This document shows, one piece after another, positions 1-64,000 of a DNA stretch of 64,000 nucleotides. Origin of the DNA: a virus; IMG/VR virus record IMGVR_UViG_3300046501_000132, positions 32,001 through 96,000 of that record. One strand, 5' to 3'. Numbering within the stretch: position 1 is the stretch's first letter; the number at the start of each line of letters is the position of its first letter. The position numbers and the translations under genes were made by a program. The notes under the pieces were generated by a model. The model made no database searches and had not been told where the DNA came from. It saw only the letters and a list, made by a program, of their open reading frames with translations.

Positions 1-1686
1 CCGTTCTTTGACGGTGTGAATATCTCTCAAGACTGCGCTCCGCAAGGAGGTAACTATGGGGATGCTCTATACACTAATGCGAATGGCGCATTGACTGGTT
101 ACTTCCTAGTGCCGTGTCGCGCTGACCGTAAGTTCAAGGTTGGTACTTCGGTATTGAAGCTTACGGATGACCCATCTAACACTGATGATCCGAATGTGTT
201 GACCTCTAGCGGTTCGACAACGTTCTCGTCTGGTGGCGTTTCCGAAACGCGTCAAGTAACGGTGACTAACACTACGGTGTTGACTGCCTCTACGACGCAA
301 ACTGGTGGAGTGAACTACATTGACCCGATTGCTCAGACGTTCTTGATGCCATCGACTGGCGGATCATTCGCCACTAAGGTTGCGGTTTACTTCTCTACGA
401 AGGATGCAAACGTTCCAGTGACTCTACAGTTGCGCACGGCTACTTCTGGCCTGCCTTCTTCTACTGTTATTGCGACGGTGACGCTAAACCCAAGTTCGGT
501 GAATGTATCGGCTGATGGTTCTGTGCCAACTTACTTCGTGTTTGAAGACCCGATCTATCTGCAACAAGGATCGGAATATGCGCTAGTGCTACTAGCAGAT
601 ACCCAATCGTATAACGTATATATCGCTCGTCAAGGACAAAACGTTATCGGTTCGAATATGGCTCTATCTAAGCAAGCATACACTGGTGTGTTCTTGACGT
701 CTTCGAATAGTTCTACTTGGAACCCGGATCAGACTGCGGATTTGAAGTTTGATATTTATCGTGCTAGCTTCGCAACCGGCACGAGCAGCGTAACGTTCGA
801 CAGTCTCGCTCCTGTGGCGATTCCGCTACCGTTCAACGCTGTTGCAACAACAAGCGGGTCTAATAACCTAGTGGTAACTTTAGAGTCCCACGGTTTGAAG
901 GCTGGTGATAAGGTAACTCTGAATGGTTTGGTGACCGGAAACGGCATCACTGCGGTTTCGATCAACGGAATCCAAAAGACTGTTCTGACGTCCGACATCG
1001 ACACGTTTACAATTCAAGGATCGGCAGCTGCTACTGCAACCGGAACCATCGGTGGTACTGCAATGACAGCTCTTGCGAACTATCCGTTTAACGTGTTTGT
1101 GGGTAACGTAACAACGTTTGTTCCGGATGGTTCGGAAATCACTTGGGAATATCAGTATGCTTCTCAAGCGACTCGCGTGAAGTCGGGTTGGATTAAGTTC
1201 AACCCTATGGCTGATAACTTCGTACCCGCTGAAGGTGTTGCAAGACAAGCTGGCGATGTTCAACTACGTGCTACTTTCAACGTGGTGGCCGATAACTTGG
1301 CTCCGTGTATCGAAAGCTCAGGTATCAACGCGATTCTAGTAACCAACCGAGTGGATACAACTAAGAAGGTATTCAACTATGTGTCTACGGACATTAAGTT
1401 CAATAACCCGACTACGCAGGCTCGTTTCTACATTGGTGCTAAACTACCTGGATCTGCTGGTATGAAGCTCTATTTGAAGGAAATCGACTCTGCCGACCAA
1501 GACGTTCAAGCGACGGCCTGGGTTGAGTTGAATCCGGTATCTCCGGTGACGAACAGCGAAAGCTTTATCGAGTATGAATATCACTTGAGTGGAAACTTCG
1601 TTGGTTATAAGATTAAGATTGAGTTGACTGGGGACAACAATAACCCACCTGCTCTGTCTGATATCCGGACGCTAGCATTTGCTTAA
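1..1686 (+). CDS. Large virion structural protein, C-terminal part (VrlC/DUF4815-like); 5'-truncated by window edge
   Basis: Frame is open from base 1 (PFFDGV...); DPIAQTF and DLKFDIYRASF motifs of T4-like VrlC-type proteins; upstream of neck genes. Confidence 0.7.
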   Translation, partial: PFFDGVNISQDCAPQGGNYGDALYTNANGALTGYFLVPCRADRKFKVGTSVLKLTDDPSNTDDPNVLTSSGSTTFSSGGVSETRQVTVTNTTVLTASTTQTGGVNYIDPIAQTFLMPSTGGSFATKVAVYFSTKDANVPVTLQLRTATSGLPSSTVIATVTLNPSSVNVSADGSVPTYFVFEDPIYLQQGSEYALVLLADTQSYNVYIARQGQNVIGSNMALSKQAYTGVFLTSSNSSTWNPDQTADLKFDIYRASFATGTSSVTFDSLAPVAIPLPFNAVATTSGSNNLVVTLESHGLKAGDKVTLNGLVTGNGITAVSINGIQKTVLTSDIDTFTIQGSAAATATGTIGGTAMTALANYPFNVFVGNVTTFVPDGSEITWEYQYASQATRVKSGWIKFNPMADNFVPAEGVARQAGDVQLRATFNVVADNLAPCIESSGINAILVTNRVDTTKKVFNYVSTDIKFNNPTTQARFYIGAKLPGSAGMKLYLKEIDSADQDVQATAWVELNPVSPVTNSESFIEYEYHLSGNFVGYKIKIELTGDNNNPPALSDIRTLAFA

Positions 1687-1699
1687 TAAGTAAGAAAGA

Positions 1700-1721
1700 G
1701 GGGCTGAGGAAACTCAGCCCC
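1700..1721 (+). terminator. GC-rich hairpin, possible terminator
   Basis: GGGGCTGAG-GAAA-CTCAGCCCC after stop; weak U tract. Confidence 0.5.
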
Positions 1722-1741
1722 AATTTCCACAGGAGATTTGA

Positions 1742-1960
1742 ATGCAACGAGTTAAAGACCAACCGCACCTAGTACGTACTGAAGCCAACGTTATCGAAAA
1801 TATTGATCAAGAGGCTTATCAGGCTTACATGGCCAGGCGCCGCGCGGTTAGTGACACGAAGACTAGGTTGGATAAACTAGAACAAGATACAACCGATATT
1901 AAGGAAACGCTTAATGCTATTCTTCAGTATCTAAAGAACAATAAGGACGATGGCAAATGA
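1742..1960 (+). CDS. Small conserved hypothetical protein upstream of gp13
   Basis: AGGAG RBS; coiled-coil C-terminus; position typical of T4-like phages. Confidence 0.7.
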   Translation: MQRVKDQPHLVRTEANVIENIDQEAYQAYMARRRAVSDTKTRLDKLEQDTTDIKETLNAILQYLKNNKDDGK

Positions 1961-2727
1961 AGAGAGTTCAATCACGTGCTGAACTAAAGCACAAAATTCT
2001 ATTGGAGCTGGGTCACCCATATATCAATGTAAACCTATCGGATGAACATCTTGATATGGCGATTGATACGGCCTTGCGTCACTTCTTCAAGTACAGCCCT
2101 TACGGCTCGTATGAGAATCACTACATCTACACTATCACCGCTCAAGACGTTACTCAAGGATTCATCAGCATTCCTCGGACGATTGATGCTGTGGTTGAGG
2201 TGCTGCCAAGCGGAACTTCTCTAAGTGATCTGAGCTTTGCTACTGCGGAATATCAGATGTCTCGTGAGACGTTTATGGCCGCTCAACGCTTCAACAACGT
2301 TTCCCTAGTGGATTTCGTTACGATGAAGCAACGTCTATATCACACACAACTGATCGTATCACCTCCGAAGAACTTTGAGTTTGTGAGATATCAACGTCGG
2401 TTGATTCCTTCGTTCGGTCTAATTGAAGGTCATGTTCTTGCACTACGCGTGTATGAGAATGTTGATCCTGAGGCGGCTGATGTAGGTATTGATCCATCTG
2501 ACGTGATTCCGGCTACTGATCTTTGGGATGATGAAGTCCTCAAGGAACTGGCTGTGGCTGAGTGTAAGGTTATCTGGGGTAATATTCTGAAGAAGTTTGG
2601 TCAGGTTGTTCTACCAGGCGGTGTTACGCTAGACGGACAGAAGATTTTTGATGAAGGCAAGGCTGAGTTCGATAGAATCACAGACCATATGTTATATCAA
2701 AATCCTGTTGACTTCTTCATGGGGTGA
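1957..2727 (+). CDS. gp13: Neck protein gp13
   Basis: LGHPYINVNL, WGNILKKFGQVVLPGGVTLDG and terminal DFFMG motifs. Confidence 0.92.
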   Translation: MKRVQSRAELKHKILLELGHPYINVNLSDEHLDMAIDTALRHFFKYSPYGSYENHYIYTITAQDVTQGFISIPRTIDAVVEVLPSGTSLSDLSFATAEYQMSRETFMAAQRFNNVSLVDFVTMKQRLYHTQLIVSPPKNFEFVRYQRRLIPSFGLIEGHVLALRVYENVDPEAADVGIDPSDVIPATDLWDDEVLKELAVAECKVIWGNILKKFGQVVLPGGVTLDGQKIFDEGKAEFDRITDHMLYQNPVDFFMG

Positions 2728-2729
2728 TT

Positions 2730-2978
2730 ATGAGTTATCGTTCAATTTTCAGCGGTCCTGAGATCGACCTGATCCTAGCTTCGATTAAGAACAAGTTGGA
2801 CAAGTCTGGTTCCTACACAGTGGCGAATCTACCGACTGACGCTTCAGAGGGCACGATTGCTTTCGCAACTAATGGTCGAAAGGTTGGTCAAGGTGCTGGA
2901 GCAGGAACCGGAGTTCCAGTGTATTTCAGCGCAGGCGCTTGGAGAGTATTCTCAACCGACTCCCCCGTGGCAGTCTAA
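2730..2978 (+). CDS. Small putative structural/fibre-like protein
   Basis: YTVANLP...GTIAFATNGRK...VYFSAGAW fibre-like motif; between gp13 and gp14. Confidence 0.6.
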   Translation: MSYRSIFSGPEIDLILASIKNKLDKSGSYTVANLPTDASEGTIAFATNGRKVGQGAGAGTGVPVYFSAGAWRVFSTDSPVAV

Positions 2979-2981
2979 ATA
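2975..2981 (+). promoter_or_regulatory. Late promoter (CTAAATA)
   Basis: Variant of T4 TATAAATA recurring upstream of structural genes. Confidence 0.65.
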
Positions 2982-3006
2982 ACTAATATATATTTGGAGA
3001 TTCAGC

Positions 3007-3657
3007 ATGGCGATGAATTTGATGGGCGATTTTAAGAGGCCCAATGAGCAAGACTTGATTGCTGACCTCGTGGAAGAGGCAATCGAGCAGCGCGGGGTTC
3101 CTGTCCGTTATATCCTACGCGATATGCTGAACCCGGATGAACTATTTGGTGAGTCGTCAATGTCCCAGTTCAAGGACGCATACGACTTGCCTATGTTCCT
3201 AGAGTCCGTGGAACACTTTAACGGAAACGGTGATGTGTTTGATGAATTCGGATTTGGGAAAGTCGATGCGACTATCTTCCAAGTTGGTTCACGTAGATTC
3301 CGTTTGGAACTTGCTGAGTCTGGAATTGACCGTCCTCGTGAAGGTGATTTGATCTATATGGGGATGTCTGATTCCCTATGGACTATCACTAAGGTGAAGA
3401 TGGATCTGAAGTATTACCAAGTCGGTAAGAACTATTCATATCGTTTGGTTTGTAAGCTATTCAACTACAGTCACGAGGAAATTGAGAATCCGGAAAGCGA
3501 TTTCAACGAACTCACCACTGTGGGTGATCTAGACGATGAAGGTATTAAGAAGCTGTTGGGTATTGCCCCAGCTCGTAAACAAGATGAATCGGAAGCGATC
3601 CAGGACGTTATTCAGTCCAGCATTCCGGTTCAAGACGATGAGACATTCGGTTTCTAA
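3007..3657 (+). CDS. gp14: Neck protein gp14
   Basis: EQDLIADLVEEAI, RPREGDLIY, YQVGKNY, CKLFNYSHE motifs. Confidence 0.92.
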   Translation: MAMNLMGDFKRPNEQDLIADLVEEAIEQRGVPVRYILRDMLNPDELFGESSMSQFKDAYDLPMFLESVEHFNGNGDVFDEFGFGKVDATIFQVGSRRFRLELAESGIDRPREGDLIYMGMSDSLWTITKVKMDLKYYQVGKNYSYRLVCKLFNYSHEEIENPESDFNELTTVGDLDDEGIKKLLGIAPARKQDESEAIQDVIQSSIPVQDDETFGF

Positions 3658-3665
3658 GGAACGAT

Positions 3666-4445
3666 ATGAGCGCACTATTTGGATTGGATAATTACTTCTA
3701 CCACGGCTCCATCCGCCGTTATGTCGCCCTGTTCGGTTCCTTATTCAAGGATGTATATATTCGTCGCGTCGCGGATGATGGTTCTAAAGAAGAATTCATC
3801 AAGGTGCCTATCCGCTACGGTAATGGTAATATGTACTTGAAGGCTCCACAGGATGCCTCCCGCGAGATTAAACAGATCGGCCGGATTCTCCCTGCGATGG
3901 CTTTCAAGCTAGATAATTTCTACAAGGACGTTAGCCGCAAGACTAACCCGATGAACCGTATCCAGAATCCGACTTTCAACGCGGCTGGAAAGCGAAACTA
4001 TCAGTTTAACAGGGTGCCTTACAGCTTTCTATTTGAACTAGAGATCAGAACAAAGAACACGGATGATATGACTCAAATCGTTGAGCAAATCGTCCCGGCA
4101 TTCGATGGCAACCTATCTGTGACTATCCAAGATACCACAGGTGTGGACGTAGAACAAGACATCATCATTTCTGTACAAGAAGTAACGATGGAAGACAACT
4201 TCGATGACGAACAGCAAGAACGTTTGATCGAATGGAAAATTGTATTTGAACTAAAGGGTTTCATCTATAAGCGAACCCTGACTGGTATTGTTGTTAACGA
4301 AGTGGATATCCAATGGGGTGATTCGTTCGATAACATTACTGACCAATTGTCGGTGACGGATCAAGGTACGATCACTGAAGAGCAAGGTGTACTTTCCAAA
4401 CTGACGGAGGTAGTGGATGGTATTGCATCCGCCCCTGCAGACTAA
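3666..4445 (+). CDS. gp15: Tail sheath stabiliser/terminator gp15
   Basis: YFYHGSIRRYVALFGSLF, KVPIRYG, QIVEQIVPAF motifs. Confidence 0.92.
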   Translation: MSALFGLDNYFYHGSIRRYVALFGSLFKDVYIRRVADDGSKEEFIKVPIRYGNGNMYLKAPQDASREIKQIGRILPAMAFKLDNFYKDVSRKTNPMNRIQNPTFNAAGKRNYQFNRVPYSFLFELEIRTKNTDDMTQIVEQIVPAFDGNLSVTIQDTTGVDVEQDIIISVQEVTMEDNFDDEQQERLIEWKIVFELKGFIYKRTLTGIVVNEVDIQWGDSFDNITDQLSVTDQGTITEEQGVLSKLTEVVDGIASAPAD

Positions 4446-4463
4446 CAATAATAAGGGAATAAA

Positions 4464-5030
4464 ATGAGTACAATGTCTGAAAGATTGAAAGAGACTCTAG
4501 GGATGCTAGAGAACAAGGGGATTGAGATTAAGAATGTCCCCTCATTTGAAGATGCGGAATCTGATGAAGTGGTTGGCGCTCGTGGCGGCGCCATTATTCC
4601 ATTCGTCCCCAAAGAGATCGCAACATCAATTCCTGAGACTGAAAACTCAGACATTCGTGATGACTATATTACTTCTCGTAATATCACCCACACGTTGATC
4701 GATATGGCCGGCAGCGCGCTACAGGGCGCCCTGGATGTAGCAATCGAAACGCAGCATCCGAAGGCTTACACAGTCTTCAATGAACTCGCTACGACGATGC
4801 GCGGACTATCCAAGGACTTACTTGAGATGCAGAAGATTTACAAAGAAATCTCTGCTGAGAAGAAAGCCGCTCAAGAGGCTGCAAAGAAGGTTGGTGGTGT
4901 GACTAACAACCTTAACATCACGACACACAGCGCCTCTCTGGCAGATGTGTTGAAGATGATTAAGGATGGTGTTGATCCTAACACGATTGATCTAAATTCA
5001 ATTCCAGCTGAGGTGATTGATAATGAGTAA
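4464..5030 (+). CDS. gp16: Terminase small subunit gp16
   Basis: DDYITSRN, HPKAYTVF, VTNNLNI motifs; upstream of gp17. Confidence 0.88.
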   Translation: MSTMSERLKETLGMLENKGIEIKNVPSFEDAESDEVVGARGGAIIPFVPKEIATSIPETENSDIRDDYITSRNITHTLIDMAGSALQGALDVAIETQHPKAYTVFNELATTMRGLSKDLLEMQKIYKEISAEKKAAQEAAKKVGGVTNNLNITTHSASLADVLKMIKDGVDPNTIDLNSIPAEVIDNE

Positions 5031-6840
5031 GAAAGACGTTCAATTTGCTCCATATAAAGATGGAGGCGGTCACACCTTTCCGCTCCCAGACATCTTCCTA
5101 CCTTATCGGGACACCTATAATGGCAACATTCTGATCAAGAAGGCTTTCGTGAAATCTGAACTAACTGTTCAGCACATTCTGGAAGCCGCTCGTTGCGAAG
5201 CCGATCCAATCTACTTCATCGAGAACTATTGCCGTATTATTTCTCTGGATGAGGGCATCATCCCATTCCGTCTGTTCAAGTATCAGAAGGAAATGATCAA
5301 GATGTACGCGGAAAACCGTTTTAGTCTAACGCTGACCGCGCGTCAGATGGGTAAGACGGCAGCGATGGCAGCGTTTATCTTATGGTTCGCCATCTTCCAT
5401 CCGACTAAGACAATTGCTGTGTTGGCTAATAAGGGTGAACAGGCTCAGGAAATCATGGACCGTATTCGGATGGCCTTTGAATACTTGCCTTTCTTCCTAC
5501 AACACGGTGTGAAGGTTTATAATAAGCGTCGTATTGAATTTGATAACGGATCGGTCATCTTCTCTGCCGCCACGTCTGCCTCTGGTATTCGTGGTCGCTC
5601 TGTTGACCTTTGTTACATCGATGAGGCTGCGTTTATTGAAAACGATTTGACTTTCTACGAATCCACATATCCGGTTATTACGTCTGGTAGCGCGTCGCGC
5701 GTTATTATGACCACGACGCCTCGTGGTGCTCGTGGGATGTTCTATATGCTTTGGCGGGATTCGTTAGCCAATCGCAACTTCTACACTCGATTGGAAGTCT
5801 TATGGGATGCACATCCAAAGCGGGATGAGAAGTGGAAGGAAGAAACGATTGCTAATATTGGTTACTCTCGTTTCGCACAGGAATTTGCTTGTAAGTTCCA
5901 AGGTTCGTCAGGCACCTTAATCCCAACCGAAGTTCTGGAACGGATGGAGTGGATGAATCCTCTTGAAGAAGATGAACACCTGAAGGTATATCTGAAATAT
6001 CAGCACAAGTATGTTCAAGTTGCTGATCCGGAAGATGAGAAGGGCGAACGGATGATCACCGTTCCAGTTCCGCTAACCGCTGAGGATAAACCAAGACGTT
6101 ATATTGCAATTGCTGACCCGGCCGCAGGTTTGGGTCTAGACTACTCTGTTTGTACCGTATTGGATGTTACCGAATATCCATATCGTATTGTAGCCAAGTA
6201 CAGAAACAACAATATTAGTCCGTTATTGTTCCCGCATACCATTCTAAATATATGTATGTCCTATGGTAATTGTCCAGCACTCGTTGAATCTAACAACGAC
6301 GTGGGTGGTCAGGTTACTTACATCTTGTATTACGAATTGGAATATGAGAATGTTATCTTGACGTCAAACTCTGAGCGCGCAATCGGCGGCTTGCGTGAAG
6401 GCGGTAAGGGTAATCAGGCACTACCTGGCGTGCGGACTACCAAGAAGGTTAAATCCATCGGTTGCTCTAACCTCAAGACTCTACTCGAAAATGAGTATTT
6501 GGTTATTGAGGACCAAGAGACCATCGAGGAATTGGGAACATTCATTGCTAAGGGCGCAAGCTACGAGGCGGATGAAGAGTGCCATGACGATACCGTTATG
6601 CCTTTGGTATTGTTCTCTTGGTTCATCAAATCTGAGCTATTCAATGAATACTGCGGTAGCGATATTGTTGTTGATCTATATCAGAGAAACGTCAATAAAG
6701 CGATGGAACAAATCCTGCCATTCGGCTTCATCGAAAGAGCAAACGAGGAAGTTCAAGAGTACCAAGATGTTGTGGGTGGATACTCTATGAACGTAACCGA
6801 GAATAAGGTGATGACGTTTGATGAATGGATGAACACGTAG
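5023..6840 (+). CDS. gp17: Terminase large subunit gp17 (ends in TAG)
   Basis: ARQMGKT Walker A, YIDEAAFI Walker B, HDDTVM nuclease motif. Confidence 0.97.
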   Translation: MSKKDVQFAPYKDGGGHTFPLPDIFLPYRDTYNGNILIKKAFVKSELTVQHILEAARCEADPIYFIENYCRIISLDEGIIPFRLFKYQKEMIKMYAENRFSLTLTARQMGKTAAMAAFILWFAIFHPTKTIAVLANKGEQAQEIMDRIRMAFEYLPFFLQHGVKVYNKRRIEFDNGSVIFSAATSASGIRGRSVDLCYIDEAAFIENDLTFYESTYPVITSGSASRVIMTTTPRGARGMFYMLWRDSLANRNFYTRLEVLWDAHPKRDEKWKEETIANIGYSRFAQEFACKFQGSSGTLIPTEVLERMEWMNPLEEDEHLKVYLKYQHKYVQVADPEDEKGERMITVPVPLTAEDKPRRYIAIADPAAGLGLDYSVCTVLDVTEYPYRIVAKYRNNNISPLLFPHTILNICMSYGNCPALVESNNDVGGQVTYILYYELEYENVILTSNSERAIGGLREGGKGNQALPGVRTTKKVKSIGCSNLKTLLENEYLVIEDQETIEELGTFIAKGASYEADEECHDDTVMPLVLFSWFIKSELFNEYCGSDIVVDLYQRNVNKAMEQILPFGFIERANEEVQEYQDVVGGYSMNVTENKVMTFDEWMNT

Positions 6841-6844
6841 TCAT

Positions 6845-6851
6845 CTAAATA
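6845..6851 (+). promoter_or_regulatory. Late promoter (CTAAATA)
   Basis: Intergenic, upstream of gp18. Confidence 0.7.
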
Positions 6852-6889
6852 TTACTAGGTTACACATTAACACTGATAAAGGAAAGATA

Positions 6890-8743
6890 ATGCTATTCTT
6901 GTCACCAGCCGTCCTTACTTCTGAGGACGATCAAACCCTATATACCCTGCAGGTGGCCAATAAAGTTGGCGCTATTGCAGGTGCTTTCCAATGGGGTCCG
7001 GTGGACACGCCGACCCTAATTACAAATGGCGAAAAGGAATTCACCACGAAGTTCGGTATTCCAGATAACGCAACATACAAGTATGTGATGCCGCTGCTTG
7101 ACTTCTTCAGCTACATGAACACTGCTTATGTAGTTCGTCAAGTTGGTACAACTGCGCGGAATGCTTTCCCCACTGGACAAACTGCTCAGCTAATCAAGAA
7201 CGACGATGCATTTGAACACGCTTCGCTAACTGGCGCTGACTTCATTGCTAAGTTCCCTGGTACGGCTGGTAACGGCCTATCGGTTGTTCTATTGAGCAAT
7301 TCCACGTTCGTTGGACACGAGCTAGCCAACCGCTTCACTTATGCTCCGCTAGCAGAAGAATATAACATCGCCGTTGTGGACACGACTGGTTATTGGACCG
7401 GAACTGCTGCTCGCAAGCAAAAGGAACGTCTAGTTGTTACTGGTACTGCCTCGGGTACGTCTTTGACTATCTTCGGCGTTCCTGTGACAGTTGCTGCTTC
7501 GGATACGGCTGCTCAAGTGGCTGCTAAGATCGGAGCAACTGCCGGTTTCCTAGCACTATTCGATACCGTGACCGTTTCTGGTAATATCGTTACCTACACA
7601 GAAAAGGTTGCTGGGTACTCTGCTGTCACCCCCGCCCCAGCAACGCAAGTTGGTTTGTCTTTCACGACCGACATCGTTGACCCAGGTAGCCTAGGCGGTG
7701 TGCTAGAAACGTATGAGTTGATGGAAGGCGTGACTACTGCTCGCTTTGCGGATGGCACTGTGAAATACTTTGCTGATGCGATCAACCAAGGTTCTAAGTA
7801 CATTCGCGTTGCTGATAAGAGTATTGCTCTATCTGCACGTACTGTGACTCTAACAGGCGGTGTGGATGACCAAACTGTTACGGTTTCTACTGGTTTCCAA
7901 CTATTGAGCAACCGTGAAGCCTACGACATTCAGTTCCTTATCGCTCCTGACGTAACCGAAGCCGAACAAAAGGCAATCATCGACGTGGCTGAAACCCGTG
8001 GTGACTGCATGCCGTTCGTGGCTCCGCGTATGGCTGACGTTGTGAACAACAAGGGTGGTGAAGTTGCTGCTGTTCGTGACTGGCGTCTGAATCGTCTAAA
8101 CAAGGATTCTAACTACGGTTTCGCAGTGGATAACTGGGGTTATATGTACGATAAGTACAACGATGTATACCGCTGGATTCCTGCAACGGGTGGCACGGCT
8201 GGTATCTTCGGTCGCACATTCGTTAACCAAGACCCGTGGATTTCTCCTGCCGGTCTGAATCGTGGTAAGTATAAGAACTACACTAAGATGGCTTGGTCTG
8301 CATCTGAAGAAGATCGCAATGCTTTGTACCCTTACGGTATCAATAGCATCGTTACCTTCCCTGCTGAGGGTATCGTTCTATTCGGTGATAAGACGCTAAC
8401 TCAACGTCCATCGGCATTCAGCCGCGTGAACGTGCGTTGGGCCTTCATCGTTGCGAAGCAATCTGTGGCTGCTATGGCTCGTTACTACTTGTTCGAAATT
8501 AACGATGAGCAAACTCGTTCGCAATTCGTGAACGCCGCTCGTCCGTTCCTTCGTAACATGATGAACCGCCGCGCCTTTGAGGACTTCCGCGTTATCTGTA
8601 ACGAGACGAACAACGATGGTGAAACACGACTACAGAACAAGATGGTGGTTCAGCTTCTATTGAAGCCGACATACTCTATCAACTGGGTGGTGCTAAACCT
8701 ATCTGCAATTCGTCCGGACGTGGCCTTCACCGAAAGCGAATAA
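6890..8743 (+). CDS. gp18: Tail sheath protein gp18
   Basis: LSPAV, FQWGPV, PWISPAGLNRG, FGDKT, YYLFEINDEQTR motifs. Confidence 0.96.
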   Translation: MLFLSPAVLTSEDDQTLYTLQVANKVGAIAGAFQWGPVDTPTLITNGEKEFTTKFGIPDNATYKYVMPLLDFFSYMNTAYVVRQVGTTARNAFPTGQTAQLIKNDDAFEHASLTGADFIAKFPGTAGNGLSVVLLSNSTFVGHELANRFTYAPLAEEYNIAVVDTTGYWTGTAARKQKERLVVTGTASGTSLTIFGVPVTVAASDTAAQVAAKIGATAGFLALFDTVTVSGNIVTYTEKVAGYSAVTPAPATQVGLSFTTDIVDPGSLGGVLETYELMEGVTTARFADGTVKYFADAINQGSKYIRVADKSIALSARTVTLTGGVDDQTVTVSTGFQLLSNREAYDIQFLIAPDVTEAEQKAIIDVAETRGDCMPFVAPRMADVVNNKGGEVAAVRDWRLNRLNKDSNYGFAVDNWGYMYDKYNDVYRWIPATGGTAGIFGRTFVNQDPWISPAGLNRGKYKNYTKMAWSASEEDRNALYPYGINSIVTFPAEGIVLFGDKTLTQRPSAFSRVNVRWAFIVAKQSVAAMARYYLFEINDEQTRSQFVNAARPFLRNMMNRRAFEDFRVICNETNNDGETRLQNKMVVQLLLKPTYSINWVVLNLSAIRPDVAFTESE

Positions 8744-8771
8744 TTGAACGAAGGGGAGAAATCCCCTTCAA

Positions 8772-8778
8772 CTAAATA
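8772..8778 (+). promoter_or_regulatory. Late promoter (CTAAATA)
   Basis: Intergenic, upstream of gp19. Confidence 0.6.
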
Positions 8779-8788
8779 AGGATTAAAC

Positions 8789-9316
8789 ATGCAGATTTCT
8801 CAATTGCGCCAAGCTGTAAAGTCTGGTCTAGTTCGTTCGAACCGTTGGCGTGTCACAGTCAACTTCCCTGGCTATGCCGGTTCGGGCGCTGACGGACAAC
8901 AAGCTTCTTTGCTAGCACGTACCACTAATACCCCTCCTTCTCAGGTCGGTGTTATTGATCTTACTTGGGGTGGTCGTAATCTACCGATCCCTGGGGATCG
9001 TACCTATGAAGAATTCACTGTGACGTTTATCGGCGTCAACGATATGAATGTGTACAACGCATTCCTACGTTGGTCTGAAAACATCAATGGTTCTGATTCT
9101 AACAAGGGTCTGACTGACCTTGATCTGATCATGAACGATATCCAACTTGAACTGTTGGACGTAAATGATACCGTGACGAAGACTTACCTGCTACACGACG
9201 CATGGCCCGCTACGGTCGGCCAGATGTCGATGGACTCTGGTGAAATGGATGGTTACTCGCAATACGATGTAACTTTCCGCTATGTGTCTTACACACAGCC
9301 GAACATCACGCTATAA
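8789..9316 (+). CDS. gp19: Tail tube protein gp19
   Basis: GGRNLPIPGDRTYEEFTVT, AWPATVG motifs; follows gp18. Confidence 0.93.
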   Translation: MQISQLRQAVKSGLVRSNRWRVTVNFPGYAGSGADGQQASLLARTTNTPPSQVGVIDLTWGGRNLPIPGDRTYEEFTVTFIGVNDMNVYNAFLRWSENINGSDSNKGLTDLDLIMNDIQLELLDVNDTVTKTYLLHDAWPATVGQMSMDSGEMDGYSQYDVTFRYVSYTQPNITL

Positions 9317-9352
9317 TGCATTAGTATGACGGGAGGGACTTTGTGGTCCCTC

Positions 9353-9359
9353 CTAAATA
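9353..9359 (+). promoter_or_regulatory. Late promoter (CTAAATA)
   Basis: Intergenic, upstream of gp20. Confidence 0.7.
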
Positions 9360-9386
9360 CTAGTAACAAGTTTAACAAGGGCAATT

Positions 9387-11054
9387 ATGGCTAAATCATC
9401 ATTTCGCAATTCATTCGCTCGTCTGTTCCTAGGGGCAGAAGTTGAGAATCCGGAACGCGAAGAAGAACAAAAAATCATCGAACGTCAGACACTGGTAGCG
9501 GTCGACAACGATGATGCAGCCGATCTTGTTGATGTAAGTCATTACTATGCTTCTGGTTACACCAACCAACTTGATCTACGGAATCAAGCAGAAGTCATTA
9601 ATGAATATCGCTCTATGTCCGTTCACTCTGAAGTGGACAAGGCAATTGACGATATCATCAACGAAGCTGTTATGTCCGATGCTGATGAGTATCCCGTAGA
9701 AATCAAAATTAAGGAATCTGAAAACGTTTCTGATGAGACGAAAGATAAGATCACCAAAGAGTTTGATTCTTTGATGCGGATGCTTAATTTTGATCTTCGC
9801 TCTTACGAAATTTACAAGCAATTCTATGTGGATGGTAGACTCTACTACCACAAGATCATCGACCCGGATAAGCCTAAGAAGGGTATCTTGAAGTTGGTGA
9901 ATCTCGATCCACGTGCTATCAAGAAGATTAAGGAAATTCAGACCGAGACTGATCCGGCAACTAAGATTGACCGCATTACTGCCTCGCGCTCTTACTTCCT
10001 ATATGACCCAACATTTGCTAACGCTTCCAGTTCTGGAAACGGGAACCGTCTGAGTCTCGGATCGCGCGTGCACCAAGCTCTCGAAATGAGCCTAGATTCG
10101 GTCGCATTCGTTCACAGCGGTATTATCTCGGGTGACTCTGGAAACGTTATCCTAGGCCATCTAGAAAAGGCTAGGAAGCCCCTTAATAACCTGCGTATGC
10201 TAGAGGATGCAGCGGTGATCTACCGGATTACACGCGCGCCTGAACGTCGTATTTTCTATGTGGACGTTGGCTCACTGCCTAAGAAGGGTGCTGAAGAATA
10301 CATGATGAGTCTGATCAATAAATATCGGACTAAATTGGTGTATGATGGTAACACAGGTAAAGTAAAGGGCAATTCTCATCAAGTGTCTATGATGGAAGAC
10401 TACTGGCTGCCTCGTCGTGAGGGCGGTCGTGGTACAGAAATCACCACTCTACCTGCCGGTGAGAACCTGAACCAAATTGAGGACTTGCGTTATTTCCAAA
10501 AGCGTCTTTTGGAAAGCCTGAATGTCCCTAAGTCAAGACTAGAAAATGAAGCGACCATTTCGATTGGTAACCGTGCTACGGAAATCAACCGGGATGAAAT
10601 CAAGTTCAATAAGTTTGTACAGCGCCTACGTCGCCGTTTCAACAACTTATTCATTGATCTACTTCGCACTCAGCTAATCTTGAAGGGCATCACAACTGCT
10701 GATGATTGGGATGAATTCGTTCTACCTCTGCTAACCTTCGAATATGCTTCTGACACATTTGTGAAGGAAGAACAAGAAGCCCAGATCATGGAGAACCGCC
10801 TAGCGGCTCTTGATCAGGCTGATCCGTATGTCGGCAAGTATTTCTCAAAGAAAACTGTTCAACGTAAGATTTTGCGTATGAGTGAGTCAGAAATTGAGGA
10901 TGAACAAAAGCTGATCGACAGTGAAGTGAAGGATGGACACTACATGGACCCCGAAGACCAACGCGACTTCGATGCAGGCATCCATGACAATCAAATCGAC
11001 GCTCAAGTGAAATTGGCCAAGGCGACTCGTCCGCCTGCGCCTCCACGGAAATAA
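9387..11054 (+). CDS. gp20: Portal vertex protein gp20
   Basis: YRITRAPERRIFYVDVG, EDYWLPRREGGRGTEITTLP motifs. Confidence 0.98.
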   Translation: MAKSSFRNSFARLFLGAEVENPEREEEQKIIERQTLVAVDNDDAADLVDVSHYYASGYTNQLDLRNQAEVINEYRSMSVHSEVDKAIDDIINEAVMSDADEYPVEIKIKESENVSDETKDKITKEFDSLMRMLNFDLRSYEIYKQFYVDGRLYYHKIIDPDKPKKGILKLVNLDPRAIKKIKEIQTETDPATKIDRITASRSYFLYDPTFANASSSGNGNRLSLGSRVHQALEMSLDSVAFVHSGIISGDSGNVILGHLEKARKPLNNLRMLEDAAVIYRITRAPERRIFYVDVGSLPKKGAEEYMMSLINKYRTKLVYDGNTGKVKGNSHQVSMMEDYWLPRREGGRGTEITTLPAGENLNQIEDLRYFQKRLLESLNVPKSRLENEATISIGNRATEINRDEIKFNKFVQRLRRRFNNLFIDLLRTQLILKGITTADDWDEFVLPLLTFEYASDTFVKEEQEAQIMENRLAALDQADPYVGKYFSKKTVQRKILRMSESEIEDEQKLIDSEVKDGHYMDPEDQRDFDAGIHDNQIDAQVKLAKATRPPAPPRK

Positions 11055-11062
11055 GGACTCAA

Positions 11063-11227
11063 ATGGAAAAGCAAGACATTATCAAATCGTTTCTCTCTAC
11101 AGAAACAACTAAGGTAGATGAAGCTAAGGCGGCGCTGCGCGCCCTGTTGGATGCTCGCGCTGCCCAGTTCCGCGCAGATACGACTAAGTTTGTAGCCAAT
11201 TCTCTCTTTGAATCAAAAGGGGAATAA
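11063..11227 (+). CDS. Small prohead core protein (gp67/68-like), 54 aa, below ORF-track cutoff
   Basis: AAGGA RBS; MEKQDIIKSF...ANSLFESKGE exactly fills gp20-gp21 gap. Confidence 0.65.
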   Translation: MEKQDIIKSFLSTETTKVDEAKAALRALLDARAAQFRADTTKFVANSLFESKGE

Positions 11228-11230
11228 GCC

Positions 11231-11848
11231 ATGATGCTACTGCGCGAATGGGCGCCTAATATGGAAACCTTGACCGAGAATACAGAGTCCGGAAAGGTTC
11301 TATATTTGGAAGGTCCGATGATCATGACCGAAGCGAAAAACCGCAATGGTCGTATCTATGAAAAGGCTATGATGGAAGCGTCTGTAGAATCTTACATGCG
11401 TGACTATGTACAAGCTAACCGTGCTGTGGGTGAATTGAACCACCCCACGTATCCGTTCCCTAATATCAAAGAAGCTGCTGTTTATATTGAATCTCTTCAA
11501 TGGCAGGGCAACAATGTTATTGGTAAAGCACGCGTACTAAATAATATTCACGGACAACAAATTAAATCGCTGGTCGAAGCCGGATTCAAGATGGGCATGT
11601 CGACACGCGGTCTTGGTAATGTAGTTGAACGTTCCGGGACTAAATTTGTTAAAGATTATATGCTGAACGCCATTGATGCGGTGGATATGCCTTCGGGACA
11701 AATCTGCTACATGAACGCTCTACGCGAATCCACAGAGTGGGTCCAAGAAGGCGGTATTTGGGTTGAGAAGGCAAATCAAGAAAAGGCTATGGCTGTGTTC
11801 TTGGAACTGTTCGAACAATACATCCACGATCTAAAGAAGGCTAAATAA
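11231..11848 (+). CDS. gp21: Prohead protease gp21
   Basis: NRNGRIY, AVGELNHP, GMSTRGLG motifs. Confidence 0.96.
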   Translation: MMLLREWAPNMETLTENTESGKVLYLEGPMIMTEAKNRNGRIYEKAMMEASVESYMRDYVQANRAVGELNHPTYPFPNIKEAAVYIESLQWQGNNVIGKARVLNNIHGQQIKSLVEAGFKMGMSTRGLGNVVERSGTKFVKDYMLNAIDAVDMPSGQICYMNALRESTEWVQEGGIWVEKANQEKAMAVFLELFEQYIHDLKKAK

Positions 11849-11849
11849 A

Positions 11850-12305
11850 ATGGGTACATTTGCTAATCTGATGCTGGAAAATGCTGATGAGAAAAAGCGT
11901 CTAGCCTATGCTCATGCGATGGCTCAACACACCAGCGAAAAAGAAGGTGTTGTTCAGCACGTCAACAAGCATAAAGAAACCGGGAAGCATTACGTCAGCG
12001 ATTGGTATGACCATGAAGAAACCGTTGCTAGTTATAGCAAGGGTAAGCTACGTGAATCCACCGAAGTCAATGATATTAGAGAGCGTTCTGAATACGCTGC
12101 TAATCAGCACCTAGCTGCGGCTGCTGGTAAGGCCCATGAACCTGCTAAGGTTGGTGACACAATTCACTACACTAACGATGCTGGACATAAGCAAAAGGAA
12201 ACTGTTGCTCGTGATCTAGGCAATAAGCGTTATGGGGTGATCACCAAGGACGGAAGCAAGTTTTCTGTTCATCACAACCAAATCCATCAGATCGACAGAA
12301 GCTGA
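11850..12305 (+). CDS. Hypothetical, probable internal head protein
   Basis: His/Lys-rich; N-terminal MLE and internal LRE candidate gp21 cleavage motifs; between gp21 and gp22. Confidence 0.55.
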   Translation: MGTFANLMLENADEKKRLAYAHAMAQHTSEKEGVVQHVNKHKETGKHYVSDWYDHEETVASYSKGKLRESTEVNDIRERSEYAANQHLAAAAGKAHEPAKVGDTIHYTNDAGHKQKETVARDLGNKRYGVITKDGSKFSVHHNQIHQIDRS

Positions 12306-12315
12306 TAGAGCCAAT

Positions 12316-12322
12316 CTAAATA
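12316..12322 (+). promoter_or_regulatory. Late promoter (CTAAATA)
   Basis: Intergenic, upstream of gp22. Confidence 0.7.
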
Positions 12323-12351
12323 GATATAACCGATATTAAGGAACCACTGAA

Positions 12352-13224
12352 ATGGAACTACTTAAAGCACTATTCGAAAACGCTGAACTACCTACCGACT
12401 TCAAGGAAAAGACAACTACTCTTTTCGAAGCCGCTGTGGATGAGCGTGTTAAGGTTGAACTAGCCACCCTACAAGAATCTTTCGATGTTAAGCTAACAGA
12501 AGCCAAGGAAACTTTCGCTGCTGAAGCTGTTGCTAAGATTGATGCTGTTGTGGAAGCCACCGTCCTAGAATGGGCCAAGGAAAATGCAGTTGCTCTTGAT
12601 TCTGAAGTCAAGGGTCAAATCGCTGAATCTTTCCTACAAGGTCTAAAGGGCGTGTTTGAAAAGGCTGATATTGAACTCAGCGGTGATACGGCGGGTAAGG
12701 AACTAGTTAAGCTACAAGAACAAAATGCTGAACTTGCTAAGCAAGCAGAAGCCGATAAGGCCGCTCTGGTTGAAGCACAGACTCAGCTAGTACAAATTAA
12801 GATCAAGGATATTATCGAACAAGTTACCGAAGGTCTTGCAGATACTCAGGCTCACCGCGTTGCTAAGCTATGCGAAGCCTTTGATTTCAAGTCTGAAGAT
12901 GACTTCCGCGCTAAGGCCGCTCTAGTGGTTGAAGCTGTTGGCGGCATCAAGGGTACTCAGAATGCTGATGGTACGACTATCGCTGTGACTTCTAGCACTG
13001 GTGTTGTTTCCGACAAGGTTACTCCTACCGGCACTGAGAATGAAGACGGCGAACTAGTAACCAAGCCAACAGGCGCGGCTGTTCCTTCTGCTGAAGGTGA
13101 CAATGGAACCCCGAAGGAAAACAAGGGTGACCCGGTACGCGAAGCCTATGAACTAAATCGTGATACGTATGCTCCGCATTTCGAATCCGATCTAGTGGCT
13201 GAAGCTCTGAAGCTGTTCAAGTAA
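12352..13224 (+). CDS. gp22: Prohead core scaffold gp22
   Basis: FKEKTTTLFEAAV, EWAKEN, AESFLQGLKGVF motifs; acidic coiled coil. Confidence 0.92.
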   Translation: MELLKALFENAELPTDFKEKTTTLFEAAVDERVKVELATLQESFDVKLTEAKETFAAEAVAKIDAVVEATVLEWAKENAVALDSEVKGQIAESFLQGLKGVFEKADIELSGDTAGKELVKLQEQNAELAKQAEADKAALVEAQTQLVQIKIKDIIEQVTEGLADTQAHRVAKLCEAFDFKSEDDFRAKAALVVEAVGGIKGTQNADGTTIAVTSSTGVVSDKVTPTGTENEDGELVTKPTGAAVPSAEGDNGTPKENKGDPVREAYELNRDTYAPHFESDLVAEALKLFK

Positions 13225-13234
13225 TATCTACAGT

Positions 13235-13430
13235 CTAAATAGTTTTGTAGCGAACGGGAAGTTAGGTTCGCACGGGGAGTGAACCTCCCCGCCTATTTGA
13301 GATTCAATCTAACTAAATAGATAGTAGATAGGAATCAAAAGGGAGCGCAAACCTCCCTTTCACAAATTCTTAATTGAGTAATGACTCGATTGGAACCAGA
13401 GGATGGCGTTTGCAAAACATCTTCTAAATA
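13235..13430 (+). promoter_or_regulatory. Three tandem late promoters (13235, 13313, 13424) with intervening hairpins upstream of gp23
   Basis: CTAAATA x3; hairpins GGGGAG/CTCCCC and AAAGGGAG/CTCCCTTT. Confidence 0.65.
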
Positions 13431-13462
13431 TAGTTGTTAGTTAAAACTTTAAGGAAATTCAA

Positions 13463-14758
13463 ATGGCAATCGTCACTGAAGAAATGCTAAACAAGTGGAA
13501 GCCTGTTCTTGAATCTAAGGATTCTCAGACTGCCGCCGAACTTAATCAAACCAAGATTCAAGCCCGTCTTTTGGAAAACCAAGAGAAGTGGTGCCGCGAT
13601 AACCAGCAATTCCTTTTGGAAACTGCTGCTTCTAGCAACGCTACCGGCGCTGCTGTTGCCACTTGGTCTCCGGTTCTAATCAAGATGGCCAAGCGTCTAC
13701 CTCCAATGCTAATCAGCATGGAGTTCTTCGGCGTGCAACCGCTACACACTCCTGACGGCCTAGTGTTCGCTATGCGTTCGCGCTATGGTTCGCAAACTGG
13801 TACTGAAGCTCTGTTCAACGAAGCTAACTCTGCATTCTCTGGTGCGGGTACGCAAGCTGGTACTGTTGCTGGTCTTCCGCAAGACTACGTGACTACTGGC
13901 GACCCGGCTGTTGCTTCTAGCGCTGGTACTGGTATGTCTACTGCTGAAGCTGAAGCTCTTGGTTCTACCAAGACTTGGGCTAAGATGGCTGTTAGCATCG
14001 AAAAGACGACTGTGTCTGCAAAGGCACGTGGTCTATACGCTGACTACACCCACGAACTACGTCAAGACATGCAAGCTGTTCACGGTCAAGACGTGGATTC
14101 GATCCTAAGCGAAATGCTAGTGACCGAAATCCAAGCTGAAATGAACCGCGAGTTCATCCGTACGATGCTTATCGCTGCCAAGTACGGCGCGACTGGCGCT
14201 ACCAAGGCTGGTGTGTTCGACGTTACCGCCGACACCGATGGCCGCTGGATGCTAGAGCGTTGGAAGGGTCTATTGTTCCAAATCGAACTAGACGCTAACG
14301 CTATCGCTATCGACACTAAGCGTGGTAAGGGTAATCGTCTGCTAGTTTCTCCGAACGTCGCTTCTGCCCTAGCTATGGCTGGTGTGCTAGAATACAACCC
14401 GAACCTAGCTACTTCGGTTAAGGTTGACCCGACTGCTTCTACCTTTGCTGGCGTGCTAGCAAACGGTATGCGCGTGCACATCGACCCGTATGCTGACCGT
14501 GAATTCTACTCGGTTGCTTACAAGGGTGCGAACGAAATGGACGCTGGTATTTTCTACAGCCCTTACACTCCGCTTGAAATGTACCGTACCGTTGGTGAAG
14601 ACAACTTCAACCCACGTATGGGCTTCAAGACCCGTTACGCTATCTCGGCTAACCCGTTCTACAAGCTAGACGCTGCTGGCACTCCTGCCACTGGTGGTGG
14701 TCTTGGTCAAGGCGAAAACGGCTTCTTCCGTAAGGCAGTTGTGAAGAACCTATACTAA
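13463..14758 (+). CDS. gp23: Major capsid protein gp23
   Basis: KWKPVL, LLENQE, FGVQP, DLRAVHG-like (DMQAVHG), DAGIFYSPY, GFKTRY motifs. Confidence 0.98.
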   Translation: MAIVTEEMLNKWKPVLESKDSQTAAELNQTKIQARLLENQEKWCRDNQQFLLETAASSNATGAAVATWSPVLIKMAKRLPPMLISMEFFGVQPLHTPDGLVFAMRSRYGSQTGTEALFNEANSAFSGAGTQAGTVAGLPQDYVTTGDPAVASSAGTGMSTAEAEALGSTKTWAKMAVSIEKTTVSAKARGLYADYTHELRQDMQAVHGQDVDSILSEMLVTEIQAEMNREFIRTMLIAAKYGATGATKAGVFDVTADTDGRWMLERWKGLLFQIELDANAIAIDTKRGKGNRLLVSPNVASALAMAGVLEYNPNLATSVKVDPTASTFAGVLANGMRVHIDPYADREFYSVAYKGANEMDAGIFYSPYTPLEMYRTVGEDNFNPRMGFKTRYAISANPFYKLDAAGTPATGGGLGQGENGFFRKAVVKNLY

Positions 14759-14792
14759 TCAAATGGGCTTCGGCCCTTTGATGTAAAGTATG

Positions 14793-14821
14793 AAAGCCTT
14801 GAGAGAAATCTCAAGGCTTTC
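14793..14821 (+). terminator. Intrinsic terminator after gp23
   Basis: AAAGCCTTGAGA-GAAA-TCTCAAGGCTTT. Confidence 0.75.
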
Positions 14822-14852
14822 TGTTTAATCGAATCTCACTAAAGGAACTAAA

Positions 14853-15164
14853 ATGTCTAAGAGACTCAATCCCCTACTACAAGCTGTTACTACTGTATCT
14901 GCTGGTGCCGGCCTAAGCGTTATTGGTCGTTTGAATGTTCGTACTTACCAAGGCGTTGTTGCTGGTACAGGTACTTTCACTGCGACTGTTAAGATTCAAG
15001 GTTCTAACGACAATGTTAACTGGATCGACCTAACCAGCCTATCTTTGAGCAACACTACATTGACTGCTGGATATACATCCACCGACTCGTATGCATATGT
15101 TCGCGGTAACGTGACTGCTGTAACGGGTACTATCACTGGTATTGATCTAACGTTCTGTGCCTAA
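14853..15164 (+). CDS. Small beta-rich protein, candidate capsid decoration
   Basis: AAGGA RBS; Thr/Val-rich beta strands (VKIQGSNDNVNWIDL); directly after gp23. Confidence 0.55.
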   Translation: MSKRLNPLLQAVTTVSAGAGLSVIGRLNVRTYQGVVAGTGTFTATVKIQGSNDNVNWIDLTSLSLSNTTLTAGYTSTDSYAYVRGNVTAVTGTITGIDLTFCA

Positions 15165-15167
15165 AGC

Positions 15168-15200
15168 AAAAAGCCTCCGGAGAAATCCGGAGGCTTTTTT
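15168..15200. terminator. Bidirectional terminator
   Basis: A-tract, GCCTCCGGA-GAAA-TCCGGAGGC, T-tract between convergent genes. Confidence 0.85.
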
Positions 15201-15243
15201 GTTACATCGATAGATAAAGATAGGAAGTAAAAGAACCTGCTTC

Positions 15244-16698
15244 CTAGGTACGGGCGCGGTTGCGAACTTCGTCAAACGTTGGGATATATTCCCGTTCGCC
15301 ATCACAGTAGTACATCTTCCATCCATCCGTATCGCGGAAGACGCTGAACCCGTTGCCCGCCACAGTTTCAATCTGACCGTTCACCAATGCAGTATGGGCC
15401 AGGCCGGACAGCGACTTCTTACTGGAGTCAGTCTTGGGTTCCTTCAGGAGATTTACCCAACCCAGTTCCTCATCGTAGCGGGCAGTTGCCTTCATCGAGA
15501 ATGAGAACTCATCGCGGCCAGGACCATGAGTCATACCACCGCCCATACCAAAGGTCAGGTTATCCATCGAGTAATCAGCAGCCAGCAGATTGTCGATGAT
15601 CTGGGGAATACTGATGTGGTTGATACCATCGCCTTGGATAACCCGGAACGAGGGATGCAGAACCTTATACCCTGCGTCGTTCTTGGTCGAACCAACCTTC
15701 TCATCGATCAGACGGATGATTTCAATCGGCTTGGTAAGCGGGTTGCCGGAATCCGGGCGAGCAACCATCACGCCGCCAGAGGCAATAATACGGTCCCTCA
15801 GCTTACCACACAGATATTCACCGACGAAACGCTCATCGTCATAGGTGTCAATCACCACAGACTGGAGAGGAATACCGATACCTCGCTTGGTACGCGCCAC
15901 AGCTTCTTCCAGACGTTCAACCGACATTACAGCAGCGCCCCAGTCATCCTTATTGGCCGCATCTGAGTGTGAGCACATCACACTATGTTCCGTAGCATCA
16001 ACCGAACTAAACACCGGCTTGAACGTCCGGTAGATAGCCTTGATATAGGCGTTGGCTTGCAGGCAGTCAGAACCGGAGAACAGGAATCCGTGGGCGATTG
16101 CCGCAATGATTGCCGAATCGTTACCATCCGCGCCGCGATCACCGAAGTTGTGCAGCTTATACTCCAGCATGCTCATATCGGCCCCAGATTCTTGCATTGC
16201 CGCTTGAATCTTCTTGTAGCAGTAGCGGCTCATCGTGGCTACTGTGGTCATCTTCCACATGATACGCTGCACGACGGTTTCCACGTAGGACACAAGCCAG
16301 AAGAAACGTTCATCCGAGTTTACGATACCCAGGATCGGAGTATTGGGTTTCACCACCGTGCCTTCTTCCACGCCGAACACCTCCAGCGGTAGACGGCCAT
16401 CATACTCATTGGTGATGATTTCCCAGTCAGCTCGGTTGAACTCATAACCATATTGGTTGACTTCAACTTCAGCTTCATCGATCATTTCCTGAGTGATACG
16501 CACGTTTGCCAGAACAGCGGCAACCAGGGAAGCGCCAGCAGACACGATGCGATCGGTATACGACGAAGCCTTGCGCGGCACCACAGTTGAATAGATGAGC
16601 TTCGTGCCCTCGGGATATTCTGCGAAGTGGTGCAATTTATAGCTATCACAAGCGAGGATAAAGTTGCCCGGAACCAGATCATTAACGGATACAGTCAT
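15244..16698 (-). CDS. nadV: Nicotinamide phosphoribosyltransferase (ends in TAG)
   Basis: DSYKLHH, LHNFGDRG, ATEHSV, VIDTYD, RPDSG, IQGDGI, FGMGGG motifs. Confidence 0.95.
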   Translation of the reverse strand: MTVSVNDLVPGNFILACDSYKLHHFAEYPEGTKLIYSTVVPRKASSYTDRIVSAGASLVAAVLANVRITQEMIDEAEVEVNQYGYEFNRADWEIITNEYDGRLPLEVFGVEEGTVVKPNTPILGIVNSDERFFWLVSYVETVVQRIMWKMTTVATMSRYCYKKIQAAMQESGADMSMLEYKLHNFGDRGADGNDSAIIAAIAHGFLFSGSDCLQANAYIKAIYRTFKPVFSSVDATEHSVMCSHSDAANKDDWGAAVMSVERLEEAVARTKRGIGIPLQSVVIDTYDDERFVGEYLCGKLRDRIIASGGVMVARPDSGNPLTKPIEIIRLIDEKVGSTKNDAGYKVLHPSFRVIQGDGINHISIPQIIDNLLAADYSMDNLTFGMGGGMTHGPGRDEFSFSMKATARYDEELGWVNLLKEPKTDSSKKSLSGLAHTALVNGQIETVAGNGFSVFRDTDGWKMYYCDGEREYIPTFDEVRNRART

Positions 16699-16723
16699 TT
16701 GTTTCTCTTTTCTCTTTGGTAGA

Positions 16724-17779
16724 TTACTTCAACATTTCCTTGACCATAAAAACGTGGTCATCGTAACTTTCGGTCTGGATATCATCCAGGGCATTGATCT
16801 TGACCCAACGGTGACCAACCGCATCATCAGCCGGGTAGACCTCCGGACGCTCATCGAACATCGCGGTAACATCATACAACACTGCAAGAGTCGCACGCGG
16901 AATACCCAACGAACGGCTAGGGTCATCAAACAGCTTCTCTTTGACTTTACACTTCGCCAGCACGTCAGGCGGAATGTTCAGTCGGGCTTCTTCGTACAAC
17001 TCGCGCTCGGCGGCTTGAGCAAATGTCTCGTTTCGATTCTTGAACCCACCTGCCAGCGCCAGACAACCCTTACCAGGAGCCGCGCCGCGAACGATGAACA
17101 GAATCTCATCTTGCCAACGGACAATTGCGTCACCGCAATTGAAGGTCAGGGTTTCCGGGAAAGGATAGTCCTTGAACCGTTCAGTTTCCCGTTGGTAGAA
17201 GTGCCATTCCTTCTGGAGATTACTATCAATCAACTGTCGATCCATGAAGTCGGCAGTTTCCCGACTGATGAAACCTTGTTCGATGAACCGCAGAAGGAAA
17301 ACATCCGTCTGAAGACCTTCAAACCAAGCTTCCCGCAACCGAGTCGCGCAGAAGTCGGATTCATCGACTTCGGTCAGCGATTGCTTCCACTCCGGGAACA
17401 ACTTGTAGTAGAATGTAGATGCGTCCTTGTCGCAACCATACACCGTCACATCACTCGGATGATCAACATACGGGTGCACCAGTTGCTTCGCACGATCAGC
17501 CCAAGCATCGTTGTCATATGGCTCATCAATCAGCGGGCGATACACGATTCGGACATCACTCAAAATCCGACCATCGACATACGCGGATTGGACATTCGCT
17601 TCGATCATATCCACCGTTTCGTAATACGTGAACGGATTCTTGATTGAAACGCGACGATTGCTCGAACCGATCAGGATCATCACCCGGTCATTCTCACTCG
17701 CGGCCCGGATGATATGATCCATGTGGAACTTGTGAAACCCACGGAACCGTCCGATCACAACACCAACTTTACTTCCCAT
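16724..17779 (-). CDS. Bifunctional NMN adenylyltransferase/Nudix hydrolase (NadM-Nudix, NatV-like)
   Basis: IGRFRGFHKFH (HxGH-like), KNPFT; Nudix box GGFKNRNETFAQAAERELYEEA. Confidence 0.92.
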   Translation of the reverse strand: MGSKVGVVIGRFRGFHKFHMDHIIRAASENDRVMILIGSSNRRVSIKNPFTYYETVDMIEANVQSAYVDGRILSDVRIVYRPLIDEPYDNDAWADRAKQLVHPYVDHPSDVTVYGCDKDASTFYYKLFPEWKQSLTEVDESDFCATRLREAWFEGLQTDVFLLRFIEQGFISRETADFMDRQLIDSNLQKEWHFYQRETERFKDYPFPETLTFNCGDAIVRWQDEILFIVRGAAPGKGCLALAGGFKNRNETFAQAAERELYEEARLNIPPDVLAKCKVKEKLFDDPSRSLGIPRATLAVLYDVTAMFDERPEVYPADDAVGHRWVKINALDDIQTESYDDHVFMVKEMLK

Positions 17780-17965
17780 TCACTTCTCCACCGGCAAGTG
17801 ATAATTACAAGCCAAGTTACCTTCTTTGTTAATCACACCCGGCACTACAGTGAAGTAAGTTTGCCGGTACGGATGGTCCTTCGCGGTGGTTCGATAGCAG
17901 TTGGAACAAACATCCTGCTTCTTACCTTGATGATACATTCCATCACACTTCGTTATGTCGGACAT
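17780..17965 (-). CDS. Small Cys-containing hypothetical protein
   Basis: GGAG RBS; MSDITKC...CSNCYR; under an early-type promoter. Confidence 0.65.
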   Translation of the reverse strand: MSDITKCDGMYHQGKKQDVCSNCYRTTAKDHPYRQTYFTVVPGVINKEGNLACNYHLPVEK

Positions 17966-17993
17966 TATTATTCTCCAGTCGCATAATACATCT

Positions 17994-18022
17994 ATTATAC
18001 CCGCATTTACATCGTAGGTAAA
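17994..18022 (-). promoter_or_regulatory. Sigma70/T4-early-type promoter
   Basis: TTTACC-N17-TATAAT on minus strand. Confidence 0.75.
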
Positions 18023-18023
18023 G

Positions 18024-18052
18024 AAAATGCCCCTCAGATTTCTCTGAGGGGC
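18024..18052 (-). terminator. Terminator at 3' end of the tRNA cluster
   Basis: GCCCCTCAGA-GAAA-TCTGAGGGGC followed by ATTTT on minus strand. Confidence 0.75.
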
Positions 18053-18068
18053 TATGAACTACTATGTA

Positions 18069-18161
18069 TGGCGGTATGAGGTAGGATTTGAACCCACGCG
18101 GGAGCTTTCACTCCGTTGGTTTTGGAGACCAATGCCATCGACCGGACTAGGCGACTCACCC
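18069..18161 (-). tRNA. tRNA with CCA (Trp) anticodon but long variable arm
   Basis: TTGGT-CTCCAAA-ACCAA anticodon arm; GGAG/CTCC variable stem; T-loop TTCAAAT; G73, CCA end. Confidence 0.8.
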
Positions 18162-18170
18162 TTTGAAACT

Positions 18171-18245
18171 TGGTACTGCGTGCGGGAATTGAACCCGCCT
18201 TACCGGGTTGAAAACCCGATGTCCTAACCGATAGACGAACGCAGT
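18171..18245 (-). tRNA. tRNA-Glu(UUC)
   Basis: Cloverleaf, loop TT-TTC-AA, CCA. Confidence 0.92.
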
Positions 18246-18250
18246 ATATT

Positions 18251-18346
18251 TGGCCCACATCCTAGGATTCGAACCTAGATTTAACCCAATCGGAATCGAA
18301 CCGATTAGCCTCCGCGCGCTGTGAGGCTGCCGTCCAGCTGATGTGG
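18251..18346 (-). ncRNA. tRNA-like RNA with two T-loop hairpins and no canonical anticodon arm
   Basis: Acceptor CCACATC/GATGTGG-GCCA; AATCGG-TTCGATT-CCGATT and CTAGG-TTCGAAT-CCTAG. Confidence 0.75.
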
Positions 18347-18355
18347 TATGAAATC

Positions 18356-18433
18356 TGGTGGACCAGGTCGGATTCGAACCGACAACCCTCTGCTTGCAAA
18401 GCAGTTGCTCTACCCAATTGGAGCTACAAGCCC
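18356..18433 (-). tRNA. tRNA-Ala(UGC)
   Basis: Anticodon TGC, G3:U70, CCA. Confidence 0.93.
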
Positions 18434-18472
18434 ATATCCCGTTTATTTAACGTGTACCGGGGAACACAAACT

Positions 18473-18566
18473 TGGCGGAGACTGTGAGGCTTGAACTCAC
18501 ACACCCATTTCTGAGCCTTCGACTTTCAAGGTCGCTGCCGCTAGGCCACACTCGGCTAAAGTCTCC
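18473..18566 (-). tRNA. tRNA-Ser(UGA)
   Basis: Anticodon TGA, long variable arm, GCCA. Confidence 0.9.
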
Positions 18567-18571
18567 ATATT

Positions 18572-18674
18572 ATTTGAAGGGTGGGAGCATACCCCACTTG
18601 CGCCTCTTATCGATTTACAGGCTCTGACGCACTCAACGCTGACTAGCCGTCTGCTTTCGGCATTTCCTTCAAAT
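18572..18674 (-). ncRNA. Candidate structured RNA with acceptor/T-arm-like domain
   Basis: Closing stem ATTTGAAGG/CCTTCAAAT; GTGGG-7nt-CCCAC stacked on it; TGCGTC/GGCGCA stem. Confidence 0.5.
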
Positions 18675-18675
18675 T

Positions 18676-18751
18676 TGGCAGCCCCACTAGGGATCGAACC
18701 TAGAATCCAGGAGTCAAAGTCCTGTGTTATAACCAGTTTAACTATAGAGCA
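18676..18751 (-). tRNA. tRNA-Gln(UUG)
   Basis: CAGGA-CT-TTG-AC-TCCTG, GCCA. Confidence 0.92.
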
Positions 18752-18762
18752 ATTGATCTTAC

Positions 18763-19011
18763 TTACATCTTTGCGAGAATCTCGTATTCCCGAATAAGAA
18801 ACACGGTTTCGCCATCCACCACTGTCCGCTTGGCCTCAGCCCAATTCGGAACAATTACATCATCAATCTCGATGAGTCCGGCGCTTACTTCATCACCAAC
18901 AGCGATTACCTTACCATAAGTGGCAGTGTTAGTGCTCGTGATGATAAGAGTGGTACTTTGCGCTTCAACCTTTACTTCGGTAAAGGCAACATTATCAAAA
19001 AGTGGCTTCAT
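18763..19011 (-). CDS. GroES-like co-chaperonin
   Basis: MKPLFDNV, GKVIAVG, LIREYEILA motifs. Confidence 0.85.
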   Translation of the reverse strand: MKPLFDNVAFTEVKVEAQSTTLIITSTNTATYGKVIAVGDEVSAGLIEIDDVIVPNWAEAKRTVVDGETVFLIREYEILAKM

Positions 19012-19032
19012 TTATGTTCCATTTAAAATTCT

Positions 19033-19109
19033 TGGTGCCCCCGGAGAGATTTGAACTCCCGACCCTCCGCTTACAAGGCGGACGCTCTGGCCAGCTGAGC
19101 TACAAGGGC
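19033..19109 (-). tRNA. tRNA-Thr(UGU)
   Basis: TCCGC-CT-TGT-AA-GCGGA, CCA. Confidence 0.94.
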
Positions 19110-19164
19110 ATAGACCGATTTTTAACGTTGCTACGGTCGTCAACGCTTCCCATCCCTGAGAATT

Positions 19165-19249
19165 TGGTGCGAGCGGAGAGACTTGAACTCTCAATCCCGA
19201 AGGCCACGGCTTCTAAGACCGTTGCGTATGCCAATTCCGCCACGCTCGC
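19165..19249 (-). tRNA. tRNA-Leu(UAG)
   Basis: Anticodon TAG, variable arm, A73, CCA. Confidence 0.94.
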
Positions 19250-19256
19250 AAATATA

Positions 19257-19344
19257 GGAGGGAACCAGTAACTTCGGGGAACTGGCGCCGCGATCATCCC
19301 TCTCAGCGGTCTTCATTTGCAAGTCCAATGGTGGCCAGGCAAAT
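19257..19344 (-). ncRNA. Candidate pseudoknotted RNA 3' of the HD gene
   Basis: Crossing stems CCGC/GCGG and GAGGGA/TCCCTC with nested CCAGT/ACTGG; upstream ATTTGC/GCAAAT hairpin. Confidence 0.5.
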
Positions 19345-19347
19345 TCT

Positions 19348-19905
19348 TTACAACGGGAATTTCTTCCCAGCGCTAATCAACGCTTTCTTCTTGATCTTGA
19401 AGCTCGTACTTTCTTGTCCACCAAACATCTTACAGTTGGCGATTATCTCAGCCCAAGCAGTAAAATATAAGGATGGAGCTAGAGGATGTTTCCAAAGATT
19501 AACAATATCATCACCCTTCAGTGTATGGAACTCCATATCCTTTAAGATGAGTATTGCCGTCTCAAGATCGTCCGGCCAGATCGTAAAGTATTGAGCACAA
19601 GAATACTTAGCGTGATCAGGAAAACGTTGCTTACCATCTTCTCCCACGACTCTAGCTAGATGCTTACCGCAATCGTGGTAAATATGATACTGCTTCAAAT
19701 CCTTAATGTAATGTTTAGTCCGTTCATATATCTCTCCGATCTACGGAGGAAGATCAATGATTTGCTCACCACCCTCAAGCTGATTAATCAACTCTTGGTA
19801 CGCCTCGTGAACCGCGTTTCCGTGATCCAACATATTCATCGTTTCGAACTGGTAGCAATTACTCATCGCTTCTTTCAGTTCGTATAGAGATTTAGCTAGC
19901 TGCAT
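19348..19905 (-). CDS. HD-domain phosphohydrolase, 185 aa if the in-frame TAG at 19741-19743 is read through
   Basis: MQLAK...LDHGNAV...IDLPP-TAG-IGEIYERTKHYIKDLKQYHIYHDCGK...FPDHA; the two tracked ORFs share a frame. Confidence 0.8.
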
Positions 19906-20239
19906 TTGGACCCTTCCAGAGTTTATACTTACTGAACGTCTTACGTTGCTCAGCCGTGATCGGTTCAGTTGCGAAAGAAGTGAATCCATAATCCCAATCA
20001 GGCTCATAGAAGGCTTCACATCGAATCCCACGATCAATAGTACGTTTCATTGCTACCTCCAACTTTTCCTTATTAGGAATTTGGAGCATAATCAACGAGG
20101 AAGGTTCATTTGACTTTCTATCAAATGAATGACCGGCTTCTAGCGCGGCGTGACAAGCCTGAACGATCTGCTGTTCAATCGGCAAGTCGGTACGGATGAA
20201 AACATACACCCAAGTCTTTTCAGCGTTCTACGATTTCAT
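19892..20239 (-). CDS. PTH2-like peptidyl-tRNA hydrolase, 115 aa if the in-frame TAG at 20228-20230 is read through
   Basis: ATG AAA TCG TAG AAC GCT GAA AAG ACT TGG GTG TAT...; YVFIRTDL...VQACHAALE PTH2 motif. Confidence 0.78.
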
Positions 20240-20279
20240 TTCTATCTCACTTTGTTTAACTACATTAAAACCAAATATA

Positions 20280-20355
20280 TGGTGGCTCGTACCGGGATCG
20301 AACCGGTGACCAGCGGATTTAGAATCCACCGCTCTACCAACTGAGCTAACGAGCC
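20280..20355 (-). tRNA. Amber suppressor tRNA (anticodon CUA)
   Basis: Canonical 76-nt cloverleaf: GGCTCGT/ACGAGCC-A-CCA; GTGGA-TT-CTA-AA-TCCGC. Confidence 0.93.
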
Positions 20356-20365
20356 ATTATATATT

Positions 20366-20451
20366 TGGTACCTCGGGTGGGATTCGAACCCACACTCCCT
20401 TTCGGGAAGGGGATTTTGAATCCCCCGCGTCTACCGTTCCGCCACCAAGGC
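20366..20451 (-). tRNA. tRNA-Leu(CAA)
   Basis: GGGGA-TT-CAA-AA-TCCCC, variable arm, CCA. Confidence 0.94.
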
Positions 20452-20453
20452 AA

Positions 20454-20532
20454 TGGTCTGGGTGGTAGGATTTGAACCTACGACCTCCTAGTTCCAAACC
20501 AGGCCGTCTGACCAGACTGACATTACACCCAG
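20454..20532 (-). tRNA. tRNA-Pro(UGG)
   Basis: Anticodon TGG, C1-G72, CCA. Confidence 0.92.
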
Positions 20533-20541
20533 ATAAAACTT

Positions 20542-20621
20542 TGATCCTCTTTGTGGGCATCGAACCCACGTCTCCAGCGCATCAACGCCCCGGTATGCTA
20601 TCCATCTACACCATCAGAGGA
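20542..20621 (-). pseudogene. Degenerate tRNA/tRNA-like element (GAT triplet in an irregular anticodon arm)
   Basis: Acceptor TCCTCT/AGAGGA, T-arm GTGGG-TTCGATG-CCCAC, bulged anticodon arm, no CCA. Confidence 0.55.
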
Positions 20622-20629
20622 TTAAAACT

Positions 20630-20705
20630 TGGCCCCGCCCTCAGGTTACGATCCTGACCCTCAAGCTTTTCAAGCATGCGCTTCCACCAGGTTAGCTTGA
20701 GCGGG
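20630..20705 (-). tRNA. tRNA-Phe(GAA), atypical T-loop
   Basis: Loop TT-GAA-AA; T-loop ATCGTAA; G73. Confidence 0.8.
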
Positions 20706-20712
20706 ATAAAAC

Positions 20713-20785
20713 TGGATGCGGGCGCAGGTAACGATCCTGCTTCCATCAAGGCTTATGAGACCTGAGTCCACCACTGGAACCCGCA
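20713..20785 (-). tRNA. tRNA-Met-type (CAU), short D-arm, atypical T-loop
   Basis: Loop CT-CAT-AA; D-arm TCC-AGTGGT-GGA; T-loop ATCGTTA; CCA. Confidence 0.7.
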
Positions 20786-20793
20786 TTTGAAAC

Positions 20794-20869
20794 TGGTACA
20801 GACTGTAGGGATCGAACCTACGACAGCCATCTTGTAAGGATGGAACTCTACCAACTGAGCTAAGTCTGC
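20794..20869 (-). tRNA. tRNA-Val(UAC)
   Basis: CCATC-CT-TAC-AA-GATGG, CCA. Confidence 0.94.
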
Positions 20870-20878
20870 ATTAAAACT

Positions 20879-20955
20879 TGGTGGATGTACTAGGACTTGA
20901 ACCTAGAACCTTCCGGGTAAGAGCCGGATACTCTATCCAATTGAGTTACACATCC
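20879..20955 (-). tRNA. tRNA-Lys(CUU)
   Basis: TCCGG-CT-CTT-AC-CCGGA, CCA. Confidence 0.92.
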
Positions 20956-20964
20956 ATATTACGA

Positions 20965-21057
20965 TTGAGACACCCAGGCCCTTGTTGTAGTGGTAGGGGC
21001 TTAACCTACCGGCAATAGAGTCCAGACTTTGCCGCAATACATTCTCGGGCATCTCAA
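20965..21057 (-). ncRNA. Candidate structured RNA with long terminal stem and distal T-arm-like hairpin
   Basis: TTGAGATGCCCG/TGGGTGTCTCAA closing stem; CGGCAA/TTGCCG; GGTAGG-TTAAGCC-CCTACC. Confidence 0.55.
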
Positions 21058-21170
21058 AACCTTAAATTCCTGGTTGATCTTGCGACTAAACGCCACTCCC
21101 ATCTTGAACCGGACCAACCACCGGTACAGAGTGTCATCATATCCTAGTCGTCACTAGGACAAAGAATCTT

Positions 21171-21407
21171 GCCAATAATTTTGCTAACTGCCTCAGACCG
21201 CCACAACATCGGTCTTCATTATCCGGAAATTTTCGCGCGTCCGGTGGTGCAATTGCTTGCTTTGATGTATGCTACTTGGGGCCTACTTATCGTCTCTCCA
21301 GAGATACGCGGGAATCGAACCCGTCAATTTTCTCAAATCTCTGACTCTGCAGAAGTCTCGGAAAAGGATTTGGTACCTTGCTAGTAACAGTTAGCAAAAT
21401 TATTGGC
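21171..21407 (-). ncRNA. 237-nt element closed by a perfect 20-bp inverted repeat
   Basis: GCCAATAATTTTGCTAACTG (21171-21190) / CAGTTAGCAAAATTATTGGC (21388-21407); internal CGGG-TTCGATT-CCCG T-loop. Confidence 0.65.
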
Positions 21408-21482
21408 TCCGCATCTGAGTAACGATCTCAGCTAATCTCTGATTAACAGTCAGGTCCGTGCACCATGCTCGAATTCTGCGGA
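21404..21482 (-). tRNA. tRNA-Asn(GUU), atypical T-loop and D-arm
   Basis: Loop CT-GTT-AA; CTGAG-ATCGTTA-CTCAG; GCCA. Confidence 0.8.
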
Positions 21483-21500
21483 ACAGCACAAAACTACTTA

Positions 21501-21576
21501 GGGGTGACTAGTCGGACTTGAACCGACACTTACCTGACTCACAATCAGGTTCTCTACCGATTGAGATATAGCCACA
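21501..21576 (-). tRNA. tRNA-His(GUG), U at -1, 3' end encoded as CCT
   Basis: GTGGCTA/TAGTCAC, C73, loop TT-GTG-AG. Confidence 0.88.
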
Positions 21577-21599
21577 CCTAAGCACTCTTGTAGAATTAC

Positions 21600-21716
21600 T
21601 TAGGGAACATCTTTTTCTTGTACTTCGCGCCTCAACAGCCACTCCACCAACCCACGACTGATAAAGGCAAACAACAACCAAATACCTAGGAACCAACAAG
21701 CTTCAGTCTTTTCCAT
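21600..21716 (-). CDS. 38-aa putative membrane peptide
   Basis: MEKTEACWFLGIWLLFAFISRGLVEWLLRREVQEKDVP; start overlaps the end of the upstream ORF. Confidence 0.5.
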   Translation of the reverse strand: MEKTEACWFLGIWLLFAFISRGLVEWLLRREVQEKDVP

Positions 21717-21891
21717 TCATTCGGTCAAACCACTCTTTCGTACACTGAGGATATTGTCTCAGAAACTCAGCGTTAGATTGTTTATACAACTTCTCAACTA
21801 GCTTGCTATCTTTCTTCTCAACCTTCGCGTCATAGACAGCGGTGCCTTTGGCAAACTCGATGTCTCTGACCCAAACCGACCTACTAGCCAT
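21703..21891 (-). CDS. Hypothetical protein (62 aa)
   Basis: AAGGA RBS, ATG at 21891 immediately after tRNA-Lys. Confidence 0.6.
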   Translation of the reverse strand: MASRSVWVRDIEFAKGTAVYDAKVEKKDSKLVEKLYKQSNAEFLRQYPQCTKEWFDRMNGKD

Positions 21892-21903
21892 CTTTCTAAT
21901 CCT

Positions 21904-21980
21904 TGGTTGGAGCACTGGGATTTGAACCCAGAACTTTCCGGGTAAAAGCCGGATACTCTATCCAGTTGAGTTATACTCCA
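21904..21980 (-). tRNA. tRNA-Lys(UUU)
   Basis: TCCGG-CT-TTT-AC-CCGGA; paralogous to the Lys(CUU) copy. Confidence 0.92.
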
Positions 21981-21986
21981 TTTAAC

Positions 21987-22063
21987 TGGAGCGGGTGACA
22001 GGATTCGAACCTGCGACGAACTGCTTGGAAGGCAGACACTCTACCGAGCTGAGTTACACCCGC
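21987..22063 (-). tRNA. tRNA-Gly(UCC)
   Basis: Anticodon TCC, U73, CCA. Confidence 0.94.
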
Positions 22064-22070
22064 ATAAAAC

Positions 22071-22148
22071 TGGCGTCCCCACCGGGGGTCAAACCCGGTT
22101 CTCGTCCTTGAAAGGGACGGGTTCTAATCTACCGTAAACTACAGGGAC
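22071..22148 (-). tRNA. tRNA-Glu(UUC), second copy
   Basis: CGTCC-CT-TTC-AA-GGACG; T-loop TTTGACC; GCCA. Confidence 0.85.
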
Positions 22149-22157
22149 TTAAAACTT

Positions 22158-22234
22158 TGGCGACACGTAGGGGATTCGAACCCCTGACCTTCGGATAGAC
22201 AATCCACTGCTCTACCAGCCTGAGCTAACGTGCC
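22158..22234 (-). tRNA. tRNA-Asp(GUC)
   Basis: Anticodon GTC, GCCA. Confidence 0.92.
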
Positions 22235-22277
22235 GTATTTCTTTCTCGCTTCGTATTACTACTTAGTCGATGTAATA

Positions 22278-22306
22278 ATTATAACCCCGACTATGTGATA
22301 AGTAAA
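22278..22306 (-). promoter_or_regulatory. Sigma70/early-type promoter inside the tRNA cluster
   Basis: TTTACT-N17-TATAAT; upstream of the sub-cluster containing the suppressor module. Confidence 0.75.
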
Positions 22307-22313
22307 ATGAATC

Positions 22314-22388
22314 TGGAGTGGGTAACTGGATTCTAACCAGTGTAGCAAGGTTTTGCAGACCTGCACCTAAACACTCGGACACACCCAC
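22314..22388 (-). tRNA. tRNA-Cys(GCA)
   Basis: Loop CT-GCA-AA, U73; T-loop TTAGAAT. Confidence 0.85.
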
Positions 22389-22491
22389 ATAAATGATAGG
22401 CCGGTGGGGTGTCAGCAATAACCCTTACCCAAGGGTCCGTGTTTCCCATCCTCCGTTTACTTTCCTTACCTATCGGGACTTGCATGCAACT

Positions 22492-22579
22492 TGGCGGAAG
22501 ATGAAGGATTCGAACCTTCGTGCCGTTTCCAACGCGCTCCTTAGCAGGGAGGCCCAATAAGCCACTCTGGCAATCTTCC
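22492..22579 (-). tRNA. tRNA-Ser(GCU)
   Basis: Anticodon GCT, long variable arm, GCCA. Confidence 0.92.
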
Positions 22580-22580
22580 T

Positions 22581-22745
22581 TTACTCACTATGAAACTTAT
22601 CAACCATTCGATTGAATTTCTTCTTGAATGATCGCATCACACGCTTGCGGGATTTCCTTGGAGGACAACAGCATCGGCAATGCCAACCACCGCCTCCAAT
22701 ACAAGCGTGTACCATTTTCATAAAACAGCCTTTCTCTTTCATCAT
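22581..22745 (-). CDS. 54-aa basic, Cys-rich peptide
   Basis: GGAG RBS; MMKEKGCFMKMVHACIGGGGWHCRCCCPPRKSRKRVMRSFKKKFNRMVDKFHSE. Confidence 0.6.
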   Translation of the reverse strand: MMKEKGCFMKMVHACIGGGGWHCRCCCPPRKSRKRVMRSFKKKFNRMVDKFHSE

Positions 22746-22794
22746 GATCTCCATTTGGTGTTATACCTAATGTCGCATCATAATCTCCTAATCT

Positions 22795-22882
22795 TGGAGG
22801 AAAGTCAGGGATTCGAACCCTGGAACCCTTTCGGGTTTCTTGCTTTCTAGACAAGTGCAATCGACCGCTCTGCCAACCTTCC
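22795..22882 (-). tRNA. tRNA-Ser(AGA)
   Basis: CTTGT-CT-AGA-AA-GCAAG; long variable arm; CCA. Confidence 0.88.
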
Positions 22883-22932
22883 AAAACCCAAACGCATCCT
22901 CTACCGCGAAGAATTGCCCAGGTGTTATAATC

Positions 22933-23007
22933 TGGTACCGGGTAGTGGATTCGAACCACTGACCTAACGATTATCGATCGTTTGCACTACCGCTGTGCTA
23001 ACCCGGT
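22933..23007 (-). tRNA. tRNA-Ile(GAU), C33
   Basis: AACGA-TC-GAT-AA-TCGTT, CCA. Confidence 0.9.
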
Positions 23008-23009
23008 AT

Positions 23010-23125
23010 TGGCGAATACGTATGGAATTGAACCAATCTGTGGAACGTGATCACCTGGAAGGACAGACGCCTGTTTTGTCACTTCCCCACATTTCTCTAT
23101 GATCCTAGACCCTCGTCACATATTC
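23010..23125 (-). ncRNA. ~116-nt tRNA-like RNA with extended body
   Basis: Acceptor GAATATG/CGTATTC-GCCA; T-loop TTCAATT; nested stems TGTGG/CCACA, GGAAG/CTTCC, GACA/TGTC. Confidence 0.7.
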
Positions 23126-23132
23126 GTAAAAC

Positions 23133-23208
23133 TGGTAGTAATGGACGGATTCGAACCGCCGACCAATTCCGTATGAAGGAACTGCTCTACCAACTGAGCT
23201 ACATTACC
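23133..23208 (-). tRNA. tRNA-Met(CAU), elongator-type
   Basis: GTTCC-TT-CAT-AC-GGAAT, G1:U72 pair, CCA. Confidence 0.9.
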
Positions 23209-23332
23209 ATAGAAGTGACCCAAGTTTTAGGATAATAGACACCGCTTCTACCATCGTCGTTCTATCATTTTATCTCCATAACAACAATAGACACTTTGGC
23301 GATGGTCAAGGCCAGTCACTTATATTTACATC

Positions 23333-23421
23333 TGGTGGGGACGGTAGGACTCGAACCTACAGCGTTTCTTATGTCACAGATTTACAGTCTGCTGCCTTCG
23401 ACCAATTCGGCACACATCCCC
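23333..23421 (-). tRNA. tRNA-Tyr(GUA)
   Basis: GCAGA-CT-GTA-AA-TCTGT, long variable arm, CCA. Confidence 0.92.
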
Positions 23422-23432
23422 AATAAAACTAC

Positions 23433-23621
23433 TTAGTTGCCCTTCCGAGCAACTGGAGCCTTGTCATCCGGACCACGACGCTTCGCGGTGTACAGACGCT
23501 TGGAAGCATCCTTACCGTGAAGAGGCTTGGTCTTTGCCGGACCACTACCACCGCCCTTACGAACAGCGGAGATTTGCTTTGCTGCTGCATTCTTCTTTGC
23601 AGCCTTGCTTTGACGAGACAT
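23433..23621 (-). CDS. Small highly basic protein (possible nucleic-acid binder)
   Basis: AAGG RBS; Lys/Arg/Ala-rich 62 aa. Confidence 0.7.
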   Translation of the reverse strand: MSRQSKAAKKNAAAKQISAVRKGGGSGPAKTKPLHGKDASKRLYTAKRRGPDDKAPVARKGN

Positions 23622-23694
23622 CCTTTAAATCCTTTTCAATGATTTTAACCGTTAGGCTTGAGAAGGAATCTGTTCACAAATTCCTTCCTCAGCC

Positions 23695-24018
23695 GAATTC
23701 CCAGCACGCCAGCCCAGAGCACACATCGGGGTCAATTCAATGATCACCCACTACACTATTATCTGGGATTTGAAGAATCTCTAAGACTTGATGATTTGAG
23801 TTTTGAAAATCTTAAACTTTAAACATCTGATCTTTCAACCTTCAGCTTTAACCTTTGAGCTTTGATGTCTGTTGCGGGCATCCTAGCCCGCAATATTGTC
23901 TTTTCGATAAGAATTCGAAATACAATGCACCTTAGCATGGTTTTGGCTCTCGCAGTTTTTACGTCCTAGCGAGAAGTGGACGCCGAAAGTTTTGACGCGT
24001 TCGACGTACCAGGAATTC
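23695..24018 (-). ncRNA. ~325-nt structured RNA with heptamer repeat array
   Basis: 17-bp closing stem with G:U pairs (24002-24018/23695-23711), H-type pseudoknot, hairpins, no ORF. Confidence 0.7.
23781..23866 (-). repeat. Imperfect ~7-nt tandem array (about 11 units, consensus approx. YAAAGYT)
   Basis: CAAAGCT CAAAGGT TAAAGCT GAAGGTT GAAAGAT CAGATGTT TAAAGTT TAAGATTTT CAAAACT CAAATCAT CAAGTCT. Confidence 0.75.
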
Positions 24019-24036
24019 AGATTACTACAAAACTAC

Positions 24037-24672
24037 TTAGTCGGCAATTTCGATCTCAGTGCGAGCATTCGACTCCGACAGAACAAAATCAACTTCCGTC
24101 ACGAAGTCCGAGAACTTCGTTTGTAGTTCCTTGATCTTGTCTGCAATCTTAACCGGATCCAGCAACTTCGCTTCCGACTCACCCTTAACCGCCTGAGCGA
24201 TCAGGTTGTATTGATCTTCGTTGACCTTGCCCTTGTCATTACCATAGGCGGCCATCACACGCTTTTCGATGTCAGCTTCAACACGAGTGTTTTGCTGGTT
24301 CACCGCATTCGTCGCCTGGTTGTAATGAGCAACCAGAGTGTTGATGAAGTGCTGGGTATAACCAATCGAACCCTTACGCTCGATAGCCTCAGCAACAGTC
24401 ATTTCCGTACCGCTGATGTTCACCTTGGTGGAACCGTTCGATACGATGATGGCTCGCTTAATGGCATCACGCCGAGCAATGAGAGCCTCAACTTGTTGGA
24501 ACGACGCTGTGATTGCCGATTCGATCTGTTCCTTGGTCACCGCCGAGTTCAGCGGGACTTCCTTCTTGCCGCGTACTGCAGCGACATACGTACCACCCAC
24601 GATAGCGGAGTTGATACGTGAATCCAGGGTCTTCAGTTCGGCCAGGCCGCGCGTTACCGTAATCTTTGTCAT
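24037..24672 (-). CDS. Conserved coiled-coil protein (DIP1984/DUF6847-like from memory)
   Basis: GLAELKTLDSRI, MTVAEAIERK, LLDPVK, EVDFVLSESNARTEIEI. Confidence 0.7.
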   Translation of the reverse strand: MTKITVTRGLAELKTLDSRINSAIVGGTYVAAVRGKKEVPLNSAVTKEQIESAITASFQQVEALIARRDAIKRAIIVSNGSTKVNISGTEMTVAEAIERKGSIGYTQHFINTLVAHYNQATNAVNQQNTRVEADIEKRVMAAYGNDKGKVNEDQYNLIAQAVKGESEAKLLDPVKIADKIKELQTKFSDFVTEVDFVLSESNARTEIEIAD

Positions 24673-24711
24673 ACTTTCCTTTCTCTCTTTTCGTAAAATT
24701 ACTTAGTCTGA

Positions 24712-25272
24712 TTATTTCCGGCGAGAAAATCCGCCGAAAGAAGAACTTTTGGAAGCTGAAGGCTTGTCCAACGACAGCTTCTTCGGGGTGGATGGTGCGA
24801 TCGGTGAAGGTGCTGCCGGAATAACCTTGGAAGCCGATACCGGAACAGACTTCATTTGTGTCGGAGCCGTGGCAACAACTGGTGCAGGTTTCGGCGTTTC
24901 CTTCACATACTGCTTGACGATCACAGTCTTGTTGACCACCGTCGGACGGTTGTAATACCGATCCTGACCATAACGACGATCATCATAGTAGCGCGGTTGG
25001 TTGTTGTTACTTGCCGATCCCAGGGCATAACCCAGGGCCGCACCAGCCAGGGCGCCGGTCATCGTATCGCCAGAATGGCTCTGGGCCGGGGCTTGATTGA
25101 TGATCACCGGAGCGGGTGTAGTAGCCACAGGGGCGGAAGCGACCTGGGTCTGAGCCTGAGCAGCTTGAGCTGCAAACACACCCGGAGGAACAGGGTTGGA
25201 TACCTGTTTATCCTCACCACAACCGGCCAGGAAAGCCAGCGATACCGCCACTACAAGCAGAGTCTTCTTCAT
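24712..25272 (-). CDS. Lipoprotein with glycine-zipper and Pro-rich linkers
   Basis: Signal peptide + LAGC lipobox; GALAGAALGYALG. Confidence 0.8.
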   Translation of the reverse strand: MKKTLLVVAVSLAFLAGCGEDKQVSNPVPPGVFAAQAAQAQTQVASAPVATTPAPVIINQAPAQSHSGDTMTGALAGAALGYALGSASNNNQPRYYDDRRYGQDRYYNRPTVVNKTVIVKQYVKETPKPAPVVATAPTQMKSVPVSASKVIPAAPSPIAPSTPKKLSLDKPSASKSSSFGGFSRRK

Positions 25273-25298
25273 TTTCTTACAAAGGTTGAGTTTTGAAA

Positions 25299-25529
25299 TT
25301 ACTTCTTAGTGTGTTCCACGATACCGATCAACACCGCCATACGTCCTTTAATGCCATGCAGATTCTTGATCGAGCCGGATTCAAACAACACACCATTACT
25401 ATAGAACGAGGCATCAACCATCTTGATAACATCCGCTGCGACAGATTCAATCAAACTCAGGACATCCAGACTAACATTAGTCGGAATATCTTTGTTCACA
25501 TTCAACATCACTTCTCCAAAAGCTATCAT
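25299..25529 (-). CDS. Hypothetical protein
   Basis: Co-oriented ORF filling operon gap. Confidence 0.55.
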   Translation of the reverse strand: MIAFGEVMLNVNKDIPTNVSLDVLSLIESVAADVIKMVDASFYSNGVLFESGSIKNLHGIKGRMAVLIGIVEHTKK

Positions 25530-25547
25530 ACATCATACATCATACCA

Positions 25548-26078
25548 TTAATTCGGTAGATTGAACTGTGCTGAAGCAATCAGCTTATTTAGACACACCA
25601 AGGTCTTGGGTGTGATGTAATGATCTGACGCAAATTCTTCAATGTCGAAGTCGATCATCCGTTCACGATCATACGAACGCTTGATGCGCATAATATATGC
25701 CAAATTCGGATTACTATCCGAAATGAACTTAACTTCGGACTGACTCCAATTAGGAATCCACTTACCGTAGTTGTCCTGATAGTATTCATCAGGCAATTCC
25801 TTCACCTTCTGAACATACCCACGAGCTTGCTTCAGGATTTCGAAGACGTCATCGCCAATAATCACTCCCTCTTTGGAGGCATCCAAGACCAGAGTTTGAT
25901 CAGACTGAGACATCCAGAACCAGAACTTGAATTCAAGAGAAGTCTGGTCAACTCGACTGATACCAAAGCTGCGACGCATTTCAATCCGAGGATTTTGTCC
26001 CTTGGCGTAAATCTTTGCCGCTTCGAAGGCCATCGTTCCGATGTATTCTCCGACCGATACTTTGAAATCTTCAAGCAC
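25548..26078 (-). CDS. Hypothetical protein
   Basis: 176-aa ORF, GGAG RBS, co-oriented. Confidence 0.7.
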   Translation of the reverse strand: MLEDFKVSVGEYIGTMAFEAAKIYAKGQNPRIEMRRSFGISRVDQTSLEFKFWFWMSQSDQTLVLDASKEGVIIGDDVFEILKQARGYVQKVKELPDEYYQDNYGKWIPNWSQSEVKFISDSNPNLAYIMRIKRSYDRERMIDFDIEEFASDHYITPKTLVCLNKLIASAQFNLPN

Positions 26079-26082
26079 GCTA

Positions 26083-26562
26083 TTACTCCCAGTTGACGTC
26101 TTGGGTCGACGCCATTGCTTCGATCTTCATCACGACAAACTTCTTCTGCTTGTCGATAGCAGCCAGGCGCGCCGCTTCAGCCTTTGCGCTATCCTTAGTC
26201 GGATGACGTGCCGGAGCAGACGACATCGAGAACATGCCACCAATCTTGGTAATCGAACCAACGATCCAATCACCAGTCTGAACAACACCACCAACGCTTG
26301 TCTTCATAGGACTATTCACTCTCACAGCGGCTTTTGCCCGCTCAACATTTACAATTCGCTTCAGCTCATCAACCGTGATGAACTTCGTTTTGCCGTTGTT
26401 ATACAACCTATAACCGATTCGGTATTGATCGTCAATATTGTGTTTCCGAATCTTACCAGCACGGGAGTAGTGATATGAAATCACCTCAATATCATCCAAA
26501 CTCTTACCAACGCTGATCTCATACTGAGGAAACCCGTAAATCGGGTACTTATCACTATCCAT
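26083..26562 (-). CDS. Hypothetical protein
   Basis: Start moved to ATG 26562 (AAGGA RBS) to avoid overlap with tRNA-Arg. Confidence 0.7.
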   Translation of the reverse strand: MDSDKYPIYGFPQYEISVGKSLDDIEVISYHYSRAGKIRKHNIDDQYRIGYRLYNNGKTKFITVDELKRIVNVERAKAAVRVNSPMKTSVGGVVQTGDWIVGSITKIGGMFSMSSAPARHPTKDSAKAEAARLAAIDKQKKFVVMKIEAMASTQDVNWE

Positions 26563-26574
26563 CAAATAATCCTT

Positions 26575-26650
26575 TGGCGCAACGAGAGGGATTCGAACCC
26601 CCGACAAACGGGGTAGAAGCCCGCTGCTCTATCCACTGAGCTACCGTCGC
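26575..26650 (-). tRNA. tRNA-Arg(UCU)
   Basis: GCGGG-CT-TCT-AC-CCCGT, GCCA. Confidence 0.92.
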
Positions 26651-26683
26651 ATTTCGATTCTTCTCTAACTCAGCATAACATCT

Positions 26684-26711
26684 ATTATACCGAGTCCTAT
26701 GTAAAAGTAAA
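26684..26711 (-). promoter_or_regulatory. Sigma70/early-type promoter upstream of tRNA-Arg
   Basis: TTTACT-N16-TATAAT. Confidence 0.65.
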
Positions 26712-26726
26712 GCGATGTACTATGAA

Positions 26727-26900
26727 TTATAATGTCGCTTCGAAATACAGATGATCAAAGTCCATCACTTGACCACAATCATCACGCACGGAAACAGTTG
26801 TATCGTCGGTGTGGATGATGATATATTGCCGACCACGAGTCAAATGCGGAGGATGATTAACTACGGGACTGACTTTGGTGCAACCTTCGAAAATCGCCAT
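26727..26900 (-). CDS. 57-aa hypothetical protein
   Basis: TGATG overlap with macro-domain gene; MAIFEGCTKV...YFEATL. Confidence 0.55.
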   Translation of the reverse strand: MAIFEGCTKVSPVVNHPPHLTRGRQYIIIHTDDTTVSVRDDCGQVMDFDHLYFEATL

Positions 26901-27364
26901 CACTCATACTCCACTAACGTTATTTGTATGCTTGGGCTAGCACTATTAATAATTCCTGCAATAGTTGCCCAATCGCCACGAGCAAGACCTGCACCGATTT
27001 TAGGAATTCCCAAAATGAAAGGTTCAGGACTAAATGTTCTAACATCTTCATTAATCTTTACGAAAGCACTTTTAATGGAATCGTAAAGACGCTTTCGATC
27101 TTCACGCCCAGGTCTGAATTGAGTGTAGGCGTTATAGATCCAACCGAAGTCGGTTTCACAAACTGAAAATTCTCCAAGCTTTCCGGCTTCGCCATAGGGA
27201 GACTTTTCATCCTCCCGAAGCGCCTCAGGAAACTCTTGTGCAATCGACGCTGCAACTCCAGCGCCCATCGTATGGAAGCAGTTACACCCGTGGGCAATCC
27301 CATGGAACTGTCCCTGCTTGAACATCGTGATCAGGTTTCCCTTGGTCGTCTTAACTATCGGCAT
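26900..27364 (-). CDS. Macro-domain (ADP-ribose processing) protein, T4 Tk.4-like
   Basis: HGCNCFHTMGAGVA, NAYTQF, IPKIGAGLARGDW. Confidence 0.9.
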   Translation of the reverse strand: MPIVKTTKGNLITMFKQGQFHGIAHGCNCFHTMGAGVAASIAQEFPEALREDEKSPYGEAGKLGEFSVCETDFGWIYNAYTQFRPGREDRKRLYDSIKSAFVKINEDVRTFSPEPFILGIPKIGAGLARGDWATIAGIINSASPSIQITLVEYE

Positions 27365-27415
27365 CTAAATCTCCATTACAGCTATTATACCGAAATACAT
27401 AGCTAATAGGAATGA

Positions 27416-28174
27416 TTAACAGAAGTCGAACACTGAAGATGTGGTGGACTTCTTCGCTTCATTCTTCGCTCGGAATTCTTTGATCTTATCGGCCAGCAAC
27501 TGCATATAATCTCTACGGTCACGCACGAATACCTGTGCATCCTTCGCATTCTCAACCGAGATAATGATTACCAACTTCTCTGCCTTCAGACCATATAGTT
27601 CCTCCAGCATAATGGAGTAACAGGTTGCCTGTAGGAAATAGTTTGTGATCCACTTCGCCAGCTTCTCTTTAGTCGCTGTCTTGAAGTCAATGATTGCCAG
27701 TTCGCCTTTATACTTCGCAATGCAGTCAACTCGCCCGGCTAACTGCATCACCTTAGACCACAACGGGAGTTCCAACGCGTGAATATCATCCACGTGCATT
27801 CTTAGAACCCGTTCGATCTGTCGGTACATAAATTTGTAATCACCAGCGTGTGCATCATCTGGGCGATTCTTCAATAGATATTCAAGTGCCAAGTGGACAC
27901 CAGTACCGCGATTCGCGCAACGCTCCGACTCAGCATTTGCCTTATCAACCCCACCCAACTTCTCAGCCCAACGTTCAAACCAATCGCTGTCTTCCTCGAA
28001 TGAGCCCAAGAAAGTGGTGACGGACGGATACCTACTTCCGTCCGGGGTTACATACAACCGTCCCGTTGGACTGTCGATGTTGTAACAATCGTACTCAGTC
28101 AAAAAACACTGCCGAAATGTCTTATCGGCAGTGTTTTTGCGTTGCTTTAGTATATCAAACGACGGCATTACCAC
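27416..28174 (-). CDS. PD-(D/E)XK exonuclease
   Basis: YPSVTT, RGTGVH, AGRVDCIA, IIDFKT, YFLQATCY. Confidence 0.88.
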   Translation of the reverse strand: MVMPSFDILKQRKNTADKTFRQCFLTEYDCYNIDSPTGRLYVTPDGSRYPSVTTFLGSFEEDSDWFERWAEKLGGVDKANAESERCANRGTGVHLALEYLLKNRPDDAHAGDYKFMYRQIERVLRMHVDDIHALELPLWSKVMQLAGRVDCIAKYKGELAIIDFKTATKEKLAKWITNYFLQATCYSIMLEELYGLKAEKLVIIISVENAKDAQVFVRDRRDYMQLLADKIKEFRAKNEAKKSTTSSVFDFC

Positions 28175-28718
28175 GTCGCTTTTGGATGATCTCCATCACT
28201 TCATCGAAGTGGAATGGCATCATATCCTTTTGCGGACGAGCATCAATTCCCACATCAACACGATTCTGGATAGTACGACACTCGTGGTGATCGTCCCCAT
28301 GAATGTGTCCATGCAGGTGAATCGTACCGCGATGCATTTGATCCCAACTTTCGATAGGATAGTGCATCATTACAATCCGGTGATCTCCTACCTTGATAGT
28401 TCCGTAGGTCTTGATCGAAGCAAAGTAGTAGGTCAGGCGACCTTCCATGATGTTTCGACCATCGTGATTGCCAGCCTTGAGGTGAATATCACCATTCAAC
28501 CGAGTTAGAACATTCTCAGTCTGAGTCGTGGTTCCGAAACTAAAATCGCCAAGGTGGTGAACCGTATCACCTGGCTTAATACGACTGTTCCAGTTTTCGA
28601 TCATCAGTTCCGTCATTTCAACCTCATCCTTCCCTTGGCGGGTGGTTGGGCAGAACTTCAGAATGTTCTTATGATAGAAGTGGGTATCACTAGTAAACCA
28701 AATATTAGGTTGACTCAT
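28155..28718 (-). CDS. Calcineurin-like metallophosphoesterase
   Basis: SDTHFYH, LGDF, GNHD, HYP, HGHIH. Confidence 0.9.
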   Translation of the reverse strand: MSQPNIWFTSDTHFYHKNILKFCPTTRQGKDEVEMTELMIENWNSRIKPGDTVHHLGDFSFGTTTQTENVLTRLNGDIHLKAGNHDGRNIMEGRLTYYFASIKTYGTIKVGDHRIVMMHYPIESWDQMHRGTIHLHGHIHGDDHHECRTIQNRVDVGIDARPQKDMMPFHFDEVMEIIQKRRGNAVV

Positions 28719-29637
28719 TCTCTTTTTCCAAATATGTTTTGATCTCACTGATCCTAGTCTGTTCATCCATCAGCAGGAACTTGTCCTTGATGGTGTATAG
28801 ATAATCAATCAGTGGATAGTATTCTTCTTCAAACTGTTGACGTGCAGTGTAGCGGTTGTCCGACAACACACCCTTCAATAGTTTAGTCTCCCCGGCACGA
28901 GCCAGGAACTTCGTCACCTTGTAATACGGCGACTTGATCTTGAGAGCCTTACCATCGCCATAGACCATATATCCTTCATGAGTGCACATCTGAGCCATCT
29001 TGACGATGTCAGAGAAACGCATATTATAGGTGGATTCTGGGCGCTTACAACCAAATACATTAGCTGCATGATCCAATACTGACTCAAAAGCTTCAGCGAT
29101 AAACCCATCTTCATGATAAGTGCATGCCCCGATCAACCAAGCCCCTAGTTCTTCCTCGATGATGTGAGGGTCGGTTTCATCACAGATCTCAAAGATGAAA
29201 GTACTGTTGGGGAAAGACTTGATCCAATTCTCATACTGAGCAACGTGCTTCTCGATCAGATCAACAAAATCGCTATCCAGACTTCCAGTGGTCGAATAGA
29301 TAATCTTGTCCGAGATTTCAGGACGATAGGTTGCGCAGCCCATGAAGCCATTGATCTTCCTAACAGCCAAACACAGCTCATCCCGGTCAATGATGGTTCC
29401 GTTCTCCATGTAATTAAACACCTTGGTGAAGGGCTTCACCACCACATTATAGTCCGCATCAACCACCAGACCGCGAGCATACTTGATCATATCATGCTCG
29501 TTCCACAACGCATCATAGAATACGTTTGCAGAATACTTCAGCACATACAACCCAGGCCAGCGTACCGACTCACGCCGTTTCACCAGCTTGGGATTTTCTT
29601 CAACGAACTTCTTCAGTTCAGTGGGGTTGATATGCAC
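28705..29637 (-). CDS. RNA ligase (Rnl1-like)
   Basis: KPFTKVFN, KINGFMG (motif I), FEI, EGYMV, LKIKSPYY. Confidence 0.85.
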   Translation of the reverse strand: MHINPTELKKFVEENPKLVKRRESVRWPGLYVLKYSANVFYDALWNEHDMIKYARGLVVDADYNVVVKPFTKVFNYMENGTIIDRDELCLAVRKINGFMGCATYRPEISDKIIYSTTGSLDSDFVDLIEKHVAQYENWIKSFPNSTFIFEICDETDPHIIEEELGAWLIGACTYHEDGFIAEAFESVLDHAANVFGCKRPESTYNMRFSDIVKMAQMCTHEGYMVYGDGKALKIKSPYYKVTKFLARAGETKLLKGVLSDNRYTARQQFEEEYYPLIDYLYTIKDKFLLMDEQTRISEIKTYLEKENEST

Positions 29638-30097
29638 GCAACTTCTCCATGAACGAGTCGTGAGACTCCATCTTATTATACATACGTTCCATCACTTCAG
29701 CAGGAACGTTGTGGATACTTCCGTAATTGACTTCCTTCAGAGTCGAATAAACAACGATGTTAGTCGTGCCCAGGCGCTTGGCGAAATCCACATAGGGCTT
29801 CGCATCTGCAAAAGTCAGGTTGGTATTAGCAACCACCACATCACGATCCTGAACCAAAAAGGCTTCAGCCGTTTGAAGACACCAACGATGAGCGCGAGAC
29901 AGATGCTCCATCTCAAAGTTATAGGTGCGCTCGGGGTTGCGATACCAATACATATCCGCTTCAATCAGCAGGGATTCATCTGCCTTGAAATCCCGAGCCA
30001 GCGTGGACTTGCCGGACCCAGGAAGTCCACGCACAATCACCAAGGTGTTTTTGACAACACGTGGCGCGCAAATACTCACTTCAAAACCGAGACTCAA
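29618..30097 (-). CDS. P-loop polynucleotide kinase-like protein
   Basis: VRGLPGSGKSTLA, VVVANTN, HNVP. Confidence 0.85.
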   Translation of the reverse strand: MSLGFEVSICAPRVVKNTLVIVRGLPGSGKSTLARDFKADESLLIEADMYWYRNPERTYNFEMEHLSRAHRWCLQTAEAFLVQDRDVVVANTNLTFADAKPYVDFAKRLGTTNIVVYSTLKEVNYGSIHNVPAEVMERMYNKMESHDSFMEKLRAYQPH

Positions 30098-30423
30098 AAT
30101 TTTACTTCCTTATAGATTTTGAAATCGTCCCGCAGTTCCTTCAGGATTTCCCTAATAGGAGTGTCGCAAGATTCATTCAGAGAAAACACACCCTGCGTAC
30201 AACGCCCATCAGAGGACTTGAACGCAAGCCATTTGTCTATTACCCCGCCGCTCAAACTTTCATGATGAAATTCTTCTACTCGCTTGGTAAGACGGTCATC
30301 ACGCCAGAATAGAACCAACCTTGGATCTTTATCCAGTTTGGCGTTTAGCCTGTCGATGAAAGCCTTGGCGGCTTCCCAACGGGCTAGTTCACGTTTAGTA
30401 TATGGCTTGTGCTCGTAGATCAT
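30094..30423 (-). CDS. Hypothetical protein
   Basis: ATG at 30423; stop overlaps the kinase start. Confidence 0.65.
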   Translation of the reverse strand: MIYEHKPYTKRELARWEAAKAFIDRLNAKLDKDPRLVLFWRDDRLTKRVEEFHHESLSGGVIDKWLAFKSSDGRCTQGVFSLNESCDTPIREILKELRDDFKIYKEVKF

Positions 30424-30424
30424 T

Positions 30425-30636
30425 TTATTGTTTAAATCGAGTACCGCATTGAGGGCATTCACAAATACGTCTAGACAACCTACCGGCACGACGAATGTGC
30501 AACGGCGTATCTCTTAGATAACTAAGGGCTTTATCGAAGTCGCCTCAAACTCAGTCAAAACTATCTTACAGTCCATTATACTTTCGTTGGTCTCCGCCCG
30601 TAGGCGGTAAACCATTTCAGCAGTAATTGCAGGCAT
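30425..30636 (-). pseudogene. EF-Ts N-terminal-domain-like small gene with a 1-nt frameshift near 30545
   Basis: MPAITAEMVYRLRAETNESIMDCKIVLTEF / GDFDKALSYLR...CECPQCG in two frames; fills the gap exactly. Confidence 0.7.
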
Positions 30637-31080
30637 TTATAGACCCAGCATCATCTTCCGATAGTCGATCGCATTCTTGATATCGAAACCGCGTTGACGG
30701 AGTTGACCCTTAGCATCCTCAAGGAACTTCACCGTGCGCTCGGTTTCCTTCACAATAGTTCGCATCTCAACCACAAGCGGGTCGATGTTCATATGGCTGG
30801 GAATATCGGTCTTCAGAATCGCCTCGGTTAGAGGCTCTTTCTTGTAGACTTCTGACGACTCTTTACCTGCGTAGTAACGCTGACGCTTGTGTTCGAGCTT
30901 GTGAAGCGCTGTGTATAATTCACCGAGCTTCCGAGACTTGAGGATGTAAATTCGGTTAATACTCGTGAAGATTTTCGAGTTTCGAAGGGCTTCCCCGTCA
31001 AGATCATCAGGGTTGATAGCCAGAAGGCGATCAACTTCGCCCTCAATTTCTTCATACGTTGCTTCCTTGTGGTCCATCAT
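30637..31080 (-). CDS. uvsY: Recombination mediator UvsY
   Basis: RYYAGK, RGFDIKNAIDYRKMMLG; near uvsW. Confidence 0.88.
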   Translation of the reverse strand: MMDHKEATYEEIEGEVDRLLAINPDDLDGEALRNSKIFTSINRIYILKSRKLGELYTALHKLEHKRQRYYAGKESSEVYKKEPLTEAILKTDIPSHMNIDPLVVEMRTIVKETERTVKFLEDAKGQLRQRGFDIKNAIDYRKMMLGL

Positions 31081-31963
31081 TTTCCTTCAGTTTCACCTGG
31101 GCGATGATACTCTTGATCTTCGCGTTCAGGTCTTGGTTATCGAGTTCATAGTGAGTCCGGTGATCACCCAGAATCCCGGTGTAGCGGCGATAGCTGACAT
31201 GTGGTAGGAAAGTTTGGATGATCAGGTCATCCAGTTCCTTCTCCAGCTTCTCGCGCTCAGTCGCACCCTTCTTGGCGAAAGACAGTACGTTGGTCTCACG
31301 CTCCGATTCCAGACGCGCCTTGACGAATTCTAGACCCTTGGTTGTCAGCTTCGCAACGTTCGATTCACGCACACCCCTGTTATCGCTGATAACCGGGCGA
31401 GTACCATAGCATTGTTCCTTGAACCACTTCTTCCAGAACAGAGCGTTGTTGCTGACATAGCGCCCGGCATAGCCTTGTGCTACCAGCCAATCCGAAAGAG
31501 CACCAGCTGTCATATTCAGAGTCTTGGCTGCTTCCTTGATGCCAAGTAGAGTCGGAAGCGCAGCCGGCACATCCATATTTCGGAATACGGGAACGGCAGT
31601 ATTTTGCTTTGCAGACTTCACTGATTTCTTACGCGGCGTGGTCTTCTTCGAATGGTGTGCTGTCGGCTGGGATTGAGCGAGAGCAAGTACTTGATCAGTG
31701 ACTTGCTTTGCCCAGTTAGCAAACGGGGTCACGTTGATGTTGGATGCGTCACGACCAATCTTACCAAGCGTCTTCGCGCTAAGATAGATACCATCGAACA
31801 GATTAACCTCACGGTTCTTGCCCTTGGTGTGGTGACGAAGCGAGGCGGTGCGCGAATAGCCAGTGGCCGGCACACAGTCGATCAGGTTGAAAAGCACTTG
31901 ACCATTTTCGTAGGCACCACGAATCGTATGGCCGTTGTAGGTACGTTGGAAACGATTGCTCAT
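31052..31963 (-). CDS. Antirepressor-like DNA-binding protein (Bro-N/ANT-like)
   Basis: N-terminal FNLIDCVPATGY; IKEAAKTL and KLTTKGLEFV motifs. Confidence 0.6.
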   Translation of the reverse strand: MSNRFQRTYNGHTIRGAYENGQVLFNLIDCVPATGYSRTASLRHHTKGKNREVNLFDGIYLSAKTLGKIGRDASNINVTPFANWAKQVTDQVLALAQSQPTAHHSKKTTPRKKSVKSAKQNTAVPVFRNMDVPAALPTLLGIKEAAKTLNMTAGALSDWLVAQGYAGRYVSNNALFWKKWFKEQCYGTRPVISDNRGVRESNVAKLTTKGLEFVKARLESERETNVLSFAKKGATEREKLEKELDDLIIQTFLPHVSYRRYTGILGDHRTHYELDNQDLNAKIKSIIAQVKLKENDGPQGSNV

Positions 31964-32071
31964 TTAGAAATTTCCATTCTATGTTAGGAAAGTCGTATTC
32001 TATCCTGTCTAATATGTAAAGTCTAATGATAGATATGAATAATGCCCCAGAGTTTCCCCTGAGGCTTGCTA

Positions 32072-32335
32072 TCAAAAGTTATTTACTTGTCTATCAAATT
32101 CATCATGAAATCTATTATAGTCTTCAACGCTTAATGGTAGCCATATTGGTCCTGTTAGATACTTCTCAGGATTGCGTTGGTACATAGATTTCAAATTATT
32201 CCCTGAAGGACACCAGTGTAGCTTGCCTCTACTATCCAATATGATATAGACACCCTGACCTTGCCCGCCTACATACTTTGGGTGATTATATGATTGTAGA
32301 ATATCCAGACTATCTCTAGGTATGAACTGACTCAT
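32072..32335 (-). CDS. Hypothetical protein
   Basis: AGGA RBS; 87 aa. Confidence 0.55.
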   Translation of the reverse strand: MSQFIPRDSLDILQSYNHPKYVGGQGQGVYIILDSRGKLHWCPSGNNLKSMYQRNPEKYLTGPIWLPLSVEDYNRFHDEFDRQVNNF

Positions 32336-32735
32336 TATTTCTTCCTACTATTCTTAATTCCCTTATTCCTCGGGAAGGTGAAATTCAGGATAAGATGGCC
32401 CAAGCCACTAGGGCTCAGATCCATAACGGAATCCTACCTAGCGGTTGAACCATTATCCCAGTGAACTCGTAAACGGAGCCAACACAGGCCGGAGGTTGGA
32501 CTGCTCCCCTCCAGTAGTCATATCCTCTTGCGCTGTCTAAACAGTTAAACAGTCGAACCCCCAGGATTACACCGGCCTAAAGCCTAGATTGCGGGGTGTG
32601 GCTAGTTCGATACACAGTAACCACGAACGAAATCAGCGTGCTGCCGTCTGCATACCGACCACGCTGATAGTAATACTTAGGTGCCGATTCTAACCTATTC
32701 GGCTATGGAAGTCTACCAGTCCTAAGTAACTTTAT

Positions 32736-33014
32736 ATGAACCCTACTGAGAAAGCTATGAACCGCGAAACCCGCAAGGTCATGAAGGAACTGAAACAACG
32801 CCTGACCGATTTCTTCTTCATCTACTATGATCATAAGACTTCGCGTCACATATACAACCATCCTGAGAACGCAGTTCCGATGATTCGTGAAGCTATCTCT
32901 ACCGGAATCACCTCAAGGTCGCGTCTAGCCATCTACGGCACTGCTCTACGCGATTCTCTGGAGTACCAGCGCCTACTCCTGGAGGAAAACCAGCGGAAGG
33001 CTCTAGTGAGCTAA
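32736..33014 (+). CDS. Hypothetical protein
   Basis: 92-aa ORF upstream of uvsW. Confidence 0.6.
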   Translation: MNPTEKAMNRETRKVMKELKQRLTDFFFIYYDHKTSRHIYNHPENAVPMIREAISTGITSRSRLAIYGTALRDSLEYQRLLLEENQRKALVS

Positions 33015-33052
33015 AAAGCGCATCTGCGCTCAACATATAATAAGGATAAGAA

Positions 33053-34567
33053 ATGACGGACATCGTTATCGAGCGTGCAAATGCTGCATTCATCAGAATC
33101 TACACGGAAGACAACGGCATCCGTCAGGATATTGATGATCACTTTTCTTACATGGAGCCGGGATTCGTTAAAAATCGCTGGACGAAGTGGAACGGTCAGG
33201 TAAGATTATTCAAGAGACGAGGTAACACCCTACCATATGGGTGCTTGTCGATGCTCTTGGAACTTGCGAAAGAACGAGGATGGAAGTTTGAGTTGGATAC
33301 TGCTTTCCGGAACGACATCACTAATGTCACCAGAGAACAGTTGGCCGATTGGGTGAATACTCTAGACCTACATACTGGTGGAATGTCCATTGATCCATAT
33401 CACTACCAGATGGATGCGTTGTATGAGGGAATTAAGTATAGTCGGCGCGTGATTCTTGCAGCTACCTCTGCTGGTAAGTCGTTGATCGCTTATATGCTGA
33501 CTCGGTACTACGAAATGATTAGCAATGAGGACGGAAAGAAGATTCTGATCTTGGTTCCATCACAGATGCTGGTTGATCAGATGTACGCGGACTTCCAGGA
33601 CTATTCAAGCCACAACGGATGGAAGGTTCACGAGAACGTTCACACCATTATGGAAGGTCGTCCGAAGAATGCTAATAAGATGGTCTACATCTCAACTTGG
33701 CAGTCGATCTTTGAAGAGGATGAAGAATACTTCAAGCAGTTCGGACGGATCATCAACGATGAAACCCACCTAGCCAGCGGGAAGTCGATCACCACTATCA
33801 TGAACCACGCCACCAACGCATATCAGCGTGTGGGTATGACTGGTACTCTGAAGGCCGAAAAGATCCACCCAATTTTGGTGATGAGCCTGTTTGGTCCCAT
33901 CAAGAGAGTGGTCACGACGAAACAGTTGATTGATGGCGGGCAGGCCACTGAGGTCGATATTAAGATGTTCCAGTTGGATTATCCGTCTGAGGAACGTCAG
34001 TATGTTGCCAAGTGTAATTACCAGAAGGAAATTGAATTCCTTGTTGCACACGAATATCGTAATCGCATTCTGGCCAATCTGGCTGCATCGGTAAAGGGTA
34101 ACACTCTAGTTATGTTTGATCGACTAGAGCATATTGAACACGTAAGGAGATTACTAGAAAAGATTGATCACGGTAAATCAGTCTACGTGATCACCGGTGA
34201 TGTTAACAAGGATGAGCGCGGAGCCATTAAGGCTATCGCTGAGCGGGAAGATGGTGTAATCGTGCTAGGCACGTCAGGATGCGTTTCGACGGGCCTATCC
34301 ATTAAGAAGCTACGAAACCTGATCTTCGCTCATCCTAGCAAGTCTATCATTAAGATTCTACAGGCTGTTGGTCGTATCCTCCGTCTGCATAACGAAAAGG
34401 GCGATGCTCACGTGTATGATCTTATTGATAACTTGTCATACGATGATAAACCAAACTATGCGCTGAAACACGCGATGGAGCGTTGGGGTATCTATAAGGA
34501 AAGTGAGTTCCCAGTTTCATTCAAGAAGATTGAAATGAAGTCTCACGCCTCGTTATTCAAGGATTAA
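33053..34567 (+). CDS. uvsW: UvsW helicase
   Basis: ATSAGKSLI, STWQS, DETH, GMTGT, LQAVGRILR. Confidence 0.96.
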   Translation: MTDIVIERANAAFIRIYTEDNGIRQDIDDHFSYMEPGFVKNRWTKWNGQVRLFKRRGNTLPYGCLSMLLELAKERGWKFELDTAFRNDITNVTREQLADWVNTLDLHTGGMSIDPYHYQMDALYEGIKYSRRVILAATSAGKSLIAYMLTRYYEMISNEDGKKILILVPSQMLVDQMYADFQDYSSHNGWKVHENVHTIMEGRPKNANKMVYISTWQSIFEEDEEYFKQFGRIINDETHLASGKSITTIMNHATNAYQRVGMTGTLKAEKIHPILVMSLFGPIKRVVTTKQLIDGGQATEVDIKMFQLDYPSEERQYVAKCNYQKEIEFLVAHEYRNRILANLAASVKGNTLVMFDRLEHIEHVRRLLEKIDHGKSVYVITGDVNKDERGAIKAIAEREDGVIVLGTSGCVSTGLSIKKLRNLIFAHPSKSIIKILQAVGRILRLHNEKGDAHVYDLIDNLSYDDKPNYALKHAMERWGIYKESEFPVSFKKIEMKSHASLFKD

Positions 34568-34568
34568 G

Positions 34569-34787
34569 ATGATTGAAGTTGAAGTGAAGGTAATAGGTCC
34601 GGGCGGTTGTGTCAACTTTCCGTATGAGCTCATTATGCGAGCACTACAGGCGGTTAATGCAGACGTGGAATATGTCAACGAGTATTACAAACCCAACATC
34701 TTCAGTCCCAACGAAGTGAAGACGGAAGACCTGTTGAAGAACTATAAGATCAAACTTGTAGCAGATCACCGCCCTTGGGGCGGATAA
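34569..34787 (+). CDS. Hypothetical protein
   Basis: AAGGA RBS; directly after uvsW. Confidence 0.65.
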   Translation: MIEVEVKVIGPGGCVNFPYELIMRALQAVNADVEYVNEYYKPNIFSPNEVKTEDLLKNYKIKLVADHRPWGG

Positions 34788-34789
34788 GC

Positions 34790-34828
34790 AAAAAGCCCTC
34801 AGGATTTCTCCTGAGGGCTTTTCTTTTG
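34790..34828. terminator. Bidirectional terminator
   Basis: AAAAGCCCTCAGG...CCTGAGGGCTTTT between convergent genes. Confidence 0.85.
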
Positions 34829-34839
34829 ATAATATAGAA

Positions 34840-35025
34840 TCACATACCACCGAGTTGTTCAATATTACTCTTCTGCTTCTTGAGACGCTCTGCTTGCTCG
34901 TCTAGGTCGCGCTGGATGAAGAGTAGTTTGATGTCTAACTGCCAAGGGGTCATATTCATAATCTCGGCCAGGCTCATCTGGTGGTCGCGAACTAGCACGT
35001 GTTGTACCTCCAGTCGGTCAATCAC
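34840..35025 (-). CDS. Baseplate hub assembly protein gp51-like
   Basis: HQMSLAEIMNMTPWQLDI; follows gp26. Confidence 0.75.
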   Translation of the reverse strand: MIDRLEVQHVLVRDHQMSLAEIMNMTPWQLDIKLLFIQRDLDEQAERLKKQKSNIEQLGGM

Positions 35026-35039
35026 AGTGCCGCCAATGA

Positions 35040-35771
35040 TTATTGAAAAACCTCTTGAACAGAGTTAAATTCAATCTCGTGTATAGTTCCACACTTGGGA
35101 CAAGTCACGGTCTGTGAGTAGAATAGATGAGGCATACCTGTGAAGAACTTATCATATACGTCCTTCTTTTGCATCAACGTAAGCTGATCCCAGAATTCCT
35201 TCAATTGATCTCTCGTATAATCGTCTGATGAGTAAACATTCTCCGCATCGAAGATGGTGTCAATGCAGCTGATAATCGTTTCGATTTCATTTGTAGTGTC
35301 CGTATCAGCAGCCTCAAATAGCGCGATAGAAGGATAGCGGAACTTAATACCAATAGGATCGGCAATAATGATCGTATTAGTATGTCCTTCCTCTTCAACA
35401 ATCTTAAACTCTCGTAGGTCGATCTGAATAGGGATCGTCTGTCCGCACTTTTTCTCATCTTCATCATTTACGGTTTGACATAGATAAGTCTGGTCAATAA
35501 GTTCGCCAATCGAATTTTGACGCAAGCGTAGGAAAATTTCTTCCACAAGGAACAGCGGGAGGGTTTCCACATCTAGACCAGGAGTTTGATTACAGGCTTG
35601 AACTACCTGCTTAATTGCTTGCATCTTTTCTCGGTCGTCTTCCGCATCCTTAACTTGAATCAAGATGTCTTCCAGACCTACAGTGAACGGCGTGAGCGTG
35701 ATCTTTCCTTTTGGAAGAAATTTGCTTTTTACATCAAATGTCTTCTTAGGGATGATTGGTAGAGCGTTCAT
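35040..35771 (-). CDS. gp26: Baseplate hub subunit gp26
   Basis: ALPII, PFTV, IFLRLRQNSIGE, IKFRYPS, CPKCG. Confidence 0.9.
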   Translation of the reverse strand: MNALPIIPKKTFDVKSKFLPKGKITLTPFTVGLEDILIQVKDAEDDREKMQAIKQVVQACNQTPGLDVETLPLFLVEEIFLRLRQNSIGELIDQTYLCQTVNDEDEKKCGQTIPIQIDLREFKIVEEEGHTNTIIIADPIGIKFRYPSIALFEAADTDTTNEIETIISCIDTIFDAENVYSSDDYTRDQLKEFWDQLTLMQKKDVYDKFFTGMPHLFYSQTVTCPKCGTIHEIEFNSVQEVFQ

Positions 35772-35815
35772 TAGAGTTTCTCATAGTGTTGTATATGAAT
35801 AATTTAGCCTTTCAG

Positions 35816-35898
35816 TTTACCGATCTCATAGGACGAGCTATACTAGAAAACGTTATCGAACACCAGGAAGTGCTTTTGCCTAGTATGGGGTCTAAATA
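35816..35898 (+). promoter_or_regulatory. Early-type (TTTACC-N17-TATACT) plus late (CTAAATA, 35892) promoters for the nrd operon
   Basis: Both motifs upstream of nrdB. Confidence 0.6.
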
Positions 35899-35943
35899 CT
35901 AGGCTAACAGCATTTCCAAAAACGTTTCAAGGTATGGTATGAA

Positions 35944-36951
35944 ATGATTATCACGAACACTCCAAAAATTAAAACTCCAACGGAGTCGTACACTAATAAG
36001 GATTACCCAGAGGCATTAGACTTTGCGGAAAAACAGAATAGTGTTTTCTGGCTCCATGGTGAAGTAAAAGTTGAGAAAGACAAGCAGGACTTGCTTGTAA
36101 ATGTGACCCCCTCTGAAAAGCATGGGGTCACAACTGTTTCTAAGTTGTTTACCCGTTACGAACTATTCATTGGTGAAGAGTATTGGGGCGAGATTGTAGC
36201 GAAGCGTTACCCGCGTCCTGAGATTGTCCGGATGGCTAATGCGTTTTCGTTCTTTGAACTTAACGTTCATGCTCCGTTTTACGCCAAGCTGAATGAAGAA
36301 CTCGGTATTGCAACTGACGAATTCTACACATCTTATGCGAATGACCCGGTCCTAGCTGACCGTATGGCCTTTATTGATGAGATGCTAAATAGCGACGACG
36401 AATTGTTGTCTCTTGCTGCATTCTCAATGATTGAAGGTGCTGTTCTTTATTCATCGTTTGCGTTTCTCAAGCATTTCCAGAGCAACGGTAAGAACAAGAT
36501 GATGAACCTGGTTCGCGGGATTAACTTCTCAGTCCGCGACGAAAACCTGCACGCTATGGCTGGAGCCTGGCTCTTCAAGAAGGTACTTGAGGAACTTGGA
36601 CTGACTACTCCACAGAAACATAAGCTATTTGAGAAAATTAAGAAGGTTGCTCAGCGAGTATATGAGCACGAATGTCGTATTGTAGACATGATCTTCGAAA
36701 AGGGCGAGATTCCCGGTATTAATGCGGAGGACTTGAAGGCATTCGTCCGTAGTCGCATTAATATCTGCCTGAGCAACCTAGGTGTGGATACGATCTTCAC
36801 TCTGGCTGAAACTCAAAATACGATTGACGCGTGGTTCTACCGCAGCATCAACAATTTCCAGTTCAATGACTTCTTCAGCGGTATGGGGAATCAATACAAT
36901 CGTAATTGGGAGAAAACTGGTTTTATCTGGCGTGGGAAGGATAAGAAATGA
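35944..36951 (+). CDS. nrdB: Ribonucleotide reductase class I beta subunit
   Basis: ELNVHAPFY, EGAVLYSSF, RDENLH, DFF. Confidence 0.93.
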   Translation: MIITNTPKIKTPTESYTNKDYPEALDFAEKQNSVFWLHGEVKVEKDKQDLLVNVTPSEKHGVTTVSKLFTRYELFIGEEYWGEIVAKRYPRPEIVRMANAFSFFELNVHAPFYAKLNEELGIATDEFYTSYANDPVLADRMAFIDEMLNSDDELLSLAAFSMIEGAVLYSSFAFLKHFQSNGKNKMMNLVRGINFSVRDENLHAMAGAWLFKKVLEELGLTTPQKHKLFEKIKKVAQRVYEHECRIVDMIFEKGEIPGINAEDLKAFVRSRINICLSNLGVDTIFTLAETQNTIDAWFYRSINNFQFNDFFSGMGNQYNRNWEKTGFIWRGKDKK

Positions 36952-37106
36952 TTTCTAATAGGGTTGAGGCATCGGCCCTATACTCCGATACCAAATATAT
37001 CAGATGGTATCGGAGTATCTGCGAAAGGTATGATGTTTCAGGACAGAAAGGGTCGCATAGACATCTAGGTCATAGTGATAAATGTAGAGAATTTTATGGC
37101 AAGTAA
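36948..37106 (+). pseudogene. Probable internally deleted HNH homing endonuclease remnant (52 aa)
   Basis: TKYIRWYRSICER...HRH...HSDKCR; overlaps nrdB stop and nrdA start. Confidence 0.5.
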
Positions 37107-38796
37107 ACAACTTTCAAAATATGAAGAACTTTCTCAGCTTCGCAAAAAGATGCAAGCTGAAGGTGTTCTACCTGAGTGGTATACAACCGGCGGCCTTCAA
37201 ATGTTTTTGGACCGCTATCAATATGATGCAGCTACGCCTCGTGATCAATATGTGCGTATCGCTCGGACGGCTGCTCAACATACTAATAACCCAGCTCTTT
37301 GGAAAGAACGATTCTTTGAGCTATTGTGGAAAGGCTGGTTGAGTCCTTCGACTCCTGTTCTTGCTAACATGGGTACGAATCGCGGCATGCCGGTTAGTTG
37401 CTCGGGACAAAAGGTAGATGACTCTATCTACGGATTCAAGGCCGCTGAGCTGGAAACATGTGTTCTGACTCAAGAAGGTTTCGGCACATCCGGTTACCTT
37501 GGGGATATTCGTCCTCGCGGTTCAAAAATTTCTCGTGGAGGTAAGGCAAGTGGCATTCTTCCGGTCTATAAAGATTTCGTTCAATCGATGCGTGATGTGG
37601 CACAGGGAACTGCCCGTCGCGGCGCTTGGGCTGGATACCTTGAGCCGACCCATGGAGATTTTTATGAACTCATCGAGTTTATCAAGAATAACCCTGATGA
37701 TGCTAATATCGGCTGGTGTATTACTGATGACTTCATTGAAGGTCTCGATAGACAAGACGCAGACTACATCGACCGATATCAGACAATGATGTTGGTCAAG
37801 ATGATCACCGGGAAGGGATATTTCTTCTTCAATGATAAGGTGAATCGTCTTCGTCCTCCTGCCTACGTAAAGCACGATCTGTACGTCAAGGCAAGTAACC
37901 TGTGTTCTGAGATCGCGCTGTTCAGCGACGCGAATCACACCTTCACATGCGTATTGTCTTCGATGAACGCAGCGAAGTTTGATGAATGGAAGGATACTGA
38001 AGCAGCTTACTGGGCAACTGTGTTCCTGGATTGCGTCTGCTCCGAGTTTCTGGAGAAGGCTCGCACCATCCGTGGTCTGGAAAACGCTGTTCGCTTCACT
38101 GAGAAGGGACGTGCTCTGGGACTAGGCGTTGCCGGGTTCCACACGTATCTGCAATCCCATTCGATGCCGTTCGATAGTTTCGAAGCGATGCAGTTCAACG
38201 ATCAACTGTTCAGCCACATCCGTGGACAAGCAGATCGTGCGACTCGTGACCTAGCGATTGAATATGGTGAACCGGAATGGTGCGTTGGGCTGGGAGTTCG
38301 TAACACCCACCTGATGGCGATTGCTCCGACAAAGTCTACTGCTCTGATCATGGGCGGTATCTCTGAAGGTATCAATCCTGATCCGGCGATGACCTTCACG
38401 CAGATGACTGCTGCCGGTGAGGTTGATCGTGCGAATCCGATTCTTTTGGAGATCATGAAGTCTCGCGGCGTATACGACGACGCTCATATGCAACAACTGA
38501 CCGACTCGCAAGGCTCGGTACAGATGGTTGACTGGCTGACAGATCACGAAAAGGAAGTGTTCCGCAATGCCTTTGAGATCAACCAGAAGGCGATCATTCT
38601 GATGGCATCGGCTCGTCAGATGTATATTGACCAGAGCCAGTCGGTGAATCTGTTCTTCGATGCTAATGAGCTTGAAGCGTATATCTCTGAAATCCATGAG
38701 ATGGCCTTCAACGACCCGTTCATCTGCTCGCTATACTACAATTATTCTAAGGCTGGTATTACCGCTGCTAAAGGGGAATGCGAAAGTTGCATGTGA
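37096..38796 (+). CDS. nrdA: Ribonucleotide reductase class I alpha subunit (short, no ATP cone evident)
   Basis: SPSTPVLAN, SNLCSEI, AIAPTKS, DQSQSVNLF, terminal CESC. Confidence 0.95.
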   Translation: MASKQLSKYEELSQLRKKMQAEGVLPEWYTTGGLQMFLDRYQYDAATPRDQYVRIARTAAQHTNNPALWKERFFELLWKGWLSPSTPVLANMGTNRGMPVSCSGQKVDDSIYGFKAAELETCVLTQEGFGTSGYLGDIRPRGSKISRGGKASGILPVYKDFVQSMRDVAQGTARRGAWAGYLEPTHGDFYELIEFIKNNPDDANIGWCITDDFIEGLDRQDADYIDRYQTMMLVKMITGKGYFFFNDKVNRLRPPAYVKHDLYVKASNLCSEIALFSDANHTFTCVLSSMNAAKFDEWKDTEAAYWATVFLDCVCSEFLEKARTIRGLENAVRFTEKGRALGLGVAGFHTYLQSHSMPFDSFEAMQFNDQLFSHIRGQADRATRDLAIEYGEPEWCVGLGVRNTHLMAIAPTKSTALIMGGISEGINPDPAMTFTQMTAAGEVDRANPILLEIMKSRGVYDDAHMQQLTDSQGSVQMVDWLTDHEKEVFRNAFEINQKAIILMASARQMYIDQSQSVNLFFDANELEAYISEIHEMAFNDPFICSLYYNYSKAGITAAKGECESCM

Positions 38797-38942
38797 GATA
38801 AATGGGAGGCAATAGCCTCCCATTATCAATCTGATGGTCGATAGTATTTAACGTGACGCCCGTGAGTAACCGCGCCTGCATGTAAACTAAATCATAGTAT
38901 ACGGGGTTAGCAACCGCTAACCCCTAATTAACTGAATAAGTA

Positions 38943-39365
38943 ATGAGTGATATTTCGATTCTGGACGCTAAGGTCCAACAACTGAAGGATGCTTTCCATA
39001 GTATTGACCCGAACCAAGATTTGGTGGTTGATGATAATGGTAATGGCGGCAAGCTGGTATATGGTCCATTTCCTTCGTTCATCGTATTGGTTGAGGAAGT
39101 GGGTCCGCTACGAGCACTGGTTCATGTAAATGCTGATGCTCCAAATATGGTGTTGTGTTTCCAGAAGTTCTTCAAAGAACTTGATATTGAATTTGACGGT
39201 CCCTTCGCTGTTGACAGCGACACCGGTGAATTGATTCAAGGTCAGGAAGCGTATGCGAAAAAGGAAGAAAATATTTTGATGTTTGCGGCTGATATCATCC
39301 AACGTCGTAAGGCATCAGAGCAGCAAGGTATAGTCGTGCCGGATAAAAAGATCATTCTTGCTTAA
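38943..39365 (+). CDS. Hypothetical protein
   Basis: 140-aa ORF in operon context. Confidence 0.7.
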   Translation: MSDISILDAKVQQLKDAFHSIDPNQDLVVDDNGNGGKLVYGPFPSFIVLVEEVGPLRALVHVNADAPNMVLCFQKFFKELDIEFDGPFAVDSDTGELIQGQEAYAKKEENILMFAADIIQRRKASEQQGIVVPDKKIILA

Positions 39366-39374
39366 AGGAAACCT

Positions 39375-39620
39375 ATGCTAACCCTATATTCGAAAGATAA
39401 TTGCCCCCAGTGCCTACAACTAGAAAGCCTGCTGAAAGTTAAGGGCAAGACCTTTGAGGTCAAGAAGCTGGACAAAGACTATACCCGCGAAGACCTAGAC
39501 GCTGTTTTTGAACAGGCCGGTCTACCAGTCCCTCGATCATTCCCCATGCTGTTCAATGGATCGACCTTTGTTGGTACTTTGAATGAAGCTAAAATGGCGA
39601 TTGCTACCGGCAAGCTATGA
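39375..39620 (+). CDS. Glutaredoxin
   Basis: YSKDNCPQC, RSFP. Confidence 0.9.
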   Translation: MLTLYSKDNCPQCLQLESLLKVKGKTFEVKKLDKDYTREDLDAVFEQAGLPVPRSFPMLFNGSTFVGTLNEAKMAIATGKL

Positions 39621-39769
39621 GTCTATTAAAATACAAGATGACCTGCGAGAGCGAAGATTGTGGTAAGTCCGTGATCATTCTCGTGGATCCGGAGGAAGAC
39701 AAAGCCCCGAATATCTGTCCGTTCTGTGGATCGGAGTCGTCAGAGAATCCAACTAAGTCGGAGGAATAA
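39617..39769 (+). CDS. 50-aa zinc-ribbon protein
   Basis: CESEDC...CPFCG; ATGA overlap with glutaredoxin. Confidence 0.7.
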   Translation: MSLLKYKMTCESEDCGKSVIILVDPEEDKAPNICPFCGSESSENPTKSEE

Positions 39770-39806
39770 TCAAGCTAAGTTCTCTATATCAACTAGAGAA
39801 CTGAAT

Positions 39807-40364
39807 ATGATTATCGCTGGAATCGACTATAGCTACACAAGCCCTGCCATCTGCGTCTATGATACGAAAAAGGAATTGATTTTTGAGAATCTATATTTCT
39901 TCAATATCAATGATAAGAAGAAACTCGCTGGACGGTATGGAAACATCGACATTGCGACCTTCCCTGAGTATAAGACTCAAGAGGAACGGTTCAGAAATAT
40001 TAGCATTTGGGCTAGTAATATCCTGAATATGTTCAAGGTTGAAGAGGCTTGTATCGAAGGATATAATTTTGGGGCTAGTTCAGGACTCGTTTTTAACATT
40101 GCTGAAAATGCGAGTCTGATTAAGCAGTATATGGACGTGAGTGGAATACCGTTTACAACGCCGACTCCATCTCAAGTCAAGAAGAATCATACAGGCAAAG
40201 GAAACGCTAAGAAAGATGTAATGGTGGATAAATTCCACGAAATCTTCCCGGTGAAGCTGCATGAGATTCTCGGTATTAAAGAAATGGCAAAGCCTATTGA
40301 TGACTTAGTGGACTCCTTCGCAGTCCTCAAGTGTCATGGCTCTTTTAGTGAGGTTAAACAATGA
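39807..40364 (+). CDS. RuvC-like Holliday junction resolvase
   Basis: IAGIDYS, IEGY, KKNHTGKGNAKK, DLVDS. Confidence 0.88.
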   Translation: MIIAGIDYSYTSPAICVYDTKKELIFENLYFFNINDKKKLAGRYGNIDIATFPEYKTQEERFRNISIWASNILNMFKVEEACIEGYNFGASSGLVFNIAENASLIKQYMDVSGIPFTTPTPSQVKKNHTGKGNAKKDVMVDKFHEIFPVKLHEILGIKEMAKPIDDLVDSFAVLKCHGSFSEVKQ

Positions 40365-40870
40365 GTGGATCGTCTTCAGCATTTCTGAATGGCTATCTGA
40401 GTGATAGAGAGGCAGCTTTGGTTAAGAAGCGTGACTTGGACCTAAGCGAACTGATTGAGCTTTGTGCTCAGCCGGCAAGCATTGATGATCGTGTGGCGGC
40501 AGTTAAGCGTTACAGCGCCATCTACCCTGAACTGAAGTATTTCCTGATTGTGGCGTATTTCTGTAAGGATGCTTTCAGTCAAGTCAACGAGCTGGGTCCG
40601 CTGGATTGGGCACCGTCAAGTGTTCCGAAGGGCGGAAGCGTAGAGACTCTACAGAGTATGTGGACTCAAGTTACGCGAATGTATGATACATTCCCATCTG
40701 GTCCTCGGATTAAGAGAGGTATTGCACATCAATTGCTTCCGACTCTACACGCGGATGATGCAGAACTAATCGCTCAAATTATTGCTGGTAAATACTATAG
40801 GAAGGAATTGAACGAAGTTGTTGTACAACGGGCCTTCCCGAAGGAAACCCCGCAGGACCCAAAAGCATAA
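40361..40870 (+). CDS. Hypothetical protein
   Basis: 169-aa ORF coupled to the resolvase. Confidence 0.7.
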   Translation: MSGSSSAFLNGYLSDREAALVKKRDLDLSELIELCAQPASIDDRVAAVKRYSAIYPELKYFLIVAYFCKDAFSQVNELGPLDWAPSSVPKGGSVETLQSMWTQVTRMYDTFPSGPRIKRGIAHQLLPTLHADDAELIAQIIAGKYYRKELNEVVVQRAFPKETPQDPKA

Positions 40871-41002
40871 AGCCTGCTCTGAGAACTAGACATTTCGAGT
40901 TTTGGAGAAAGGTCAAGTTGCGTCTGTTTAGGGCAGGCCGAAATAAATAATGAATTAATGAACAGGGAAACTTCGGTTTCCCTGTTTTCCATTTTACGGG
41001 TA

Positions 41003-41031
41003 TTTACTTTACATATTAAGTCGGGTATAAT
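41003..41031 (+). promoter_or_regulatory. Sigma70/early-type promoter
   Basis: TTTACT-N17-TATAAT. Confidence 0.7.
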
Positions 41032-41108
41032 ACCGTAATACTCAGCAACATTATCACCTAGGAAATACACTATAGCACCGCCCATCAATTATTACAAGGA
41101 GAATACAA

Positions 41109-41594
41109 ATGTTGGCTCAATTCAAAGCCCTAATAGTATCCATGTTCATGGCAGTTAATACGGGAATGTCCCAACCAGCCATTAACCTGGGTAGCGTAGA
41201 TGATCTGAAAGAAGTGGCTTGTCTATCTCAAGCTGTACACGGAGAAGCGGGTAATCAATCCATGCAAGGAAAGATCGCCGTGGCTCATGTGATCATCAAC
41301 CGTACAAAATCAGATAAGTTTCCCGCAGACGATGTTTGCGGAGTTGTAAAGCAAAAAGGTCAATTCGACTTCCTAAAGAAAGTTCGATGGATCAAAGAAA
41401 ACAAGCCTGAAGAGCGTAAGCAAATGGAGGAATCCATCACCGCTGCCTTTAAGGCGTTGCATGAGCCCGATCCAACCAACGGCGCTCTATATTTCGTAAA
41501 CCCACACCTCGCGGATATGAGTTGGTTGCGAGGGTTGAAGAAGACAGTGAAGATTGATGACCACGTCTTCTATAAACCGCGTCGAGACATGTGA
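41109..41594 (+). CDS. SleB-like cell wall hydrolase with signal/anchor peptide
   Basis: CLSQAVHGEAG, VAHVIINR, GQF, DPTNGALYF, IDDHVFY. Confidence 0.92.
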   Translation: MLAQFKALIVSMFMAVNTGMSQPAINLGSVDDLKEVACLSQAVHGEAGNQSMQGKIAVAHVIINRTKSDKFPADDVCGVVKQKGQFDFLKKVRWIKENKPEERKQMEESITAAFKALHEPDPTNGALYFVNPHLADMSWLRGLKKTVKIDDHVFYKPRRDM

Positions 41595-41599
41595 TTCAG

Positions 41600-41628
41600 T
41601 TTACTTCTTCATCGTATGTAAGTATAAT
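41600..41628 (+). promoter_or_regulatory. Sigma70/early-type promoter
   Basis: TTTACT-N17-TATAAT. Confidence 0.75.
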
Positions 41629-41666
41629 CTGTAACTGTAGTCGATACTTACTAACGATGGAGAAAG

Positions 41667-42599
41667 ATGTCGGAATACGGTTTTAAGAGCAAGACAATCC
41701 GTAAGGTACTGCGTACTAAGTTGTCGGATTGGATTAGTTCGATTGATGATGTTGTGCTGAAGCGCCTCCTGGCCCGCGATGTTTTGGTCACAGGAGGCTC
41801 AATTACTTCCATGTTGATGGGGGATGATATCAAGGACTTTGATGTCTACTTCAAGACGGAAGAAACTACAAAGGCGGTGGCTGAATACTACTGCAAGAAG
41901 TTCCTGGAACTGAATCCGGATTATCACGTTACCCCAGAAGTGGTTGTTGATGAAGGCCGTGTGACTATCAAGGTTAGAGGCGACGGCGTTGCTGAGGCGT
42001 TTGATGCTAAAACCACTGATGAATTCACCTACGAGAATGATTTGGGTGAAGGTGGCTCAGATAAGGTTGCTGACTATATTCTGAAGCCACAAGCGACGGA
42101 TGAGGTCAAGAAACAGAAATATCGCCCGGTATTTCTGAGCATGAATGCGATTACCCTATCGGACAAAATCCAGCTGGTGATTCGCTTCTACGGTTCTGCT
42201 GAAGAAATCCACAAGAATTACGACTTCGAACACTGCAAGAACGTCTATGAGTTCTGCGGCGATAAGCTCACGCTGAACGCCAAGGCGATGGAAAGCATCC
42301 TGAGCAAGACTCTGCATTATACGGGTTCGCTCTATCCGATTTGCAGTCTATTCCGTGTTCGCAAGTTCATTGCTCGCGGTTGGCGTATTACGGCGGGAGA
42401 AATCCTGAAGATGGCTTGGCAGGTTAATGATCTTGACCTGAATGATATGAAGGTTGTGAAAGAGCAGCTGACCGGTTGTGATCAACTCTATATGCAGATG
42501 TTGATTGCCACAATGAATAATTCTCTGAAGCTTGAGCCGGATCGTAAGATCGACTCTCTTTATATCGTTGAACTTGTTGATAAGGTGTTTAACGAATGA
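41667..42599 (+). CDS. Conserved phage protein with nucleotidyltransferase-like motif
   Basis: VTGGSITS...IKDFDVYF; NYDFEHC; RVRKFIARGW. Confidence 0.6.
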   Translation: MSEYGFKSKTIRKVLRTKLSDWISSIDDVVLKRLLARDVLVTGGSITSMLMGDDIKDFDVYFKTEETTKAVAEYYCKKFLELNPDYHVTPEVVVDEGRVTIKVRGDGVAEAFDAKTTDEFTYENDLGEGGSDKVADYILKPQATDEVKKQKYRPVFLSMNAITLSDKIQLVIRFYGSAEEIHKNYDFEHCKNVYEFCGDKLTLNAKAMESILSKTLHYTGSLYPICSLFRVRKFIARGWRITAGEILKMAWQVNDLDLNDMKVVKEQLTGCDQLYMQMLIATMNNSLKLEPDRKIDSLYIVELVDKVFNE

Positions 42600-42820
42600 A
42601 CCAAGTATGGATCATCGTCTATCCCGGTGGGGATATGACTAAGCTAACTCTTGCGCTGGCTTGGGATTATGAGTTCGACGAATATTGTCGAGCCTCCCGC
42701 AAGGAATGGAGTTACGAACAAGAGGATGAAGCCATCCGCTATGGTCGTGATCTCGCTAAGGAAAATCGTCTGGAGGCTGTGGGGAAACTCTATAGTCAAG
42801 AAGACAAGTTTTTGGATTGA
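42596..42820 (+). CDS. Hypothetical protein
   Basis: ATGA-coupled ORF. Confidence 0.6.
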   Translation: MNQVWIIVYPGGDMTKLTLALAWDYEFDEYCRASRKEWSYEQEDEAIRYGRDLAKENRLEAVGKLYSQEDKFLD

Positions 42821-42821
42821 T

Positions 42822-43076
42822 ATGCCGCTGTATGGATTTCAATGCGCAAAATGCGATCATTCTTTCAGTGATGTTTTGAAGGTTGATGATCGCAACAAAC
42901 CGCTAGATGAGCCTTGCCCTAACTGCAAGGAATCGGGAGGCGTTACCAAGACTATTGGAGCGCCTCTCATTGTTTCTGGAGTGGGTGATTTCCGGAAGAA
43001 TGTACCTGATGTTTTCAAGGATCGTTTGCGAGAGATCAAGAAGACATCAGGTAGAGGTTGTACCATCGACGTATGA
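42822..43076 (+). CDS. FmdB-like zinc-ribbon regulatory protein
   Basis: MPLYGFQCAKC...PCPNC. Confidence 0.85.
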   Translation: MPLYGFQCAKCDHSFSDVLKVDDRNKPLDEPCPNCKESGGVTKTIGAPLIVSGVGDFRKNVPDVFKDRLREIKKTSGRGCTIDV

Positions 43077-43396
43077 TGGATTGTGAAGTTTACTCGGACC
43101 TGAGACCGATGATTATTGCTCTAGATTACGACGACACTTACACCCGCGATCCTGAATTTTGGGATCAAGTGGTGGCCCTTGCCAAGTCGCGCGGCCATAT
43201 GGTTGTATGCGCAACAATGCGTTCTAAAGCTGAAGGCACACAGGTTGTCCGTGATCTGTATAGTAAGGTGGATCAAATCTACTTTACTGACCGTAAGGCG
43301 AAGTGGGACTATGTCACCAAGAAGTTGGGGGTGACTCCGAGTGTTTGGATTGACGACAATCCATATCTTATTCTGATGGATGCGAGGAAAGACTGA
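43073..43396 (+). CDS. Small HAD-fold hydrolase-like protein
   Basis: IALDYDDTYT, WIDDNP. Confidence 0.7.
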   Translation: MMDCEVYSDLRPMIIALDYDDTYTRDPEFWDQVVALAKSRGHMVVCATMRSKAEGTQVVRDLYSKVDQIYFTDRKAKWDYVTKKLGVTPSVWIDDNPYLILMDARKD

Positions 43397-43397
43397 A

Positions 43398-43655
43398 ATG
43401 GAAGAACAAATTGTAGAAGTGGTTATTCCCACCGCTGAGGAATTCTCGCTTGAAGTGGAGAATCGCGTGTGGTCGGATAAGGATGAGGATTCGTACATCT
43501 TCCATACGTCCGCGTATCTGGAAGAACTTGGGCTTGATGCTCAAGAAGGTAAGAAGCTGATTAGTCCGTCTCTGCTTGATAAGATTAAGGTTGAGGCTAT
43601 GAATATGAAGCTGCTGAAAGAGCGGAATACCACTAGTTCAGTTCTGGGTTTCTAA
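43398..43655 (+). CDS. gp33: Late transcription coactivator gp33
   Basis: FSLEVE...ISPSLLDKIKVEAMNMKLLK; upstream of gp32. Confidence 0.8.
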   Translation: MEEQIVEVVIPTAEEFSLEVENRVWSDKDEDSYIFHTSAYLEELGLDAQEGKKLISPSLLDKIKVEAMNMKLLKERNTTSSVLGF

Positions 43656-43803
43656 CACTCCGGTATAATTATGGGTCCGATGTAAAATCGGCGCTCTAAA
43701 TAAAGGTATGCAACGGGAGAAGGTCAGAAGCTCACTAGTTGTTTTGATATCAAGAAAGAATGACGGAAACCTAAATGAAAACATATTTTGAAAGAGTAAT
43801 AAA

Positions 43804-44838
43804 ATGGCAATCGACTTTAACGCACTACGCGCTCGTAAGGGTACCAACTTCCAGTCTCTACAAACAAAGCTAGAAAAGACTGGTCAATCAGGCGGATTCA
43901 AGAAGGATGAACGTCTGTGGAAGCCTACGCGCAATGCAAAGGATAACAAGTCTGTAAACATCATCCGTTTCCTACCTATCGCATACGTTGATGAAGTTGG
44001 CGTGGAAGAAGGTAAGTACAAGGGTGAAGACCTGACCCCTATGGCTAAGATTCTCAAGCATGCCTTCCAAGGTCCCAAGGGATGGTATATCGAGAACAGT
44101 CTACAAACCTTCGGTGAAGATTGTCCTGTTCGTGCCTTCGATGGTCCTCTATGGGGAACTGCGAAGAAGAACAACGACGAAATCCTGAAGAACACTCTCA
44201 AGAAGCGTCTACCGAATACGACTTATTACGCCAACGTTCTGATTATCAAGGATGGTACTAATCCTGAGAACAACGGTAAGGTCATGATCTATGAGTTCGG
44301 TGAGACCGTGCGCAAGCTGCTTGAAAAGTGTAACAAGCCTGAATTTGACACCGATCCGATCTTCGACCCGTTTGATATGTTCGAAGGTGCTGATCTCTTG
44401 CTGAACCTTACTTACACCAAGAAGAAGATTGGTGAGAAGGAATTCGACGTTGCGAACTTTGACAGCGTCCGCTGGGCACCTCCTGCCCCGCTCGCCGGTG
44501 GCGATGAGCAAGAAATGGAACGTATTTGGAAGGCGGAACACTCTATCGCTGACTTCTATGACCGTAAGCACTTCAAGTCTTACGATGATCTGAAGGCCAA
44601 GTATGAAAAGGTTATGGGCCTGACCGACGGTGGTTCTAGCGCGCCTGCTGATACGGGTAAGCCGAAGACCGCTGAGCAAATGCTTAACGAAATGACCGGT
44701 GGTGGTAAGTCTACCGCTGAACCTGCAGAAGCAAAATCTGCGCCGGAACCGTCTGCTGGTAATACGGCAGAACCGGCAAAGCTGGCTGGCGATGACGACA
44801 GCATGGCTGAATTTGAAGCGTTGCTGAAGGGTATGTAA
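43804..44838 (+). CDS. gp32: Single-stranded DNA-binding protein gp32
   Basis: DERLWKP, IRFLP, WYIENSLQT, FKSYDDLK, acidic tail. Confidence 0.95.
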   Translation: MAIDFNALRARKGTNFQSLQTKLEKTGQSGGFKKDERLWKPTRNAKDNKSVNIIRFLPIAYVDEVGVEEGKYKGEDLTPMAKILKHAFQGPKGWYIENSLQTFGEDCPVRAFDGPLWGTAKKNNDEILKNTLKKRLPNTTYYANVLIIKDGTNPENNGKVMIYEFGETVRKLLEKCNKPEFDTDPIFDPFDMFEGADLLLNLTYTKKKIGEKEFDVANFDSVRWAPPAPLAGGDEQEMERIWKAEHSIADFYDRKHFKSYDDLKAKYEKVMGLTDGGSSAPADTGKPKTAEQMLNEMTGGGKSTAEPAEAKSAPEPSAGNTAEPAKLAGDDDSMAEFEALLKGM

Positions 44839-44841
44839 TCA

Positions 44842-44873
44842 GAAAGGGTCGCCTGAAAGGGTGGCCCTTTTTT
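44842..44873 (+). terminator. Intrinsic terminator after gp32
   Basis: AAGGGTCGCC...GGTGGCCCTT + T tract. Confidence 0.75.
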
Positions 44874-44914
44874 ACGTTTCCATAGTATAATAAAGACATC
44901 GTTATGGAGAATAT

Positions 44915-45523
44915 ATGTTTACCCTTGCAGTGGATGTTGATTTGACGGTTGTCGATACGCTGACTCCGTGGATGGAATGGTTTAAGCAATATACAGATGA
45001 GCCTGTGAAGAATGAGGACAAGGCTTATAATCTTGATCCGGAAATGCGTGTGATTCTGGCTCGTGCCGGTCGTTCCGATGTTGATCCAGTTGCATATTGG
45101 AAGAAGCCTGACCTATATGATAATCTGGATCCGATTCCAGGAGCGGTGGAGAATCTCAAGTATATCAGCGATAACTACAACGTAGCTGTAGTATTCGCCA
45201 GTACCTGCTTCCCGGAACATACCGCTTCCAAAGAACGCTTGATCAAGCGTTGCTTTCCTTTCGCAGATGGGTTTATCGCCACCCACGATAAGCATTTTAT
45301 CGGTTACGATGCTCTGATCGACGATAAGTTGCATCATATGCAGATGGGTCGTTTTTTCCGACCGAAAGCTCAGCATATTATCTTCACTGGAGTCCGCGCA
45401 GATGGGACGGACATCGACAGGTTGCCTTTGACCAAGATGAAAGATTGGAACAAGTTGGAACGAATTCTGGATCATACACGTCCCGCCAGCCGCTTTACTC
45501 CTGCCTTCGCATACGCTACTTGA
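44915..45523 (+). CDS. 5'(3')-deoxyribonucleotidase (HAD)
   Basis: AVDVDLT, LDPIPGA, LIDD. Confidence 0.8.
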   Translation: MFTLAVDVDLTVVDTLTPWMEWFKQYTDEPVKNEDKAYNLDPEMRVILARAGRSDVDPVAYWKKPDLYDNLDPIPGAVENLKYISDNYNVAVVFASTCFPEHTASKERLIKRCFPFADGFIATHDKHFIGYDALIDDKLHHMQMGRFFRPKAQHIIFTGVRADGTDIDRLPLTKMKDWNKLERILDHTRPASRFTPAFAYAT

Positions 45524-45574
45524 TATGAATGCTGTTAGGCTAAATTTAGTTTTCTAGCCTACAAGGGATTATAA

Positions 45575-46642
45575 ATGAAGAACCGAGCAAAAGACGTATT
45601 GTATTGTGGTGTGGATATGCACCGAATCCTCAACGCGAAGCCGACTCTGAACACTGAAGTCTTGGCGAGTCTGTATGAGTTCGTCAAGGATCGATATGAA
45701 ATTCACAAGAAGAAGGATGTGGAGAAGCTGCCAGCTCCATGGACGACCAATCCTATCTTCCTTCAGGTGAAGTTCACGAACGTCCGCCGCGAGCATGATC
45801 GTGAGTCGCGTAACGTGATTGAGAACATTTGTTCCAAGACTGGGTATAGTCTGAAGGATCGATTCTTCAATATCATCCTGATGCGCTTCTGGAACAAATT
45901 TGAATCATATCGCCTAGCCACTGGCGGTCAGATGCTAAAGTTCCCGTTGAGCGATGAGGACTTCGCTGCTTGTAATAAGCGCATCGAAGACAATCCTGAC
46001 CATACCTGGTGGAGCGGCGCGTACTATACCTGCCCGGTGCGCAGCTGGATGGAACGGATTCATTTCAAGAAGGAAGTCCCGACTGACGAACTGAACTTCA
46101 GCCAGTCGCCAATCTATTTTGCTAAGTATGCGCTTACCGACGAACTGTGGGCGGATATGGAAGCCGCGAAGTCTCCACTAGAGTTGTTCGAGCGTCTGAC
46201 GTCGATTCCTTGGATGGGCAAGTTCCTGGTTTATCAGTGGTTCGTGGACTTCACATACTGCGAGGATTACTGGTTCAGCGAGAATGAGTTCACAATCTCC
46301 GGTCCTGGATGTACGAAGGGTATCAACCTGTTGTTCGAGGATCGGGATGGAATGACGCACGAGGAATGTCTATTCTGGATGCGAAATAACCAGATGGATA
46401 TGTTCGGTCGATTCGGTTACAATCCGAATGAGCTGTTCAACGATCTTCCGGATCACGATCGTTTCATCAATATCATGTCTTTCGAGAACTTGATGTGTGA
46501 ACTTCAGAAGTATATGAAGGGCGTTGAGGCCGTCAAGACTGGAAAGAAGCCGCGCGGAAAAAGCTCTTATGATGGAAGTGGGGCAAAGGTCGCTAAGAAA
46601 GCGAAGAAGGTTGAACCAGTTGTGAACCTGTTTGATATCTAA
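45575..46642 (+). CDS. aGPT-PPlase/amino acid:DNA transferase-like (thymine hypermodification) protein
   Basis: PWTTNPIF, KFTNVRREHDRES, GPGCTKG, ENLMCELQKY. Confidence 0.75.
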   Translation: MKNRAKDVLYCGVDMHRILNAKPTLNTEVLASLYEFVKDRYEIHKKKDVEKLPAPWTTNPIFLQVKFTNVRREHDRESRNVIENICSKTGYSLKDRFFNIILMRFWNKFESYRLATGGQMLKFPLSDEDFAACNKRIEDNPDHTWWSGAYYTCPVRSWMERIHFKKEVPTDELNFSQSPIYFAKYALTDELWADMEAAKSPLELFERLTSIPWMGKFLVYQWFVDFTYCEDYWFSENEFTISGPGCTKGINLLFEDRDGMTHEECLFWMRNNQMDMFGRFGYNPNELFNDLPDHDRFINIMSFENLMCELQKYMKGVEAVKTGKKPRGKSSYDGSGAKVAKKAKKVEPVVNLFDI

Positions 46643-46643
46643 T

Positions 46644-46814
46644 ATGAAAAAACTTCTGCTTGCTTTTGTAATGATCGCCGCTATGGGATCAATTAGTGGT
46701 TGCGTTGTAGCCCCGGCTCCTGCGTACCGTCCTGCCTACGTGACACAACCTTATTACTATCCGCACCAACGACCACCGGTGTACTACCATCACCGTCACC
46801 ACTATCGTTGGTAA
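46644..46814 (+). CDS. Small lipoprotein
   Basis: MKKLL...ISGC lipobox; Pro/Tyr/His-rich tail. Confidence 0.7.
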   Translation: MKKLLLAFVMIAAMGSISGCVVAPAPAYRPAYVTQPYYYPHQRPPVYYHHRHHYRW

Positions 46815-46836
46815 TCATTAACTAGGAATTGATTAA

Positions 46837-47436
46837 TTGAGTAAATCGCCATTTCAAGATCACTTTGCAGTGATCGATCTAGAAACCCTGGCAGCAGGAA
46901 GTGACGCCCCCATTCTGTCTCTAGGGTTGACAGTTGGTCGTTACGACGACACGGATCAGTCGTTCGACACGCTTATCGCGGGTGGACTATACCTGAAGTT
47001 CAATCTGAAGGAACAACTGGAGAAAGGTCGCAAACCTTCTGAGCGGGTAGTTAACTGGTGGTATCAGCAAGACGCCACGGCAAAGAAAGTTCTGGGTCCG
47101 GACCCGGCTAATGAAGTCTCGCTGTATGACATCAAAAGTCATCTGCTGAACTTCTTCCAATCTAAAGGATTGGATATCAAGCAGATCGATCTATATGACC
47201 GTAACTGCTTCGATATTTCCAAACTTCAGTATCTGGTTGAAGAGGAACTGAAGGAAGATGTGTTTTGGAATTATCATCAAACCTTCGACATCCCCACTGC
47301 TTTCCGATTCCTGGGTTTTGATCGTTACGGGGGTGTGCGTGTCTCGGACATCACTGGCGCGGTATACCACAATGCTCTTCACGACGCAGCCGTTGATCAA
47401 CTGCGTATCTATAAATGTCTACATTCTGAAGTATAA
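46837..47436 (+). CDS. DEDDh 3'-5' exonuclease (DexA-like)
   Basis: IDLETL, FDI, HNALHDA. Confidence 0.85.
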   Translation: MSKSPFQDHFAVIDLETLAAGSDAPILSLGLTVGRYDDTDQSFDTLIAGGLYLKFNLKEQLEKGRKPSERVVNWWYQQDATAKKVLGPDPANEVSLYDIKSHLLNFFQSKGLDIKQIDLYDRNCFDISKLQYLVEEELKEDVFWNYHQTFDIPTAFRFLGFDRYGGVRVSDITGAVYHNALHDAAVDQLRIYKCLHSEV

Positions 47437-47721
47437 ATGAATAGGAAACATCTTGGATCAATCAATCGTCTTGCCAATATGCATCGGGATCGCCTTCCTG
47501 GTAATGGTGCTAGGAGCGTATATCCAACTGCGGATTCTGGAGAAACACAAAGACAAATATTGGAGAGACGTGCAAAAGCATGTATGGGCGATGAAGAATA
47601 TGAGAGGCGGCAAACTGCGGCGAAGGAAGTGAAGCACTGCATCATGCCGCTACCTAAGTCAAATTACATCGTCGTGACAGACGCTAGTATGATTAAGCAG
47701 ATGGGAAAGAAAGTGGTGTGA
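47437..47721 (+). CDS. Hypothetical protein
   Basis: Abuts the exonuclease; basic 94 aa. Confidence 0.65.
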   Translation: MNRKHLGSINRLANMHRDRLPGNGARSVYPTADSGETQRQILERRAKACMGDEEYERRQTAAKEVKHCIMPLPKSNYIVVTDASMIKQMGKKVV

Positions 47722-47789
47722 CCCGTTCTCCGGTCTAAATTAATATAGGGAGTAAGAAAAGCCCTAGACAATTTAACCGGAGAATTGTA

Positions 47790-48413
47790 ATGAAGTACAC
47801 CAAAGAAGTTAAACCAGCAAGAGCGTCGGTGCCGGTGGTGTTGGCATCCCCAGACGTCAAATCATATTCTCCGATTGGGTATGAATCCCCATCGGTCCCG
47901 CCTGTCGTAATGTATATCTACGATGAGATTGGACCCGAAGTTGATTATGTAGATTTCGTGCACTCCCTGCGTTATGCTCCGGCCGGCCAGGATATCACCA
48001 TCCACATCAACTCCCCAGGCGGTAATCTAAATTCTTGCCTCTCCATTATCAATGCGATCGCAGCCTCTGAGGCTAACATCACAACGGTTGTGGATGGCGA
48101 AGCGGCCAGCGCAGCGGCTATGATTTGGCTAGCAGGTCATGCGAAACTGATCGCCTCTAGACATACGTTGGTTATGCTCCACGGGGCAAGCGTAGGCTAC
48201 AACCCTTCTAAAACTTCGGACATCGTGAATAGCACTAGCGCCACAAACAAGATTGTTGAGGCTTTACTAGATGAACTAACCGTTGATGTCCTGACGGAAC
48301 AAGAACGCGGAGACATCCGCAAGGGCGTGGACATCTACCTCACCGGTGGAGAACTAATCGACCGACTGTCTCTTGGCGAACAAGAGGAATATCCACAAGT
48401 TGACAATACTTAA
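47790..48413 (+). CDS. ClpP-like protease
   Basis: IHINSPGG, AASAA, MLH. Confidence 0.85.
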   Translation: MKYTKEVKPARASVPVVLASPDVKSYSPIGYESPSVPPVVMYIYDEIGPEVDYVDFVHSLRYAPAGQDITIHINSPGGNLNSCLSIINAIAASEANITTVVDGEAASAAAMIWLAGHAKLIASRHTLVMLHGASVGYNPSKTSDIVNSTSATNKIVEALLDELTVDVLTEQERGDIRKGVDIYLTGGELIDRLSLGEQEEYPQVDNT

Positions 48414-48894
48414 AGCAAAGTTTGCTTTCGCGCACGCGAAAGCAGCACGTAACTACGCAGATGAACTATCATATTGCGTACGCCGAAAGGTAGGCGCTGT
48501 TATTGTAAAAGATGACAGCATCATTTCTTTCGGCTACAACGGTATGCCATCAGGCGAACCGAACGTTTGTGAATTGGCAGACGGTTCAACAAATCCTAGA
48601 GTCAGACATGCAGAGATTAATGCTTTGCGTAAACTGATCCGGTCTAGTGAATCATCAATTGGTTCCATAATGTTTGTTACAGATTCCCCATGTCCCAACT
48701 GTGCTATTGAGATTGCGGAATCCGGAGTTGCGGCAGTTGTTTTTGAGCGCGAATACAGCGATGTTTCAGGTATCATACACCTATTGAACAAAGAAGTCAA
48801 AGTATATCGTGTTGATACGGAAGAACGGATTATTTGTAGGGTGATGGGCCACAACCTCACCGGCTCATATGAAGTCGATAGTATCATGTGTTAA
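48373..48894 (+). CDS. dCMP deaminase (start uncertain)
   Basis: KVGAVIV, GYNG, HAEINAL, PCPNC. Confidence 0.92.
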   Translation: MANKRNIHKLTILKAKFAFAHAKAARNYADELSYCVRRKVGAVIVKDDSIISFGYNGMPSGEPNVCELADGSTNPRVRHAEINALRKLIRSSESSIGSIMFVTDSPCPNCAIEIAESGVAAVVFEREYSDVSGIIHLLNKEVKVYRVDTEERIICRVMGHNLTGSYEVDSIMC

Positions 48895-48932
48895 TTAAGG
48901 TCGAATTTGACCTCCCATTTTAAGGATTGGAT

Positions 48933-49721
48933 ATGGGAAAGAAGACTCGTGCCCCGCGTGCTGCTGCTCGTCGGGGAGGCAGGGAAGAATATGATCCACG
49001 CGGTTTGATCCGGGATAAACGAGGCGCGTTGCTAACGCCTGAAGAAATCCAGGATGCTCACAGACCGCAACCACGCACCCGGAATTTCCATTTGGAACCG
49101 AAGAATGATCGCCAAGATGCTATGATCAATGCGATTAACAACAGCGAAATCGTTGTTGCTGAGGCTCCTGCCGGTTGTGGTAAGACTTATATCTCAGGCG
49201 GTATGGCCGCCAAATTCCTGGCCGAAGGGCTTGTTGATAGAATCATCCTAACGCGTGCAAACGTCCATGTAGGTAAAACTCTTGGTATGTTGCCCGGCTC
49301 CGTCACCGATAAGATGGAACCTCTGCTAGCTCCAATCCTGGCAGTCCTACGTGAACGGATGGGTGATGGCGCATATGCTTACAATCTAGCTAAAGGCAAG
49401 ATTGTGATGCAGCCGCTGGAGTATATTCGGGGTAACTCGTTCAAGGATAGCTTCATTATTATTGATGAAGCCCAGAACTTGACGGTTGATGAAGTACAAG
49501 CATTGATTACACGTTATGAATCAGGGCGTATTCTGTTCCTTGGTGATAATTTCCAGACCGATATCAAGGGACAGAATGGACTTGATTGGCTTGAGAAGTT
49601 TGCTCAACGACATAACTTGAACTATCCGGTTATCAAGTTTGGTCTAGAGCATATCGTGCGTAGTTCGCTTGTGCGTGAATTTCTCGTCGCACTATACAAA
49701 GAAAAGGGCATGACGACCTAA
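48933..49721 (+). CDS. phoH: PhoH-family ATPase
   Basis: APAGCGKT, LGMLPG, YIRG, IIDEAQN, IVRS. Confidence 0.93.
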   Translation: MGKKTRAPRAAARRGGREEYDPRGLIRDKRGALLTPEEIQDAHRPQPRTRNFHLEPKNDRQDAMINAINNSEIVVAEAPAGCGKTYISGGMAAKFLAEGLVDRIILTRANVHVGKTLGMLPGSVTDKMEPLLAPILAVLRERMGDGAYAYNLAKGKIVMQPLEYIRGNSFKDSFIIIDEAQNLTVDEVQALITRYESGRILFLGDNFQTDIKGQNGLDWLEKFAQRHNLNYPVIKFGLEHIVRSSLVREFLVALYKEKGMTT

Positions 49722-49724
49722 AAG

Positions 49725-49751
49725 AAAATGCCTCCCAAAGGGAGGCATTTG
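49725..49751. terminator. Bidirectional terminator
   Basis: AAATGCCTCCC-AAA-GGGAGGCATTT between convergent genes. Confidence 0.75.
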
Positions 49752-49752
49752 A

Positions 49753-50364
49753 TTATCTAGATTTGCATTTGTCTCCGTGCCACCGATTGAACATACCTGG
49801 TGCGGCAGTCTTACCGCAGTGGGGACATTCAATCCTGACTCTGTTTTTAGCAGCTTCAGACATTTCTTTGCGTCGTTCTTCAGAGAAGGTTTTACCGAAG
49901 TTGGGATTGTTCACTCCCTTTAAACTATCGCTGATCTTCTGTTTGGTGTTTTCGCTTTGGGTAGTTCCTTTGCGATATTCCGACATCTTAGCTTTTGATT
50001 CTTCTGTATGTTTGGGTTTGCGCATTTTCTGTTTAGCTTCCTCTGTATGGCAGTCGATTTTGAAGCGAGCCTTGCCGTGATAACAGCTACGGTTCAAGCA
50101 TAGCGGACTATCGAAATCCTCAGATATTAGTTTTTGTTCAAAATCATATGCGTCATTTCCGGCTTTTGTTCTATCGGGATCAGTAAATTCTGAGATAACA
50201 GCCCAATCGAAATTTTCGAAGCCGAGTTCAATAACGTCTCTAGATGAGGTAAAATATTTGTGACCTAAGTCTTTATGAGCAGGATCAATATTCTTTTTCC
50301 TGAAGCCTATGTAGAATTCTCCGGTATCGCGGTGGATTCCTTTATATACGTATGGGTAGTTCAT
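49753..50364 (-). mobile_element. Free-standing GIY-YIG/NUMOD3 (Seg-like) homing endonuclease
   Basis: YVY...FYIG.R, YFTSS, repeated HTEE.K.KM, NPNFGK, CPHCGK; AT-rich, opposite strand. Confidence 0.85.
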
Positions 50365-50440
50365 TATTATCTCCTTCTAATATATTTAGAAGTTGACTGA
50401 GCTGTATAACAAGAAGTAAGAAACATCTTAGGGGAACATC

Positions 50441-50530
50441 ATGAGCAGCACACAGGCTTTCTTTTATCTTGGATATTGGGTGGTATTGATTGTTGCAGTA
50501 TGGGCTGGAGTTTACTTGTATGAGAAATAA
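50441..50530 (+). CDS. 29-aa putative membrane peptide
   Basis: AGGGG RBS; MSSTQAFFYLGYWVVLIVAVWAGVYLYEK. Confidence 0.45.
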   Translation: MSSTQAFFYLGYWVVLIVAVWAGVYLYEK

Positions 50531-50578
50531 CAAAGACCTTCGACCCTATCATTGATGTGATCTACAAAGTAAAACTGA

Positions 50579-50603
50579 GCCGCCCTTCGGGGCGGCTTTT
50601 TTT
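50579..50603 (+). terminator. Intrinsic terminator
   Basis: GCCGCCC-TTCG-GGGCGGC + T7. Confidence 0.9.
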
Positions 50604-50645
50604 GCGTTTAAATACTAAGTATATGATTACCACTGTGAGGATATT

Positions 50646-50996
50646 ATGAAAGATTTACGCGACAAGAACCTGGACATCATTATCATGCACCGTGGTACTG
50701 ATGCTACGCACGAATTCCACTATACACTAGACAGCGGCTCAACTTTCGTACCGAGCCTATATACTATTCGGTGTGAAGGTCGTCTAGCCTATGCAAATGA
50801 GACCAAAGACTTTGAGTTTCCTGTGACAGAAGTCCTTGATGAAGATGACGTTAGTACGTTAGTGATTACTTTCCCAGCGTCGATTGTAACATCTAACATT
50901 CGAGAACAAAAGATTTACTACAAGGTATTCGCTACCCGTAACGTTGAAGGCGGTGAAACTATTGTTGTGAACTACGGCGAAGTGTGGCTTAAATAA
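50646..50996 (+). CDS. Hypothetical, probably baseplate-associated
   Basis: Late-like TTAAATA upstream; coupled to gp5-N. Confidence 0.6.
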   Translation: MKDLRDKNLDIIIMHRGTDATHEFHYTLDSGSTFVPSLYTIRCEGRLAYANETKDFEFPVTEVLDEDDVSTLVITFPASIVTSNIREQKIYYKVFATRNVEGGETIVVNYGEVWLK

Positions 50997-51955
50997 TGAT
51001 TCCAATGAACAGCGTATTCCTCTACGGTATTGTAGAGGACGTTATGGACCCTGTACAGCTAGGGCGTTTGAGAGTGCGCTGGCTAGGGGTACACACGGAC
51101 GATAAAACAAAGTTACCCACAGATAAGCTACCGTGGAGTAACGTGCTTGGTACAATCTATTCCGCCTTTATTTCCGGCGTGGGTTCGTCTCCGGTTGGAG
51201 TTGTTCCAGGCACTATGGTGTTCGGGATTCCGGCTGATGACGGAAAGCAAGAGTTCATCGTCTTCGGAACGATGGGTGGTAATCGTTCCGTTTACGGCAA
51301 TGGTACTCAAGGTTTCAATGACCCAAGCGGCCTATATCCTCGTGCTGATGTAGCAGGCGATATTAACAAGAAAGCGGGTGGTAATGGGGACACTGGATCA
51401 TCATACAACGTAACGGCTGATGTGATTCAATCTAGTATTCCCGGCGCTAAGGATCCAACTGTGCCCGATAAGGTTGAAGACCCGAAAGCCTATGGTGATG
51501 CTCCTTGGATGCCGGTAGCACAATCTCAGATCGGCATCAACGAGAAAGATAATCCTGATGTTGTGAAGACCTATCATCAGATCGGCGGCGGTCTAATGCG
51601 CGAGCCTACGGTTGCCTGGTGTGCTGCTTTCGTAGGTTGGTGTCTGGATAAGGTAGGAATCAAGGGCACTCGCAGCGCCTCAGCCCGGTCATATTTGAGC
51701 TATGGTAAGTCGGTCGGTAAGACCAACGTGCCATTTGGCGCTATCGCAGTATTTGGCGTGCCTAATTCCGGGTCTGGTCACGTTGCGTTTGTGGCTGAGG
51801 ATAAGGGCGATAAGCTCATTTGCATTGGGGGCAATCAATCTGATAAGTCGCTCCGCTCGGGTGGTATTGTGTCTAGAACAACCATTCCCAAGAACGGATC
51901 TAGCTTAGTCCTGTTGGACTGCGTATTCCCGACTAATTTGTCGGCTAAGGGGTAA
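50996..51955 (+). CDS. gp5 N-terminal OB domain fused to NlpC/P60-CHAP-like peptidase
   Basis: GIVEDVMDPVQLGRLRVRWLGVH...LPW; AWCAAFVGWCL...SARSY...GHVAFV...GGNQ. Confidence 0.88.
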   Translation: MIPMNSVFLYGIVEDVMDPVQLGRLRVRWLGVHTDDKTKLPTDKLPWSNVLGTIYSAFISGVGSSPVGVVPGTMVFGIPADDGKQEFIVFGTMGGNRSVYGNGTQGFNDPSGLYPRADVAGDINKKAGGNGDTGSSYNVTADVIQSSIPGAKDPTVPDKVEDPKAYGDAPWMPVAQSQIGINEKDNPDVVKTYHQIGGGLMREPTVAWCAAFVGWCLDKVGIKGTRSASARSYLSYGKSVGKTNVPFGAIAVFGVPNSGSGHVAFVAEDKGDKLICIGGNQSDKSLRSGGIVSRTTIPKNGSSLVLLDCVFPTNLSAKG

Positions 51956-51959
51956 GTAA

Positions 51960-52349
51960 GTGGCTACTAACTACACATATAGAGATTTTGATCTCAGCTT
52001 CAGCACCCACCCTGTGACGGGTGATCTGGTAATGAAGACTGATATTTCCGCAATCATTCAGTCGGTAAAGAATTTGGTGGTGACCTCGGCGGGAGAAATC
52101 ATCTGGGAACCGACGATGGGTGGTGGGGTTGGACGTCTATTATTCGAACCCAACGACGCGATGATGCGGATGCAGTTGTATGATAAGATCGAAACAACTA
52201 TCAAACGATTTGAACCCAGGGTGGAACTTGTAGCTCTGGATATTCAGCGATTTGAAAATGGGTATGGTATCTATATCAATATTCAATTCTACGCTTTAAA
52301 TTATCCAGACGTTATTTCTGAAACAATTCCTGTAAAGAGGATTCGATAA
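51960..52349 (+). CDS. gp25: Baseplate wedge subunit gp25
   Basis: YRDFDLSF..HPVTGD, SVKNLV, LLFEP, FEPRV. Confidence 0.93.
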   Translation: MATNYTYRDFDLSFSTHPVTGDLVMKTDISAIIQSVKNLVVTSAGEIIWEPTMGGGVGRLLFEPNDAMMRMQLYDKIETTIKRFEPRVELVALDIQRFENGYGIYINIQFYALNYPDVISETIPVKRIR

Positions 52350-55069
52350 TGCAATTCAAACAAGGCCATTTGGTCAAAATCCTAGGTTGCTCTTCAGCAA
52401 CTGAAGCGAAGTGGCTAGACGCGATCAACGCGGCTTGCGCGAAGTACCAGATCAACACAAAGTTGCGCCTAGCAGCTTTTATTGCTCAAGTAGGACATGA
52501 GTCTGGTCGTCTAGCGGCTGTGACCGAAAACTTGAACTACTCTGCTGCGGGACTACAGGCCACGTGGCCTAACCGATTCGATGCTGCTAAGGCAGCGGCT
52601 TGCGCACGTAACCCAGAGAAGATTGCTAACGTAGTTTATAGCAACCGTATGGGCAACGGGTCTGAGGCTTCTGGCGAAGGCTGGAAGTATCGCGGTCGTG
52701 GATTGATCCAGTGCACTGGTAAGTCTAACTATCAAGCATTCTCTCAGTCGGCTGGCGTAGATGCAGTTAGCAATCCTGACGCTCTAGCCCAGCCCGCACT
52801 AGCGGCTTTGAGTGCTGGTTGGTTCTGGGATTCTAAAGGCTTGAACAGTTACGCAGATCGCAGCGACTTCCTGACTATCACCAAGCGTATTAACGGTGGT
52901 ACGAACGGTCAAGATGACCGTGAGATGCTTTACAAGAAGGCTATCATTGTTCTATCGGATGAACCAACGCCCACTGACGAGGAAGCAGCAAAAAAAGCTG
53001 ATCCGACACCGGACACGACAGCACCGGTGTCGGAGGAAAAGACCCCCGCTGCACAAAACACCTCTATTGTTGAACCTAAAGCCGCTTCTGGAGATACCGC
53101 AAAATATCCCTGGAACTTCGTTACTGAGTCGCGTTCTGGCCATTATACAGAAGTTGACGACACGCCGGGTAGCGAACGGTTGAATATGACCCACCGTACC
53201 GGGTCATACTGGGAAATCGGCCCAACTGGAACATTCACTTATAAAGCGGTTCTGGACGCATATAAGTTGACCAAGGGCGATTCCTACGATTACACCGGCG
53301 GAAACTATACACAACAAGTACAAGGACAGTCCTACCGTCAGTCTTCTGGGGATATGATCTTCAAGACCGGTGGTAACTATTTCGTCAATGCCTCTAAGGT
53401 TCAAATGAATACGGGTATGTTGTCGGTGTCGGGAGAAATCAACTCCCCATCGATCAACTCTCCCATGTTTGGAGGAATGTCTGGTGGAGCGTCTTTTGGT
53501 AATCTAGTGGCCAGGGAATCTTTGGTTGCCTATGATCTGGTGGATGGCGGCGCACCGATGGTTGGGGGTGCAATCGGCTTCACAGGCGGATCAGATGGAA
53601 GTGGTAGTGCGGATAACCTACTATCCAACAAACTATCTAAGCAGTCTCCGAACGGAACCCCGTGGGTAACTAATGGCGTTGCTCCAGGGTCTAGCAGCTC
53701 ATCTAACGGTGGATCTGGTAATGGTAGTGGTTCGGGTAGCTCTGGGTCAGGATCAGGCTCTAGCAGCTCATCTACGCTGGGAGGCAACGGCAACGATTAT
53801 GATGTTCCTCCGGAAGCCGGAAGTTCATTCAAGGTATCTGATCTGGTGAAGGTTGGGGTGGGTGCTGCTGCGGCTGCCGGTGCGGTTATGGGGATCATTC
53901 AGGCAACTGACCCTGATCCTGTGGTTGCTAACTCTATGGCATCAGCCGTAGGAAATTTGAACAGCAACACTTCAGCGAAAGATAGTCAGACACCTGTGTT
54001 CTTGAAGCATGTATCGTTCGATAAGCCTACGTTGTTCAGCCAGTCTACGGTTATTGATACTCCTGATCCTGCGTTGTATATGAATAACTATCACACCATC
54101 GTTGATAATGACGGTATTGGTCGTTTGTATATCAGTAATGGGCAAGAATGGGTTCTAGCGGCTGAAAATAAGGAACTCAAAGACTATATTGATGAGAAGA
54201 CCGATGGTCTTGCTGAGGATATCATCAACAACGCTGCGGCTCAAACCCAAGCGATTCTTGATGAAGCTGAGGCTAGACAACAAGCCATTGAGGCTGGTCT
54301 ATTGGCTGAAGCGACTGCACGTGGTGCGGCTGTAACGGCGGAAGCCACTGCCCGTCAAAACGAAGATGAATCATTGTCTAATCGTATTTTGACTCTGACA
54401 GCTTCTGTGGATGATAATGCTGCGGCGATTCAAGAGGAACAATCGGCAAGGGCAGATGCCATTACGGCGGAAGCGAATGCTAGATTGACTCTAGCAGCTA
54501 AAGTTGATGACAACACAGCGTCCATCATCACGGAGCAGACAACAAGAGCGAATGCTGATGAGGCGATCTCAACTCTATTGACTGAAGTCACGTCAACAAC
54601 CAATGGTAACACAGCGGCTATCTCGTCTGAAATTACCGCTCGTACAACGGCTGACTCTGCGTTGTCGAGTCGGATTGATGCGGTTGTTGCTACGGCTGGG
54701 GATAATACAGCGGCGATCATCACTGAACAAAATGCTCGGATTACAGATACCAATAATATCAAGGCCCAATGGGCCATCAAGACGAATGTTAATGGTCACG
54801 TATCTGGTATTGCTTTGGTGAACGATCTGATCAACGGCAATCCAACATCTTCGTTCACGGTATCAGCGGATGTGTTTAAGTTGGTTAAACCAGGCGCCCC
54901 AACTACGGTGGCGACTCCGTTTAGTGTTGATTCTAGTGGTAATGCAGTTTTTGGTGGGATGCTTACAGTCAAGTCTGCCGCGTCTGGACAGAGAACTGAG
55001 ATCGACAATAGTAGCATTCGAGTCTATGACTCTGCTGGTACTTTGCGAGTTAGATTGGGAGTTTGGTGA
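52349..55069 (+). CDS. Chimeric tail spike: GH19 lysozyme + gp5 C-terminal region + coiled coil + J-like tip
   Basis: AQVGHES, YRGRGLIQ, TKRINGG; ESRSGHYTEVDDTPGSERL..HRTGS; EATAR repeats; NGHVSGI...RVRLGVW. Confidence 0.85.
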   Translation: MQFKQGHLVKILGCSSATEAKWLDAINAACAKYQINTKLRLAAFIAQVGHESGRLAAVTENLNYSAAGLQATWPNRFDAAKAAACARNPEKIANVVYSNRMGNGSEASGEGWKYRGRGLIQCTGKSNYQAFSQSAGVDAVSNPDALAQPALAALSAGWFWDSKGLNSYADRSDFLTITKRINGGTNGQDDREMLYKKAIIVLSDEPTPTDEEAAKKADPTPDTTAPVSEEKTPAAQNTSIVEPKAASGDTAKYPWNFVTESRSGHYTEVDDTPGSERLNMTHRTGSYWEIGPTGTFTYKAVLDAYKLTKGDSYDYTGGNYTQQVQGQSYRQSSGDMIFKTGGNYFVNASKVQMNTGMLSVSGEINSPSINSPMFGGMSGGASFGNLVARESLVAYDLVDGGAPMVGGAIGFTGGSDGSGSADNLLSNKLSKQSPNGTPWVTNGVAPGSSSSSNGGSGNGSGSGSSGSGSGSSSSSTLGGNGNDYDVPPEAGSSFKVSDLVKVGVGAAAAAGAVMGIIQATDPDPVVANSMASAVGNLNSNTSAKDSQTPVFLKHVSFDKPTLFSQSTVIDTPDPALYMNNYHTIVDNDGIGRLYISNGQEWVLAAENKELKDYIDEKTDGLAEDIINNAAAQTQAILDEAEARQQAIEAGLLAEATARGAAVTAEATARQNEDESLSNRILTLTASVDDNAAAIQEEQSARADAITAEANARLTLAAKVDDNTASIITEQTTRANADEAISTLLTEVTSTTNGNTAAISSEITARTTADSALSSRIDAVVATAGDNTAAIITEQNARITDTNNIKAQWAIKTNVNGHVSGIALVNDLINGNPTSSFTVSADVFKLVKPGAPTTVATPFSVDSSGNAVFGGMLTVKSAASGQRTEIDNSSIRVYDSAGTLRVRLGVW

Positions 55070-55377
55070 TGGGAATTGGTTTGGAGGTATATAACGCCAG
55101 CGGTCAAAGAACTTTGGCTACTGGCGACTACCTTCCTCGTTTTTTGGGGAAGTTCTTTATTAACAGTACGCCAGGGTCAGTTGTTGATGGTAACTTATCT
55201 ACCCCCGGCACGGTTCCATTTTTTATGTTCTTCCCTGGTAACTCAGCAGGATTCAAAACCAATGCAATCAATTGTCCATATATTACCATATCTGGAAATA
55301 CGATTAGTTGGAATTGGGCTGATGATGGCAATACTGCTTATCATATGGGTGGGATCGTGATTTATGGATTACGGTAA
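55069..55377 (+). CDS. Tail-tip accessory protein
   Basis: GLEVYNASG N-terminus typical of genes following J-like fibres. Confidence 0.65.
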   Translation: MGIGLEVYNASGQRTLATGDYLPRFLGKFFINSTPGSVVDGNLSTPGTVPFFMFFPGNSAGFKTNAINCPYITISGNTISWNWADDGNTAYHMGGIVIYGLR

Positions 55378-56130
55378 GTAGACATTGGTTACATCAACTG
55401 CAAATAGATTGCCGCCGACTGGCTGTTGTCGATTAATAGAAGTTGATGTGGCGGCCCAAGTGGGATCATACGCACCGGTTGCCACTCCGGGAACCGAAGC
55501 GGCGTTGTTAATGTAGATAGTTTGCATCCACTGTCTACCATCAACACCTGTGTATGGGTCAGCGGTGACGTATGATTTAGGATTATCAAATGCCGCGGCT
55601 AATTTCTGTCCAGCAAATGTTCCGTCGATATTATATGTACCAACTCCATATCCATCAACTGGAGTACCATACGGAATACTAGCAAAACCGATGATTCTCA
55701 TCGGTTCGTAGTCCGAACTGAATGTGACCCGCCCTGTAGCATCGTAAGTGACCAACCCATATGCCGGAGCAATATTTGGTTGGACGTCATACACGTAATA
55801 GGATACGGCAGCGCCCCACCCAGCTGGCGTTTGAGAAGAAACCCAGAACTCATGAAGATAACGACCTGGATTTTCAATATCATCACCTTCGCTTCTTGAG
55901 ATAACTGAACACGCCCCATTTTGGTATCCGTAATAACCATTCGAATACGCAACTACCATGATTGGAGCAGTCCAGCCAGTATTGGTGAATGTGACTTTGC
56001 GGATATTCACCGGAGGTGTTGCTGAAGCTGGGAAGTTAATATATCCACGAGAGACTAGAACGTAATTTGTAAATTGTGAGTCGATCTGGATCGTTCCATT
56101 ACTGTTATAAACCTGTAGTGCTGCTGGCAT
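55369..56130 (-). CDS. Putative receptor-binding/tail-tip protein on the opposite strand
   Basis: ALQVYNSNGTIQIDS, YGLVTYDATGRVTFSS motifs. Confidence 0.65.
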   Translation of the reverse strand: MPAALQVYNSNGTIQIDSQFTNYVLVSRGYINFPASATPPVNIRKVTFTNTGWTAPIMVVAYSNGYYGYQNGACSVISRSEGDDIENPGRYLHEFWVSSQTPAGWGAAVSYYVYDVQPNIAPAYGLVTYDATGRVTFSSDYEPMRIIGFASIPYGTPVDGYGVGTYNIDGTFAGQKLAAAFDNPKSYVTADPYTGVDGRQWMQTIYINNAASVPGVATGAYDPTWAATSTSINRQQPVGGNLFAVDVTNVYLP

Positions 56131-56201
56131 TCAAATGCTCCGATAAATAATAGTGTTACCAATGAAGTATTTAATATCTATAACACGAGGTTGGAGGCGA
56201 T

Positions 56202-56648
56202 ATGGTTACGGTTGCTTTTTATAAAGGGCGTGGCTCAGCCTGGGATAACTTTTGGGCTGATTTGATCAGATGGTGGACCGGTGGTCCATATTCCCACGTT
56301 GAGGTAATTACAAAGACTAATGCGGAAGGTCAATCATTCTGCTACTCGTCTGTCTTCAAAGAGAAGGGCATTCGAGGTAAGTGGAGAGATTTGGCTGTTG
56401 GTGATTGGGACTTCGTTGATGTGGATGTAGATCCACTGCAGGTAGAAGCCTGGTTCGTTGCACACGCTGGGGCTAAATACGATTTGCTTGGTCTTCTTGG
56501 CTTTGTCTTCCGACGCGAAGAATATGACCACAATAAATACTTTTGTTCCGAGGCAGTAGCAGATGCTATTGGACTTGGGGAGGGTTGGAGATACGATCCT
56601 AATGCCCTCAAACCTATTGTTGATTTTCTTTCAAAATACAAGGATTAA
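56202..56648 (+). CDS. Permuted NlpC/P60 papain-like protein
   Basis: GPYSHVE, GAKYD, YFCSE (His before Cys). Confidence 0.8.
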   Translation: MVTVAFYKGRGSAWDNFWADLIRWWTGGPYSHVEVITKTNAEGQSFCYSSVFKEKGIRGKWRDLAVGDWDFVDVDVDPLQVEAWFVAHAGAKYDLLGLLGFVFRREEYDHNKYFCSEAVADAIGLGEGWRYDPNALKPIVDFLSKYKD

Positions 56649-56650
56649 AA

Positions 56651-57022
56651 ATGGCACGTTTTGAACCCACTGACCTAGCCCATAAAGAGGCACTAAAGGC
56701 TCGCGCAGAAAAGCTGAAACCCAATGCTTTCAATCTAGTGGCTACGGCACGCGGCTGGGAACAGTCTCGCCCCAATGGCACTCTAGAACTATTGGTTTGT
56801 TTCGCAGGTCTAGATGAACTGCTAGGCGATAATGCCCCGGCTGAAGTTGTGGGTGAGCCTGTTGAGGTTGTAGTTCCTACTGTGGTTGAGGAAACCGCTA
56901 AAGAGACGGTAGTTGACGCCACCCCTCCGGTAGAAACCAAGCCTGCTGAAGTAGTGAAGGCTCCGGCTAAGAAGACTGGCGGGCGTCCAAAGAAGGTTGT
57001 TGAAGATAAGGCGGCTGAATAA
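56651..57022 (+). CDS. Hypothetical protein
   Basis: AAGGA RBS; VATARGW...ELLV motif, Val/Glu/Pro-rich tail. Confidence 0.65.
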   Translation: MARFEPTDLAHKEALKARAEKLKPNAFNLVATARGWEQSRPNGTLELLVCFAGLDELLGDNAPAEVVGEPVEVVVPTVVEETAKETVVDATPPVETKPAEVVKAPAKKTGGRPKKVVEDKAAE

Positions 57023-57300
57023 TGAAGACCGTATCTGACTACATCAAGCTTGTTGAAAGTGAAGGCGCTGTAAACACGGTTAGTTCTGGCGCTATTGCAG
57101 GTAAGGACGTACCTTTGGGTAAGGTTCAAAAGCGCAAGGTTCAGGAATCGGATGCTTATGAGGGTGAGAATCCTTTGGCTGACGCAGCAGGTGATATTCC
57201 GTTGCTGACGGTGTATGCCCCTGAGTCTCCTACTACTCAATGTGATCCACATCGCTTCCATCAGAAGCAACAATACAATAACGACTCCATGTCGTCTTGA
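57022..57300 (+). CDS. Hypothetical, possible internal head protein
   Basis: TAATG coupling; N-terminal YIKLVE motif. Confidence 0.55.
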   Translation: MKTVSDYIKLVESEGAVNTVSSGAIAGKDVPLGKVQKRKVQESDAYEGENPLADAAGDIPLLTVYAPESPTTQCDPHRFHQKQQYNNDSMSS

Positions 57301-57345
57301 TCAAAATCCCTCAGAGAAATCTGGGGGATTTTTCATTTACCATGG

Positions 57346-57374
57346 TTTACTTTCCATACTAAACATACTATAAT
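57346..57374 (+). promoter_or_regulatory. Sigma70/early-type promoter for gp43
   Basis: TTTACT-N17-TATAAT just after a terminator hairpin (57304-57333). Confidence 0.75.
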
Positions 57375-57421
57375 TATCCCCTTAGATAATGGTTGGACCG
57401 GACAATATTTGGAGTTAGCGG

Positions 57422-60163
57422 ATGAGTGATAGCTGGTACACGAACGTAGATGTTCGTGGTAATAAGGTTTTTCTGCGGTACGTTGAAGGCGACCAACACA
57501 AGATGGAAGTCGTTGAATTCGGCCCTGAGCTGTATATTCGTACAAACGATGCTTCTAAAGCCGACGCAATGTCGATGCATGATGAACCCCTAGAAGCCGT
57601 ACAATTCCAAGATCACCGTGAGATGCGGAAGTTCATTGAGTCATATAAGGACGTTGATGGATTCTCTGTTTATGGTACTGAGAGTATCATGAACCAATTC
57701 GTGTCTAGGGCTTATGCAGGTGAAATCAAATATGACGGTCAAAAGATTCGCGGCGCGATTCTGGATATTGAAACTTTCTCGGGTGATATCGAAGTTGATG
57801 AATATGGGACGGTAAATCCTGTTGATGGTCCCTTCCCCGATCCGTATGAGGCGAGTCATCCGATCAACTTGATCACCGTTTATTCTACTGTTGAGAAGAA
57901 GTTCTATTCTTGGGGTCTGGAGTATTTCAAGGATCAATTCATAGGAACCTACGTACATAATCCTGAGCATGACCGCGTGGGTAAACTGAATGTGACCTAC
58001 AAGGGCTTCAAGGATGAGTACGCGATGTTGAATGACTTCGTGGCTTGGTGGCAAGTACAAGGATTCAACTATTGGTCCGGCTGGCACATTGAGGGCTTCG
58101 ATAATCCGTATCTAACGAATCGTATTGAGAAGGTTTGTGGAGAAGCAGCAAAGAAGAAACTTAGTGTCTGGAACATGATCAGCAAGCATACCTTCACCAA
58201 CGACTTCGGTGAAGAAATGACTGTGTTTGAATGGTTTGGTACTCAGATGCTGGACTATAAGCAATTGTTCGAGAAACACGGGTTTATGAACCCTGAGGAC
58301 AAGAAGCTAGACACGGTGGCGAGGCTGATCCTGGGTGAAGGTAAGGTTGACTATAAGGCTGAAGGTAATCTCAACACTTTGTATATCCGCAACTATCAAA
58401 AGTCTGTGGAATATAACATCGTTGACGTTGATCTGATCGTCCGGATGAACAACAAGAAACGCTTCTTTGAACTCACATTCATTCTAGCGTATCTATGTAA
58501 GGCCAACTATGTTGATACGCTTGGAACGGTAAAGCCCTGGTCGGCTCTGACGTATTCGATGCTTTGTGAGAAGGGACAGCGTCCTAAGATCAAGTCTGTG
58601 TATGAAGGTGACGTTCAGTTCGGCGGTGGCTTTGTTCGTGAAATGAAGGGCGGTCGGTTTCGTTGGGTTGTATCTTGTGACTTGAACTCTCTTTATCCTC
58701 ACTTGATCCAACAATACAACCTCGGTGCTGAGACGATTATCGAGCCTGAGGATTTGCCTGCTGAGGTTAGAGCACTTCCTGCCTTCACGATGGATGATCT
58801 TGTTAACCAACGAGTCGATCTATCTGTGTTGAAGAAGTATAACATTTGTATGACTGCAAACCGAGCATTCTTCAAGCGCGGTAAGAAGTCTATCTTCAAC
58901 GAAAAGACGCGGGAGATTTACGACACGCGGAAGAAGGTGAAGAAGCAGATGTTGGTCTTTGAACAGCAAGAGGTCGATCTTCAGGCTAAGATTGGGGACC
59001 GTGAACCGACTGCCGAAGAACAAGCGACACTGGATGACTTGGCAATCAAGATTTCGACATACGATGTCCATCAGCACTCGCTGAAGATTCTGATGAACTC
59101 GCTGTTTGGTGCAATCGGAAACAAGTGGTTCAAGGAATGTTTTGATGTTCGAGTCGCTGAAGGGATTACACTATCTGGTAAGCTGTCGATTCTGTGGATT
59201 GCTCGTAAGCTAGATGAGTATCTGAACAAGATTCTCGGTACTGGTGAGACGAAACACAAGATTCATCACGTATCGAAACCTGCATCGACGAAGCTAGAAG
59301 TATTGGGCGGTAAGAACTACGCGATTTATCAGGACACTGACTCGTGTTATCTGGATATGTCTGGTCTTGTGGACAAGATGTTCACCGCAGAGCAGCAGAA
59401 GGAAGACCCTGAGAAGATTGTTAATTTCTTGGATAAGCTGTTCAACGATAAGATCGAACCGTTCATCAACAAGTGCTATGAGGAACTGGCCGACTACGTG
59501 AACGCTGATGACCAGCGTATGTTCATGAAGCGAGAAGTTATTGCTACGGATGCAATCTGGGCAGCCAAGAAGCGTTACACGATGCTTGTTGCTGACTCGG
59601 AAGGCGTGCGGTATTGGCCGAAGATGTATCACAAGACGGTGGGTCTGGATGCGGTGAAAACCGAAGCCCCGAAACTGTGTCGTGAGTGGATGCTAGATTG
59701 TTACAAGATTGCTCTGAGTGGGACCGAACAGGAACTACAAGACTATTGCGCTGAGCGTAAGAAAGAGTATTTCGCTTTGCCTATTGAAAAGATGGCTAAG
59801 GTGTCCGGCGTGAACGGGATTGAAAAATATTCAGACCCTAACACGATGTACATCAAGGGTACGCCAAAGCACGTGAAGGCGGCGATCTGGCATAATCACT
59901 TGGTCGATAAGTTGGGTATCAAGGGTCTGTCTAAGGTTCAATCCGGAGACAAGATTATGTATGTTGACTTGAAGATGCCCAATCCTTATATGTGCGAGAC
60001 CATCGCCTTCCAAGGTAAGATTCCGCCCGATTTTAAGTTGGATAAGTATGTAAACTACGAAGCGAACTATGAGAAGTTGTTCATTGGTTATCTGAACAAC
60101 CTTATCAACGTAGTCAACTGGTCTGCGGTTCGTCGCGCATCGGTCATGGACTGGTTCGCGTAA
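57422..60163 (+). CDS. gp43: Family B DNA polymerase gp43
   Basis: DIET, YNIVDV, DLNSLYP, KILMNSLFG, YQDTDS, KKRY. Confidence 0.98.
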   Translation: MSDSWYTNVDVRGNKVFLRYVEGDQHKMEVVEFGPELYIRTNDASKADAMSMHDEPLEAVQFQDHREMRKFIESYKDVDGFSVYGTESIMNQFVSRAYAGEIKYDGQKIRGAILDIETFSGDIEVDEYGTVNPVDGPFPDPYEASHPINLITVYSTVEKKFYSWGLEYFKDQFIGTYVHNPEHDRVGKLNVTYKGFKDEYAMLNDFVAWWQVQGFNYWSGWHIEGFDNPYLTNRIEKVCGEAAKKKLSVWNMISKHTFTNDFGEEMTVFEWFGTQMLDYKQLFEKHGFMNPEDKKLDTVARLILGEGKVDYKAEGNLNTLYIRNYQKSVEYNIVDVDLIVRMNNKKRFFELTFILAYLCKANYVDTLGTVKPWSALTYSMLCEKGQRPKIKSVYEGDVQFGGGFVREMKGGRFRWVVSCDLNSLYPHLIQQYNLGAETIIEPEDLPAEVRALPAFTMDDLVNQRVDLSVLKKYNICMTANRAFFKRGKKSIFNEKTREIYDTRKKVKKQMLVFEQQEVDLQAKIGDREPTAEEQATLDDLAIKISTYDVHQHSLKILMNSLFGAIGNKWFKECFDVRVAEGITLSGKLSILWIARKLDEYLNKILGTGETKHKIHHVSKPASTKLEVLGGKNYAIYQDTDSCYLDMSGLVDKMFTAEQQKEDPEKIVNFLDKLFNDKIEPFINKCYEELADYVNADDQRMFMKREVIATDAIWAAKKRYTMLVADSEGVRYWPKMYHKTVGLDAVKTEAPKLCREWMLDCYKIALSGTEQELQDYCAERKKEYFALPIEKMAKVSGVNGIEKYSDPNTMYIKGTPKHVKAAIWHNHLVDKLGIKGLSKVQSGDKIMYVDLKMPNPYMCETIAFQGKIPPDFKLDKYVNYEANYEKLFIGYLNNLINVVNWSAVRRASVMDWFA

Positions 60164-60199
60164 ATCATAGAGAAGCCCGGAGATTCATAGTCTCCGGGC

Positions 60200-60228
60200 T
60201 TTACCGTTTACATTTACATAGGTATAAT
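60200..60228 (+). promoter_or_regulatory. Sigma70/early-type promoter
   Basis: TTTACC-N17-TATAAT. Confidence 0.7.
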
Positions 60229-60270
60229 GTAGCCTTACCCGATAACCTTAAAAGAGTAAAGGTGTAGAGA

Positions 60271-60867
60271 ATGGAAGACGTGTTGGTTTTGGAAGATACT
60301 GAAGTAAATGCTCGTGAGCGTCTGCTGAGCCTGTTCGATTTGTCTGACGAAGTCAAGGAAAATATTCTGCGAGTGAATGACGAATATGGTCCTTTCGGTG
60401 ATTGGTATCTTCGCGGCGCGTCCTTCCGCGAGATCAATACGCTTGAAGAGTTCAAGCGTCAGTTCGAAGCCGGTGAGGTGGAAAATTTCGTGTACTTCCG
60501 CCCCGGCGATCTGGTCTTCAATTCTCTGCACTACGGCAACCACCAAACTTTCATGGGTGGACTGTATATTCTGTATCGCCTGAGCACCGGTTGGATTCCT
60601 ACCGAAGCCGATATGAAGTGCACTGATGGTGCGATGAAGTATATGGAGAACTGGGGTTTGTGTTCCAGCGGCGAGCAAGACTGGAATAACTACGGGAATC
60701 AGGATGACTACCTGAAATCGGCTCTGGGTATCTATCAATCTGGTTGTGGTCGGACGTTTTATCGTCACAAGAACTTCGAAATGAACGCTCGGGAATATAA
60801 CACGTTCCAGAGCCTGGCGAAAGTTGGCGGCACGCACAGCAATGGTTGGGATATTGCTACCCACTGA
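60271..60867 (+). CDS. Hypothetical protein
   Basis: 198-aa ORF after promoter. Confidence 0.7.
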   Translation: MEDVLVLEDTEVNARERLLSLFDLSDEVKENILRVNDEYGPFGDWYLRGASFREINTLEEFKRQFEAGEVENFVYFRPGDLVFNSLHYGNHQTFMGGLYILYRLSTGWIPTEADMKCTDGAMKYMENWGLCSSGEQDWNNYGNQDDYLKSALGIYQSGCGRTFYRHKNFEMNAREYNTFQSLAKVGGTHSNGWDIATH

Positions 60868-60881
60868 ATAAGAAGGAAAGA

Positions 60882-62732
60882 ATGAGCAGTACGGATTTGA
60901 GTAAATACGTCCTCCTGGACGAACTTGATATGATTCTGCTCCGCCCCGACACTTTCGTCGGGGCGTTGGAAAGCAAGACTATCAATTCATATATCTTCGA
61001 GGACAACGGCGCGGTGCCGGAGTATCGGGATATCACCTACAACCCAGCGCTTCTGAAGATTTTCGATGAGGTGCTTCAAAACTGTTACGATCATTCGAAG
61101 CGGCCTGAAGGTAAGGCGCTGACGCGGATTGACGTAACTGCAGACCCGATTACTGGGACAATCTCCGTAGCAGACAATGCAGGCATTCCGGTGGCAAAGC
61201 ACCCGGAGCTTGGTATTTATATTCCTTGTCTGATTTTCGGAATGTTGCGATCCAGTAGCAACTACAACGACGACGATCAACGCGAAGGCGGCGGGCGTAA
61301 TGGTCTTGGTTCTAAGCTGACGAATATCTTTTCTACCTATTTCAAGGTTGAGACGTGCGACGGTAAGAACAAGTATGAGAAGACCTACGAGAACAACCGT
61401 CGCACCGAGTCGGAACCGAAGGTCAGCCCTGGTAAGACGAAGGGCACTCGCATTACGTTTGTTCCCGATTATGATCGCCTGGGTTGCTCTCTGAACGAGG
61501 ACAATTATGGTATGATCGTGACTCGGGTTTACGAGATTGCGGCTTGCGCTCCTGGGATTGATGTATATCTGAACGGTAAGAAAGTTGACGTAAAGGGGTT
61601 CAAGCCTTTCGTCAATAAGTTCGGTGATGGTCTATACATCGAGAATAATCACTGGCGTATCGGTCTGCATCAAAGTGCTGTGGGATTCCGACACATTAGC
61701 TTCTGTAACGCGACGCATACCTGGCTCGGTGGAACTCACGTAGACTACCTAGCTGATCAACTGGTTGTCGGCGTCCGCGACTATATCAAGAAGAAGACGA
61801 AGCAGGACATAAAGCCTGCTGATATCAAGAATCATTTCTTCCTGATGGTGGACTGTACGGTCTATAATCCCAAGTTCTCGTCTCAGACGAAGGAACATAT
61901 GAACTTGGCAGTTAAGGACTACGGTACATCATTCCGGTTCGATGATGCGTTCTTTAAGAAGTTGGTGAAGTCTCCGATCATCCAAGAGATCATCGAGTGG
62001 GCCATCAACCGTAAGAAGTTGCAGGACATGGCCGATGAGCGTAGGCTCGGTAAGGCTGCGGCTAGGGCTTCGGTCAAGACCATCGAGAAGTATGAGCCTG
62101 CGTCGCAACGAACGAATCGTGAAGAGTGTATCCTGTTCATCTGCGAAGGGGACTCTGCCGCGAATCCGCTGATTAGCGCGCGTGATCCGAAGAAGCACGG
62201 CGTATTTGCTCTGAAGGGTAAGCCTCTGAATCTGGGGAATGCTAAGATTGAGCAGGTCAAGAAGAATGTCGAGATTCAGAATCTGATGGCTGCATTGGGT
62301 CTGGAGTTCGGCAAGCCAGCTGAGAATCTGCGTTATGGTAAGATCGTTCTGGCTACCGACGCGGATATGGATGGTATGCACATCCGGGCGCTGATCCTGA
62401 ACAACTTCTATCACAAGTGGCCGAATATGCTGAGCGAGGGTAAGGTATATTTCCTGAACTCGCCTATCGTTCGTGCAACTAAGGGGAAGGATAAATTTGA
62501 ATTCTTCAATGAAGAGGAATTCGAGGAATGGATTGCGAAGCCTGGTAACTCCAAGGCTTCGGTGAAGTACCTGAAGGGTCTGGGTGGTAACTCTACAGCG
62601 GACTTCAAGAAATTCATGTTTGACGAACAATTCATGGTCCCGCTTACGTGGGAAGATGACCGAGACATCGAATTGCTGAATCTGGCGTTCGGTAACGCGG
62701 ATGATAAAAAGGTGTGGTTGGATCTTGAATAA
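60882..62732 (+). CDS. gp39: Topoisomerase II large subunit (gp39+gp60 fused)
   Basis: LRPDTFVG, GGRNGLGSKL, EGDSA, LKGK, DADMDG, YLKGLG. Confidence 0.96.
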   Translation: MSSTDLSKYVLLDELDMILLRPDTFVGALESKTINSYIFEDNGAVPEYRDITYNPALLKIFDEVLQNCYDHSKRPEGKALTRIDVTADPITGTISVADNAGIPVAKHPELGIYIPCLIFGMLRSSSNYNDDDQREGGGRNGLGSKLTNIFSTYFKVETCDGKNKYEKTYENNRRTESEPKVSPGKTKGTRITFVPDYDRLGCSLNEDNYGMIVTRVYEIAACAPGIDVYLNGKKVDVKGFKPFVNKFGDGLYIENNHWRIGLHQSAVGFRHISFCNATHTWLGGTHVDYLADQLVVGVRDYIKKKTKQDIKPADIKNHFFLMVDCTVYNPKFSSQTKEHMNLAVKDYGTSFRFDDAFFKKLVKSPIIQEIIEWAINRKKLQDMADERRLGKAAARASVKTIEKYEPASQRTNREECILFICEGDSAANPLISARDPKKHGVFALKGKPLNLGNAKIEQVKKNVEIQNLMAALGLEFGKPAENLRYGKIVLATDADMDGMHIRALILNNFYHKWPNMLSEGKVYFLNSPIVRATKGKDKFEFFNEEEFEEWIAKPGNSKASVKYLKGLGGNSTADFKKFMFDEQFMVPLTWEDDRDIELLNLAFGNADDKKVWLDLE

Positions 62733-62946
62733 TCAACTCGCAGCAATTAGAGCCATTCGTAAGCAGATCATGGTCCTCAACGGAATGATCACTAAGATTC
62801 AAGACGAATGTAAGCACGAGAACGTTACCAAGGTCGCGGGTTCCGATACCGGAAACTGGGACAGGGGAACCGATTCATATTGGGATGACTGCAAGTGTGA
62901 AGATTGCGGTAAGACCTGGCGCGATTGGAAAGAGGTTAGCTGGTAA
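62701..62946 (+). CDS. Small Cys-containing hypothetical protein (start uncertain)
   Basis: IQDECKH...CEDCGKTW; stop coupled to gp52 start. Confidence 0.6.
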   Translation: MIKRCGWILNNQLAAIRAIRKQIMVLNGMITKIQDECKHENVTKVAGSDTGNWDRGTDSYWDDCKCEDCGKTWRDWKEVSW

Positions 62947-64000
62947 TGAAGATCGGTGACTTTATCAATATGGGTTTCCGTGAGTATGCCAACTACGACA
63001 ACAAGCGTAGTATCCCGCATCTCATGGACGGTCTGAAGATCACTGAGCGTAAGGTGTTGTTTGCGTTTGTGGATAATATCGGCTATCAATCCATTGTGGT
63101 GGATAAGGCTGGTATGCGTGCTGCGGATTTGAGCTACTATCAGCACGGCGCAACTTCGATGATCGGGGTTCTGACCAATATGAACCAGGACTTCCCTGGC
63201 ACGAACAATATGCCATTGTTCGAGAAGGATGGTCAGTTCGGGACACGCCTAAATCATAAGGCTTCGTCGGAGCGTTATATTTCCACGAAGCTGGGTGATA
63301 CGTACAAGAAGCTGTTCGATCCGGCCGACAACGACATTCTGGTGGATTTATACTTCCGGGGCGATAAGATCGAACCGTTGTACTATCTGCCCAAACTTCC
63401 GATGCTTCTGATCAACGGGAGTCTCGGAACGGGCAACGGTTACGCATCACACGTCTTGCAATATGATCCTGTCGAAGTCCAACAGGCCGTCCAGGAAGTT
63501 CTGAAGACAGGTTTGGTTCAGACTAAGCTGACTCCGTTTATGAACAACTACTACGGAGCGATAAGCAAAAATCACGAAACGGGTCAGGTAACGTTCGAAG
63601 GCGAGATTGAGCGGAAAGGTGCTAATACGCTCATTATCACCGAGTTAACGCCAGATCGCCAGCTAGACGACTATAAAGAAATTCTCAACGCTCTAATGAG
63701 TGATAAGACTGGTCCTAATAAGGATGCGCCCCCACTCATTAAGGATTACGACAACGAGTCTACCGAAGAAGGCTGGCGATTCGTATTAGATGTCCCGCGT
63801 AGTACGATGCAGCTGGATGATGCGGAGTTGCGAGTTAAGCTGAAGCTGATCCAGCGGGAAACTGAAAATCTGACGGTGTGGTTGCCGAATGGTAAATTGA
63901 AGCGTTTCAAGACGGTAGAAGCGCTGATTGAGGAATGGGTAAGGCTACGGCTGGATTACTACGAGATTCGCCGCCTAGACCAGATTGAGCAGATCGCCGC
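62946..64000 (+). CDS. gp52: Topoisomerase II medium subunit gp52, 3'-truncated by window edge
   Basis: RSIPHLMDGLK..ERK, YQHG, GQFG, SERYI (catalytic Tyr); absent from ORF track because no stop in window. Confidence 0.95.
   Translation, partial: MKIGDFINMGFREYANYDNKRSIPHLMDGLKITERKVLFAFVDNIGYQSIVVDKAGMRAADLSYYQHGATSMIGVLTNMNQDFPGTNNMPLFEKDGQFGTRLNHKASSERYISTKLGDTYKKLFDPADNDILVDLYFRGDKIEPLYYLPKLPMLLINGSLGTGNGYASHVLQYDPVEVQQAVQEVLKTGLVQTKLTPFMNNYYGAISKNHETGQVTFEGEIERKGANTLIITELTPDRQLDDYKEILNALMSDKTGPNKDAPPLIKDYDNESTEEGWRFVLDVPRSTMQLDDAELRVKLKLIQRETENLTVWLPNGKLKRFKTVEALIEEWVRLRLDYYEIRRLDQIEQIA

What the first reader, a model, noticed from the sequence alone, without database searches (positions are those of the whole stretch)
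20280..20355. Intact amber suppressor tRNA with a Lys-like body
Seen: 76-nt cloverleaf, loop TT-CTA-AA, A73, encoded CCA; the 5' half (GGCTCGTTAGCTCAGTTGGTAGAGC) closely resembles enterobacterial tRNA-Lys. Known: U35 of amber suppressors favours charging by LysRS or GlnRS. Inference: it inserts Lys (or Gln) at UAG and could also extend host UAG-terminated proteins and the phage gp17 and NadV.
Basis: partly seen in the sequence, partly recalled or inferred. Interest (0 to 1): 0.78.

Follow-up and report, generated by a model that had tools for sequence, protein, structure and literature searches.

The report
Amber suppressor tRNA gating neighbouring genes
A T4-like phage that otherwise uses the normal genetic code carries a working-looking tRNA that reads the UAG stop codon, and the two genes right behind it (two tRNA-end-cleaning enzymes) each contain a conserved in-frame UAG, so the tRNA most likely exists to unlock those two genes.

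Summary
Window 20280-20355 (- strand) is a canonical 76-nt tRNA with loop UU-CUA-AA, A73 and an encoded CCA. It scores 69 bits against Rfam tRNA, and its only significant E. coli match is tRNA-Lys. The next two genes on the same strand each carry an in-frame TAG: a Pth2-type peptidyl-tRNA hydrolase (codon 4) and an HD phosphohydrolase of phrog_14850 (codon 55). These are the only credible in-frame TAGs in the 170-kb genome, which otherwise uses TAG as a rare true stop, for example in TerL and NadV.

The same trio, with TAGs at the same codons, recurs in five diverged relatives whose suppressor tRNAs show compensatory stem changes. Across IMG/VR, 43 of 71 unique HD-gene loci have a CTA tRNA within 10 kb, always on the same strand. 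Of 72 unique loci, 45 have a gating TAG in the HD gene, always followed by a purine. One of the two TGA-gated loci has a TCA tRNA nearby.

The inserted residue is unresolved, with Lys favoured by the tRNA body. The apparent Gln in database homologues is an artefact of code-15 translation. Earlier reports of this scan found the same module on other genomes, and I found no description of it in the literature.

The parts
20280..20355 (-). Amber suppressor tRNA with anticodon CUA (window 20322-20320), A73 and encoded CCA; its body is closest to bacterial tRNA-Lys
19892..20239 (-). Pth2-type peptidyl-tRNA hydrolase gene: ATG 20239-20237, codons M-K-S-TAG, stop TAA 19894-19892; 115 codons when read through
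   Evidence: The sequence is shown. Pfam PTH2 gives E 3.8e-4, below the cut-off. The AF2 model has pLDDT 90.8. Foldseek matches archaeal and human Pth2 with E 7e-5 to 3e-4 and TM 0.65-0.78. The same M-K-S-TAG start occurs in L049, where the alternative GTG is GTA.
20228..20230 (-). In-frame TAG, codon 4 of the Pth2-type gene, followed by A
19348..19905 (-). HD-domain phosphohydrolase gene (phrog_14850), 185 codons when read through; ATG 19905-19903, stop 19350-19348
   Evidence: The phrog_14850 match has E 2.9e-59 in one stretch covering residues 9-183, across the TAG. There are 116 homologues, mostly about 185 aa. The AF2 model has pLDDT 96.7. The best structural match is 3wfo_A residues 250-445, a CC-adding enzyme, with Z 14.1.
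19741..19743 (-). In-frame TAG, codon 55 of the HD gene, followed by A; it lies at the start of helix 54-66, after the invariant His28
20366..20451 (-). tRNA-Leu(CAA), the 5' neighbour of the module in the array
   Evidence: the same order occurs in L049
19165..19249 (-). tRNA-Leu(TAG), the 3' neighbour of the module
18029..18052 (-). Terminator-like hairpin with a T run after the last tRNA of the array. No other - strand terminator-like site lies downstream of the suppressor tRNA, so it and the two genes probably share one transcript (inferred).
5017..6840 (+). Large terminase (gp17-like) ending in a true TAG stop; read-through would add 9 codons
15244..16698 (-). NadV (NAMPT) ending in TAG; read-through would add 13 codons, and neither the stop nor the extension is conserved in L049

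Best explanation
The tRNA is a functional amber suppressor whose selected job is to read two specific UAG codons in the genes directly downstream of it. The first is codon 4 of a Pth2-type peptidyl-tRNA hydrolase. The second is codon 55 of an HD phosphohydrolase that resembles the HD part of class II tRNA nucleotidyltransferases. The tRNA is probably transcribed with the phage tRNA array, charged by a host synthetase (LysRS most likely, GlnRS second), and competes with host RF1. Full-length enzyme is made only on read-through, so the dose of both tRNA-3'-end enzymes is tied to the activity of the phage's own tRNA. This is a lock-and-key translational gate in a genome that otherwise keeps the standard code. 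What is shown here: the tRNA itself; the two TAGs; their conservation together with the tRNA across relatives; family-wide linkage; and a read-through-favouring context. What is inferred: expression, charging, the inserted residue, co-transcription, the enzymes' activities, and the purpose of the gate. For the purpose, I favour dose limitation or coupling of enzymes that could harm charged tRNAs.
For: 1. Real tRNA. ARAGORN and Rfam both call it. Across 8 clade members 95.8% of stem cells pair, 16 of 21 pairs have double changes, and the loop U33-CUA-A37-A38 is invariant.
2. Only two in-frame TAGs. A codon-score screen of all 170,684 bases leaves one credible internal TAG, at 19743; every other candidate is antisense to a stronger gene. 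A screen for start-x-x-TAG adds only the Pth2-type gene, at 20230.
3. One protein across the TAG. The HD reading frame matches phrog_14850 in a single stretch across the TAG with E 2.9e-59. Residues 1-54 hold the invariant His28/Gly29. The read-through model folds at pLDDT 96.7.
4. Conservation in relatives. L049 (HD protein about 80% identical over its length) has tRNA(CTA), M-K-S-TAG and LPP-TAG at the same codons, and GTA replaces the only alternative start. L134-L137 all have M-x-TAG in the Pth2-type gene. L136 and L137 also have the codon-55 TAG, as do L054-56 and L060.
5. All-or-none inheritance. L006 and L007 have a syntenic tRNA array but lack the tRNA and both genes within the 10-kb flanks.
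6. Family-wide linkage. Of 71 unique HD loci, 43 have a CTA tRNA within 10 kb and 42 within 3.5 kb. All 52 such tRNAs are on the gene's strand, and 13 of the 15 loci with only 1-2 tRNAs include one. Of 72 unique loci, 45 have a gating TAG, at several distinct positions: codons 3-9 early in the gene, and internally at query positions 4, 31, 47, 55 and 113. The base after the gating TAG is A in 25 and G in 20, never C or T. Two loci use TGA instead, and one of them has a tRNA(TCA) nearby.
7. Isolated phages. Pectobacterium phage CBB shows the split HD gene (CBB_407/408, in-frame TAG) and an annotated CTA tRNA 3.1 kb away.
8. Standard code elsewhere. TAG ends about 11 of 236 predicted genes, including TerL and NadV.
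Against: In the window a GTG at codon 11 of the Pth2-type gene could in principle start a protein 10 residues shorter. A split HD protein (a 54-aa piece plus a 130-aa piece) is not formally excluded. About a third of HD loci show no gating codon, and 28 of 71 have no CTA tRNA within 10 kb, so the link is strong but not obligatory. Many loci are phylogenetically related, so the counts overstate the number of independent events. The adaptive reason for the gate is conjecture.
Confidence: 0.72

Rival explanations
1. General-purpose suppressor. The tRNA acts mainly on ordinary TAG stops, extending host proteins and phage proteins such as TerL and NadV, or perturbing host translation. The two in-frame TAGs are merely tolerated passengers.
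For: TerL and NadV do end in TAG. Any active suppressor will read such stops to some degree. TAG stops are rare in the genome at about 4.7%, as expected if read-through is costly.
Against: NadV's TAG is TAA in L049 and the extension is not conserved. The possible extensions are short, at 9 and 13 codons. This view does not explain why TAGs recur in just these two gene families at many independent positions, always next to the tRNA and always followed by a purine.
Confidence: 0.1
2. Incipient or relic TAG reassignment (code 15). The phage lineage is entering or leaving genome-wide recoding, and the two TAGs are neutral leftovers that happen to sit near the tRNA.
For: Phage TAG recoding with suppressor tRNAs is well documented, and standard-code relatives can acquire suppressors first (bioRxiv 10.1101/2021.08.26.457843). 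TAG stops are depleted here.
Against: Only 2 of roughly 236 genes carry in-frame TAG, and they are the two nearest the tRNA. The same two families are gated in very distant phages, including standard-code isolates. [quoted passage not shown]
Confidence: 0.1
3. Decay or split genes. The Pth2-type and HD genes are pseudogenes, or are made as shortened or two-piece proteins from internal starts, and the tRNA is unrelated to them.
For: A GTG lies at codon 11 of the Pth2-type gene in the window, and a GTG lies 2 codons after the TAG in the L049 HD gene.
Against: Both halves of the HD gene stay conserved: 47 of 54 N-terminal residues are identical between the window and L049. There are no frameshifts and no other stops. 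The stop is always TAG, apart from two TGA cases, one of which has a TCA tRNA nearby. L049 lacks the alternative Pth2 start, and the window has no start for 15 codons after the HD TAG.
Confidence: 0.06

Closest known systems
Stop-codon-recoded phages with their own suppressor tRNAs (TAG read as Gln, 'code 15'; crAss-like, Lak and others; bioRxiv 10.1101/2021.08.26.457843)
   Same: A phage-encoded tRNA(CUA) decodes in-frame TAG in phage genes inside a standard-code host. Recoding is proposed to act as a post-transcriptional regulator.
   Different: Here the genome keeps the standard code and uses TAG as a real stop for TerL and NadV. Only two genes are affected. They are tRNA-end enzymes rather than structural or lysis genes, they sit directly behind the tRNA, and the tRNA body is Lys-like rather than presumed Gln.
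Orphan CUA suppressor tRNAs of standard-code jumbo phages (e.g. Xanthomonas phage XacN1, PMC5852040)
   Same: These are CUA tRNAs inside large phage tRNA arrays. XacN1 also has a phrog_14850 homologue.
   Different: The XacN1 authors read through the 18 annotated amber stops and found no targets. Here the targets are identified, because the TAG lies inside or near the start of the genes, not at annotated ends.
E. coli tRNA-Lys and laboratory amber or ochre suppressors derived from it (from my own knowledge: the supG/supL ochre suppressors of lysT, and the synthetic tRNA-Lys(CUA) reported to insert Lys)
   Same: The 5' half matches at 24 of 25 positions, the variable loop UGGUC is identical, and A73 and U35 are shared. 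Overall identity is 78.9-80.3%.
   Different: The 3:70 pair is flipped (C-G), the anticodon and T stems differ, and the tRNA is natural and phage-borne. It is not related to the phage's own two tRNA-Lys genes.
prfB (RF2) autoregulation by an in-frame UGA
   Same: An in-frame stop codon early in a translation-factor gene makes the gene's output depend on the competition between termination and an alternative decoding event.
   Different: prfB uses a +1 frameshift and senses its own product. Here decoding is by a dedicated suppressor tRNA, and no feedback on termination has been shown.
Earlier reports of this scan on other genomes (e1-5328332, e1-5347853, e1-5356139, e1-5392228, e1-5407461, e1-5407477, e1-5351193, e1-5375064)
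   Same: They describe the same trio: CUA tRNA(s) plus a Pth2-type gene and an HD gene gated by in-frame TAG, in phages that otherwise use the standard code.
   Different: Those cases are giant phages with TAG at codon 3-4 of both genes. This one is a 170-kb T4-like phage whose HD gene is gated at codon 55, with a single Lys-like suppressor.

Membership tests
tRNA (Rfam RF00005) | Cloverleaf scoring above the family gathering score | tested here: met
   69.2 bits against a gathering score of 29; ARAGORN also calls it
tRNA (Rfam RF00005) | Stems maintained by compensatory changes among relatives | tested here: met
   95.8% of cells paired, 16 of 21 pairs changed on both sides, and 0 of 500 shuffles reach this
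Amber suppressor tRNA | Anticodon CUA in a 7-nt loop with U33 and a purine at 37 | tested here: met
   The loop is UU-CUA-AA and is invariant in 8 relatives
Amber suppressor tRNA | Demonstrated read-through of UAG in vivo | not testable with these tools
   This needs a reporter assay or proteomics. The indirect support is the conserved in-frame TAGs in the two adjacent genes.
tRNA-Lys (acceptor identity) | A73, U35 and a Lys-type acceptor stem and body | tested here: met
   A73 and U35 are present, 24 of 25 positions of the 5' half and the variable loop equal E. coli tRNA-Lys, and the only significant E. coli hits are tRNA-Lys
tRNA-Lys (acceptor identity) | U34 and U36 of the UUU anticodon; actual charging by LysRS | tested here: not met
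   Positions 34 and 36 are C and A. Charging was not testable. It therefore has a Lys-like body but is not a tRNA-Lys by anticodon.
Code-15 (TAG=Gln) recoded phage | In-frame TAG in many genes, with TAG not used as a stop | tested here: not met
   Only 2 genes carry in-frame TAG. TAG terminates TerL, NadV and about 9 other predicted genes.
Code-15 (TAG=Gln) recoded phage | TAG aligned with Gln in TAG-free homologues | tested here: inconclusive
   The Q in database homologues is TAG translated with code 15. The two genuine sense homologues, L134 and L135, have Leu at HD position 55.
Pth2 peptidyl-tRNA hydrolase (PF01981) | Sequence match above the Pfam gathering score | tested here: not met
   21.1 bits against a cut-off of 23. 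Some homologues do carry PF01981.
Pth2 peptidyl-tRNA hydrolase (PF01981) | Pth2 fold | tested here: met
   AF2 pLDDT is 90.8. Foldseek matches 2zv3, 3erj, 1q7s and 1xty with E 7e-5 to 3e-4 and TM 0.65-0.78.
HD-domain phosphohydrolase (PF01966) | The H...HD...H...D metal-binding motif set | tested here: met
   H28, H77-D78, H98, D123 and H127 are invariant in 55 sequences. Pfam HD is matched weakly by 21 of 55 members.
HD-domain phosphohydrolase (PF01966) | HD fold | tested here: met
   VIA-align gives Z 14.1 to 3wfo_A residues 250-445, then the GlyRS-beta HD domain, PhnZ, PPX/GppA and PgpH at Z 9-11
HD-domain phosphohydrolase (PF01966) | Hydrolytic activity on a tRNA 3' end | not testable with these tools
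   This is inferred only from the structural neighbours and the genomic company of tRNAs

The most novel reading that the evidence does not exclude
Phages from T4-like to Rak2-like jumbo lineages share a dedicated translational switch. An otherwise 'orphan' suppressor tRNA exists to unlock two tRNA-3'-end enzymes (Pth2-type and HD) through in-frame stop codons, and stop codon and anticodon co-vary (UAG with CUA, UGA with UCA). The gate would meter enzymes that repair or clean tRNA ends, possibly against host tRNA-targeting defences, according to the working state of the phage's own tRNA pool.
Probability: 0.5. Interest if true: 0.85.

Novelty: new variant of a known kind. Interest (0 to 1): 0.75.

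Why it matters
Suppressor tRNAs are annotated in many standard-code phages without any known target. The XacN1 authors looked for targets and found none (PMC5852040). This locus supplies natural targets, an explanation for why the tRNA is kept, and a compact three-part module for testing how phages use stop-codon read-through as gene-specific regulation outside wholesale recoding. It also exposes an annotation trap. The two genes are routinely split, truncated or silently translated with code 15 in databases. Finally, it links a widespread family of unknown function (phrog_14850) to tRNA biology.

Tried and rejected
1. Close relatives of the tRNA. An exact-pattern scan of IMG/VR for the anticodon arm with a free anticodon found nothing. 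A scan for any CTA tRNA with the same D arm gave 30 loci, none closer than 59 of 76 positions. A scan of bacterial genomes for the same 5' half found one tRNA-Lys(CTT) in a Fibrobacterales MAG, which gives no host clue.
2. 'Gln at the TAG position'. I first read Q in the closest HD homologues and in 12 Pth2-type homologues as evidence for Gln insertion. I rejected this once the contigs showed that those Q are TAG codons translated with code 15.
3. Typing suppressor bodies by nearest phage tRNA gave low, mixed scores and was uninformative.
4. Other in-frame TAG candidates in the genome (genome positions 8815, 96777, 97035, 115815, 116178, 117715, 120532) are all antisense to stronger genes. An M-E-I-TAG-ATG arrangement before the gene at 26900-27364 looks like an ordinary start, because an ATG follows the TAG directly.
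5. The promoter scan found no more sites than shuffled sequence, so no promoter is claimed.
6. Foldseek against the PDB gave no hit with E <= 0.001 for the HD model. The fold assignment rests on VIA-align and the motif set.
8. No complex prediction was run, because no protein-protein claim is made.

Full report
**1. The observation**

ARAGORN finds 25 tRNA genes on the - strand of the window between 18073 and 26650. One of them, at 20280-20355, has anticodon CTA. Rfam's tRNA model scores it at 69.2 bits (E 7.5e-14), second best in the array. Read on the - strand, it is a textbook class I cloverleaf with a 7-bp acceptor stem, a 4-bp D stem and a 5-bp anticodon stem. It also has the loop UU-CUA-AA, a 5-nt variable loop, a 5-bp T stem, A73 and an encoded CCA.

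**2. The genome**

The window is positions 32001-96000 of a 170,684-bp IMG/VR virus record rated complete. Its large terminase is 54% identical to that of Ralstonia phage RSP15 and more distantly related to T4-like phages. Relatives show gp23, portal and NadV in synteny. It is therefore a divergent T4-like myovirus.

My crude gene calls give stop usage of TAA 139, TGA 86 and TAG 11 out of 236 genes. TerL (5017-6840) and NadV (15244-16698, - strand) end in TAG. The genome therefore uses TAG as a rare but real stop. It encodes no class Ic synthetase (Gln/Glu type), no class IIb synthetase (Lys/Asp/Asn type) and no class I release factor. The tRNA must be charged by host enzymes and must compete with host RF1.

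**3. Lys-like body**

Against all complete E. coli genomes, the top-ranked matches are all tRNA-Lys at 78.9-80.3% identity over the full length. The median is six matching places per genome. The 5' 25 nt differ at one position, and the variable loop is identical. The best phage matches are also mostly annotated tRNA-Lys. The one bacterial tRNA sharing the exact 5' half is a tRNA-Lys(CTT). The phage's own tRNA-Lys(CTT) and tRNA-Lys(TTT) are unrelated to it.

With U35 and A73, LysRS is the most likely charging enzyme. This rests on my own knowledge of E. coli identity rules, and GlnRS is second. Nothing here proves either.

**4. What the tRNA is for**

I screened the whole genome for frames in which two coding-looking segments are separated only by TAG. 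Eight candidates came up, and seven are antisense to stronger genes. The survivor is a 185-codon frame at 19905-19351 (- strand) with TAG at codon 55 (19743-19741), about 540 nt downstream of the tRNA.

- Read through, it matches phrog_14850 with E 2.9e-59 in one stretch across the TAG.
- It has 116 homologues, mostly about 185 aa.
- It folds with pLDDT 96.7.
- Its invariant H28, H77-D78, H98, D123 and H127 and its structural neighbours make it an HD phosphohydrolase.
- The closest neighbour is the C-terminal part (residues 250-445) of a class II CC-adding tRNA nucleotidyltransferase, at Z 14.1. PMC4810234 names the related entry 3WFR as a CC-adding enzyme.
- The next neighbours are the HD domain of bacterial GlyRS-beta and other HD enzymes.

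Prompted by earlier notes of this scan, I re-read the ORF between the tRNA and the HD gene. It starts ATG-AAA-TCG-TAG (20239-20228) and continues in frame into a 115-codon Pth2-type peptidyl-tRNA hydrolase. That model has pLDDT 90.8 and matches archaeal and human Pth2 with Foldseek E 7e-5 to 3e-4. A genome-wide screen for start-x-x-TAG found no other convincing case. The only two in-frame TAGs of the genome thus lie in the two genes directly behind the only suppressor tRNA. No terminator-like site lies between them.

**5. Conservation**

A 174,825-bp relative (L049, whose HD protein is about 80% identical) has the same order: tRNA-Leu(CAA), tRNA(CTA), Pth2-type gene starting M-K-S-TAG, HD gene with LPP-TAG at the same codon, then tRNA-Leu(TAG). 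In L049 the GTG that could serve as an alternative Pth2 start in the window is GTA.

Four more contigs of the clade (L134-L137) all have M-x-TAG in the Pth2-type gene. Two of them also have the codon-55 TAG, and the other two have Leu there. L054-L056 and L060, at 52-56% identity, keep the codon-55 TAG as well.

The eight suppressor tRNAs of these contigs differ widely in their stems but remain paired. 95.8% of cells pair, 16 of 21 pairs have changes on both sides, and 0 of 500 shuffles reach this. The loop U33-CUA-A37-A38 is invariant. Two relatives with a syntenic tRNA array but no CTA tRNA in the 10-kb flanks, L006 and L007, lack both genes too.

**6. Family-wide pattern**

The IMG/VR scan found 137 stretches encoding a relative and kept the best 80, which make 71 unique loci.

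- 43 of the 71 have a CTA tRNA within 10 kb, and 42 of them within 3.5 kb.
- All 52 such tRNAs are on the gene's strand.
- CTA is the commonest anticodon in these loci, at 52 of 514 tRNAs.
- 13 of the 15 loci with only one or two tRNAs include a CTA tRNA.

The gating count adds L049 to these, giving 72 unique loci.

- 45 of the 72 carry a gating TAG in the HD gene: 30 within codons 3-9 and 15 internal, at query positions 4, 31, 47, 55 and 113.
- No internal stop is TAA or TGA.
- The base after the gating TAG is A in 25 and G in 20, never a pyrimidine.
- A 3' purine is the context known to favour amber suppression. That rule is from my own knowledge.
- Two loci use TGA instead, and one of them has a tRNA(TCA) nearby.

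Isolated phages show the same arrangement. In Pectobacterium phage CBB the gene is annotated as two CDS (CBB_407 and CBB_408) separated by an in-frame TAG, and an annotated tRNA 'Pyl' CTA lies 3.1 kb away.

**7. A trap**

Database homologues show Q at both TAG positions. The contigs behind them carry TAG there, because the proteins had been translated with code 15 ('with_TAG=Q'). Those Q are therefore further cases of the conserved TAG. They are not evidence that Gln is inserted.

**8.

Read-through would add 9 codons to TerL and 13 to NadV. In L049, NadV ends in TAA and the following codons are unrelated. Extension of NadV is therefore not a conserved function.

**9. Mechanism and status**

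The best explanation is a lock-and-key gate, in which the tRNA unlocks two tRNA-3'-end enzymes.

- The anatomy, the conservation and the linkage are shown here.
- Expression, charging, the inserted residue, the enzymes' substrates and the purpose of the gate are inferred.
- I favour dose limitation, or coupling of enzymes that could otherwise attack charged tRNAs.

The rivals are general read-through, a recoding relic, and decay or split genes. All three are less consistent with the data.

**10. Novelty**

Phage suppressor tRNAs and stop-codon recoding as regulation are known (bioRxiv 10.1101/2021.08.26.457843). Targets of suppressor tRNAs in standard-code phages were reported as not found for XacN1 (PMC5852040). 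My searches found no description of gated Pth2 or HD genes. Earlier reports of this same scan described the module in giant phages. This window adds a T4-like, 170-kb carrier with an internal codon-55 gate and a Lys-like suppressor. I rate it a new variant of a known kind.

Noticed in passing
L007:1130-1202 and L135:4014-4090: Relatives carry a tRNA with anticodon TTA (ochre type). In L135 it lies directly before the CTA tRNA. The window has none. Whether any gene there is gated by TAA was not examined.
   Followed up: no
window 20260-20265 (- strand): A minimal ATG-TAG start-stop pair lies 15 nt after the 3' end of the suppressor tRNA, upstream of the Pth2-type gene. It could be chance.
   Followed up: no
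window 22317-22388 (-), 18251-18329 (-), 22492-22579 (-): The tRNA callers disagree. Rfam finds a tRNA at 22317-22388 (44 bits) that ARAGORN does not list. ARAGORN's tRNA-Ser(cga) and tRNA-Ser(gct) did not reach Rfam's gathering score. tRNA-Phe at 20630-20705 appeared only in the permissive search, at 35.5 bits.
   Followed up: partly
P0004, P0008, P0121-P0138 (loci L136, L137): Public protein collections hold these genes translated with TAG=Q, so alignments silently show Gln where the DNA has a stop. This can mislead any test of the residue aligned to the stop.
   Followed up: yes
L054:9368-9442: The CTA tRNA next to another codon-55-gated HD gene has a G3-U70 pair and G73, unlike the Lys-like tRNA here. 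Different phages may therefore insert different residues at the same gate.
   Followed up: no
L108 and L099 (HD gene start); L108:2503-2580: Two HD genes have an early TGA instead of TAG. L108 also carries a tRNA with anticodon TCA about 7.5 kb upstream. No suppressor tRNA was found within 10 kb in L099.
   Followed up: partly
KU574722.1 286338-286904 (L052:1477-2043): In Pectobacterium phage CBB the HD gene is deposited as two CDS, CBB_407 and CBB_408. They form one frame with an in-frame TAG. GAP32_398 and GAP32_399 appear to be the same case.
   Followed up: partly
window 6902-8767 (- strand) and other antisense frames: The codon-aligned antisense frame of several strong genes is open except for TAG (23 TAG and no TAA or TGA in 621 codons). 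The sense genes therefore avoid TTA and TCA codons but use CTA. These frames mimic TAG-recoded ORFs in naive screens.
   Followed up: partly
window 18763-19011 (- strand): An 82-aa GroES/Cpn10-like gene (Pfam E 3.2e-6; phrog_3188, co-chaperonin) sits inside the tRNA array.
   Followed up: no

Follow-up and report, generated by a model that had tools for sequence, protein, structure and literature searches.

A pseudoknotted non-coding RNA family located 3' of a helical-protein gene in phage and bacterial tRNA operons

The locus and its protein gene

The window analysed here is a 64,000-nt stretch of viral DNA (positions 32,001 to 96,000 of IMG/VR record IMGVR_UViG_3300046501_000132). On its minus strand, within the tRNA cluster of the phage, a small helical-protein gene adjoins a structured RNA of 328 nt (24020-23693), which extends from the 5' strand of its closing stem P1 through the 3' strand of the same stem. 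The features of the locus are as follows.

24037..24672, minus strand: gene of a 211-aa helical-bundle protein (phrog_1491, PHROG match E = 1.4e-62)
24003..24020, minus strand: 5' strand of closing stem P1, paired with 23693-23710 (18 bp including 5 G-U)
23994..24002, minus strand: junction GAA and 5' strand of P2 (ACGCGUC), with its partner at 23721-23727
23947..23983, minus strand: H-type pseudoknot with stems S1 (GCGUCC/GGACGU) and S2 (UUCUCGC/GCGAGAG)
23872..23940, minus strand: variable region holding three local hairpins, one of them UUGCGGGC/GCCCGCAA
23768..23867, minus strand: 7-nt periodic A/U-rich tract of about 12-14 units, consensus N-U-N-A-A-A-G, which runs into AAAUCC
23710..23775, minus strand: conserved 3' domain comprising AAAUCC, P3, an inner hairpin, the P2 3' strand and GGCUG (73.3 bits with covariance model R1)
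23721..23727, minus strand: 3' strand of P2 (GAUGUGU), within the P3 loop
23693..23710, minus strand: 3' strand of P1, which begins flush after the conserved GGCUG
23662..23688, minus strand: hairpin GGAAGGAAU...AUUCCUUC just 3' of the element

The 211-aa protein was found to be distantly DIP1984/DUF6847-like, and the label attached to phrog_1491, 'tail fiber protein', is probably spurious. No family was found for it in Pfam or NCBIfam, a profile search of the PDB gave weak matches only and the Atlas search returned unnamed clusters together with a weak DUF6847 lead. Apart from small beta elements, its AF2 model (pLDDT 90) is all-helical and forms a bundle, for which the best PDB match is 3kdq (Z = 9.8), itself a protein of unknown function. 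Besides 3kdq, the matches in Foldseek PDB, VIA wide and BFVD were uncharacterised phage proteins, and the other helical-bundle rows lay within chance range. None of the Pfam, NCBIfam, PDB, Foldseek and VIA matches carries a known RNA-binding fold or domain, and the family is mildly acidic with a median pI of 5.8. The protein is predicted to form a closed symmetric homodimer (ipSAE 0.58 against 0.00 for the best control; partner pLDDT 87), with at least 98% of the contacts in common between prediction runs. Of 30 solved homodimers, 20 attained this ipSAE mark, as did 1 of 23 monomers. An invariant motif, EMTVAEAI, lies in the predicted dimer interface.

Fold of the RNA and its periodic tract

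The element begins at 24020, which is 16 nt past the stop of the gene and not 18 nt as an earlier sequence-only reading had placed it. The same reading described the element as free of open reading frames and we agree, as the minus strand has no ORF of at least 40 aa inside it. Directly past its 3' end, identity among close relatives falls to about 0.45. ARAGORN and the Rfam tmRNA/tRNA models called no tRNA or tmRNA within 23693-24020, and a promoter/terminator scan of the locus gave nothing convincing for the RNA element. The hairpin GGAAGGAAU...AUUCCUUC has no U-run and was not called by the terminator scan; its role may be that of a signal for processing or pausing. The minimum free energy of the element has a z-score of -4.0 against shuffles (-3.8 for the opposite strand), and R1 finds a single copy in the whole 170.7-kb phage genome.

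A closing stem of 17 bp with several G:U pairs had been proposed; the stem and its G:U pairs are indeed present, while its length is 18 bp with 5 G-U. Among the 34 distinct P1 stems of the family, canonical pairs make up 100% of the first 10 bp, and each of these positions shows 4-6 pair types. G-U pairs outnumber A-C combinations by 54 to 2 in P1 family-wide, which fixes the coding strand, and together with the heavy covariation of the stems this bears out the view of a real RNA read from that strand. We regard the reality of the RNA family as virtually certain.

The RNA also has P2, a second long-range pseudoknot helix which the sequence-only reading had missed. Its 5' strand follows the GAA junction, where residues 23994-24002 of the window are the clade equivalent of the family motif (C/U)GAAA(A/G)C, and because its 3' strand is located inside the P3 loop, P2 forms a long-range pseudoknot. 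When leader and 3'-domain strands were combined at fixed offsets, the P2 helices had a mean of 5.8 bp in cognate combinations and 4.7 bp (sd 0.19) in non-cognate ones. The duplex energy was -13.0 kcal/mol for cognate pairs against -9.7 kcal/mol, and 0 of 5000 permutations were as low.

The H-type pseudoknot predicted earlier was also observed, where S1 (23983-23978/23966-23961) crosses S2 (23975-23969/23953-23947). Other clades have the same topology with wholly different stem sequences, and in related loci the S2 hairpin matches the hairpin of the Rfam motif RAGATH-27. A per-sequence pseudoknot search against shuffles was underpowered (median z 1.1), so the pseudoknot rests on this recurrence with changed stems and on the RAGATH-27 hairpin. 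The predicted hairpin UUGCGGGC/GCCCGCAA is likewise found, at 23893-23872, though it belongs to the fast-evolving variable region. Identity in this region is 0.48-0.64 among close relatives, which is near the third-codon level of 0.56, and different hairpins or a nested tRNA occupy its position in other members. The proposed CCCAGA/UCUGGG domain corresponds to P3 (23767-23762/23718-23713), which was found family-wide, 94.6% paired and with compensatory changes in 5 of 6 pairs. We thus demonstrate an RNA fold made up of P1, P2, the pseudoknot and P3, with covariation in P1, P2 and P3.

Between the variable region and the 3' domain, a 7-nt periodicity extends over about 100 nt with a lag-7 autocorrelation of 0.52 (z = 5.7 against shuffles; family mean 0.48), which upholds the repeat array that had been counted as about 11 units. 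The description of this array as apparently unpaired found no clear support, the probability of being unpaired having been predicted as 0.44 for the tract and 0.38 elsewhere. Among close relatives the tract is 0.78-0.91 identical against 0.56 at synonymous sites. The AAAG anchors are 0.98 identical and the positions between them 0.75; with identities of 0.75-0.92 where synonymous sites have 0.56-0.81, the between-anchor positions are not hypervariable. Judged from these substitution patterns, the tract is under purifying selection. The period of 7 nt was observed to be constant while the units change by clade (UYAAAGN, AUUGAGU-type and GUAGUUA-type), as would be expected if a reader co-evolves with the RNA. 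A 14-nt super-period that would fit a dimer was considered and dropped, since equal autocorrelation at lags 7 and 14 follows from units of one motif. The heptads were also compared with the complements of particular anticodon loops and no frame was consistent across clades.

Distribution of the pair and relation to known systems

A structured repeat RNA was found downstream of the homologous genes in all eight named phages, in each of the 28 bacterial loci tested and in practically every one of the 61 viral contigs, and in every lineage examined the RNA is coupled genetically to the upstream protein gene, as the sequence-only reading had anticipated. R1 matches 54 loci at E <= 1, always on the strand of the gene, 230-460 nt beyond its stop and once per locus. 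The only other R1 match has E = 0.99, and the architecture can be seen by eye in the loci that R1 does not match. The eight named phages with the pair are those of Clostridioides, Lactococcus, Bacillus, Klebsiella, Vibrio, Erwinia and Ralstonia and the T5-like Bas26, in which the RNA corresponds to the gap at MZ501072 64171-64613. Protein identity across the named phages and bacterial loci drops to about 30%, and the RNA measures 272-488 nt in the viral copies measured. The protein family was found in 728 phage records, and the T5-like RNA copy, at least 90% identical in 440 records, is almost never annotated. A nucleotide search of the window region against phages returned short coding matches only.

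The module lies mostly inside tRNA arrays, on the tRNA strand, where a tRNA frequently begins 20-60 nt past P1. In some members, including cyanobacterial copies, a tRNA is nested inside the RNA. Among bacteria, the pair was found in Lysinibacillus and in filamentous cyanobacteria, in the latter within long tRNA arrays; such cyanobacterial arrays are induced by translational stress in Anabaena (PMC8421152). The window copy belongs to the extended family, having the order AAAUCC-P3-...-P3'-GGCUG followed by the P1 3' strand, a 7-nt tract abutting it and phrog_1491 directly upstream on the same strand. We assign the RNA to a widespread and mostly undescribed family of pseudoknotted non-coding RNAs, which are found in the tRNA operons of phages and bacteria, always directly 3' of one helical-protein gene.

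A comparison of the window with Rfam at gathering and permissive thresholds gave only tRNAs and chance snoRNA/miRNA rows, and the RAGATH-27 model did not match the window copy even at E <= 10. RAGATH-27 (RF03100) is an orphan candidate sRNA motif of 86 positions for which a protein partner is not recorded. It covers a piece of the 5' domain of one clade, with a consensus that takes in the 5' side of P1, then CGAAAAC and UUUAAAC, and lastly the hairpin of the pseudoknot, the loop of which pairs with upstream sequence. In 11 related loci the full length of the model (1-86) aligns to the 5' domain, in exactly the place that the 5' domain has in the window copy, with scores of 41.7-59 bits (E 2e-5 to 0.035) against a gathering score of 76.1 bits. 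The order of its consensus is found again in the window, where CGAAC..GUCAAAAC is followed by the S1/S2 pseudoknot, with the same topology and a diverged sequence. About three quarters of the RNA is absent from the model, namely the closing-stem partner, P2, the heptad tract and the 3' domain, which shows that RAGATH-27 is only part of an RNA of much greater size. In the literature that was searched, RAGATH-27 was unmentioned and neither the full RNA nor the protein was described.

There is a formal likeness to VIPR, in which the phage Vipr RAMP protein and the adjacent vrRNA form a ribonucleoprotein, the vrRNA having 9-16 short tandem units and a constant pseudoknotted part (bioRxiv 10.64898/2026.04.26.720920). 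Both systems have a phage protein gene adjoining a pseudoknotted RNA with short tandem units. However, the VIPR units are 5 nt long (YNNGG) with hypervariable NN whereas those described here are 7 nt and under purifying selection, and the RAMP/RRM fold of Vipr (RRM, G-loop and thumb) differs from a helical bundle. No RAMP protein was among the Foldseek or VIA matches listed for the 211-aa protein, an absence that is weak evidence. The operator of T4 gene 32 has a 5' pseudoknot followed by more than 40 unstructured nt with several UUAAA/UAAA, to which gp32 binds cooperatively (PMC535899). The likeness lies in a pseudoknot followed by A/U-rich repeats, which here are UUAAAG/UCAAAG. Each gp32 monomer covers about 7 nt. 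The T4 operator is, however, a much shorter 5' UTR which overlaps the ribosome-binding site, whereas the tract in the window is enclosed in a doubly pseudoknotted RNA downstream of a gene and terminates at a folded 3' domain that is not followed by a start codon.

Oligomeric proteins likewise meet a long series of short motifs, spaced evenly or repeatedly, on the trp leader bound by TRAP, on the hut RNA bound by HutP and on sponges of the CsrB/RsmZ type. Those systems use triplets or GGA loops with other spacings, and their protein folds are unrelated to the 211-aa protein. None among them is known to have the closing stem, the double pseudoknot or the tRNA-array context. A type III toxin-antitoxin system (ToxIN-like) was rejected because it needs tandem repeats of about 36 nt upstream of an endoribonuclease toxin gene, whereas the units here are 7 nt and downstream. 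The earlier suggestion of an antitoxin-like RNA likewise gained no support, as no toxin fold was recognised in the protein and no toxin family was found in Pfam, NCBIfam or PHROGs.

A possible ribonucleoprotein and its alternatives

Given the strict synteny, it is plausible that the RNA and the upstream protein form a ribonucleoprotein. The RNA would be made within one transcript with the gene and the tRNAs and cut back to the base of P1, after which it may act jointly with the protein, a predicted dimer. The folded 5'/3' core would serve as a specific handle, while the conserved AAAG-type heptads, 12-15 in number, would form a lattice along which the binding site recurs, with the particle working in tRNA or translation biology during infection. 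Synteny, phylogenetic breadth, covariation, the kept period, selection on the tract, the predicted homodimer and the VIPR precedent all count in favour of this lattice. Counting against it are the median pI, the lack of a recognisable RNA-binding domain, the position of EMTVAEAI inside the predicted dimer interface and an unpaired probability in the tract that is barely above the rest. Moreover, the closed C2 dimer as modelled does not by itself account for a directional lattice of 12-15 sites, and the synteny could stem from co-transcription instead of binding. We therefore hold the lattice mechanism tentatively, as a reading that falls somewhat short of probable.

The acidity of the neighbouring protein makes it a poor candidate for RNA binding, and the pseudoknot and UUAAA/UAAA repeats of the T4 gene 32 operator (PMC535899) suggest another arrangement, in which the RNA stands alone and serves as sponge or operator to some other single-strand binder (a gp32-type phage SSB, for instance, or a protein of the host). 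The pseudoknot would then nucleate cooperative binding along the UUAAA-rich tract and the gene would merely be co-transcribed. We consider this rather unlikely because variable hairpins and even a tRNA intervene between pseudoknot and tract, the tract ends in a folded domain and not in a ribosome-binding site, and the clades differ in unit sequence while synteny with one gene is near-absolute across phyla. The location of most loci in tRNA arrays on the tRNA strand, including arrays of the stress-induced cyanobacterial type (PMC8421152), and the nesting of a tRNA in some members are instead what a module of tRNA biology would show. On this view, enzymes that act on tRNA (the anticodon nucleases of host defence, for instance, or those of processing and modification) would find in the RNA a decoy or a scaffold, and its 7-nt units would imitate or engage the 7-nt loops of tRNA; by our own reading, N-U-N-A-A-R-N fits the U33/purine-37 pattern of an anticodon loop. 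However, the units have no flanking stems and so are not stem-loop mimics, those of other clades are off the loop pattern, no enzyme partner was identified and the array location may only reflect shared mobility, which leaves this proposal unlikely.

The remaining explanations concern the level at which the element acts. A cis-acting 3' UTR or operon element, which stabilises or processes the polycistronic gene/tRNA transcript and has no function in trans, would agree with the missing promoter and terminator calls, with the tRNA that often starts within 20-60 nt of P1 and with the constant strand. Nevertheless, a double-pseudoknotted core of ~330 nt with a selected periodic tract far exceeds what stability elements need, and the near-identity of the T5-like copy over its 440 records also speaks against it; we judge such a role improbable. 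A guide of the VIPR kind, where the fixed part of each unit holds the protein and the variable positions jointly read a gapped nucleic-acid target, draws on the formal likeness to vrRNA and on the lower identity between anchors (0.75 against 0.98). This is highly improbable, since conservation between the anchors exceeds that of synonymous sites, the fold of the protein is a helical bundle and not RAMP/RRM, and the period is 7 nt instead of 5. An origin or iteron array acting as DNA could be imagined from the A/T-rich short direct repeats flanked by an inverted repeat and from the z-score of the opposite strand, but the excess of G-U over A-C in P1, the covariation of the pseudoknotted helices and the fixed orientation to the gene inside co-directional tRNA clusters make it barely credible.

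Extended further, the ribonucleoprotein lattice would represent a new particle that travels with tRNA arrays in phages and bacteria, where the dimeric helical protein polymerises on, or reads, a 7-nt RNA register and thereby, in infection or under translational stress, controls or protects the machinery of translation; tRNAs, or defence nucleases directed at tRNA, might for example be captured. We consider this doubtful at present; if true, it would be a mechanism with no described precedent.

Among the features of large lytic phages that lack annotation, the gene-RNA pair is one of the most widespread, and with its recognition a propagated 'tail fiber protein' annotation is corrected. The module is directly testable in E. 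coli with the T5-like phages of the Basel collection. That an RNA with two pseudoknots and a conserved register of 7 nt has stayed beside one protein across phyla implies a function, and this function is probably tied to the reason why phages and some bacteria carry tRNA arrays.

Occurrence of the gene and its RNA

Our comparison shows an elaborate, conserved RNA tied to one gene. A protein search of viral contigs recovered 61 loci (31-73% protein identity), and in nearly all of them 300-700 nt without sizeable ORFs were found 3' of the gene. In the window, this ORF-free stretch on the minus strand is about 415 nt and lies between the gene and the next minus-strand ORF start at 23621.

Features of the gene-RNA module in the window
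24037-24672, minus strand: gene of the 211-aa protein (by translation)
23693-24020, minus strand: structured RNA element of 328 nt
23768-23867, minus strand: tract of 7-nt units within the element

Side-by-side reading of the viral loci revealed a common plan with, in order, a stem, (C/U)GAAA(A/G)C, a pseudoknot, variable hairpins, a run of 7-nt units, AAAUCC, a helix, GGCUG and the second strand of the stem. R1, a covariance model built on the 66-nt 3' domain, finds this domain in 54 loci, always on the gene's strand and 230-460 nt beyond the stop, and the sole other match in the viral-locus search has E = 0.99. In the remaining viral loci the domain is visible by eye, falls in a clade just under the cut-off, or is truncated. 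R1 matches once in the whole phage genome (a complete record of 170,684 bp, with the window covering bases 32001-96000). It also matches in six more named phages, each time within the unannotated interval behind the gene (Clostridioides phage LIBA2945, Lactococcus phage AM12, Bacillus phage PK16, Klebsiella phage KPP-1, Vibrio phage Athena and Erwinia phage Ea35-70), and the same plan can be read in two others, the T5-like Bas26 and Ralstonia phage RsoM2USA. The sequence-only reading had made its proposal depend on homologous genes carrying a downstream structured repeat RNA, and the shared plan and the R1 matches show such an RNA there.

With one genome scanned per species, the protein was found in 107 prokaryotic species, mostly filamentous cyanobacteria, Lysinibacillus (many species of which carry the module) and Paenibacillus, and many of the copies are on chromosomal contigs. 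The R1 domain follows the gene in all 28 bacterial loci tested. This is a family and not a chance fold. In addition, the 349-kb viral contig IMGVR_UViG_3300024999_000029 has two diverged copies of the module (L005 and L007), located near 86 kb and 243 kb. The module may have been truly duplicated there, or the assembly may be chimeric or concatenated.

Fold of the RNA and its heptad tract

The closing stem P1 is formed between residues 24003-24020 and 23693-23710, where a base-by-base count gave 18 bp including five G-U pairs, in agreement with the long G-U-containing stem proposed from the sequence alone. These G-U pairs point to the RNA strand because the same pairs would be A-C mismatches on the opposite strand. 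Across the family, two motifs bound P1 exactly: its 5' partner stops where (C/U)GAAA begins, and its 3' partner starts where GGCUG ends. The first ten pairs were observed to be 100% canonical in 34 distinct stems, with four to six pair types per position, and 396 of 408 cells are paired, whereas shuffling the partners leaves 234 (sd 11). G-U occurs 54 times and A-C twice in these stems, a count somewhat biased by the partner search, which permitted G-U and not A-C; despite this bias, the opposite strand could not give ten uninterrupted pairs.

The previously described pseudoknot, GC hairpin and CCCAGA/UCUGGG helix (P3) were all found in the window sequence. Pairing in P3 reaches 94.6%, and five of its six pairs show compensatory changes. 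Its covariation score, from an alignment fitted to the model, is 0.555; shuffles give 0.16, and sliding the partner gives no more than 0.16. The 5' H-type pseudoknot recurs in different clades with wholly different stem sequences, and a per-sequence shuffle test, which is a weak test, gave a median z of 1.1. A further helix, P2, is newly recognised here; in it the leader just after GAA pairs with a segment that lies 2-5 nt upstream of the P3 3' strand. As this segment sits inside the P3 loop, P2 is a second pseudoknot. Cognate partners form 5.8 bp compared with 4.7 bp (sd 0.19) for non-cognate ones at constant offsets. Their duplex energies are also better, with none of 5000 permutations as low, to which shared GC content could contribute. 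The structure of the RNA is well supported.

P2 strands (leader / partner)
Window: ACGCGUC / GAUGUGU
L009: AACCAUGA / UUAUGGUU
L028: ACCUUGA / UCAAGGU
L029: AAACUGA / UCAGUUU

The 7-nt repeat array was confirmed by autocorrelation, with a lag-7 peak of 0.52 against 0.15-0.33 at lags 1-5 (z = 5.7 versus shuffles) that is confined to about 23867-23768. The tract may be unpaired, as was assumed from the sequence alone, but thermodynamic folding did not single it out (unpaired probability 0.44 in the tract against 0.38 elsewhere). Almost every locus of the family shows the periodicity (mean 0.48 at lag 7 and 0.45 at lag 14, against 0.23-0.35 at other lags) in tracts of 80-105 nt, or 12-15 units, which abut AAAUCC; the length was taken where a simple scan met no phase shift. 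The unit sequence varies by clade (UYAAAGN, AUUGAGU-type and GUAGUUA-type) with a constant period of 7, which fits a partner inherited together with the RNA. Among close relatives, identity is 0.91 in the 5' core and 0.78-0.91 in the tract and 3' domain, compared with 0.56 at third codon positions of the gene. The hairpin region between core and tract (0.48-0.64) and the sequence beyond P1 (0.42-0.53) do not rise above this third-codon level. Within the tract, the AAAG anchors are 0.98 identical and the intervening positions 0.75.

tRNA surroundings and catalogued RNAs

The gene and RNA are located inside a region of 25 tRNA genes on the minus strand (window about 18-27 kb). Same-strand tRNA genes flank the module in most viral loci, and in about 15 of these a tRNA begins within tens of bases of the P1 end. 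In filamentous cyanobacteria (L072-L128) long chromosomal tRNA arrays enclose the module; as an example, Calothrix sp. PCC 7716 (L073, AP025018.1 2887141-2891773) has 16 tRNAs just upstream. ARAGORN found no tRNA within 2 kb of the module in the two Lysinibacillus loci checked (L134 and L144). A study of long tRNA arrays, in which the Anabaena array was induced by translational stress, noted embedded protein genes and mentions no RNA of this kind (PMC8421152). Some cyanobacterial and phage copies carry a tRNA or tRNA-like sequence nested between the leader or pseudoknot and the tract, and in cyanobacterial L074 it appears to replace the pseudoknot domain. This raises the possibility that such RNAs are cleaved by RNase P and RNase Z, with the two pieces still joined by P1 and P2.

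Nested tRNA or tRNA-like sequences
L029: 3713-3787
L031 and L032: inside the element
L074: 2729-2802
L075: 2707-2783
L080: 2729-2803
L097: 2691-2761

Several neighbouring features were noticed in the window. The 62-aa ORF has no family match and is not conserved across the gene-RNA family. The 12-mer overlaps the TAA stop at each of four gene ends within the tRNA region, one copy with a mismatch; it has five matches in the window against 0.33 expected and could be an intergenic or processing signal specific to this phage. The anticodons UUA (L002) and CUA (L042) occur among the tRNAs of related loci, and stop-codon suppression or recoding may occur in phages with such tRNAs.

Neighbouring features in the window
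23433-23621, minus strand: very basic 62-aa ORF (MSRQSKAAKK...) 3' of the RNA, with a homologue after the RNA in L002
24712-25272, minus strand: upstream gene, whose 186-aa product carries a lipoprotein-type signal and matches glycine zippers weakly
21490-21501, 23425-23436, 24029-24040 and 24695-24706, minus strand: 12-mer CTAAGTAGTTTT
20280-20355, minus strand: one of the 25 tRNAs, CUA anticodon reading the amber stop codon (ARAGORN label 'Pyl')

The window element has no match in Rfam 15. RAGATH-27 (RF03100) matches the 5' domain of 11 related loci across its full 86 positions at 41.7-59 bits, under the 76.1-bit threshold, and its Rfam consensus includes the 5' strand of P1, which it shows as unpaired, together with CGAAAAC, UUUAAAC and the pseudoknot hairpin. 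The full-length match and shared elements indicate that RAGATH-27 is a fragment of one clade of this gene-linked heptad RNA family. No mention of RAGATH-27 was found in the literature searched. The corresponding tRNA regions of related phages contain further catalogued orphan RNAs and a group I intron; structured RNAs appear to be concentrated in phage tRNA clusters.

Catalogued RNAs in tRNA regions of related phages
L045, 5286-5412 and 4309-4358: RAGATH-33 and DUF3800-XI
L037, 2115-2224: drum RNA
L019, 4607-4674: int-alpA
L051, 1491-1761: group I intron

The 211-aa protein and possible roles of the RNA

The protein is a member of phrog_1491, labelled 'tail fiber protein' in PHROG. Genes of this group are found among early or tRNA-region genes in annotated phages and are mostly recorded as hypothetical; we infer that the label is a propagated error. 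No family in Pfam or NCBIfam matches, and the one relative with a solved structure is the functionally uncharacterised Corynebacterium protein 3kdq (profile E = 0.0013, VIA Z = 9.8). The AF2 model (pLDDT 90) has long helices and a small sheet made from the termini and one hairpin, which carries the invariant EMTVAEAI motif. With a median pI of 5.8, the family is mildly acidic. Oligomer modelling, as had been suggested earlier, predicted a symmetric homodimer whose interface takes in this motif. The two-copy fold exceeds the acceptance mark (ipSAE 0.58 against 0.00 for the best control), with at least 98% of contacts alike between runs and a pLDDT of 87. Among solved structures, 20 of 30 homodimers and 1 of 23 monomers reach this mark; the calibration is only rough here because our own alignment was supplied.

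The most economical reading, which we put forward tentatively, is a ribonucleoprotein where the folded 5'/3' core of the RNA would act as the specific handle and the heptads would provide repeated sites for the predicted dimeric protein. Such protein-on-repeat-RNA logic exists in phages: the T4 gene 32 operator combines a pseudoknot with UUAAA repeats that are bound cooperatively (PMC535899), and VIPR pairs a phage protein with an RNA of 9-16 short tandem units (bioRxiv 10.64898/2026.04.26.720920). However, the window element has the defining features of neither. The variable positions of its tract lack the hypervariability seen in VIPR, and this speaks against a programmable guide. The repeated sites might instead make the RNA a sponge for another factor, which we consider unlikely, and slightly less probable still is that the RNA acts directly with tRNA-directed enzymes. 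A cis element is the most doubtful of these roles. The ribonucleoprotein reading stays the tentative first choice for an RNA that is real and widespread, has its own dedicated neighbour gene and is largely undescribed.
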